Shown one piece after another: positions 1 through 24,000 of a stretch of DNA of 24,000 nt (positions within the stretch are counted from its first letter, which is position 1; each line of letters begins with the position of its first letter). Source of the DNA: Dongia sp. GTDB lineage: Bacteria > Pseudomonadota > Alphaproteobacteria > Dongiales > Dongiaceae. A program made the translations under genes and the position numbers. The DNA lies in contig NZ_JAYRKD010000017.1 of NCBI RefSeq assembly GCF_041905885.1, positions 1 through 24,000 on the forward strand, read 5' to 3'. A model generated the notes under the pieces. It searched no databases, had not been told where the DNA came from, and saw only the letters and a list, made by a program, of their open reading frames with translations.

Positions 1-306
1 GCGCATTCTTATGCACGTTCATCCGGGCCCCCAGAAAGACGCTGTTTGCTTCGCAACAACCAGCTTCCTCCGGTCGGCCCGGGTGAACAACCTCTATAGC
101 AACGACATCTAGCCCCTGCACAGGTGACTTCGGAGAGCCTGCAGCACGAAGCGGCCAGAGGCATGTGCTATCTCGCCGTCTTGGTTAACTCCGACATTGA
201 AAGCGGTCCATGCCGGGACGCGGCTTCCAGAGCAGAAGGATCGGCGTGTTTCGCGGGCACCAGGAATATGTGGTGCGCAGATGGGCGGATCCCGGTTGCG
301 ACGATG

Positions 307-747
307 TCATGGTTGCTTCTGGCGCTCGCCATGGGGACTGCCTCGATCCGCCTGGCCCGCCAGCCGCGCGTTGCGCGCTCGGCTAAGGAGCGGCATAGCG
401 AGTTGAAGAACGCCTTCGTCGCGGGTGCCTTGGGTGTCTTCCTGCTGATCTGGAGCTACCACGGCCTTCAACTCGATGACGTGGTGATCTTCGATAAGGA
501 GACGGCAGAGGAAGCGAAGCAGTTGAAGAGTGGTCAGTTCGACCAGTCGGCGCTCGACGCACTGCTGAAACGCGGTTGCGCGATCCGCTCCGGACCTTGC
601 GTGTTGAATCTCTCGAGTAAGACGCCGTCCGTCCTGCTGCAGGGGCTGCTAGGCAGTTGGATACTGGTGAACGCGTTGCGGACAGGTGTCCGGAGGCGGC
701 GCGACTTCTCCTATCGGCCGGACACAAGTCCAGAAGAACAGAAATAG
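307..747 (+). CDS. hypothetical small membrane protein (frame open from GTG 124; ATG 307 preferred)
   Basis: ORF 124..747. ATG at 307 gives MSWLLLALAMGTASI... with three hydrophobic segments (SWLLLALAMGTASI, AFVAGALGVFLLIWSY, SVLLQGLLGSWILVNAL). Mostly G/C-ending codons. No family recognised. Confidence 0.4.
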   Translation, partial: SWLLLALAMGTASIRLARQPRVARSAKERHSELKNAFVAGALGVFLLIWSYHGLQLDDVVIFDKETAEEAKQLKSGQFDQSALDALLKRGCAIRSGPCVLNLSSKTPSVLLQGLLGSWILVNALRTGVRRRRDFSYRPDTSPEEQK

Positions 748-753
748 CGCGGC

Positions 754-1065
754 TTACGCCGCGTGGCGGCCGTTGGCGATCGCGAGGAAGCGGTCGATCT
801 CGCTCTGCATGACGCTGGCGCGCTCGAGGATCTGGTGCGCGACCTTGTCGGCATCCTTGGGCGCGGTCATCGCGCCCGACGCGGCGACGGCCATAGCGGC
901 ATTGATGCCGTCGATCGCGGTCTGGCGCACCACGCCCGAAACCATGTCGGCCATGCGCTGGATCTCGGCGCGCAGCTGCGCCGTCTCGGCATTCTCCGGC
1001 AGAATGATCGGGTTCGGTTGGGCCATGATCGTCATCCCAGATTTGGGAGCGTTGAGCCGCTCCAT
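754..1065 (-). CDS. hypothetical small helical protein; its C-terminal part resembles the extreme C-terminus of alphaproteobacterial chemoreceptors
   Basis: 103-aa ORF with strong G/C third-position bias. GGAGGAG lies 10 nt upstream of the ATG at 1065. The tail ...ERASVMQSEIDRFLAIANGRHAA resembles MCP C-terminal segments by recollection only. Alternative starts are at the MTIMAQ / MAQ codons. Confidence 0.5.
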   Translation of the reverse strand: MERLNAPKSGMTIMAQPNPIILPENAETAQLRAEIQRMADMVSGVVRQTAIDGINAAMAVAASGAMTAPKDADKVAHQILERASVMQSEIDRFLAIANGRHAA

Positions 1066-1304
1066 GCGGAGGATACTCCTCCGGAAACCGTAAAGGATCG
1101 GTAAATCCTAACCCTTTCTCACGGCGGAAACCCCCGAATTGCAGCGTTTTCGAGGCTGGTCGACGCGGGGACATATGTTAGAAGGCGTCAAAATGCTGCC
1201 ATATTTGCGGCCCAGCCTCCGCCTGCGCGCGAGGCGGCGAAATCCCCTAGATATGGTAGGATTTAAACGAGAGTCGTCAATTTCTAGGGTATCCGAGGCC
1301 GACC

Positions 1305-2054
1305 ATGGCTGGTCATTCACAGTTCAAGAACATCATGTACCGGAAGGGCGCGCAGGATGCGAAGCGCGCCAAGGTCTTCACCAAGATCATCCGTGAGTTA
1401 ACGGTTTCGGCCAAGTCCGGCCAGGCCGACCCGGCCGCCAACCCGCGGCTGCGGGCCGCCATGATCGCGGCGCGCCAGGCGAACATGCCGCGCGACACCA
1501 TGGAACGCGCGATCAAGCGCGGCGCCGGCGGCGAGGACAACAACAACTACGATGAGGTCCGCTACGAGGGCTACGGCCCGGGCGGCATCGCCGTCATCGT
1601 CGAGGCGCTGACCGACAACCGCAACCGCACCGCCTCGGAAGTGCGCACCCTGTTCGCCAAGGCCGGGGGCAATCTCGGCGAGACCAATTCCGTCAGCTTC
1701 ATGTTCGAGCGCAAGGGCGTGATCGTCTATGCGGCAAAGGCCGCTTCCGCCGACGCGATGTTCGAGGCCGGGCTCGAGGCCGGCGCCGACAATGTCGAGA
1801 GCGATGCGAACAGCCACGAGGTCACCTGCGCGGTCGATGACTTCTCCACCGTGCGCGATGCGCTGGAGAAGAAGTTCGGCGAAGCGCAGGAAGCCAAGCT
1901 GCAATGGCGCCCGCTCAACACCACCCTGGTGGATGACGATATTGCCGAATCGCTCATGAAGCTGATCGACGCGCTGGAAGACAACGACGACGTCCAGAAC
2001 GTCTATGCCAATTACGAAGTCTCCGAAGCGACGCTGCAGCGTCTCTCGGCGTAA
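1305..2054 (+). CDS. yebC: YebC/PmpR family DNA-binding transcriptional regulator
   Basis: Hallmark N-terminus [31 protein letters not shown], then ...[28 protein letters not shown] and ...[28 protein letters not shown]. Sits upstream of ruvCAB as usual. Confidence 0.95.
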
Positions 2055-2082
2055 CCGACTCCGAAAGGACAGCCCGAAAGGG

Positions 2083-2595
2083 ATGCGCATCATCGGCCTC
2101 GACCCCGGCCTGCAGCATACCGGCTGGGGCATCATCGACCAGGACGGGTCGCGGCTCTCCTTCGTCGCGGCGGGGCGGATTTCGTCCATCGCCAGCCAGC
2201 CCCTGGCCGAGCGCCTGGTCGAGATCCACACCGGCCTGGTGGCGGTGATCGACGCGCATCAGCCGGACACCGCTGCGGTCGAGGAGACCTTCGTCAACAA
2301 AAACCCGACCTCGACCCTGAAGCTGGGTGTGGCGCGCGGCGTGGCGCTGCTGACCCCGGCCCTGCACAAGCTCAAGGTCTACGAATACCCGGCCAACCTG
2401 ATCAAGAAATCGGTGGTCGGCGCCGGCCATGCCGGCAAGGAGCAGGTGCAGATGATGGTGCGCGTGCTGCTGCCGGCCTCGCAGGCCGAAAGCCCGGACG
2501 CCGCCGACGCGCTCGCCGTCGCCATCTGCCACGCCCATCACATGGGCACGCTCAATCGCTGGGGTGCGAAGGACTTCCGCGAGGCCCTGCGGTGA
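2083..2595 (+). CDS. ruvC: crossover junction endodeoxyribonuclease RuvC
   Basis: MRIIGLDPGLQHTGWGII (catalytic Asp), EETFVNKNPTSTLKLGVARG, DAADALAVAICHAH. The ORF track opens at 2005, but ATG 2083 gives the canonical N-terminus. Confidence 0.93.
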   Translation: MRIIGLDPGLQHTGWGIIDQDGSRLSFVAAGRISSIASQPLAERLVEIHTGLVAVIDAHQPDTAAVEETFVNKNPTSTLKLGVARGVALLTPALHKLKVYEYPANLIKKSVVGAGHAGKEQVQMMVRVLLPASQAESPDAADALAVAICHAHHMGTLNRWGAKDFREALR

Positions 2596-3209
2596 TCGGC
2601 AAGCTGACCGGTGTCATCGACAGTCTCAACGAGGACGGGCTGCTGCTCGACGTCAACGGCGTCGGCTACGTCGTGCATGCCAGTTCGAAGACGATCGGGC
2701 GCCTCGGTGCCGCGGGCGCGAACGCCAGCATCCTGATCGAGACCCAGGTGCGCGAAGACGCGATCACCTTGTTCGGTTTCGCCGATCATGCCGAGCGCGA
2801 CTGGTTCCGCCTGTTGCGCAGCGTGCAGGGTGTCGGCGGCAAGGTCGCGCTGGCCATTCTTTCGACCCTGACGCCGAACGACCTGGTCCATGCGGTCGCA
2901 TCGCAGGACAAGGCCTCGGTCTCGCGCGCCAACGGTGTCGGGCCGAAGCTGGCGCAGCGCATCGTCAGCGAGTTGAAGGACAAGGCCGCGGGGCTCGAGC
3001 TCGGCGCCGGCGCGAATGTCGTGGCGCTGCCGGCCGGCAAGGCAAGCGAGGGCGGCGATGTCGTCAACGACGCGGTCTCCGCGCTGGTCAATCTCGGCTA
3101 TCGCCGCGCCGAGGCCTATGGCGCGGTCTCGAAAGCGCTCGCTTCCAAACAGGCGCGGGCTGAATTGAATGACCTGATCGTCCACGGCCTGCGGGAGCTC
3201 TCGCAGTGA
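2592..3209 (+). CDS. ruvA: Holliday junction branch migration complex subunit RuvA
   Basis: GTG start overlaps the ruvC stop (GTGA). MIGKLTGVI..., helix-hairpin-helix motifs [18 protein letters not shown] and [19 protein letters not shown], and the C-terminal domain [12 protein letters not shown]. Confidence 0.95.
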
Positions 3210-4261
3210 CCGAGAACCGGATGATCGCCCCCGAGCAGAAGCCCGAGGATTCGCCGGATCTCTCGCTGCGCCCGCTGCAACTCACCGAGTTCATCGGCCA
3301 GCAGAAGCTGCGCGAGAATCTCGCGGTCTTCATCCAGGCCGCGCGCCATCGCGGCGAGGCGCTGGATCACGCGCTGTTCTATGGCCCGCCGGGCCTCGGC
3401 AAGACCACGCTGGCGCAGATCGTGGCGCGCGAGCTCGGCGTCGGTTTCCGCGCGACCTCCGGTCCGGTGATCGCGCGGGCCGGCGATCTCGCGGCGCTGC
3501 TCACCAACCTGCAGCCACGCGACGTTCTCTTCATCGACGAGATCCACCGCCTGTCGCCCGCGGTCGAGGAAATCCTCTATCCGGCGATGGAGGATTTCCA
3601 GCTCGACCTCATCATCGGTGAAGGGCCGGCGGCGCGTTCGGTCAGGATCGACCTGCCGAAATTCACCCTGGTCGGCGCCACCACCCGGCTCGGCCTCATC
3701 ACCACGCCGCTCCGTGAACGCTTCGGCATCCCGCTGCGACTCAATTTCTACAACGCGATGGAATTGGAAGAGATCGTGCGGCGCGGGGCCAAGCTGCTGA
3801 ACTTCGATCTGACCTCGGAAGGTGCTGGCGAAATCGCGCGGCGCTCGCGCGGCACGCCGCGCGTCGCCGGCCGCCTGCTGCGCCGGGTGCGCGACTTCGC
3901 GGCCGTGGCGAAGAACGGCCGCGTCGATGCCAAGCTCGCCGACGAGGCGCTGAACCGCCTCGAAGTCGACAAGCTCGGCCTCGACGCGATGGACCGTCGC
4001 TATCTGAAGGCGATCGCCGACGACTACAACGGCGGTCCGGTCGGCGTGGAAACCCTGGCCGCGGCGCTCTCGGAGCAGCGCGACACCATCGAGGACGCGA
4101 TCGAGCCTTTCCTGATCCAGCAAGGCCTGCTGCAGCGCTCGCCGCGCGGCCGCCTGCTGACCCTCAACGGCTATCGCCACCTCGGCCTCACGCCCTCGAA
4201 AGCGACCGAGGCGCAGCTGGAATTGCTGGCCGCCTCGAGCAGCGAGGACGGCGACGCATGA
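3206..4261 (+). CDS. ruvB: Holliday junction DNA helicase RuvB
   Basis: GTG start overlaps the ruvA stop. [12 protein letters not shown], Walker [10 protein letters not shown], Walker [11 protein letters not shown], and sensor/arginine region [18 protein letters not shown]. Confidence 0.97.
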
Positions 4262-4288
4262 TCAGGGTTGTCAATGCCACCACGCCGA

Positions 4289-4518
4289 TCCCCTCTCCCC
4301 TCGTGGGAGAGGGTTGCGCAGGCTTAGCGAGCTTAAGCGAGCTTAGCCGGAGCTGGGTGAGGGGGCGCGTGCCGGAAGGCACGCAGCGCGTAAGCGCTCC
4401 CCTCTGCGCTCTGGCGAGCGCGCGCACCTCGCGGTGCGCACCCCTCATCCAACTTCGGCTAGGCTCGGCTGCGCCTCGCCAAGCCTGCGTATCCTTCTCC
4501 CACAAGGGGAGAAGGGGT
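4289..4518. repeat. two REP/MITE-like GC-rich hairpin elements in inverted (tail-to-tail) orientation between ruvB and the DUF559 ORF
   Basis: The left copy starts with hairpin CCTCTCCC-ctcgt-GGGAGAGG (4292-4312), then TTGCGCAGGCTTAGCGAG ... AGCTGGGTGAGGGGGCGCG. The reverse complement of 4437-4515 reads CCTTCTCC..GGAGAAGG-ATACGCAGGCTTGGCGAG...AGTTGGATGAGGGGTGCGC. A central hairpin GCGTGCC-ggaa-GGCACGC is also present. Related copies lie at 4963-5005 and 20706-20831. Confidence 0.85.
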
Positions 4519-4535
4519 AGCGTTGGAGCGCGGCA

Positions 4536-5423
4536 ATGAGCATTGCACGCGCTAGAGAACTCAGAGCAAGTTCGACAGATGCAGAGCGGCTTCTGTGGCT
4601 CAAGCTGCGCGATCGACGCCTGGTGGGCGCGAAGTTTCGGCGTCAGGTTGAGTTCCCGCCGTACACCGTCGACTTCTGCTGCTTCGAAGCGAAGTTGATC
4701 GTTGAAGTTGACGGCAGTCAGCATGCTGAACGCGCGAAGCAAGATGCAGTTCGCACGCGTCGTCTGGAAGGTGACGGCTTCTCGGTCATCCGCTTCTGGA
4801 ACAATGACGTACTGACCAATACCAATGGCGTCCTGGAAGCGATCTTGACCGAGTTGAATCAGCGTGGCGCCCCGTTCGTAACGCCGCTGCCTCGTACTAG
4901 ACCCGAGCCGGAACGTGCGAAGGCGCAGCCCCGCCGTCGTGTTATGGCTGCAAGAAGCAGCGTCCCCTCTCCCCTCGTGGGAGAGGGACAGGGTGAGGGG
5001 GCGCCAGCCAGCGGAACCTCAACCCAGCCGGCGCATGTCCATCCGATCCGTGTCTATTTCGAGGATACGGATGCGGGCGGGATGGTTTACTACGCCAACT
5101 ACCTGAAATTCGCCGAGCGCGCCCGGACCGAGATGCTGCGCGCGGGCGGGATCAACCACGCCGAGATGGTGGCGCAAGACGGGTTGATGCTGGTGGTGCG
5201 ACGCTGCACCGCCGAGTATCACCGTTCGGCACGCCTCGACGATGAACTCGCGGTCGAGACGCGGGTTTCTGCCCTGGCTGGGGCATCAATTCTGCTTGAT
5301 CAGGTCGTCCGTCGCGGGAGCGAGGTCCTGGTCGAGATCACGGTCACGATTGCCTGCGTGACGAAGGAAGGGCGAGCGACCCGCCTGCCGGAACGGCTGC
5401 GTGCTGCTATCGCCATAAACTGA
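4536..5423 (+). CDS. ybgC: single open frame: N-terminal DUF559 (Vsr-like PD-(D/E)xK endonuclease domain) continuing without a stop into the Tol-Pal-associated acyl-CoA thioesterase YbgC
   Basis: aa 1-110 carry DUF559 signatures: RARELRASSTDAERLLWLKLRDRRLVGAKFRRQ, YTVDFCCFEAKLIVEVDGSQH, GFSVIRFWNNDV. aa ~165-295 are the 4HBT/YbgC part (IRVYFEDTDAGGMVYYANYLKFAERARTEMLR). The ~55-aa linker is partly encoded by a hairpin repeat. Internal candidate ybgC starts are ATG 4944 and GTG 4977. The stop at 5423 is secure; the true start is uncertain. Confidence 0.7.
   Translation: MSIARARELRASSTDAERLLWLKLRDRRLVGAKFRRQVEFPPYTVDFCCFEAKLIVEVDGSQHAERAKQDAVRTRRLEGDGFSVIRFWNNDVLTNTNGVLEAILTELNQRGAPFVTPLPRTRPEPERAKAQPRRRVMAARSSVPSPLVGEGQGEGAPASGTSTQPAHVHPIRVYFEDTDAGGMVYYANYLKFAERARTEMLRAGGINHAEMVAQDGLMLVVRRCTAEYHRSARLDDELAVETRVSALAGASILLDQVVRRGSEVLVEITVTIACVTKEGRATRLPERLRAAIAIN
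4963..5005 (+). repeat. short copy of the same hairpin repeat family, inside the DUF559-ybgC linker
   Basis: CCTCTCCC-ctcgt-GGGAGAGG (4966-4986) followed by GACAGGGTGAGGGGGCGCC. The core is identical to 4292-4312 and 4356-4368 and translates as SPLVGEGQGEG. Confidence 0.8.
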
Positions 5424-5463
5424 CCACAATGTTGCGCAAGTTGAAGCAGAAGCGAGACGAGAC

Positions 5464-6269
<806 letters not shown>

Positions 6270-6270
<1 letters not shown>

Positions 6271-6767
6271 TGGCCGTCAAGCTCGGCCACGCCGGACGGG
6301 CGCGGGGCTACGCGGCGCGCCGCAAGGCGCACCCGATGTCCGAGATCAACGTGACGCCCATGGTCGACGTCATGCTGGTGCTGCTGGTCATCTTCATGGT
6401 GACGGCGCCGCTGCTGACGGTCGGCGTGCCGGTGCAGCTGCCGAAGACCAAGGCGGCGGCGATGACCAATCCCGACGAGCCGATCGTCGTCAGCGTCGAA
6501 AAGGACGGCAAGGTCTTCCTGCAGGAGACCGAGATCCAGCTCGACGAGCTCGGCCCCCGTCTCGGGGCGATCACCGCCAACAAGCCGGACACCACGATCT
6601 ATGTCCGCGCCGACCAGGACACCAACTACGGCATGTTCGCCCAGGTGCTGGCCGAGCTGCAGGCGGCCGGCTTCAACAAGGTCGGCCTGGTGACCGATTC
6701 CAAGGCCCCCGGCGACACGACGCCTGCCAAGCCGGCCGCCAACACGGACAAGTCCAAGCCGAAATGA
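6270..6767 (+). CDS. tolR: Tol-Pal system protein TolR (ExbD/TolR family)
   Basis: ATG overlaps the tolQ TGA. MSEINVTPMVDVMLVLLVIFMVTAPLL is followed by the periplasmic domain ...VFLQETEI...IYVRADQDTNYG. Alternative start ATG 6336. Confidence 0.92.
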
Positions 6768-6808
6768 CCGTCGGAAACGCGCCTTATCGTCTGGGGTTCA
6801 TCTAGACC

Positions 6809-7723
6809 ATGCAACTGGTCTGGGCCGAACGCAGCTACCCGATCACCGGCGGCATTCTCGCGTCGGTGGTTTTCCACGTCTTGCTCGCGCTGCTGATCGT
6901 GCTCGGCGTGCCGTCCTTCTTCGAGCCGGAAGTGCTGGAGGCGCCGCCCACCATCGAGCTCGCGACCCTGGCCGACATCACCGCGGCGCCCAAGGTCGAC
7001 AAGGCCGGCAAGCCGATGGACAAGCCGAAGCCCCAGCCGCCGGCGCCCGAGACCAAGAAGGAGACCAAGCCCGAGCCGCCGAAGCCCGCGCCGCCGACGC
7101 CGTCCACGCCGCCCCCGCCGGCGCCGGAGGAGCAGGCCGCGGTCATTCCCGACAAGCCGATCGAGAAGGCGCCGGACCAGAAGAAGCCCGAGCCGAAGCC
7201 GGAAGAGAAGAAGAAAGAGGAAAAGAAGACCGAGAAGCCGAAGCCGGAGAAGAAAGAGCAGAAGAACGACATGGACGCGCTGCTGAAGAGTCTCTCGACC
7301 GAGACTCCGGCGCCGGAATCCGAAGAGAAGCCGAAGAAGAAGGCGGCGCCGGCCCCGGCCGAGCCGACCACCGGTCAGCAGGCCGCGCTCACTAACGACG
7401 TGCCGCTGACCATGGCGGAGACCGACGGCATCCGCACGGCGATCGAGAAGAAATGGTCGATTCCAATCGGTATCGCGAACGCGGAGAGTTATACGGTGAG
7501 CCTGCGTCTCTATCTGACGCCGGATGGCGTGGTGACCAAGATCGAGGTGCTCGACGACACCGGCGACAAGGGTTTCCGGACCATCGCCGAGAGCGCGCGC
7601 CGTGCAATTCTGATAGCGCAGAACGAGCTCGGCCGCCTGCCGATTCCGAAGGACAAATACAACCCGACCATCGTCGTGCGCTGGCCGATGAAGCTGATCT
7701 GTGAGCAGCGGGGCGGTTGTTGA
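6809..7723 (+). CDS. tolA: cell envelope integrity protein TolA
   Basis: Position after tolR. N-terminal anchor ITGGILASVVFHVLLALLIVLGV, a long Pro/Lys/Glu-rich spacer (KPEPPKPAPP..., EEKKKEEKKTEKPKPEKKEQK), and a globular C-terminal domain (IEKKWSIPIG...VRWPMKLICEQRGGC). Confidence 0.85.
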   Translation: MQLVWAERSYPITGGILASVVFHVLLALLIVLGVPSFFEPEVLEAPPTIELATLADITAAPKVDKAGKPMDKPKPQPPAPETKKETKPEPPKPAPPTPSTPPPPAPEEQAAVIPDKPIEKAPDQKKPEPKPEEKKKEEKKTEKPKPEKKEQKNDMDALLKSLSTETPAPESEEKPKKKAAPAPAEPTTGQQAALTNDVPLTMAETDGIRTAIEKKWSIPIGIANAESYTVSLRLYLTPDGVVTKIEVLDDTGDKGFRTIAESARRAILIAQNELGRLPIPKDKYNPTIVVRWPMKLICEQRGGC

Positions 7724-8103
7724 CTCGGCTCTGGCTTGCCGCGTTCTTGCTTCTGGCGGTGGCGTCGTGTGCGAGCGCCCCGTCCGCGGACGATGGCGCG
7801 AAAGACGACCTGCGCGCCGCGATCGAGAGGAACTGGAACATTCCAATCGGTGTGTCCGACCTGGAGAAATGCACCGCCAGCCTGCGTCTGCACCTGACGC
7901 CGGAGGGCGTGGTGACCAAGATCGACGTGCTCCAGGAGAATGATGATCCGGACTGCAACGCCGTTGCGGAGAGTGCGCGGCGCGCGGTTCTGATGACCCA
8001 GAATGAACTCGGCCATCTGCCGATCCCGCCCGACCAATACAAGCCAACCATTACGGTGCGTTGGCCGATGAAGCAGATCTGTGAGCAGCGGGGTGGCTGT
8101 TGA
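7717..8103 (+). CDS. lipoprotein consisting of a duplicated TolA C-terminal domain
   Basis: TTG start overlaps the tolA end by 7 nt. Signal peptide MLTRLWLAAFLLLAVASC has the lipobox V-A-S-C. The rest aligns without gaps to the TolA C-terminus at a 380-nt offset (7441-7723 vs 7821-8103). By hand alignment 61 of 93 positions are identical, including VVTKI, AESARRA, QNELG.LPIP and VRWPMK.ICEQRGGC. Confidence 0.75.
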   Translation: MLTRLWLAAFLLLAVASCASAPSADDGAKDDLRAAIERNWNIPIGVSDLEKCTASLRLHLTPEGVVTKIDVLQENDDPDCNAVAESARRAVLMTQNELGHLPIPPDQYKPTITVRWPMKQICEQRGGC

Positions 8104-8303
8104 CCTTGCGGAACCTTAAGGCGCGCTGCGCCATTGCGTCCGCACGGGGTTTTGAATTGTTGCGATTGGACGACAGGGCTCACCTTGCGATGTGAGGTGT
8201 TCATACATGGCGGCCGGTGGCAGGAATCAACGATTAATGCTAGGGAATTCGCCCAATTAAGCCGCGCGCCGTCGACTCGGGCCGTGGTGTTCTGGAGGGA
8301 AGG

Positions 8304-9632
8304 TTGAAGCTCATGAAGCGTTTGACTGGATTGTTCGCCGCGATCTTGGTCGTCGCGGTGTCGTTCGGCGCCCGGGCCGAACAGACGGCGGAACTGACGA
8401 TCGACATCACCGGCGGCCAGGTGAAGCCGATGCCGATCGCGATCCCGGCGTTTTCCGGCGCGGGGCCGGATGCCCAGATCGGCGCCGATGTGGCGCGCGT
8501 CGTCTCCGACGATCTCGAGCGCTCCGGCCTGTTCGCGCCGATCGATCCCAAGGCCTTCATCCAGGACAGCGCCTCGCTGCAGAGCGGGCCGCGCTTCCAG
8601 GACTGGAAGCTGATCAATGCGCAGGCGCTGGTCAGCGGCCTCGCGCAGTCGCGCGGCAACGGCCAGGTCAACGTGCAGTTCCGGCTCTGGGACGTGTTCG
8701 GCGGCCAGCAGATCGCCGGCTTCCAATACACCGCCGCTTCCAACAACTGGCGCCGCGTCGCGCACAAGATCGCCGACGAGATCTACAAGCGCATCACCGG
8801 CGAGGACGGCTACTTCGACACCCGCATCGTCTACATCTCGGAGACCGGGCCGAAGGACAAGCGCGTGAAACGCCTCGCCATCATGGACCAGGACGGCGAG
8901 AACCATAAATATCTGACCGACGGCGCGGTGCTGGTGCTGACGCCGCGCTTCTCGCCGGCGGCCCAGGACATCACCTACATGTCCTACTTCAACAACAAGC
9001 CGCGGGTTTATCTCTTCAACATCGACAGCGGCCAGCAGGAAGTGCTGGGTGATTTCCCGGGCATGACCTTTGCGCCGCGCTTCTCGCCCGACGGCTCCAA
9101 GGTGATCATGAGCATGGCGCAGGGCGGCAACACCGACATCTTCGTCATGGACATCCGCACCCGCCGCTCGCAGAAGTTGACGGACAGCCCGGCGATCGAT
9201 ACCTCGCCGTGCTACTCGCCGGACGGCTCCAAGGTGGTCTTCAACTCCGACCGCGGCGGCGAGCAGCAGCTCTACGTGATGGGCGCCGACGGCGGCAACG
9301 TCCAGCGCATCAGCAAGGGCCAGGGGCGCTATGCCACCCCGGTGTGGTCACCGCGCGGCGATCTCATCGCCTTCACCAAGATGGCCGGTGGCCAGTTCCA
9401 GATCGGCGTGATGCGACCGGATGGCTCAGGCGAGCGCATCCTCAACACCGCCTGGCTGGTGGAAGGCCCGACCTGGGCGCCGAACGGGCGCGTCCTGGCT
9501 TTCTTTTCCCAGGACCAGCGCGGGGTTACCAAGCTCCACAGCATCGACCTGACGGGCTATAACGAGCGCATCCTGAAGACCCCGGTGGATGGCTCCGATC
9601 CGGCCTGGTCTCCCTTGCTTGACAATCAATAA
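8304..9632 (+). CDS. tolB: Tol-Pal system beta-propeller protein TolB
   Basis: Signal peptide [22 protein letters not shown]. Repeated PRFSPDG/YSPDG/WSPRG blades, e.g. [28 protein letters not shown]. The start is TTG 8304 or, perhaps more likely, ATG 8313 downstream of GGAGGGAAGG. Confidence 0.93.
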
Positions 9633-9799
9633 TCCACTATGTTCCGCGCCGATTCAGAGGGTTTTACGGCCCGAAATCGAGTACAATCACCTGTAGAATC
9701 GGCGAATCAGGCGGGGGATAGCCCGGAACCCGGCGGGGGTAGGGGGTTTATCCGTGATGCGGCCTGTGGAATTAAAAAGAGGATGAGAGGATAAAGAAA

Positions 9800-10300
9800 A
9801 TGCGTCTCCAGATCTTGTCGGTCCTGGCTGCGGGGCTGTTCTTGGCGGCCTGCTCTTCGGACGAGCCGGTCGAAACGGCTTCGACCCAGGGTGCGGGCAG
9901 CACCACCCAGACCGGCGCGGCTTCCAGCGGAGCGGTGACCCCGGGCAGCGTTGAAGACTTCAACCAGAATGTCGGCAACACGGTCTACTTCGGCTTCGAC
10001 CGCTACGACCTGACCGCCGAGGCTCAGTCGCAGCTGCAGAAGGAAGCGGCCTGGTTGCAGCAGTATCCGCAGCACACCCTGACCATCGAGGGTCACGCCG
10101 ACGAGCGCGGCACGCGCGAGTACAACCTGGCGCTCGGCGAGCGCCGTGCGAACTCGATCGCGAATTACCTGACGGCTCTGGGCATCGACAAGTCGCGGAT
10201 CAGCACGATTTCCTACGGCAAGGAGCGTCCGATCTGCACCGAATCCAACGAGGCCTGCTACTCGCAGAACCGTCGCGGCGTCTCGGCGATCAACCAGTAA
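9800..10300 (+). CDS. pal: peptidoglycan-associated lipoprotein Pal (OmpA family)
   Basis: Lipobox LFLAAC. OmpA-like domain VYFGFDRYDLT...TIEGHADERGTREYNLALGERRANSIANYL...ISYGKERP. SD GAGAGGA lies upstream. Confidence 0.95.
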   Translation: MRLQILSVLAAGLFLAACSSDEPVETASTQGAGSTTQTGAASSGAVTPGSVEDFNQNVGNTVYFGFDRYDLTAEAQSQLQKEAAWLQQYPQHTLTIEGHADERGTREYNLALGERRANSIANYLTALGIDKSRISTISYGKERPICTESNEACYSQNRRGVSAINQ

Positions 10301-10329
10301 TCGTCTGACGTCCGGTTTGCGGAAATGAC

Positions 10330-10368
10330 GCGCCGCCGTCGCCCCGGAAGGGCGGCGGCGGCGCTTGT
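10330..10368 (+). terminator. GC-rich hairpin with a short T tract downstream of pal
   Basis: GCGCCGCCGTCGCCC-cggaa-GGGCGGCGGCGGCGC (one mismatch) followed by TTGT, about 30 nt after the pal stop. Confidence 0.5.
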
Positions 10369-10546
10369 CACATCTGGGCCGGGCGTTGGCGGGGGTGGAA
10401 CCGGCCCAAGCGCGGTCGGGTTTTCCCCGAAATGTGTGGAGGCGGTGCCATATTTCCGCCCAGAAGCGACCCAACTATCCTTCGCAGGGTTTCCTGACAG
10501 GCGACGCGCCGACCTGGCGGCGTCCCGCAGTTTGAGGCAGCGATCC

Positions 10547-11656
10547 ATGACCAGACTTGAGAATGCTTTCCCCGGTTCCAATTTCGCCGCGCGTCTGCTG
10601 GCGGGCATCGCCCTGGCCGGCGTCCTCGCCGTCGCGCAGGCCGTGCCGCTCCACGCCGACGAGGTCGATGACCTCCGGGCGGAAGTGCAGCAGTTGAAGC
10701 AGCAGATGAACTACCTGCAGAACCAGATCCCGGGTGCCGGCGCCGCCGGTGTGTCGGGCGGCGGGACTATCGCCGCGCAGCAGGAAGTGCGGATGCAGCA
10801 GCTCACCAGCCAGATGAGCCAGCTCCAGGGCCAGATCGAGCAGCTCGGCATCAAGGTCGATGACCTCGCCACCCGCTTGGAGCAGATGCAGAAGGACACC
10901 CAGTTCCGCCTCGGCGAGCTGGAGAGTGGCGGCGCGACCGGCGCCATGGCCGCCGGCACCGCCGCTTCAATGCCCGCGGCGGCACCTGCCGCGGCGCCCG
11001 CCGCCACGACACCGGCGCCGCTGCCCACGACCGCGGATCAGATGAACGCCGGCGCCGGACTGCCGGGGCCGGAAGGCACCACCCAGGTGCCGGAGCCGAC
11101 CGCGCCGGGCACGCTCGGCACCATCGCCGCCGGTACCGAATTGCCGGTGGCGCCGGCCGGCGCCGCCGAGGCCGCGGCCGAAGCCGCCGCCCAGAGCCAG
11201 GCCACCCAGAACCAGGCGGCCGCCGCCGCCGTCGACCAGGACCCGAGCACCATCCAGCTTCCCGGCAACTCGCCGCAGGAGCAGTATGAATATGCGACCG
11301 GCCTCTTGCAGCGCGGCGCCTATCCGGAAGCGGGCCTCGCCTTCAAGGCCTTCGTCGCCCAGCATCCGAAGGACCCGCTGGCCGGCAACGCGCAATACTG
11401 GCTGGGCGAGACCTACTACGCCCAGAGCGACTACAAGAGTGCCGCGATCGCCTTCGCCGAGGGCTATCAGAAATACCCGAAGAGCGCCAAGGCGCCGGAC
11501 AACCTGCTGAAGCTCGGCATGTCGCTCGGCCAGACCGGCCGCAAGAACGACGCCTGCACCGCGTTCAAGCAGCTGGCCTCGCAATTCCCGAAAGCCTCCG
11601 CGGCGATCAAGGACCGCGCGTCGCGCGCCCAGCAGCGCTACGGCTGCACCGGCTGA
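10547..11656 (+). CDS. cpoB: Tol-Pal system protein CpoB/YbgF (coiled coil plus TPR)
   Basis: ATG 10547 gives the signal peptide MTRLENAFPGSNFAARLLAGIALAGVLAVAQAVPLHA. Then a coiled coil (LRAEVQQLKQQMNYLQNQ...QLQGQIEQLG), an Ala/Pro-rich linker, and a C-terminal TPR (YEYATGLLQRGAYPEAGLAFKAFVAQHPKDPLAGNAQYWLGETYY). The ORF-track start at 10325 crosses the pal terminator and is rejected. Confidence 0.88.
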   Translation: MTRLENAFPGSNFAARLLAGIALAGVLAVAQAVPLHADEVDDLRAEVQQLKQQMNYLQNQIPGAGAAGVSGGGTIAAQQEVRMQQLTSQMSQLQGQIEQLGIKVDDLATRLEQMQKDTQFRLGELESGGATGAMAAGTAASMPAAAPAAAPAATTPAPLPTTADQMNAGAGLPGPEGTTQVPEPTAPGTLGTIAAGTELPVAPAGAAEAAAEAAAQSQATQNQAAAAAVDQDPSTIQLPGNSPQEQYEYATGLLQRGAYPEAGLAFKAFVAQHPKDPLAGNAQYWLGETYYAQSDYKSAAIAFAEGYQKYPKSAKAPDNLLKLGMSLGQTGRKNDACTAFKQLASQFPKASAAIKDRASRAQQRYGCTG

Positions 11657-11673
11657 TCCAAGCGGCGCCGGCC

Positions 11674-12987
11674 GTGCTGGCTGCCGCGGCCAAGCCCGCA
11701 TTCTCGCCGGAGCGTTTCGCCGGATTGATGGCGCGGCTCGGCCCGTTCGAGCGCACGCCGCATCTCGCGGTCGGCGTCTCCGGTGGCCCCGACAGTATGG
11801 CCTTGACCTTGCTGCTCGCCGAATGGGCGGCCAGCCGCAACGGCCGGATCGCGGCGCTGACCGTCGATCACCGGCTGCGGCCGGAATCCGCGGCGGAAGC
11901 GCAGGCGGTCGGGCGCTGGCTGAAGCCGCTGCCGCACGTCACCCACCACATCCTCCCCTGGACCGATCCGAAGCCCGCGGCCGGCATCCAGGCCGCGGCG
12001 CGCGAAGCCCGCTATCGCCTGATGGCCGACTTCTGCCGCGACCAGGCGATCCTGCATCTTGGCGTCGCGCACCATCGCGACGACCAGCACGAGACCCATC
12101 GCCTGCGCGCCGGGCACGGCAGCGGCGCGATCGGCCTGGCGGGGATGAGCGCGGTCCGTGCGCTGGACGATGTGCGGCTGCTCCGGCCCTTGCTCGGCGT
12201 CGCCAAGGCCGAGCTGATCGCGCTGCTCGAGGCGCGCGGCCAGGCCTGGATCTCGGATCCCAGCAACGACAACCCCGGCTTCGAGCGGGTGCGCCTGCGC
12301 GGCTCGGCGACGCCGGAAACCGCAGCGCGCGATGCCGCCGCGCTGCACCGCCTGGGTCTGGAACGGCGGCGCCTCGAGGAAGAGGCCGCACGCCGGCTCG
12401 CCGCCGGCCTGGTGATCCAGGACGCCGGCTGGGCCGAGCTCGATCTCAATGACCTCGGCCCGGATGATCTCAGCGAGGACGCCGCATCCAGCCTCGCCTT
12501 CGGCGGCCTGCTGCAGAGCATCGGCGGCAACGACTATCCGGTCGCGGAGGATCGGCGGCGGGAAGCCCTGGCGCGGCTCCGGGCCGAAGCGGGTGCCGAT
12601 TTCACGTTGGGTGGCTGTCATCTGCGCCGGCAGGCCGGGAAGCTGCAGGTCTTCCGCGACTGGGGCGTCATTCGCGACCGCCTGGTCCCGGTCCCGGGAA
12701 CTTCCGCGCTCTGGGATGGTCGTTTCATGGTCACGGTTGCGCCCGGCCTGCCGCCCCATTCGGACTTCACGATCGGGCGATTGGGCGAGCATGGCCTGCG
12801 CCTGCTGGGCGGCCTCGGGCATCCCCAGGCGGCCTCCGGGGTCCCGGAGCCGGCCCGGAAGGCACTGCCGGCCCTCTGGGATGAGGATCGGTTGATCGCG
12901 GTGCCCCACCTCGGCTTTGGAGCCGGCCTCGAGGCCCGGTTCAGGCCGGCCCGGGGCGCGGCATCTGGTGGCTTTACAGTTGCTTAA
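11674..12987 (+). CDS. tilS: tRNA(Ile)-lysidine synthetase TilS
   Basis: PP-loop motif LAVGVSGGPDSMAL, ...LTVDHRLRPESAAEA, ...AAREARYRLM, LGVAHHRDDQHET. GTG start at 11674. Confidence 0.9.
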   Translation: MLAAAAKPAFSPERFAGLMARLGPFERTPHLAVGVSGGPDSMALTLLLAEWAASRNGRIAALTVDHRLRPESAAEAQAVGRWLKPLPHVTHHILPWTDPKPAAGIQAAAREARYRLMADFCRDQAILHLGVAHHRDDQHETHRLRAGHGSGAIGLAGMSAVRALDDVRLLRPLLGVAKAELIALLEARGQAWISDPSNDNPGFERVRLRGSATPETAARDAAALHRLGLERRRLEEEAARRLAAGLVIQDAGWAELDLNDLGPDDLSEDAASSLAFGGLLQSIGGNDYPVAEDRRREALARLRAEAGADFTLGGCHLRRQAGKLQVFRDWGVIRDRLVPVPGTSALWDGRFMVTVAPGLPPHSDFTIGRLGEHGLRLLGGLGHPQAASGVPEPARKALPALWDEDRLIAVPHLGFGAGLEARFRPARGAASGGFTVA

Positions 12988-13111
12988 TTACGGACGCACA
13001 CTATGTAAGGTCTTGGCAAAGGACCGCGGAAATTGGCTTCTGGGCGTGCGGAAAAGCCCGCTTCGCCGGGAGCCGATTGGCGTTTAGAAGCCTGATGCTC
13101 AAGCTGGGCCG

Positions 13112-13138
13112 TACCGACTGGACCCATACCGACTGGAC
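13112..13138 (+). repeat. 12-bp direct repeat TACCGACTGGAC x2 (15-bp period) abutting the ftsH Shine-Dalgarno
   Basis: TACCGACTGGAC at 13112-13123 and 13127-13138, immediately followed by GAGGA (13139-13143) and the GTG start at 13151. Confidence 0.6.
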
Positions 13139-13150
13139 GAGGACTGAAAA

Positions 13151-15079
13151 GTGAATTTGGGCAAGAATCTCATCATCTGGGCGGCGATCATGGTGCTCCT
13201 GATCGTCCTCTTCCAGGTCTTCCAGAGCGGCAGCAGCCGGAACGGCCGCACCGAGACCGCCTACAGCGATTTCCTCGCCCAGGTCCAGCAGGGCCAGATC
13301 TCCGACGTGACCATCTCGACGTCGCAGAACCAGGGTCGCGCCATCAACGGCCACACCACCAACGGCACCGCCTTCTCGACCTATGCGCCGGAGGATCCCA
13401 AGCTGGTCGAGCTGCTGACCGCCAAGAACGTGAAGATCACCGCCAAGGCCGAGGATGATTCGATGAATCCTCTGCTGGCCATCCTGATCAACTGGGCGCC
13501 GCTGCTGATCATCGCCGGCGCCTGGATCTTCGTGATGCGCCAGATGCAGGCCAATGGCGGCAAGGCCATGGGCTTCGGCAAGTCCAAGGCGCGCCTGCTG
13601 AACGAGCGCGCCGGCCGCGTCACCTTCGACGACGTGGCGGGCATCGAGGAAGCCAAGGGCGAGCTGGAAGAGATCGTCGAATTCCTGAAGGACCCGCAGA
13701 AGTTCCAGCGCCTCGGCGGCAAGATCCCGAAGGGCTGCCTGCTGGTCGGCCCCCCGGGCACCGGCAAGACCTTGCTCGCCCGCGCCATCGCCGGCGAAGC
13801 CAACGTGCCGTTCTTCACCATCTCCGGCTCGGACTTCGTCGAGATGTTCGTCGGCGTGGGTGCTTCCCGTGTCCGCGACATGTTCGAGCAGGGCAAGAAG
13901 AACGCGCCTTGCATCATCTTCATTGACGAAATCGACGCGGTCGGCCGCCATCGCGGCGCGGGCCTCGGCGGCGGCAACGACGAGCGCGAGCAGACCCTGA
14001 ACCAGCTGCTGGTCGAGATGGACGGCTTCGAGGCGAACGAGGGTGTCATCCTGATCGCCGCCACCAACCGTCCCGACGTGCTCGATCCCGCGCTGCTGCG
14101 CCCGGGCCGTTTCGACCGCCAGATCACGGTGCCGAACCCCGACATCAGCGGCCGCGAGCACATCCTCAAAGTCCATATGCGCAAGGTCCCGCTGGGCCCG
14201 GATGTGGACGCGCGGGTGATCGCCCGCGGCACGCCGGGCTTCTCCGGCGCCGATCTCGCCAACCTGGTGAACGAGGCGGCACTTCTGGCCGCCCGCTTCG
14301 GCAAGCGCGTCGTCACCATGTCCGACTTCGAGCAGGCCAAGGACAAGGTGCTGATGGGCGCCGAGCGGCGCTCCATGGTGATGACCGACGAGGAGAAGCT
14401 GGCGACGGCCTATCACGAGACCGGCCATGCGATCGTCAACATCGAGCTGCCCGAGTGCGACCCCTTGCACAAGGTGACGATCATCCCGCGCGGCCGTGCG
14501 CTCGGTGTCACCATGGCTCTGCCGGAGAAGGACCGCTACAGCTACACCAAGGGCTGGATGGAGAGCCGGATCGCCATGTGCTTCGGCGGCCGCATCGCCG
14601 AGCAGCTGATCTACGGCGAATCGCATCTGAATTCCGGCGCCTCCGACGACATCCGCCAGGCCACCGGCATGGCGCGCCGCATGGTGACCGAGTTCGGGAT
14701 GAGCGAGAAGCTTGGGCCGCTGCGCTACAGCGAGAACGAGGAAGAGGTCTTCCTCGGCCACTCGGTGACCCAGCGCAAGAATGTCTCCGACGACACCGCC
14801 AGGCTGATCGACCAGGAAGTGCGGCGCATCGTCGAGGAAGGCGAGCAGAAGGCCCGCGAGATCCTGTCGAAGAATATCGACGGGCTCCACGTGGTCGCCA
14901 AGGCGCTGCTGGAATACGAGACGCTCTCCGGCGACGAGGTCCAGGCCTTGCTGCGCGGCGAGAAGATCCGCCAGGCCAACAGCGATTCCGACAAGCCGAA
15001 GCCGCGCTCCTCGGTGCCGACCGCCGGCGCCACGGTGCAACGCCCGACCGGTCTTGACCCGCGGCCGGGTACGGCGTGA
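13151..15079 (+). CDS. ftsH: ATP-dependent zinc metalloprotease FtsH
   Basis: [21 protein letters not shown] (TM1), Walker [12 protein letters not shown], Walker [15 protein letters not shown] region [20 protein letters not shown], and zinc site HETGHA. Confidence 0.97.
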
Positions 15080-16188
15080 GCACGGAAAGAACGGACACGA
15101 TCGTCCCGAGCCCCGCCGAACGGCGGGGCTTTTCCGTTGCAGAAGGCGGGCGGCGCCGCTACCTGCTGCCGCGCGGGCTGCTGCGCGGTCCCGCGGCCGA
15201 GCGCGTGATTGAGGCGGGCGCCGCCTTGCCCCTGGCCGGCGGCGCCTTTGCCTTCTGCTTCGCCGAAAGCGCCGAGCGCAAGCCGGGCGAGGCCGGCATC
15301 CGCAAGCCGGTCTGGCTCGGCGATCTCGCCGCGCCGGATCGCGCGCTGCTGGACGGCCTGCTCGAGCCGCGCATGATCTGGGCGGGCTTCGATCTCCTGC
15401 GCCCGCTGATCATGGGCGTCGTCAACGTGACCCCCGACAGCTTCTCCGACGGCGGCGATTTCGCGCATGCCGACGACGCGATCGCCCAGGGCGTTCGCCT
15501 GGCGGAGCAGGGCGCCGACATCATCGACATCGGCGGCGAATCCACCCGCCCCGGCGCCCAGGAAGTCTCCGCCGAAGAGGAGATCCGCCGCGTCGTCCCC
15601 GTCGTCCGCGCCCTTTCCGAGCGCGGCCTCTGCGTCTCGATCGACACCCGCCATGCCGGGGTGATGGCGGCGGCGGTCGCGGCGGGTGCCCGCATCATCA
15701 ACGACATCACCGCCCTGACCGGCGATCCGGACAGTCCCAAGGTCGCGGCCAAGTCCGGCGCGGCGATGGTGCTCATGCACATGCAGGGCGAGCCCCGCAC
15801 CATGCAGGCCGACCCGCATTACGCCGACACGACCCTCGATCTCCTCGACTACTTCACCGAGCGCCTGGCCGATCTGCGCAACCTCGGCGTCGATCCCGCC
15901 CGCATCGCCCTCGATCCCGGCATCGGCTTCGGCAAGAAGGACCCGCACAACCTGCTGCTGCTCCAGGAGCTGGCCGCCTTCCAGGTCTTCGGCTGCCCGG
16001 TCCTGCTCGGCGTCTCCAGGAAGAGCTTCGTCGGCCGGCTCTCCCGCAAGGAGCCGCCGAAAGAACGCCTCGCCGGGTCCTTGGCCGCCGGCCTCGCCGG
16101 CCTCGACCAAGGCGTCCAGATCCTCCGCGTCCACGATGTGGCCGAGACCTACCAGGCCCGGGCGATCTGGGTGGCGATGGGCAGGTGA
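15076..16188 (+). CDS. folP: dihydropteroate synthase FolP with a ~100-aa N-terminal extension
   Basis: [59 protein letters not shown] 15076 overlaps the ftsH stop and is the only canonical start upstream of the [10 protein letters not shown]...LPLAGG segment. I recall that segment from other alphaproteobacterial FolP N-termini. ATG 15369 ([15 protein letters not shown]...) is the minimal alternative. Confidence 0.85.
15108..15132 (+). terminator. intrinsic-terminator-like hairpin 30 nt after the ftsH stop, inside the annotated 5' end of folP
   Basis: AGCCCCGCC-gaac-GGCGGGGCT followed by TTTT (15129-15132). Confidence 0.55.
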
Positions 16189-16203
16189 CCGAACGAGGTC
16201 AAC

Positions 16204-17346
16204 ATGAAACGAAGCTTCTGGATGGTCTTGAGTTTCGTGATGCTGGGCCTGATCGTCCAGGTGCACCCGGTAGCCGCACAAGATCCGCCCAACGGGTTCT
16301 CGAAGGCGTTCTTCGAAGATATCGAGACGCCCTCTGAGATGACCGGCTTGTGGAATCGCGCTTTCGATCGGTGCGAAGCAGCCGCTCAGCAGCCGGTGGA
16401 AGATTGCATACTCGATCGTGCCGCGAAAATCATCGGCCACGGGAGTTTGACGGGTCCTCGCTGTGCGCACGTGTCTTATGCCATTGCCAGGCACTACTGC
16501 ATCGTGATCGGATCAATCGCCGCGGACCTTATCGTCAAGTTTGAGCTCGATAGCGCTGACGGCTTCATCGAGGCGCAGGGCGATAGGTTGGAATTGGATC
16601 CCGCCGGCACGCAGGTGTGGTCATACTTGAACCGGAAGTGCCCAGCGCCCGCAGCTCCTGCCGGTTGTCACTTCGATGAGGTGTCACGCCGTTTAGATCC
16701 CGGCGCCAAGGATATTGCCTCGTGCAAGTCCATTGTCGAAGCGCATGGTCAGGTTGACTGCCTGATTGCGCACTGGTTCGCCGCACAAGTGCGCTCTGCC
16801 GAGACGGCGGAGAAAGTTGGCATTTCCGGCGACTTCTTCTTTCATCGAGGCGTGAAGCCGGCGATCAACGATCTTGCGCGGCATGCTCAGGCCAATTGCG
16901 CCCGGGCAGGGGCCGCCAGTGGCTCGGATTGCCTCGTCTCCAGCGTTGCCGCAGTTCTGCCTTACGGCAACGAGATGATGCCGTACTGCAGAGACATCGC
17001 AGACGACGTCGATCGCTATCTTTGTGTCTTGACCGGTGCCCTGGCGACCGACCTTTACGCAAGGATCGGCGTTGGACCTGCCGGCACCTTCTTGACGCAG
17101 TATGGGAGCGACCGGGAGCGAACGATTGACCGGGCAGATGCGGAAGTGGCGGTTTTCCTGGCAGAGAAATGTCGGAAGACCACCGACGGCACCCGATGCG
17201 GCCCCCAGGAACTGGCGCGCCGGCTTGAAGTCGCGCCCGACGCCCTGAAACAGTGCGATTTTTTGACCGAGGATCGGCAAAGCATAAACTGTCTCATGGC
17301 CAGCCATGTGGTCCAAACACTCCAGGCGGCCGACGGCCAGCTATGA
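16204..17346 (+). CDS. secreted cysteine-rich repeat protein of unknown family (16 Cys, four C-x8/10-C-x18-C-x11-C modules)
   Basis: GAGGT lies 5 nt upstream of the ATG. Signal peptide MKRSFWMVLSFVMLGLIVQVHPVAA|QD. Two ~170-aa halves have identical Cys spacing. More A/T-ending codons by eye than the flanking genes. No family recognised. Confidence 0.8.
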   Translation: MKRSFWMVLSFVMLGLIVQVHPVAAQDPPNGFSKAFFEDIETPSEMTGLWNRAFDRCEAAAQQPVEDCILDRAAKIIGHGSLTGPRCAHVSYAIARHYCIVIGSIAADLIVKFELDSADGFIEAQGDRLELDPAGTQVWSYLNRKCPAPAAPAGCHFDEVSRRLDPGAKDIASCKSIVEAHGQVDCLIAHWFAAQVRSAETAEKVGISGDFFFHRGVKPAINDLARHAQANCARAGAASGSDCLVSSVAAVLPYGNEMMPYCRDIADDVDRYLCVLTGALATDLYARIGVGPAGTFLTQYGSDRERTIDRADAEVAVFLAEKCRKTTDGTRCGPQELARRLEVAPDALKQCDFLTEDRQSINCLMASHVVQTLQAADGQL

Positions 17347-17442
17347 CGGCGAACCTGCGGTTTCGAATCTCGGAACGCCTAGCAGGGCCATTCGTCCGCG
17401 GTGGCAGCCATCGAAACCCCGCCCAAAAACCGCCATCCCCAA

Positions 17443-17451
17443 TGCTATAAT
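17443..17451 (+). promoter_or_regulatory. candidate extended -10 promoter element TGCTATAAT upstream of glmM
   Basis: TGnTATAAT match ends 31 nt upstream of the glmM ATG. No convincing -35 element. Confidence 0.3.
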
Positions 17452-17482
17452 CCCCGCCAGGAACTCGAATCGGACCTAACCT

Positions 17483-18835
17483 ATGACGCGCAAACTCTTC
17501 GGCACCGATGGTGTCCGCGGCCTCGCCAACAGCGAGCCGATCACCGCCGAGACCGCCCTCAAGCTGGCCTTGGTGGCCGGCGCCCATTTCACCCGCGGCG
17601 ACCACCGCCACCGGGTGATCATCGGCAAGGACACCCGCCTCTCCGGCTACATGCTGGAGACGGCGATGACCTCCGGTTTTCTCTCGGCGGGAATGGACGT
17701 CATCCTGCTCGGCCCAATGCCGACCCCGGCCGTGGGCATGCTGACCCGCTCCATGCGCGCCGACCTCGGCGTCATGATCTCGGCCTCGCACAACCCTTAT
17801 GAGGACAACGGCATCAAGCTGTTCGGCCCGGACGGGTTCAAGCTCTCCGACGAGATCGAAGCGGCGATCGAGGCGCGTCTTGCCTCGGGCGATCTCGCCA
17901 AGCTGCTGGCTCCTTCCGCCGAGCTCGGCCGCGCCAAGCGCGTGGATGACCCCGGCCGCTACATCGAGTTCGTGAAGTCGAGCTTTCCGAAGGGTCTCAG
18001 CCTCGCCGGCTTGAAGGTCGTTATCGATTGCGCCAACGGCGCCGCCTACAAGGTCGCCCCGACCGTGCTCTGGGAGCTGGGCGCCGAGGTGATCCCGATC
18101 GGCGTCGAGCCCAACGGCACCAACATCAACCGCGACTGCGGCGCCATGCATCCCGATCGCCTCAAGGCCTTGGTGCGCGAGCGCGGCGCCGATCTCGGCA
18201 TTGCCCTCGACGGCGACGCCGACCGGGTCATAGTGGTCGATGAGCGCGGCCATGTGGTCGATGGCGACCAGCTGATGGGTGTCATCGCCCGGTCCTGGGC
18301 GGTGGCTGGCCGGCTCAAGGCCGACTGCGTCACCGCGACGGTCATGTCCAACCTCGGCCTGGAGCGATTCCTCCAGGCCCAGCGCATCGCCTTGAAGCGC
18401 ACGCCCGTCGGCGACCGCTACGTGGTCGAGGAGATGCGCCGCAACGGCGGCAACCTCGGCGGCGAGCAGTCCGGCCATATCATCCTCACCGACTTCGCCA
18501 CCACCGGCGACGGGCTGATGGCGGCGCTGCAGGTCCTGGCGGTCCAGGTCCAGGCCGACAAGCCGTCGAGCGAGACCCTCCGGGTCTTCGCGCCGCTGCC
18601 GCAGCTCCTGAAGAACGTGCGCTACCGCGCCGGCGCCGGCCTGCCGCTGGAGCAGGCCGCGGTGAAGGCCGCGATTGAGGCCGGCGAGGCGGAGCTCATC
18701 GGCAAGGGCCGGCTGCTGATCCGGAAGTCCGGCACCGAGCCGCTGATCCGCGTCATGGCCGAAGGCGAGGACGAGGAACTGGTGGCAAGGGTCGTCGCCG
18801 ACATCGTGAAGGCGGTCGAAGCCGCCGCCGCATGA
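17483..18835 (+). CDS. glmM: phosphoglucosamine mutase GlmM
   Basis: [13 protein letters not shown], active-site loop [17 protein letters not shown], metal site [30 protein letters not shown]. Confidence 0.97.
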
Positions 18836-19257
18836 GCTTGCTCCGGCGGCTGGTCGTCCTCGCCTTGCTTCTGGCCAGCCCGGCGATCGCCGCCGACCCC
18901 CAGCCGCAGCTTCTCCAAGCCGGCTTCGCGGAAGAACGCCCCTGGCCCGAGGCGGCCCGCCGCGGCGGCTATGACCAGGCAGCGCTCAGCCTCACCAGCC
19001 CCGGCCTCGCCTTCTGGGTCGACGTCGCCCATCTCCAGCAGGGCGACCATCTGGTGCTCAGCCTGAAGAGCCCAGACCGCGGTATCATGGCGACGCGCGA
19101 CATTCCTTTCAGTCGACCGACTGATCGCTTCTTCGCCTTCGCCGGTGCCAACCACCCGCAGCGCGGCTGGCAGTCCGGCCCCTATGTCGGGCGGGTTCAA
19201 GTCATCCGCGGCGACCAGATTCTCATCGAAGCGACACGCCAAATCGCCTTGCCATAG
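18832..19257 (+). CDS. hypothetical small secreted protein
   Basis: ATG overlaps the glmM stop (ATGA). Signal peptide [20 protein letters not shown]|AD. G/C-rich third positions. No family recognised. Confidence 0.6.
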
Positions 19258-19297
19258 ATCAATCGGTGAATAGAGTCCGCGGGCAGGGAGTGCCGCC

Positions 19298-19567
19298 ATG
19301 CCTTCGGTCCAGTTCACGTCGCATCTCAGGAAGGTCGCACCGACCGGCAGCATGACGGTCGGCGGCGCGACCCTGCGCCGGGCGCTCGACGAAGTCTTCG
19401 CGCTGCATCCCAAAGTGAAGTCCTACGTGCTCGACGACCAGGAACGTCTGCGCAAGCATGTCGTCATCTTCGTCGACGGCGAACGTATTTCCGGCGGCAG
19501 CGACTTGATGCGGCCGGTCAGTCCCTCTGCCCAAATCTATGTTCTTCAAGCATTGTCGGGAGGATGA
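19298..19567 (+). CDS. MoaD/ThiS-family ubiquitin-like beta-grasp protein with a free C-terminal Gly-Gly
   Basis: 89 aa ending ...QIYVLQALSGG-stop. Size and pattern (V.F...L......V.G.TL..AL...., VIFVDGE) are typical of ThiS/MoaD sulfur carriers. GGGAG lies upstream of the ATG. Confidence 0.8.
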   Translation: MPSVQFTSHLRKVAPTGSMTVGGATLRRALDEVFALHPKVKSYVLDDQERLRKHVVIFVDGERISGGSDLMRPVSPSAQIYVLQALSGG

Positions 19568-19568
19568 G

Positions 19569-20639
19569 ATGGCGTCGCGTTTGCTGGTCGGCAGCCGCAA
19601 GGGACTCTTCGTCCTGGAACCGAAAGGCAGCGAATGGAAGATCGCGCAGCAGGCCTTCATCGGCCAGCCGGTCTCCCAGGTGCTCCACGACCCGCGCGAC
19701 GGCAGCCTCTACGTCGCGCTCAACCTCGGCCATTTCGGCGCCAAGTTGCACCGCTCCGATGACCAGGGTACCACCTGGACCGAGGTCAGCGCGCCGGCCT
19801 TCCCCAAGCAAGAGGGGAAGGAAGATGCACCTAGCGTCGCCATGATCTGGGCATTGGAAGCGGCGGGCCTGGACATGCCCGGGGTGATCTGGGCCGGCAC
19901 CATGCCGGCGGGCGTCTTCCAGTCCAAGGACAAGGGTGTCACCTGGACCCAGAACACTGCTTTCGACGCGATCCCCGGCAAGGCTGAGTGGTTCGGCGGC
20001 GGCAACGATGCGCCCGCTTTGCATTCGATCTCGATCCACCCGAAGGACAGCCGCAAGATGGTGGTCGGCATCTCCTGCGGCGGCGCCTGGGTCACCGAGG
20101 ATGCGGGACTCACCTGGGGCAATGGCTGCAAGGGCATGTGGGCGGCCTATATGCCGCCCGATCAGAAACAGAACCCGGCCGCCCAGGACCCGCACCGGAT
20201 CGTCCGGTGCCGCGACCATCCGGAGACGCTCTGGACCCAGCACCACAATGCCCAGTTCCGGTCCACCAATGGCGCCGCCGAGTGGAGCACGATCTCCGAG
20301 ACCTTCGGCTTCGCCGTCGCCGCCCATCCGCGGAATGCCGAGACCGCCTGGTTCGTCCCCGCGCAGAAGGACGAGTTCCGCATCCCCGAGAACGGCGACT
20401 TCTGTGTCCTCAAGACCGAGGACGGCGGCAGGAGCTTCCGCCGCATCACCGCCGGCCTGCCGCCGAAACCCTGCTACGACCTCATCTACCGCCACGCCCT
20501 CGACGTCGATGAAGAGGGCCGCGCGCTCGCCTTCGGCTCGACCACGGGAAACCTTTGGGCAAGCGGGGATAGCGGCGAAAGCTGGCGCGTCGTCTCAAAC
20601 CATCTGCCGCCGATCTACGTTCTTAAGTTCGCGCTTTAG
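19569..20639 (+). CDS. cytoplasmic BNR/Asp-box repeat beta-propeller protein (sialidase-like / Ycf48-like fold), function unknown
   Basis: ATG lies 1 nt after the upstream TGA, with SD GGAGG at 19559-19563. Asp-boxes SDDQGTTW, SKDKGVTW, TEDAGLTW, TEDGGRSF and SGDSGESW, plus a degenerate STNGAAEW. No signal peptide. The ORF-track start at 19539 would overlap the Ubl gene and is less likely. Confidence 0.85.
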   Translation: MASRLLVGSRKGLFVLEPKGSEWKIAQQAFIGQPVSQVLHDPRDGSLYVALNLGHFGAKLHRSDDQGTTWTEVSAPAFPKQEGKEDAPSVAMIWALEAAGLDMPGVIWAGTMPAGVFQSKDKGVTWTQNTAFDAIPGKAEWFGGGNDAPALHSISIHPKDSRKMVVGISCGGAWVTEDAGLTWGNGCKGMWAAYMPPDQKQNPAAQDPHRIVRCRDHPETLWTQHHNAQFRSTNGAAEWSTISETFGFAVAAHPRNAETAWFVPAQKDEFRIPENGDFCVLKTEDGGRSFRRITAGLPPKPCYDLIYRHALDVDEEGRALAFGSTTGNLWASGDSGESWRVVSNHLPPIYVLKFAL

Positions 20640-20705
20640 GACGGAGCTGAGTCTCCACGTGAACTGCAAGAGATGCCCCTAAGAATCTGAAATTGAATTA
20701 ATTTA

Positions 20706-20831
20706 TCCTCTCTCCTCGTGGGAGGGGGTTGCGCAGGCTTATCGAGGCGCGGCCGACCCCCGGGTCGAAGAGCCGGGGGCGCAGCTGGGTGAGGGGGGGG
20801 GCGCCGGCAGGCGCGCAGCGCGTAAGCGCTC
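20706..20831 (+). repeat. fourth copy of the REP/MITE-like hairpin element
   Basis: CCTCTCTCCTCGTGGGAGGGGGTTGCGCAGGCTTATCGAG...AGCTGGGTGAGGGGGGGGGCGCCGGCAGGCGCGCAGCGCGTAAGCGCTC is near-identical at both ends to 4291-4398. The inner segment differs and contains the hairpin CCCCCGG-n9-CCGGGGG. Confidence 0.85.
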
Positions 20832-21230
20832 AGGGACGTGTTTGCTATCCAGGCGCTCTGACCATCGCGCGCGCCGGCGGCGGCTCTATGGTCCCGAGCA
20901 AATGAATCGCGCCGCCGAGATCGCGAGCCTGCAGCGCTTGGTCTCGGTATCGCGGAGATCAGCCGGAGCCGCGCCGCGGGGTTGGAGTTGGCGCTTGCCG
21001 TCCAGCAGGACACGCTCCAATCCCGCAACCGCTATCTGGCGAAGACGTCGGCAAAATTAGAACTCTGCGCCGCGGCCGGCCCAGTCCGGCGCTGGGCCGG
21101 CGAGCGCTTGGAGTTCCGTGACCTACCGGCTCGCACCTACATCACGGGTCGCTTGTCTTGGAACAAAAAGTGAACTATACCCGTCGCTTCGCTGCAGACA
21201 CTCGCGTGTGTAAGTGAGATCTAGCCTCTG

Positions 21231-21310
21231 AACCCCGACGGGACCCCGACAGAATCAGCGGACCCCGACGGGACCCCGACGTCAACCAACCCCCACGGGA
21301 CCCCCACGGA
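21231..21310. repeat. degenerate ~10-bp periodic repeat (GACCCCGACGG)n downstream of azlD; G-rich on the azlD sense strand
   Basis: ACCCCGACGGGACCCCGAC occurs at 21232-21250 and again at 21262-21280. The variant CCCCCACGGGACCCCCACGG lies at 21290-21309. Confidence 0.8.
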
Positions 21311-21346
21311 ACCCGTCGACCCGGACGGAGACCGGCGGGACTGCTT

Positions 21347-21673
21347 TCAGACCGGCAGCAGCCAGCGCAGCAACAGGAAGGCGACGACCCCGGCGCCGAT
21401 CGTGGCGAACAGGTTCTTGGCGAGATAGCTGACCGCGCAGGCGACCAGGGCGGCGAGCAAGGCCGGGTTGCTCCAGCTGATGTCGAGCTTGGTGCCGTCT
21501 CCCGGATAGAGCACGGTCGGCACGATGATCGCCGTCAGCACCGCGACGGGCACGAAGGCCAGCGCCCGCTCGATGATCGGCGGGAAGCGGAAATGGTTGG
21601 CGAAGAGATAGACCGGCCAGCGGATCACCAGGTTGATCAGCGCCATGCCGGCAATCATGAGTGCGGTGTTCAT
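21347..21673 (-). CDS. azlD: branched-chain amino acid transport protein AzlD
   Basis: 108-aa hydrophobic protein MNTALMIAGMALINLVIRWPVYLF...AGVVAFLLLRWLLPV directly after azlC. ATG 21673 is preferred over the ORF-track TTG at 21694, which lies in the tandem repeat. Confidence 0.85.
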   Translation of the reverse strand: MNTALMIAGMALINLVIRWPVYLFANHFRFPPIIERALAFVPVAVLTAIIVPTVLYPGDGTKLDISWSNPALLAALVACAVSYLAKNLFATIGAGVVAFLLLRWLLPV

Positions 21674-21734
21674 GCCCCAACCCTCATGCCCCAACCCTCA
21701 TGCCCCAACCCTCATGCCCCAACCCCTCATGCCC
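21671..21734. repeat. tandem repeat, 14-bp unit CATGCCCCAACCCT x4 (last unit 15 bp) plus a partial fifth, at the azlC/azlD junction
   Basis: Units at 21671-84, 21685-98, 21699-712 and 21713-27, partial unit 21728-34. The minus-strand reading is GCATGAGGGTTGGG. Confidence 0.95.
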
Positions 21735-22527
21735 AGGTCTTCTTTTCTTCAGGCGCGAGGTGGGCGGCATCTTCCTCGGTGGTGAGCCTGAGGCCGCGCT
21801 TGCGGATATCGAGGACCACGCCGACCACAATCCCGGCCAGCGCCGCCAGCATCAGGCCGAGCTTATAGGGCAGGGGATTGGCGATGACCGCCACCAGCCC
21901 GGCGGTGACCGCCGCGGCGAAGTAGGGCATCGAGGTCAAGAGCGGCACGACGATGCCGATGAAGGTCACCACCATGGCGAACTCTAGGCCCCAGTTCTGC
22001 ACCTGCGGGAATCTTTGGCCGATGGTGATGCCGAGGAAGGTCCAGGTCTGCCAGTTGAGATACATGCCGATGCAGGAGGCTATGTAATACCAATGCGCAT
22101 TAGCCCCACCGCCTTGCGTCCGGTACCGGCGCTCCATCACCGCGAAAGTTTCGTCGGTCAGGAAGGCGGCGAGCGGGAAGCGCCAGGCCTGGCTCAAGTG
22201 CCGCACGTGATCGACCAGGGTCGCGGCATAGAGCAGGTGCCGGAGGTTCAAGACGAAAGTCGCGAACCAGACGACCCAGATCCCCGATCCCGCACCCAGC
22301 AGCACGACGGCGATGAACTGCGCCGAGCCGGAGAAGACGAACAGCGACATCGCCATGGTCGCGAGCGGGCTCAGACCCTCGCCGGTCGCCAAGGTTCCGA
22401 ACAGCAGGCCGAACGGAATCGAGCCGAACATGAAGGGCAGGGTATCCCTGAGCCCATGCCAGGCCTCGTCCAGCGGCGTCTGAGACTTCGGCGCATCGCT
22501 GCGCTCGAGCACTTCGGTCGCGGTCAT
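21727..22527 (-). CDS. azlC: AzlC family branched-chain amino acid exporter subunit
   Basis: LRDTLPFMFGSIPFGLLFGTLA, SLFVFSGSAQFIAV and NLRHLLYAA motifs of the AzlC family. Multi-TM protein followed by azlD. Confidence 0.9.
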   Translation of the reverse strand: MTATEVLERSDAPKSQTPLDEAWHGLRDTLPFMFGSIPFGLLFGTLATGEGLSPLATMAMSLFVFSGSAQFIAVVLLGAGSGIWVVWFATFVLNLRHLLYAATLVDHVRHLSQAWRFPLAAFLTDETFAVMERRYRTQGGGANAHWYYIASCIGMYLNWQTWTFLGITIGQRFPQVQNWGLEFAMVVTFIGIVVPLLTSMPYFAAAVTAGLVAVIANPLPYKLGLMLAALAGIVVGVVLDIRKRGLRLTTEEDAAHLAPEEKKTWA

Positions 22528-22530
22528 GCG

Positions 22531-23943
22531 TTAGACCACGCCCATGTCGGCGCCGACGCTCACCCCCGGTGCCGAGCGTGCCGTCTGCGCGATGATGTTG
22601 AGACCCCGCTCCAGCACGCTGCGCTCCGGCGGTTCGCAGAGGCAGAGCCGGACCGCCGCCGGTGCGGTGCGGGTGGTGGCGAAGGCGCCGGCCGGCGTCA
22701 CCGCCACGCCGCGCATCCGGAGCTCGAGCGCGAAGGCTTCCGCCGACCAGGGCTCGGGCAGCCGCATCCAGAGATGATAGGCCCTGAGCTCGGCCGAAAG
22801 ATCATGGCCGGCCAGGATCTGCCGCGCGATCTTCTGCCGCGCGATCGCCTCTTCGCGATGCCCGTCGGCGAGCTCGCGGCCGATGCCGTTGCGGATCCAG
22901 TCGGCGCCGATCTCGGCGGTCAAGGGCGTCGCCATCCAGGTGGTCGAGCGCACGACCTGGGTGAAGTCGTCGCGGCTGCCCACGGGCAAGGCGAGGTAAC
23001 CGACCCGGAGGCCCGGCGCCATCGACTTCGAGAGCGCGGTGAAATAATGGCCGAGCTCCGGCGCGAAGCTGGAAAGCGCCGGCGGCGTGTCGGCGCCCAA
23101 CAGGAATCCGTAGACGTCGTCCTCGACGATCTTCACGCCATGGCGCTGGCAGATCGCCGCGATCTCGCGGCGGCGTTCGGCCGGCACCACCAGGGCAGTC
23201 GGGTTCTGCAGGTTGGTGACGCAGTAGAAGACCTTGGGATTGAGCGTGCGGCAGGCGGTCTCAAAGGCCTCGGGCTCGATGCCATGCTCGTCCATGGCGA
23301 CGCCATGCAGGCGCACCCGCAGGAAGTCGGCCAGGCGGCGCAGGCCCGGATAGGTGAGGCACTCGGTGATCACCACGTCGCCGGGTTCGGTCAGTCCGCC
23401 GAGCGCCGCGGTCATGGCATGCTGGCCGCCGGCGGTCACGATCAGCCGCTCGGGCTCGATCGGGAAGCCGCACTCCGTCAGCCACTGCGCGCCGGCCGCG
23501 CGATGCGCCGCGACGCCGGCATGCGGGTGATAATCCATCAGCCGCGCGATGCCCGGCCGCGCGACGATGTCGGACAGCGTCTCGGCCAGAATCGAATCGC
23601 TGGTCATCGGCGTCGGGATGTTGACCGAGAGGTCGATGATCTGCGGCACGCCCAGCGGCGCCTCGATGTCGATCACCGATTGCGCCTTGCGGCGCCGCGC
23701 ATCGGGACGCACGAAAGTGCCGCGCCCGACCTCGCCGCCGATCAAGCCGCGGCGCTCGGCCTCGGCGTAGGCGCGGCTCACTGTGCCGACCGTCACACCC
23801 AGGCGATATGCGAGATCGCGATGGGTGGGCAGTCGATCTCCAGGATTGAGATTTCCGCCCCGGACATCGACCGCAAGCGCTTCCGCAATCGCCAGATAGC
23901 GCGGTCCTTGGATTGATTCTATTTCAGGTCGCCACATTGTCAT
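22531..23943 (-). CDS. MocR/PdxR-type regulator: GntR-family wHTH fused to a fold-type I aminotransferase-like domain
   Basis: N-terminal wHTH GDRLPTHRDLAYRLGVTVGTVSRAYAEAERRGLI. C-terminal aminotransferase-like domain with the PLP-lysine region FTALSKSMAPGLRVGYL. The stop lies 3 nt before the azlC ATG. The ORF opens at TTG 23979; ATG 23943 or 23937 is more likely. Confidence 0.88.
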   Translation of the reverse strand: MTMWRPEIESIQGPRYLAIAEALAVDVRGGNLNPGDRLPTHRDLAYRLGVTVGTVSRAYAEAERRGLIGGEVGRGTFVRPDARRRKAQSVIDIEAPLGVPQIIDLSVNIPTPMTSDSILAETLSDIVARPGIARLMDYHPHAGVAAHRAAGAQWLTECGFPIEPERLIVTAGGQHAMTAALGGLTEPGDVVITECLTYPGLRRLADFLRVRLHGVAMDEHGIEPEAFETACRTLNPKVFYCVTNLQNPTALVVPAERRREIAAICQRHGVKIVEDDVYGFLLGADTPPALSSFAPELGHYFTALSKSMAPGLRVGYLALPVGSRDDFTQVVRSTTWMATPLTAEIGADWIRNGIGRELADGHREEAIARQKIARQILAGHDLSAELRAYHLWMRLPEPWSAEAFALELRMRGVAVTPAGAFATTRTAPAAVRLCLCEPPERSVLERGLNIIAQTARSAPGVSVGADMGVV

Positions 23944-24000
23944 GGTGTCAATGTACCGATTGACTTCATCTGGCGTCAAGACATTATGACGTCAATCGCG

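Follow-up and report, generated by a model that had tools for sequence, protein, structure and literature searches.

The window, by which we mean the whole 24,000-nucleotide stretch of DNA from a Dongia-like soil bacterium (Dongia sp.) analysed here, carries a gene between folP and glmM whose product contains two copies of an eight-cysteine (8-Cys) domain, referred to below as the unit. The region around the unit gene is a tol-pal-cpoB-tilS-ftsH envelope cluster. The features that concern us are the following.

13151-15079, + strand: ftsH, which opens the ftsH-folP-(unit)-glmM string, taken from the ORF list
15076-16188, + strand: folP, dihydropteroate synthase, upstream neighbour (Pfam PF00809, E = 1.9e-82, residues 113-353)
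16195-16198, + strand: GAGG, Shine-Dalgarno-like, 5 nt 5' of the ORF ATG, a sequence reading
16204-17346, + strand: candidate ORF, 380 aa, start ATG, read from the sequence
16204-16278, + strand: Sec (SPase I) signal peptide, residues 1-25, cleavage predicted between VAA and QDP
16279-16818, + strand: N-type 8-Cys unit, residues 26-205 (unit HMM iE = 1.1e-62)
16327-16539, + strand: module 1, about residues 42-112 (Cys 57, 68, 87, 99)
16594-16809, + strand: module 2, about residues 131-202 (Cys 146, 155, 174, 186)
16819-17343, + strand: C-type 8-Cys unit, residues 206-380 (unit HMM iE = 2.9e-63)
16852-17067, + strand: module 3, about residues 217-288 (Cys 232, 243, 262, 274)
17119-17340, + strand: module 4, about residues 306-379 (Cys 323, 332, 351, 363)
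17443-17451, + strand: TGCTATAAT, putative extended -10 promoter element of glmM, a consensus match only
17483-18835, + strand: glmM, phosphoglucosamine mutase, downstream neighbour (PGM_PMM I-IV domains found in orthologous loci)

The ftsH and folP genes overlap by 4 nt, the folP stop (16188) lies 15 nt from the start of the ORF, and 136 nt separate the end of the ORF from the start of glmM (17483). FolP has an N-terminal extension of ~110 aa ahead of its Pterin_bind domain, and ftsH of orthologous loci encodes FtsH_ext, AAA and Peptidase_M41 domains; window folP and glmM are 85% and 87% identical to their counterparts in Dongia sedimenti. In P. aeruginosa, ftsH-folP-glmM acts as a single RpoH-induced operon (PMC9866376). 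A terminator scan detected no terminator-like site between folP, the ORF and glmM, a terminator and promoter scan around the unit gene returned nothing convincing, and an Rfam scan of the window gave no match. Judging from sequence, the unit gene is probably co-transcribed with ftsH and folP. It sits between the folP stop and TGCTATAAT, which is located 31 nt 5' of the glmM ATG; the same block is kept in D. sedimenti (L010) and in L015, and L014 has TGCTATAGT, which differs at one position. Both L014 and L015 lack the unit gene.

The encoded protein has a pI of about 5.1 and a mass of about 38 kDa. Inspection of its N-terminus for n, h and c regions and for the -3/-1 rule revealed MKRS, then a 16-residue hydrophobic core, then V-A-A followed by Q, a signal peptide layout shared by its orthologues; residues 1-27 have pLDDT values below 50 in the AF2 model. 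Synonymous sites are saturated between orthologues at about 57% amino-acid identity. We consider it very likely that the ORF is a real gene maintained by purifying selection, and that its product is a Sec-exported, soluble, acidic periplasmic protein with two flexibly linked domains.

The 16 cysteines lie at residues 57, 68, 87, 99, 146, 155, 174 and 186 in the first half of the protein and at residues 232, 243, 262, 274, 323, 332, 351 and 363 in the second, giving spacings of 10, 18, 11, 46, 8, 18 and 11, then 45 between the halves, then 10, 18, 11, 48, 8, 18 and 11. Six of the seven spacings are identical in the two halves, while 500,000 random placements of 16 cysteines produced at most four matching spacings, a value reached five times. 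The halves align end to end (24% identity, pairwise E = 4e-18), with the HYCIVIGSIAADLI / YLCVLTGALATDLY and RRL...C...(D/N)CL(I/M)A.H motifs in register, and within the unit the comparison of module A with module B by hhalign (probability 90%, E = 1.7e-6) places their four cysteines in register as well. The unit is a duplicated 4-Cys four-helix module, with modules of about 75 aa, and the duplication history is clear at three levels, leading from the 4-Cys module to the 8-Cys unit and from there to the 16-Cys fusion. The original prediction had described a 380-aa ORF with a clear Sec signal peptide and 16 regularly spaced cysteines, in which a duplicated unit had been duplicated again, with one motif shared by modules 1 and 3 and another by modules 2 and 4. 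The ORF and its spacing are confirmed exactly at 16204-17346, and the signal peptide, both rounds of duplication and the shared motifs are borne out by the inspection and the comparisons described above.

The building block of the protein is an all-alpha unit of ~175 aa with eight invariant cysteines. All 16 cysteines are invariant in the orthologues of the window protein (n = 6), and across 24 aligned units, which are 16-64% identical to the window N-unit (16-33% for the more distant ones), the only invariant columns are the eight unit cysteines. Extra cysteines in other family members are confined to signal peptides or lipoboxes, and the mature-chain cysteine count is even in every member. 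Since all mature-chain cysteines other than that of the lipobox occupy conserved positions, each domain is predicted most likely to hold four disulfides and no free thiol; we infer that all eight unit cysteines are paired from their invariance, their even number and the export route. An alternative is that the cysteines serve as functional thiols for storage of a metal such as Cu or for redox buffering. Cysteine-rich helical copper-storage proteins are known in other bacteria, and 16 invariant cysteines could be read in the same way, but CxxC, CxxxC and CXXCH motifs are absent, the cysteines of the unit model are found at helix ends and not along helix faces, Sec export is predicted to deliver the protein to the oxidising periplasm, the mature-chain count is never odd, and Pfam returned no match to DUF326/Csp or any other metal-binding family. 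Functional thiols are thus very unlikely.

The AF2 model of the N-type unit (pLDDT 91.7, pTM 0.88) has ten helices, and the conserved helices IVIGSIAADLIVKF and CVLTGALATDLY of the unit are very hydrophobic. The full-length model reaches a pLDDT of 74, with values below 50 in the linker (residues 204-210). The N-type unit groups with P0009, a free-standing protein of D. sedimenti, and the C-type unit with P0010 and P0011; the C-type unit is also 45% identical to a free-standing protein of 201 aa (L004:371-976). The natural building block is the 8-Cys half, which is found as a free-standing gene, usually encoding a lipoprotein.

Scans of Pfam, NCBIfam, PADLOC and PHROGs with the full protein and 23-24 units yielded nothing above noise: PADLOC (anti-phage defence) gave zero matches, PHROGs (phage proteins) gave noise at E values of at least 0.06, and neither an enzyme family nor a catalytic motif was found in Pfam or NCBIfam with the full protein or the units. 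Matches to IGFL (E = 0.016), UgpB and BstB were dismissed as artefacts of cysteine content or composition. The Pfam HMMs for PliC/MliC, Ivy, PliG and Sel1-like/TPR proteins were matched by neither the full protein nor 24 units at E ≤ 10, the lysozyme inhibitor and Sel1-like/TPR families were likewise unmatched in the NCBIfam scan, and neither the single sequence nor the unit profile matched any PDB sequence at E ≤ 10. In Foldseek runs with the pLDDT-92 unit model, we counted E ≤ 1e-3 or TM ≥ 0.5 as a structural match; the best results were E = 0.93 with TM ≤ 0.30 against the PDB and E = 1.2 with TM ≤ 0.25 against BFVD, which lie outside these limits. Foldseek with the full-length model (best E = 0.67) produced matches to membrane transporters, which are spurious. 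A literature search found nothing on the window protein or on Dongia envelope biology. The earlier view that the family is an unrecognised one stands in Pfam, NCBIfam, PDB sequences, PADLOC, PHROGs and Foldseek against PDB and BFVD. On sequence grounds the 8-Cys domain is previously undescribed and resembles nothing known among the PDB, BFVD and the family databases searched; its modelled fold is probably a new disulfide-stapled helical one relative to PDB and BFVD, outside which look-alike folds, characterised or not, may occur.

A faint likeness to DUF1311/LprI proteins had also been noted, and the window protein could accordingly be a divergent lysozyme inhibitor of that family. LprI/DUF1311 proteins (M. 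tuberculosis LprI, E. coli YecT) resemble the unit in a generic manner, being exported to the periplasm or anchored as lipoproteins, helical, and equipped with about four conserved cysteines per domain, compared with four per module here. Both families comprise lipoprotein and soluble forms, and a cell-wall role has been proposed for DUF1311 proteins. The likeness failed every test run. PF07007 (gathering score 22 bits) was unmatched by the full protein and by all 24 units even at E ≤ 10, while the positive control, E. coli YecT, scored 64.8 bits (E = 1e-17), and hhalign gave the unit profile a probability of 0.08% against YecT and of 0.3% against a YecT-family alignment, which is shallow (at least 59% identity) and limits the sensitivity of that comparison. 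The conserved cysteines of the YecT family, at positions 52, 109 and 133 (gaps 56 and 23), are widely separated, unlike the C-x(4-15)-C-x18-C-x11-C of the unit, and the unit domain, at about 175 aa, is built from a duplicated four-helix module, again unlike DUF1311. The HMM, the hhalign results and the cysteine spacing lead us to reject DUF1311/LprI membership, and we consider such an origin highly improbable.

The family is small, with 20 clusters among 1.84 billion representatives and matches mostly of 196-231 aa. Both window halves and all complete homologues fit the motif C-x(4-15)-C-x18-C-x11-C-x(44-49)-C-x(5-13)-C-x(16-18)-C-x(10-11)-C. We surveyed 30 members for signals and lipoboxes by inspection and regular-expression search, and all begin with a Sec or lipoprotein signal and have no cysteine outside the motif in the mature chain. 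Most members are single-unit lipoproteins with a lipobox, some of them with long Ala/Ser/Pro tethers, and they often lie in tandem paralogue arrays (L004, L005, L006, L008 and L057). All members that could be traced, by exact-protein look-ups and a folP-anchored scan, belong to Dongia and Dongiaceae (Rhodospirillales), to which the family is confined as far as its members are traceable. Peptide patterns derived from the full-length alignment found no relative in scans of GTDB genomes and metagenomes, which probably reflects the limits of the patterns, since the cultured species D. sedimenti R-7 carries a unit in single-unit form. The family diversifies through tandem duplication, fusion and loss.

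Among 33 related genome loci in which folP and glmM both occur, about 30 have the two genes 24-154 nt apart, in keeping with the earlier claim that the window gene is an insertion between them. The slot holds a unit in only two of 41 related genome loci; in Dongiaceae it is occupied by the unit family, by an NYN-domain gene or by a glycosyltransferase/TPR cassette, and L014 and L015, whose folP genes are 82% and 76% identical to that of the window, lack the unit gene. The ORF has a GC content of 0.60 and a GC3 of 0.69, compared with GC3 values of 0.82-0.92 for tilS, ftsH, folP, glmM and the downstream genes, and the atypical composition described in the original prediction is therefore real. 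These values below those of the flanking genes might suggest an island gene acquired by recent transfer, or a spurious ORF of the kind common in high-GC DNA. However, orthologues in the same slot (53-62% identity) keep the frame, the length and the 16 cysteines, no mobile-element genes or flanking repeats are present at the unit gene, and GC3 is low (0.58-0.75) in every family member examined, at other loci included; because it is common to every orthologue and paralogue, low GC3 does not indicate recent transfer. Recent transfer or a spurious ORF is refuted by the same-slot orthologues and the family-wide low GC3, leaving it a practically negligible probability. The accessory insertion proposed earlier is not a recent one, given these orthologues and paralogous units of about 20-30% identity in the same slot. 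Although it interrupts the usual adjacency of folP and glmM, the window gene is an old resident, and one major clade of the family has long resided between the folP stop and the glmM promoter. In comparison with D. sedimenti, identity is 48% for the unit and 63-96% for eight neighbouring genes, and the unit gene evolves faster than any neighbour in the region.

No polar residue besides cysteine is conserved family-wide, which suggests a binding module rather than an enzyme. Fast evolution, paralogue arrays, patchy presence and parallel soluble and lipoprotein versions point to a protective binder or inhibitor. It is thus possible, though by no means probable, that the unit protein acts in the periplasm as a disulfide-stapled binder without enzymatic activity, and it may inhibit a factor that attacks the envelope; this role is suggested by sequence features. 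Such a binder would bind or inhibit an externally delivered factor acting in the periplasm, something like a peptidoglycan hydrolase or a toxin of predators or competitors; its disulfides would provide stability, and the housekeeping operon would provide constitutive or stress-linked expression. No toxin, effector or hydrolase gene adjoins any family member at the loci examined, and contexts outside the folP slot share no common theme, with an FGGY kinase and trmFO at one locus and an arginase, an AlaX-like gene and an opp ABC transporter at another. Fast evolution and paralogy would equally fit relaxed constraint on a structural protein.

Alternatively, the protein could be an endogenous envelope-homeostasis protein, such as a periplasmic scaffold, spacer or chaperone, serving the tol-pal, cpoB, ftsH and glmM programme. 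Its stable position in the ftsH-folP-glmM string across deep divergence, the envelope cluster in which this string is embedded, the likeness of lipoprotein versions with long Ala/Ser/Pro tethers to envelope-spanning anchors, and the absence of a partner toxin nearby are all consistent with this explanation. However, L014, L015 and most Dongia keep the same operon and lack the gene, and since close relatives do so the unit gene is dispensable; the unit is moreover the fastest-evolving gene of the region, and other clades of the family are found in unrelated contexts. We consider a homeostatic role rather unlikely. A protein that carries or sequesters a lipid or a small hydrophobic molecule, by analogy with saposins, plant nsLTPs and insect odorant-binding proteins, would account for the all-alpha bundle with its four predicted disulfides and the very hydrophobic conserved helices, and one member adjoins a gene for an ABC-transporter substrate-binding protein. 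The helices are explained equally well as a buried core, transport genes are not conserved beside the family, and Foldseek found no likeness to saposin, LTP or OBP structures in the PDB, so that a carrier function seems improbable.

We therefore prefer, as a tentative best explanation, the combination of the gene and domain identity given above with a protective binder-inhibitor role. The more specific proposal, in which the 8-Cys unit would be a new fold and a fast-evolving counter-defence family inhibiting peptidoglycan hydrolases or other envelope toxins of predators and competitors, placed in the essential, stress-inducible ftsH-folP-glmM operon for guaranteed expression and diversified there through duplication, fusion and loss, is unlikely as a whole. 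If the preferred reading is true, the unit founds a new domain family, probably with a helical, disulfide-stapled fold that is new as well, and an essential operon can keep lineage-specific genes at its folP-glmM junction over long periods. Secreted hypothetical proteins restricted to one lineage are common, and the biological importance of this one is modest while its function is a guess; that function is directly testable, because cultured D. sedimenti R-7 has a single-unit version.

The lysozyme inhibitors PliC/MliC, Ivy and PliG are functional analogues only. Like the unit family as predicted here, they are periplasmic, disulfide-stabilised, dispensable and patchily distributed, with soluble and lipoprotein versions; these families are beta-rich, whereas the unit is all-alpha with no match to them in Pfam or to PDB folds. 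Known lysozyme inhibitors match neither its sequence nor its fold, an observation that speaks against an inhibitor role. The cysteine-rich/Sel1-like repeat proteins of Helicobacter share with the unit family secretion, helical repeats, disulfide-stapled modules (predicted for the unit) and growth via module duplication. Sel1-like modules are about 36 aa long with one disulfide each, in contrast to the unit modules of about 75 aa with four cysteines, and Sel1/TPR families were unmatched in Pfam and Foldseek. Saposin-like, nsLTP and odorant-binding bundles are, like the unit, compact and all-alpha with 3-4 disulfides (predicted for the unit), but they are eukaryotic, have other cysteine motifs and show no similarity in Foldseek. 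Periplasmic T6SS immunity proteins (all-alpha Tai4/Rap type) and orphan immunity arrays match the unit in neither sequence nor fold, and T6SS immunity genes normally adjoin effector genes, which are absent from every unit locus examined; they are nevertheless similar to the unit in being small, exported, fast-evolving, often tandemly duplicated and sometimes disulfide-bonded, and they act as non-enzymatic binders, as is proposed for the unit.

The open reading frame between folP and glmM is intact and begins 15 nt after the folP stop codon, with a further 136 nt separating its end from glmM. The relevant features are listed here, followed by the gene order of the window.

16195-16198, GAGG preceding the ATG of the open reading frame
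16204-17346, plus strand, intact 380-aa open reading frame with ATG start
17443-17451, conserved TGCTATAAT, 31 nt upstream of glmM
Gene order: ybgC-like, tolQ, tolR, probable tolA, tolB, pal, cpoB, tilS, ftsH, folP, the open reading frame, glmM, small secreted ORF, ThiS-like ORF, BNR/sortilin-like ORF

Re-reading the frame recovered exactly the 16 cysteines and the spacings reported in the original prediction (10, 18, 11, 46, 8, 18, 11 in the first half, then 45, then 10, 18, 11, 48, 8, 18, 11 in the second). Six of the seven first-half spacings recur exactly in the second half, while 500,000 random placements of 16 cysteines gave a top score of four matches. The two halves align end to end with 24% identity (pairwise E = 4e-18), and the motifs earlier said to be shared between them fall in register. 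The frame also uses more A/T-ending codons than its neighbors, as had been claimed, with a GC3 of 0.69 versus 0.82-0.92 in the surrounding genes.

A word-indexed search of 5.8 billion proteins returned only six full-length homologs, which are 53-62% identical, all metagenomic and unannotated, and invariant at 16 of 16 cysteines. When 1.84 billion cluster representatives were searched exhaustively with an HMM (cut-off E <= 1e-3), just 20 proteins matched. Leaving aside the full-length cluster and fragments, the matches are 196-231 aa long, correspond to one half of the query, first or second, and each contain a single eight-cysteine motif, C-x(4-15)-C-x18-C-x11-C-x(44-49)-C-x(5-13)-C-x(16-18)-C-x(10-11)-C. 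This indicates that the natural unit is the half of about 175 aa, and that two units (hereafter N-type and C-type) are fused in the window protein. The N- and C-terminal four-cysteine modules of one unit also match each other in hhalign (90% probability, E = 1.7e-6, 68 columns, four cysteines in register), although the cysteines themselves contribute to this score; since the modules are homologous, the proposed duplication of a duplicated unit is correct.

Other units share 16-64% identity with the window N-unit, with the more distant ones lying between 16 and 33%. When 24 units are aligned, no column is invariant other than those of the eight cysteines, and beyond these only a few small or hydrophobic residues are conserved family-wide, which makes an enzymatic role for the window protein unlikely. 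That these proteins carry a hydrophobic ligand seems to us improbable.

An AF2 model of the full-length protein built from seven sequences is all-alpha and mediocre (pLDDT 74, pTM 0.52), with low confidence in the linker at residues 204-210. The model of the N-unit, built from 23 aligned units, is confident (pLDDT 91.7, pTM 0.88) and contains ten helices. Within each module, the first helix is long and stops at C1, the second begins at C2, the third is short and stops at C3, and the fourth is long and has C4 among its first turns; the C1-C2 loop is the only part of the module that varies in length within the family. Foldseek searches with the N-unit model gave no credible match in PDB (best E = 0.93, TM <= 0.30) or BFVD (best E = 1.2), and no sequence or profile match was found in Pfam, NCBIfam, PDB, PADLOC or PHROGs. 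The family and its fold thus match nothing in the libraries searched, in agreement with its initial description as unrecognized. The resemblance to DUF1311/LprI proteins suggested at the same time did not hold: Escherichia coli YecT is a bona fide PF07007 member (E = 1e-17), and hhalign gave the unit profile a probability of 0.08% against YecT and 0.3% against a YecT-family alignment, leaving DUF1311 membership unsupported and extremely improbable.

The predicted export of the window protein is borne out by a putative SPase-I-type signal peptide, also predicted in its nearest relatives (P0002-P0011). Most other family members carry a lipobox, some with long Ala/Ser/Pro/Thr tethers past the lipidated cysteine, and almost all units are acidic (pI 4.5-5.7). 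Cysteines outside the eight-cysteine core are confined in every case to the signal peptide or lipobox, so that mature chains contain exactly 8 or 16, plus the acylated cysteine in lipoproteins. Such counts speak for four putative disulfides in each unit, with no thiol left free; a role in thiol or metal chemistry is very improbable.

In about 30 of 33 related loci holding both genes, which span Dongia, other Dongiaceae, Skermanella, Stellaceae and even Legionella, folP and glmM are only 24-154 nt apart, indicating that a gene in this gap is an insertion relative to the ancestral state. In P. aeruginosa, ftsH-folP-glmM behave as one RpoH-induced operon (PMC9866376), in line with the known contiguity of these genes. 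We scanned GTDB species genomes for related loci using folP as an anchor, which assigned the window to Dongiaceae (Rhodospirillales); the closest genome was Dongia sedimenti R-7 (folP 85%, glmM 87%, ftsH 93% identical). Of the GTDB representatives, D. sedimenti (L013) and a single Dongiaceae MAG (L016, unit P0017) are alone in having a unit between folP and glmM. L014 and L015, with folP sequences 82% and 76% identical to that of the window, lack one, so that the unit is patchily distributed.

The original prediction of an accessory insertion stands relative to normal folP-glmM adjacency, but not as a recent event, as the slot is shared by diverse units and the insertion is old and dynamic. 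The fused gene occupies the slot in L001, L002 and L004. Single units there include N-type P0009 of D. sedimenti and C-type P0011 (L011, immediately after folP) and the half-gene of L004; the more divergent P0012 is downstream of folP, and P0014 (L056) has folP on one flank and glmM on the other. In a neighbor-joining tree, N-units group with P0009, and C-units with P0010, P0011 and the L004 half-gene, indicating that the two types diverged before fusion. In L004 the slot contains three units, from a C-type gene and the fused gene. By tilS and cpoB identity, D. sedimenti (71% and 78%) is closer to the window organism than is the L001 organism (56% and 66%), yet it has the N-type only, which implies loss of the C-type unit.

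Unrelated cargo occupies the gap in other Dongiaceae, namely a 309-aa NYN-domain protein (L026:5214-6143) and an insert of about 3.2 kb in two genomes (L025 and L040), which in L025:5032-7287 encodes a GT2 glycosyltransferase and two paralogous small TPR proteins; L053 is a further such case. Insertions thus seem to recur at this junction. Four MAG contigs labeled Candidatus Cybelea, Terriglobales, Terriglobia and Candidatus Udaeobacter (L014, L023, L033, L035) carry Dongiaceae-type folP-glmM (58-82% and 70-87% identical to the window, respectively), probably through binning contamination.

Several other genes of the window have unusual features. FolP has an N-terminal extension of about 110 aa (residues 1-112, window 15076-15410) before its Pterin_bind match (113-353), which is kept in the closest Dongiaceae and missing in Legionella and Actinomycetota matches, starting at residue ~107; folP and ftsH overlap by 4 nt. 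Upstream of tolQ, ORF 4536-5423 (GC3 0.69, low) combines an endonuclease-like DUF559 region (residues 4-107) with a YbgC-like 4HBT thioesterase region (175-292), and may be a fusion or two genes joined by the longest-ORF rule. ORF 18832-19257 (141 aa, signal peptide, no Pfam match) overlaps the stop codon of glmM (ATGA). D. sedimenti has a 139-aa gene in the equivalent position with 63% identity to it, and the ORF encodes a second uncharacterized exported protein in this gene string. At 19298-20639, an 89-aa ThiS-like ORF (weak Pfam match, E = 0.0045) overlaps the start of a 366-aa BNR/sortilin-Vps10-like protein, a pair conserved in D. sedimenti and L016.

No terminator-like structure was found between folP, the open reading frame and glmM. 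TGCTATAAT upstream of glmM occurs in the window, D. sedimenti and L015, and L014 differs from it at one position (TGCTATAGT). The block GAAACCCCGCCCAAAAACCGCCAT..TGCTATAAT, about 31 nt before the glmM start, is kept with or without the eight-cysteine gene (L014 and L015 lack the gene) and looks like an extended -10 promoter; a simple promoter scan left it unflagged. The unit gene thus lies between the folP stop and a probable glmM promoter, and would most simply be read from the ftsH-folP transcript. That the protein is an endogenous scaffold or chaperone of the envelope, linked to what this operon does, is a somewhat doubtful possibility; no hint of function came from neighboring genes, and the contexts away from the folP slot have no theme in common.

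Distant unit clades lie away from the slot, often as tandem arrays of two or three adjacent, strongly diverged lipoprotein genes (L005, L006, L008, L057; unit-HMM matches 1e-8 to 1e-46), such as three adjacent paralogs in L005:6214-8388, with similar arrangements in L006 and L008, and two overlapping paralogs in L057:195-1540. GC3 is 0.58-0.75 in every family member at every locus versus 0.83-0.93 in neighbors, and lies 0.15-0.35 under adjacent genes in the window, L001, L002, L004, L005, L008 and L010 (D. sedimenti). Low GC3 is therefore a family trait and not the footprint of recent transfer, and the chance that the gene is an artefact or recently acquired is practically negligible. The low GC3 could stem from weak codon selection, low expression, or fast turnover outrunning GC-biased processes. 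Between D. sedimenti and the window, the unit evolves faster than any other gene of the region (48% identity, versus pal 96%, ftsH 93%, glmM 87%, folP 85%, cpoB 78%, tilS 71% and the small secreted ORF 63%).

Secretion and restriction to one lineage characterize the window protein, and we tentatively favor the reading that it may protect the cell by binding a factor that acts on the envelope and is delivered from outside. This reading draws on the combination of a predicted periplasmic location, rigid stapling by putative disulfides, soluble and lipid-anchored forms, rapid sequence turnover on a fixed scaffold, tandem arrays of paralogs, events of fusion and loss, and dispensability among close relatives. 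Periplasmic inhibitors and immunity-type binders show the same combination of features as the eight-cysteine family.

Follow-up and report, generated by a model that had tools for sequence, protein, structure and literature searches.

A ubiquitin-like protein with a free Gly-Gly end and an Asp-box beta-propeller form a conserved two-gene unit in bacteria

Introduction

Several described sulfur-carrier systems are built on the same plan. The gene for a small beta-grasp protein that ends in a free Gly-Gly adjoins that of the protein using it, as in the pairs MoaD-MoaE, ThiS-ThiG, CysO-CysM, CysO-BexX and TtuB-TtuA, and the E1 enzyme is in such pairs often shared and encoded elsewhere. MoeZ and TtuC, for example, each serve several carriers. 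Ubiquitin signalling is considered to have its evolutionary root in sulfur-carrier ubiquitin-like proteins (Ubls). For the dual-function modifiers SAMP1 and Urm1, a MoeB/Uba4-type E1 is all that is required. How a partner protein may use its carrier is exemplified by TtuA, whose metal cluster desulfurises the thiocarboxylate of TtuB, as far as PMC7138817 describes it.

The maturation systems of molybdenum hydroxylases, i.e., XdhC with NifS4, CoxD/E/F/G and the eukaryotic Moco sulfurase, insert a sulfur that is bound to molybdenum. Characterised maturation in bacteria uses the persulfide of a cysteine desulfurase together with XdhC, and includes neither a ubiquitin-like carrier nor a propeller (PMC2997495).

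Here we consider a locus in Dongia sp. that resembles the carrier pairs above, but in which, unlike in those pairs, the partner is an Asp-box beta-propeller. In the papers and family libraries searched, no propeller was found as the partner of a carrier, and the pair is undescribed in the literature on MoaD/ThiS proteins with BNR repeats or propellers, in that on the structure 3B7F and in the beta-grasp surveys PMC1779556 and PMC1949818.

Results

Two adjoining genes in the Dongia sp. window

The window, i.e., the whole 24-kb stretch of DNA that was analysed, carries on its forward strand a Ubl gene (19298..19567) and a propeller gene (19569..20639), both read as open reading frames from the sequence. 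The former encodes 89 aa and ends with TGA (19565-19567), the latter encodes 356 aa and ends with TAG (20637-20639). Codons 88 and 89 of the Ubl gene are GGA GGA (19559-19564) and are followed directly by the stop, so that the protein ends ...YVLQALSGG with a free Gly-Gly. The same two Gly codons contain GGAGG (19559..19563, forward strand), the Shine-Dalgarno sequence of the propeller gene, whose ATG at 19569 lies one nucleotide past the stop. What the preliminary description claimed of this is borne out by the sequence. Gene callers sometimes choose an in-frame ATG further upstream, at 19539, which gives a protein of 366 aa (P0001/P0002); the conservation of the propeller across its family begins at the Met encoded at 19569 and not there.

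The Ubl gene is preceded by a Shine-Dalgarno-like AGGGAG (19285..19290, forward strand), 7 nt before its start codon, and by a sigma-70-like promoter candidate, TTGCCA-16 nt-TAGAGT (19249..19276, forward strand), which is a consensus match only, with one site found and 0.3 expected in shuffled sequence. The preceding ORF ends at 19257 and leaves a gap of 40 nt, so read-through from glmM into the pair is also possible. No Rfam family matched at its gathering threshold upstream of the pair, in the window or in five other loci.

By Pfam and NCBIfam, the long ORFs of the window are yebC, ruvCAB, DUF559 with ybgC, tolQ, tolR, tolB, pal, cpoB, tilS, ftsH, folP, glmM, azlCD and an EhuR-like MocR regulator. 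These scans confirm the earlier claim that the 24 kb hold no E1, JAMM or cofactor-synthesis partner; a minority of other genomes do have such partners, as described below. A TtuA-like sulfurtransferase hidden in the window was considered and rejected, since the sole PP-loop protein (11674-12987) is TilS, above the NCBIfam cutoff. An anti-phage defence system was likewise rejected: PADLOC gave no match, the flanks have no JAMM motif, and in the window the pair is surrounded by housekeeping genes.

The ubiquitin-like protein

The AlphaFold2 (AF2) model of the Ubl has a pLDDT of 83.5 and is matched by Foldseek to SAMP1 (3po0, the best match), the MoaD-related 1v8c and CysO with TM scores of 0.79-0.85, in keeping with the beta-grasp fold that had been assumed from size and hydrophobic pattern. 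The CysO structures among these matches include those of the CysO-CysM and BexX-CysO complexes, and CysO and SAMP1 are also the first matches in a profile search of solved structures. The best NCBIfam match is SAMP1 (NF041918; E 2.3e-11), where the score of 44.1 bits falls below the cutoff of 60, so the Ubl is not a SAMP1 orthologue. The match to moaD_arch (E 8e-6) is below cutoff as well, TIGR01687 gives 26.2 with a cutoff of 49.5, and Pfam ThiS (PF02597) scores 17.9 bits with a gathering threshold of 22.5; many homologues with 50-65% identity carry a precomputed match to PF02597. The protein models as a beta-grasp of the MoaD/SAMP1/CysO type, and its QALSGG tail (codons 19547..19564, forward strand) together with a conserved YVLDDQxRLRKHV block define a separate subfamily below the MoaD, SAMP1 and ThiS cutoffs.

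The tail is the signature of this family, which comprises 616 clusters at 50% identity (E<=1e-10). All 78 Ubls from genome loci and all 71 from metagenome loci carry QALSGG or a near variant, and in 72 of the former and all of the latter the stop codon follows directly (about 95%); the remaining genome-locus tails are short extensions or assembly errors. Some members of the family carry 1-10 residues beyond the Gly-Gly with no peptidase nearby, and one actinobacterial Ubl, the Nonomuraea partner ORF, lacks Gly-Gly and ends ...VLPALA. Fusions between Ubl and propeller were found neither in the best 150 Ubl representatives, nearly all of which end at the Ubl C-terminus, nor in 120 listed propeller homologues. 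The longer Ubl entries that were inspected look like mis-called starts or read-through.

The Ubl could in principle be the canonical MoaD of the cell. This is rejected on its family-model score, on the lack of a MoaE gene in the window and on the presence of a separate MoaD, ending ...PPVSGG or ...PPFSGG, in the same gene cluster as the pair in two other loci (L101 and L117).

The propeller

The AF2 model of the propeller (pLDDT 91.9) has seven blades. It has the five Asp-boxes listed in the preliminary description and one degenerate box, all encoded on the forward strand: SDDQGTTW (aa 63-70, 19755..19778) in blade II, between the third and fourth strands of that blade in the model, SKDKGVTW (aa 119-126, 19923..19946) in blade III, TEDAGLTW (aa 176-183, 20094..20117) in blade IV, the degenerate STNGAAEW (aa 232-239, 20262..20285) in blade V, TEDGGRSF (aa 283-290, 20415..20438) in blade VI and SGDSGESW (aa 332-339, 20562..20585) in blade VII. 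The N-terminus, MASRLLVGSRKGLF, has no hydrophobic signal-like stretch, as was also noted before, and forms a beta-strand of the closing blade in the model.

The only close solved relative is 3B7F, the structural-genomics entry of Reut_B4987 from Ralstonia eutropha JMP134, a 'putative glycosyl hydrolase with BNR repeats' with its function listed as 'not known'. It matches residues 5-354 by phmmer (E 4e-52), the profile E is 2.6e-78, and Foldseek aligns the two with E 6e-33 and a TM score of 0.89. Like the Dongia protein it is a single seven-bladed propeller with five Asp-boxes, but it is of another subfamily, with roughly 30-35% identity. The propeller belongs to the unnamed 3B7F family of cytoplasmic seven-bladed Asp-box propellers, and a close relative occurs in at least 593 species genomes.

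Membership in the characterised propeller families was examined and rejected: the protein belongs to no enzyme family that has been characterised. For GH33 sialidases, PF13088 (BNR_2) gives 20.2 bits against a required 31.4, solved sialidases match only at E ~0.35, and tabulated sialidases have six blades (PMC2716378). GH74 xyloglucanases need two seven-bladed propellers in tandem, in chains of about 700-790 aa, where here there is one of 356 aa, and they align to the model with target-normalised TM scores of 0.3-0.37. Ycf48/HCF136 models give E 0.47 (PF14870) and 19.7 bits against 326 (NF010237), and every NCBIfam match of the propeller is below cutoff. The sole Pfam match above cutoff is the ten-bladed Sortilin-Vps10 family (PF15902, 48.3 bits); it is divided over three stretches, the best of which covers positions 3-114 of the 446 in the Pfam model, and reflects similarity between repeated blades. 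Matching haloarchaeal propellers are distant paralogues (22-26% identity); gene context was examined for one of them, Haladaptatus L092, and contains no Ubl. Sortilin Vps10, Ycf48/HCF136 and DAIP are built as Asp-box propellers too, with Foldseek E values of 1e-10 to 1e-9, but differ from the Dongia protein in having 12-15% identity to it, no Ubl partner and, in sortilin, ten blades.

Conserved residues and a predicted site

Ten residues are invariant in all 153 Ubl-linked propellers, and the model places the conserved residues in its B-C and D-A loops. With standard propeller topology, these loops would lie on the top face. The stretch Q224-H225-H226-N227 (20238..20249, forward strand) is part of a conserved His-rich constellation and is assigned by DSSP to the B-C loop of blade V in the model: H226 is invariant (153/153), and Q224 and H225 are retained in 152 and 127 of the 153. 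A second motif is the FRIP-like F270-R271-I272-P273 (20376..20387, forward strand), where R271 is invariant (153/153) and P273 is fully conserved in the 79 Ubl-linked propellers scored; a further invariant Arg is R308. We take F270-P273 to resemble the RIP motif of sialidases, in which the Arg binds the substrate carboxylate. As judged from these sequences, the set of His, Asp, Arg and Lys residues looks like a site for binding a metal and/or a carboxylate.

Part of the set is shared with 3B7F (K11, H55, H152, S169, D207, H209, Q224, H226, R271 and R308), and part, i.e., K59, D304, H309, S324 and T326, is specific to the clade and absent from 3B7F. The paralogues from other clades that were compared have other residues in place of K59, D207, D304 and H309, except that 3B7F retains D207. 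A catalytic cysteine was dropped as a candidate: Cys170, in an SCGG loop, is conserved in only 86%, too few for the propeller to be proposed as an obligatory carrier of a persulfide or thioester.

The pair as a unit across bacteria

Whether the pair is syntenic in other genomes was a question left by the preliminary description, and it is answered by two sets of loci. In the genome set, the Ubl gene lies directly upstream of the propeller gene on the same strand in 78 of 80 loci, or in 78 of 79 when one exception without upstream DNA is removed. In the metagenome set it is present in 71 of the 74 loci where the Ubl region is at least partly on the contig; of the 72 whose contigs reach far enough upstream, only 2 lack it. 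Together this makes 149 of 153 loci with usable upstream DNA. The median gap between the two genes is 18.5 nt. In the Micrococcaceae (Arthrobacter, Pseudarthrobacter) a sister pair occurs in reversed order. Distances among the Ubls and among the propellers are correlated (r = 0.78, a value reached in 0 of 1000 permutations), i.e., the two proteins co-evolve.

The embedded Shine-Dalgarno sequence recurs as well. The first Gly codon of the tail is GGA in 45 of 71 loci with a gap of at most 12 nt, compared with 13 of 86 with a longer gap (Fisher p = 3.6e-10), which lends comparative support to the translational coupling proposed from the window. That the free QALSGG end, the adjacency and the embedded Shine-Dalgarno recur in more than 150 independent loci is more than chance. 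We read the two genes as one functional unit of a carrier-type Ubl and a dedicated propeller partner. The picture of a compact Ubl-plus-propeller module with no characterised example is supported, and none of the findings named beforehand as speaking against it turned up.

No third gene is conserved with them: all-against-all clustering of flanking ORFs in two sets of 80 loci returned only the two genes and their shadow ORFs. A regular-expression scan for a JAMM deconjugase in the flanks of 169 loci gave two matches, both in out-of-frame or low-complexity ORFs.

At least about 600 bacterial species carry the module, among them Pseudomonas aeruginosa, Ralstonia solanacearum, Burkholderia and Cupriavidus. 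Judging by gene order beside pmpM, PA1355/PA1356 are probably this pair. The only paper found under these gene names, on a transcriptome, was led by the sialidase label to state that PA1356 promotes colonisation, adhesion and biofilm formation, and repeats the annotation without data.

Minority contexts with E1, Moco and CO dehydrogenase genes

More than 95% of the loci have no E1 gene nearby. In three (L101, L117 and L165), a gene for an E1 with ThiF and rhodanese domains lies 218-1450 nt from the pair, identified by Pfam in L101 and L165 and by BLAST in L117. The ThiF probe had no match in the first set of 80 genome loci, and its matches in the second set were confirmed by Pfam in two cases of three.

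In about 10 of 169 loci, the pair has Moco-type genes (XdhC, MoaA, MoaC-MoaB, MoaE, MoeA, MogA or cysteine desulfurase-SufU) or a cluster coxM-coxS-coxL(AYRCSFR)-coxG-AAA-coxE-XdhC+YHS at a distance of up to about 1.2 kb. Most of these loci are from a Bacteroidota-like clade in which the pair sits between genes for Moco biosynthesis or XdhC and coxMSL; clade II contributes about 7 of its 16 flanked loci. In some the pair is directly upstream of form I coxMSL, and two of them hold a separate canonical MoaD. Among the 129 members of clade I, to which the window belongs, only L133, L165 and L172 have an E1 or Moco/XDH gene next to the pair, and in the 80 genome loci the enrichment of Moco genes is not above a rough estimate of chance. 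These flanks, present in a minority of loci, supply a functional lead by gene neighbourhood only: the pair may take part in the maturation of molybdenum hydroxylases, which is the leading candidate for its role.

Discussion

To see how the pair may work, consider first its expression. The two genes would be transcribed together and coupled in translation, so that both proteins would tend to be made in equal amounts. An E1 of the ThiF/MoeB/MoeZ type, encoded elsewhere, would adenylate the Gly-Gly carboxylate of the Ubl and lead to its thiocarboxylate; this step is suggested by the fold, by the invariant free Gly-Gly tail and by the ThiF-rhodanese E1 genes that adjoin the pair in three other loci. 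The thiocarboxylated Ubl would then dock on the propeller face opposite the Asp-boxes, where its QALSGG tail could enter a central pocket that would be lined by K11, H55, K59, H152, S169, D207, H209, H226, D268, R271, D304, R308 and H309. By analogy, the structures of sortilin with neurotensin and of Ycf48 with a D1 peptide may serve as models for such docking. At the propeller the sulfur would be passed on to a substrate, for which the best lead is the Moco of xanthine-oxidase-family enzymes, i.e., the Mo=S or Mo-S-Cu sulfur of molybdenum hydroxylases and form I CO dehydrogenase. We put the chances of this reading as a whole, from E1 activation to the molybdenum lead, at about even.

The Moco-sulfur step, which for the window's clade rests on three loci, is the least secure part. 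In its favour, the sulfur source of the [CuSMoO2] cluster of CO dehydrogenase is stated in PMC4240915 to be unknown. Against it counts that the route by XdhC and a persulfide needs no Ubl, and that the CO dehydrogenase of Oligotropha carboxidovorans is matured by coxDEFG alone, as far as is published (PMC4240915). A more specific version, in which a metal held by His residues at the propeller hub desulfurises the thiocarboxylated Ubl and sulfide, or copper-sulfur, is delivered to Mo=S and [CuSMoO2], we consider rather unlikely. Residues past the Gly-Gly in some members and the actinobacterial Ubl that lacks it sit uneasily with E1 chemistry as an obligatory step.

These same exceptions, the Nonomuraea end ...VLPALA and the several extended tails, speak for a stable non-covalent heterodimer without E1 chemistry, in which the propeller would be an enzyme and the Ubl its structural, regulatory or chaperone subunit. 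Tight translational coupling would suit two subunits made in equal amounts, and the pair is self-contained in the great majority of loci. In such a dimer the QALSGG tail could be only a plug or ligand, for example with its carboxylate on R271/R308 or on a metal in the central pocket; related propellers do bind peptide tails in the sortilin-neurotensin and Ycf48-D1 complexes, where the bound part is reportedly the C-terminal end. Near-absolute conservation of a terminal Gly-Gly, rather than of just any small tail, is however a hallmark of carriers adenylated by an E1, and three independent loci place a ThiF-rhodanese E1 beside the pair. If no E1 had to reach a free C-terminus, an occasional fusion would furthermore be expected, and none was seen among the homologues inspected, though a plug-type tail would also resist fusion. 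The heterodimer seems to us improbable, if worth keeping in mind.

The sulfur carrier of our preferred reading should also be weighed against a minimal tagging system akin to urmylation or SAMPylation, in which a housekeeping E1 activates the Ubl, its Gly-Gly end is joined to target lysines and the propeller is the main target, an adaptor or a reader. By sequence and fold, the Ubl is as near to SAMP1, a proven modifier, as to pure sulfur carriers. Thiocarboxylated Urm1 conjugates without E2 or E3 (PMC9574740), so tagging could work with an E1 only. Two lysines of the propeller, K11 and K59, are invariant, and its relatives sortilin, Ycf48 and DAIP bind peptides, some of them having been solved with a peptide. 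Unlike SAMP1, the Ubl family is bacterial and has no associated JAMM peptidase: the flanks of the 169 loci have no JAMM/MPN motif, and clustering shows no E2-like or recurring partner. The contexts available point to cofactor sulfur chemistry and not to proteolysis or stress, and the invariant His/Asp/Arg set of the propeller fits a catalytic or metal site better than it fits a target that is only passive. Tagging is thus, in our estimate, distinctly unlikely.

That nothing special is present, i.e., that an ordinary MoaD/ThiS protein neighbours a sialidase-like glycoside hydrolase by chance, would agree with the public labels ('MoaD/ThiS family protein' or 'molybdopterin synthase sulfur carrier subunit', and 'exo-alpha-sialidase' or 'glycosyl hydrolase') and with Chondrinema, where a MoaE gene without adjacent MoaD lies 1.1 kb from the pair, but is largely refuted and very improbable, given the adjacency kept across phyla, the co-evolution of the two proteins, the canonical MoaD with its PP[VF]SGG rather than QALSGG tail in L101 and L117, the Ubl scores below the MoaD, SAMP1 and ThiS cutoffs, the sialidase-model score of the propeller and the single propeller where GH74 needs two.

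To our knowledge, each new partner enzyme of a sulfur carrier has so far revealed new sulfur biochemistry, i.e., that of molybdopterin, thiamin, cysteine, thio-tRNA and thiosugars. Here the partner of the carrier has a fold that has never been seen in this role, and the module is carried, annotated as 'MoaD' plus 'sialidase', by hosts that are experimentally tractable. Even if the Moco lead fails, the unsupported label 'exo-alpha-sialidase' deserves correction. Atmospheric CO oxidation by this class of CO dehydrogenase is considered ecologically important, and if the genomic lead is true, the origin of the Mo-bound sulfur in CO dehydrogenase and related enzymes would become directly testable.

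Results

The Ubiquitin-Like Protein and the Propeller Form a Conserved Unit

The gene for the small ubiquitin-like protein (Ubl; 19298-19567, forward strand) encodes 89 residues ending in YVLQALSGG, with GGA GGA as its last codons and TGA directly after; it is preceded by AGGGAG, and a sigma-70-like promoter match lies on its 5' side (19249-19276). The ATG of the 356-codon propeller gene (19569-20639) comes one nucleotide after the Ubl stop, and GGAGG (19559-19563) is placed 5 nt ahead of this ATG at 19569.

When one genome per GTDB species is scanned, at least 593 loci with a close propeller relative are found, the best 80 of which come from Alpha-, Beta- and Gammaproteobacteria, Planctomycetota, Acidobacteriota, Verrucomicrobiota and Chloroflexota. 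In 78 of these 80 loci, the gene just upstream, on the same strand, encodes a Ubl homologue; of the other two loci, one lacks upstream DNA. All 78 Ubls have QALSGG or a near variant, and in 72 of them the stop follows straight after Gly-Gly, the others having 1-7 added residues or assembly errors. In a second, independent scan, of metagenome contigs and led by a divergent Bacteroidota member, the Ubl is present at 71 loci, each time ending in Q[AS]L[ST]GG and a stop, and is absent from only two of the 72 loci with enough upstream DNA. The gap between the two genes has a median of 18.5 nt, and the pairwise distances of the two proteins are correlated with r = 0.78, a value reached by none of 1000 permutations. 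Ubl and propeller are, in other words, a conserved unit; there is no third conserved gene, and the flanking genes are wholly different between lineages.

The preliminary description proposed that the Gly-Gly codons also serve as the ribosome-binding site of the propeller gene. With gaps of up to 12 nt, GGA serves as the first Gly codon, giving GGAGG, in 45 of 71 loci, while the corresponding number for longer gaps is 13 of 86 (p = 3.6e-10), and from this bias follows that the dual use of these codons is borne out in the family as a whole.

Micrococcaceae have a sister pair in reverse order, with the propeller gene leading; the Ubl of this pair ends in QSVAGG, and its gene either shares 8 nt with the propeller gene or starts about 10-100 nt after it. 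In Nonomuraea gerenzanensis a MoaD-like ORF directly 3' of the propeller (L090, 5069-5380) ends in YVLPALA, without Gly-Gly; its Arthrobacter counterpart ends in QSVAGG. A Streptomyces propeller paralogue (L087, 4986-6074), with no Ubl gene within 5 kb, has a Gly-Gly end of its own (VRAATIGG). Some Ubl homologues (L081, 9665-9946; L094, 7403-7699; L040, L061, L063, L071) carry 1-10 residues after Gly-Gly, with ends such as GGDSFE, GGCGAPNGTTT, GGASGARR, GGV and GGS; judged from these sequences they would need trimming, and no JAMM-type peptidase gene is found near them. At L081, a PqqD-domain gene and a 255-aa gene of unknown function lie just 5' of the Ubl.

The Small Protein Belongs to a Separate Beta-Grasp Subfamily

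The sequence of the Ubl is weakly but consistently MoaD-like: it matches the models of SAMP1 (E 2.3e-11), archaeal MoaD (8e-6) and Pfam ThiS (0.0045), all under the curated cutoffs. Among PDB chains, the profile of its family matches those of CysO, MoaD-related protein and SAMP1, and its AlphaFold model (pLDDT 83.5) superimposes with TM 0.79-0.85 on SAMP1, a T. thermophilus MoaD-related protein and CysO. Taken together, the sub-cutoff scores, the profile matches and the predicted structure argue that the Ubl is a beta-grasp protein of the sulfur-carrier/Ubl class, yet a separate subfamily, whose signature consists of FT.HL close to the N-terminus, a central YVLDDQxRLRKHV and a final QALSGG. 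At 50% identity the family has 616 clusters (E<=1e-10), nearly all with the Ubl standing alone at the very C-terminus, and no Ubl-propeller fusion occurs among the best 150 of them.

The Propeller and Its Conserved Site

Of the Asp-boxes of the propeller, five are canonical and one is degenerate, all at the positions first named for them; the protein is modelled with high confidence (pLDDT 91.9) as seven blades. Its only close solved relative is Reut_B4987 (PDB entry 3B7F; E 4e-52, TM 0.89), a structural-genomics entry with function "not known" in a survey of Asp-box propellers; GH74 enzymes, sortilin, Ycf48 and DAIP resemble it in structure more distantly. The scores against sialidase and Ycf48 models are under threshold and a match to Sortilin-Vps10 is restricted to the repeat blades, so that the public label "exo-alpha-sialidase" is unsupported.

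In 153 Ubl-linked propellers, K11, H55, K59, S169, D207, H209, H226, R271, R308 and H309 are invariant, and H152, Q224, D268 and D304 nearly so. They were compared with paralogues of other clades, i.e., those of Streptomyces (L087) and Rhodobacter (L091), which have no Ubl, those of Nonomuraea (L090) and Arthrobacter (L178), which have one downstream, and 3B7F. Common to these are K11, H55, H152, S169, H209, Q224, H226, D268, R271 and R308, except that Rhodobacter has W at 55; K59, D304 and H309 are replaced, as is D207 in all except 3B7F. By the strand order of the model, the conserved residues fall in B-C or D-A loops or where the innermost strands begin, and standard propeller topology would place them around the central channel, on the face opposite the Asp-boxes. 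With five to six histidines, two arginines and two lysines, the set resembles an active site for binding a metal and/or a carboxylate. R271 is part of an F-R-I-P motif, which we take to recall the RIP motif of sialidases, with its arginine that holds the carboxylate of the substrate. Obligatory cysteine chemistry on the propeller is hard to reconcile with Cys170, which is conserved at only 86%.

Neighbours Related to Moco, CO-Dehydrogenase and E1

When 169 loci with 1.74 Mb of flanks are pooled and searched for Moco, XDH-family and E1 genes, with matches checked by Pfam, such a gene is found within about 1.2 kb of the pair in 10 loci. To exemplify, Chondrinema litorale has MoeA, then cysteine desulfurase-SufU-MoaE, divergent XdhC, Ubl and propeller. 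L101 has MoaA, cysteine desulfurase, SufU, canonical MoaD (PPVSGG), XdhC, Ubl, propeller and a ThiF+rhodanese E1, and in L117 Ubl and propeller are followed by MoaC-MoaB, MoaE, E1, canonical MoaD (PPFSGG) and MoeA. A ThiF+rhodanese E1 comes after the pair in L165 as well, and MogA/MoaB adjoins it in L133. In L098, L099 and L107, coxM-coxS-coxL lie directly 3' of the pair, in L107 continuing with CoxG, a CoxD-like AAA+ ATPase, CoxE and an XdhC+YHS protein; on its upstream side, L107 has a MobA-like transferase and MoaA. CoxL of these loci contains AYRCSFR, the motif that marks form I CO dehydrogenase and whose Cys is the ligand of copper in the [CuSMoO2] centre.

At 55% single linkage the propellers fall into two clades. 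In clade II (28 members, Bacteroidota-like), about 16 loci have usable flanks and seven of these are linked, while the linked loci of clade I (129 members, including the propeller of the window) are only L133, L165 and L172. A Moco-related immediate neighbour occurs at about 8 loci, in at least 4 or 5 independent arrangements, where about 2 would be expected by a rough estimate taking Moco-related genes as about 0.5% of a genome. From this excess, and from its concentration in clade II, follows that the Moco/CO-dehydrogenase lead is real in clade II and weak in the clade to which the propeller of the window belongs.

Other neighbours can be listed. About 3-4 kb from the reversed pair of Arthrobacter globiformis and Pseudarthrobacter there is a csoR-copZ-copA-type copper operon (L179, 1-2417; L180, 1-2735; Trns_repr_metal, HMA, P-type ATPase), which may be a coincidence but deserves mention given the Cu-S-Mo lead. 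The Rhodobacter paralogue without Ubl (L091, 1583-5110) has divergent transcription relative to egtB-egtD of ergothioneine (sulfur) biosynthesis. In three clade II metagenome loci, a thioredoxin-reductase-like flavoprotein and the pterin enzyme FolB (dihydroneopterin aldolase) come ahead of the pair (L116, 355-2089; also L110, L124). In the related L107 (7301-7699) and L113 (7329-7706), an ORF of 125-132 aa without Pfam match lies immediately 5' of the Ubl, and its hydrophobic N-terminal stretch makes a membrane protein possible; L107 runs on into the cox genes, and the L113 contig stops after the propeller.

The Remainder of the Window

That the 24 kb contain no E1, JAMM or cofactor-synthesis partner holds: no E1, JAMM, MoaE, ThiG or CysM gene is found, and the remainder is instead alphaproteobacterial housekeeping genes (yebC, ruvCAB, DUF559+ybgC, tolQ, tolR, tolB, pal, cpoB, tilS, ftsH, folP, glmM), with convergent azlCD and an EhuR-like MocR regulator 3' of the pair. 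Among genomes, the nearest are those of Dongia (Rhodospirillales), with identities of 87-94%.

The tol-pal cluster opens with an ORF (4536-5423) that joins an N-terminal endonuclease-like DUF559 to a C-terminal YbgC-type 4HBT thioesterase; this is a fusion, or else two genes have been read as one. Between folP and glmM, 16204-17346 encodes a cysteine-rich 380-aa protein with a signal-peptide-like N-terminus, an apparent internal duplication and no Pfam or NCBIfam match. A 141-aa ORF (18832-19257), also with a signal-peptide-like N-terminus and without family match, overlaps the glmM stop with its start (ATGA) and ends 40 nt ahead of the Ubl gene, outside the conserved module. The 700-bp non-coding stretch from the propeller gene to the 3' end of azlD has clustered short direct repeats of the type (G/A)ACCCC(G/C)ACGG (21231-21328), and close to them an imperfect 25-nt hairpin (21060-21116); GGGACCCCGAC occurs there four times at no more than one mismatch, with 1.1 expected.

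Discussion

The most economical reading of the pair, to which we give about an even chance, is a sulfur carrier with its partner enzyme, comparable to MoaD-MoaE or TtuB-TtuA. An E1 from elsewhere in the genome would adenylate and thiocarboxylate the Gly-Gly terminus of the Ubl, which would then dock on the propeller with its tail in the His/Arg-lined hub, where the sulfur would be handed on. TtuA, whose metal centre strips sulfur off a Ubl thiocarboxylate, is a precedent (PMC7138817). A specific Moco/CO-dehydrogenase role is contained in this even chance and is, taken by itself, unlikely. For xanthine dehydrogenase the donor is the NifS4 persulfide, which acts on XdhC-bound Moco (PMC2997495), which weakens the case that another donor is generally needed.

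Alternatively, the two proteins could form a non-covalent complex with the Ubl tail as a plug, which would accord with the Nonomuraea partner lacking Gly-Gly, with the Ubls extended past Gly-Gly with no peptidase nearby, and with the absence of E1 from most loci. The terminal Gly-Gly is, however, near-universal and E1 neighbours exist, which the carrier model fits better. We regard the plug as a doubtful, if serious, contender. A tagging system with an E1 only is improbable. Two conclusions are firmer: the Ubl does occur beside MoeZ-type E1 genes, and it is rejected as the MoaD of MPT synthase because a canonical MoaD coexists with it in L101 and L117. An ordinary MoaD with a bystander propeller is very hard to believe. 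What weight is left belongs to some explanation not yet thought of.

The Ubl superfamily and the logic of a carrier with a neighbouring user enzyme are already known. For the partner fold, the Ubl subfamily and the module, no description was found in Pfam, NCBIfam release 20, PADLOC, Rfam, PDB or full-text literature searches, in agreement with the original impression that the module had no characterised example. The module is widespread, occurs in genetically tractable bacteria and is currently mis-annotated, and it offers a testable link to one open issue within molybdoenzyme maturation.
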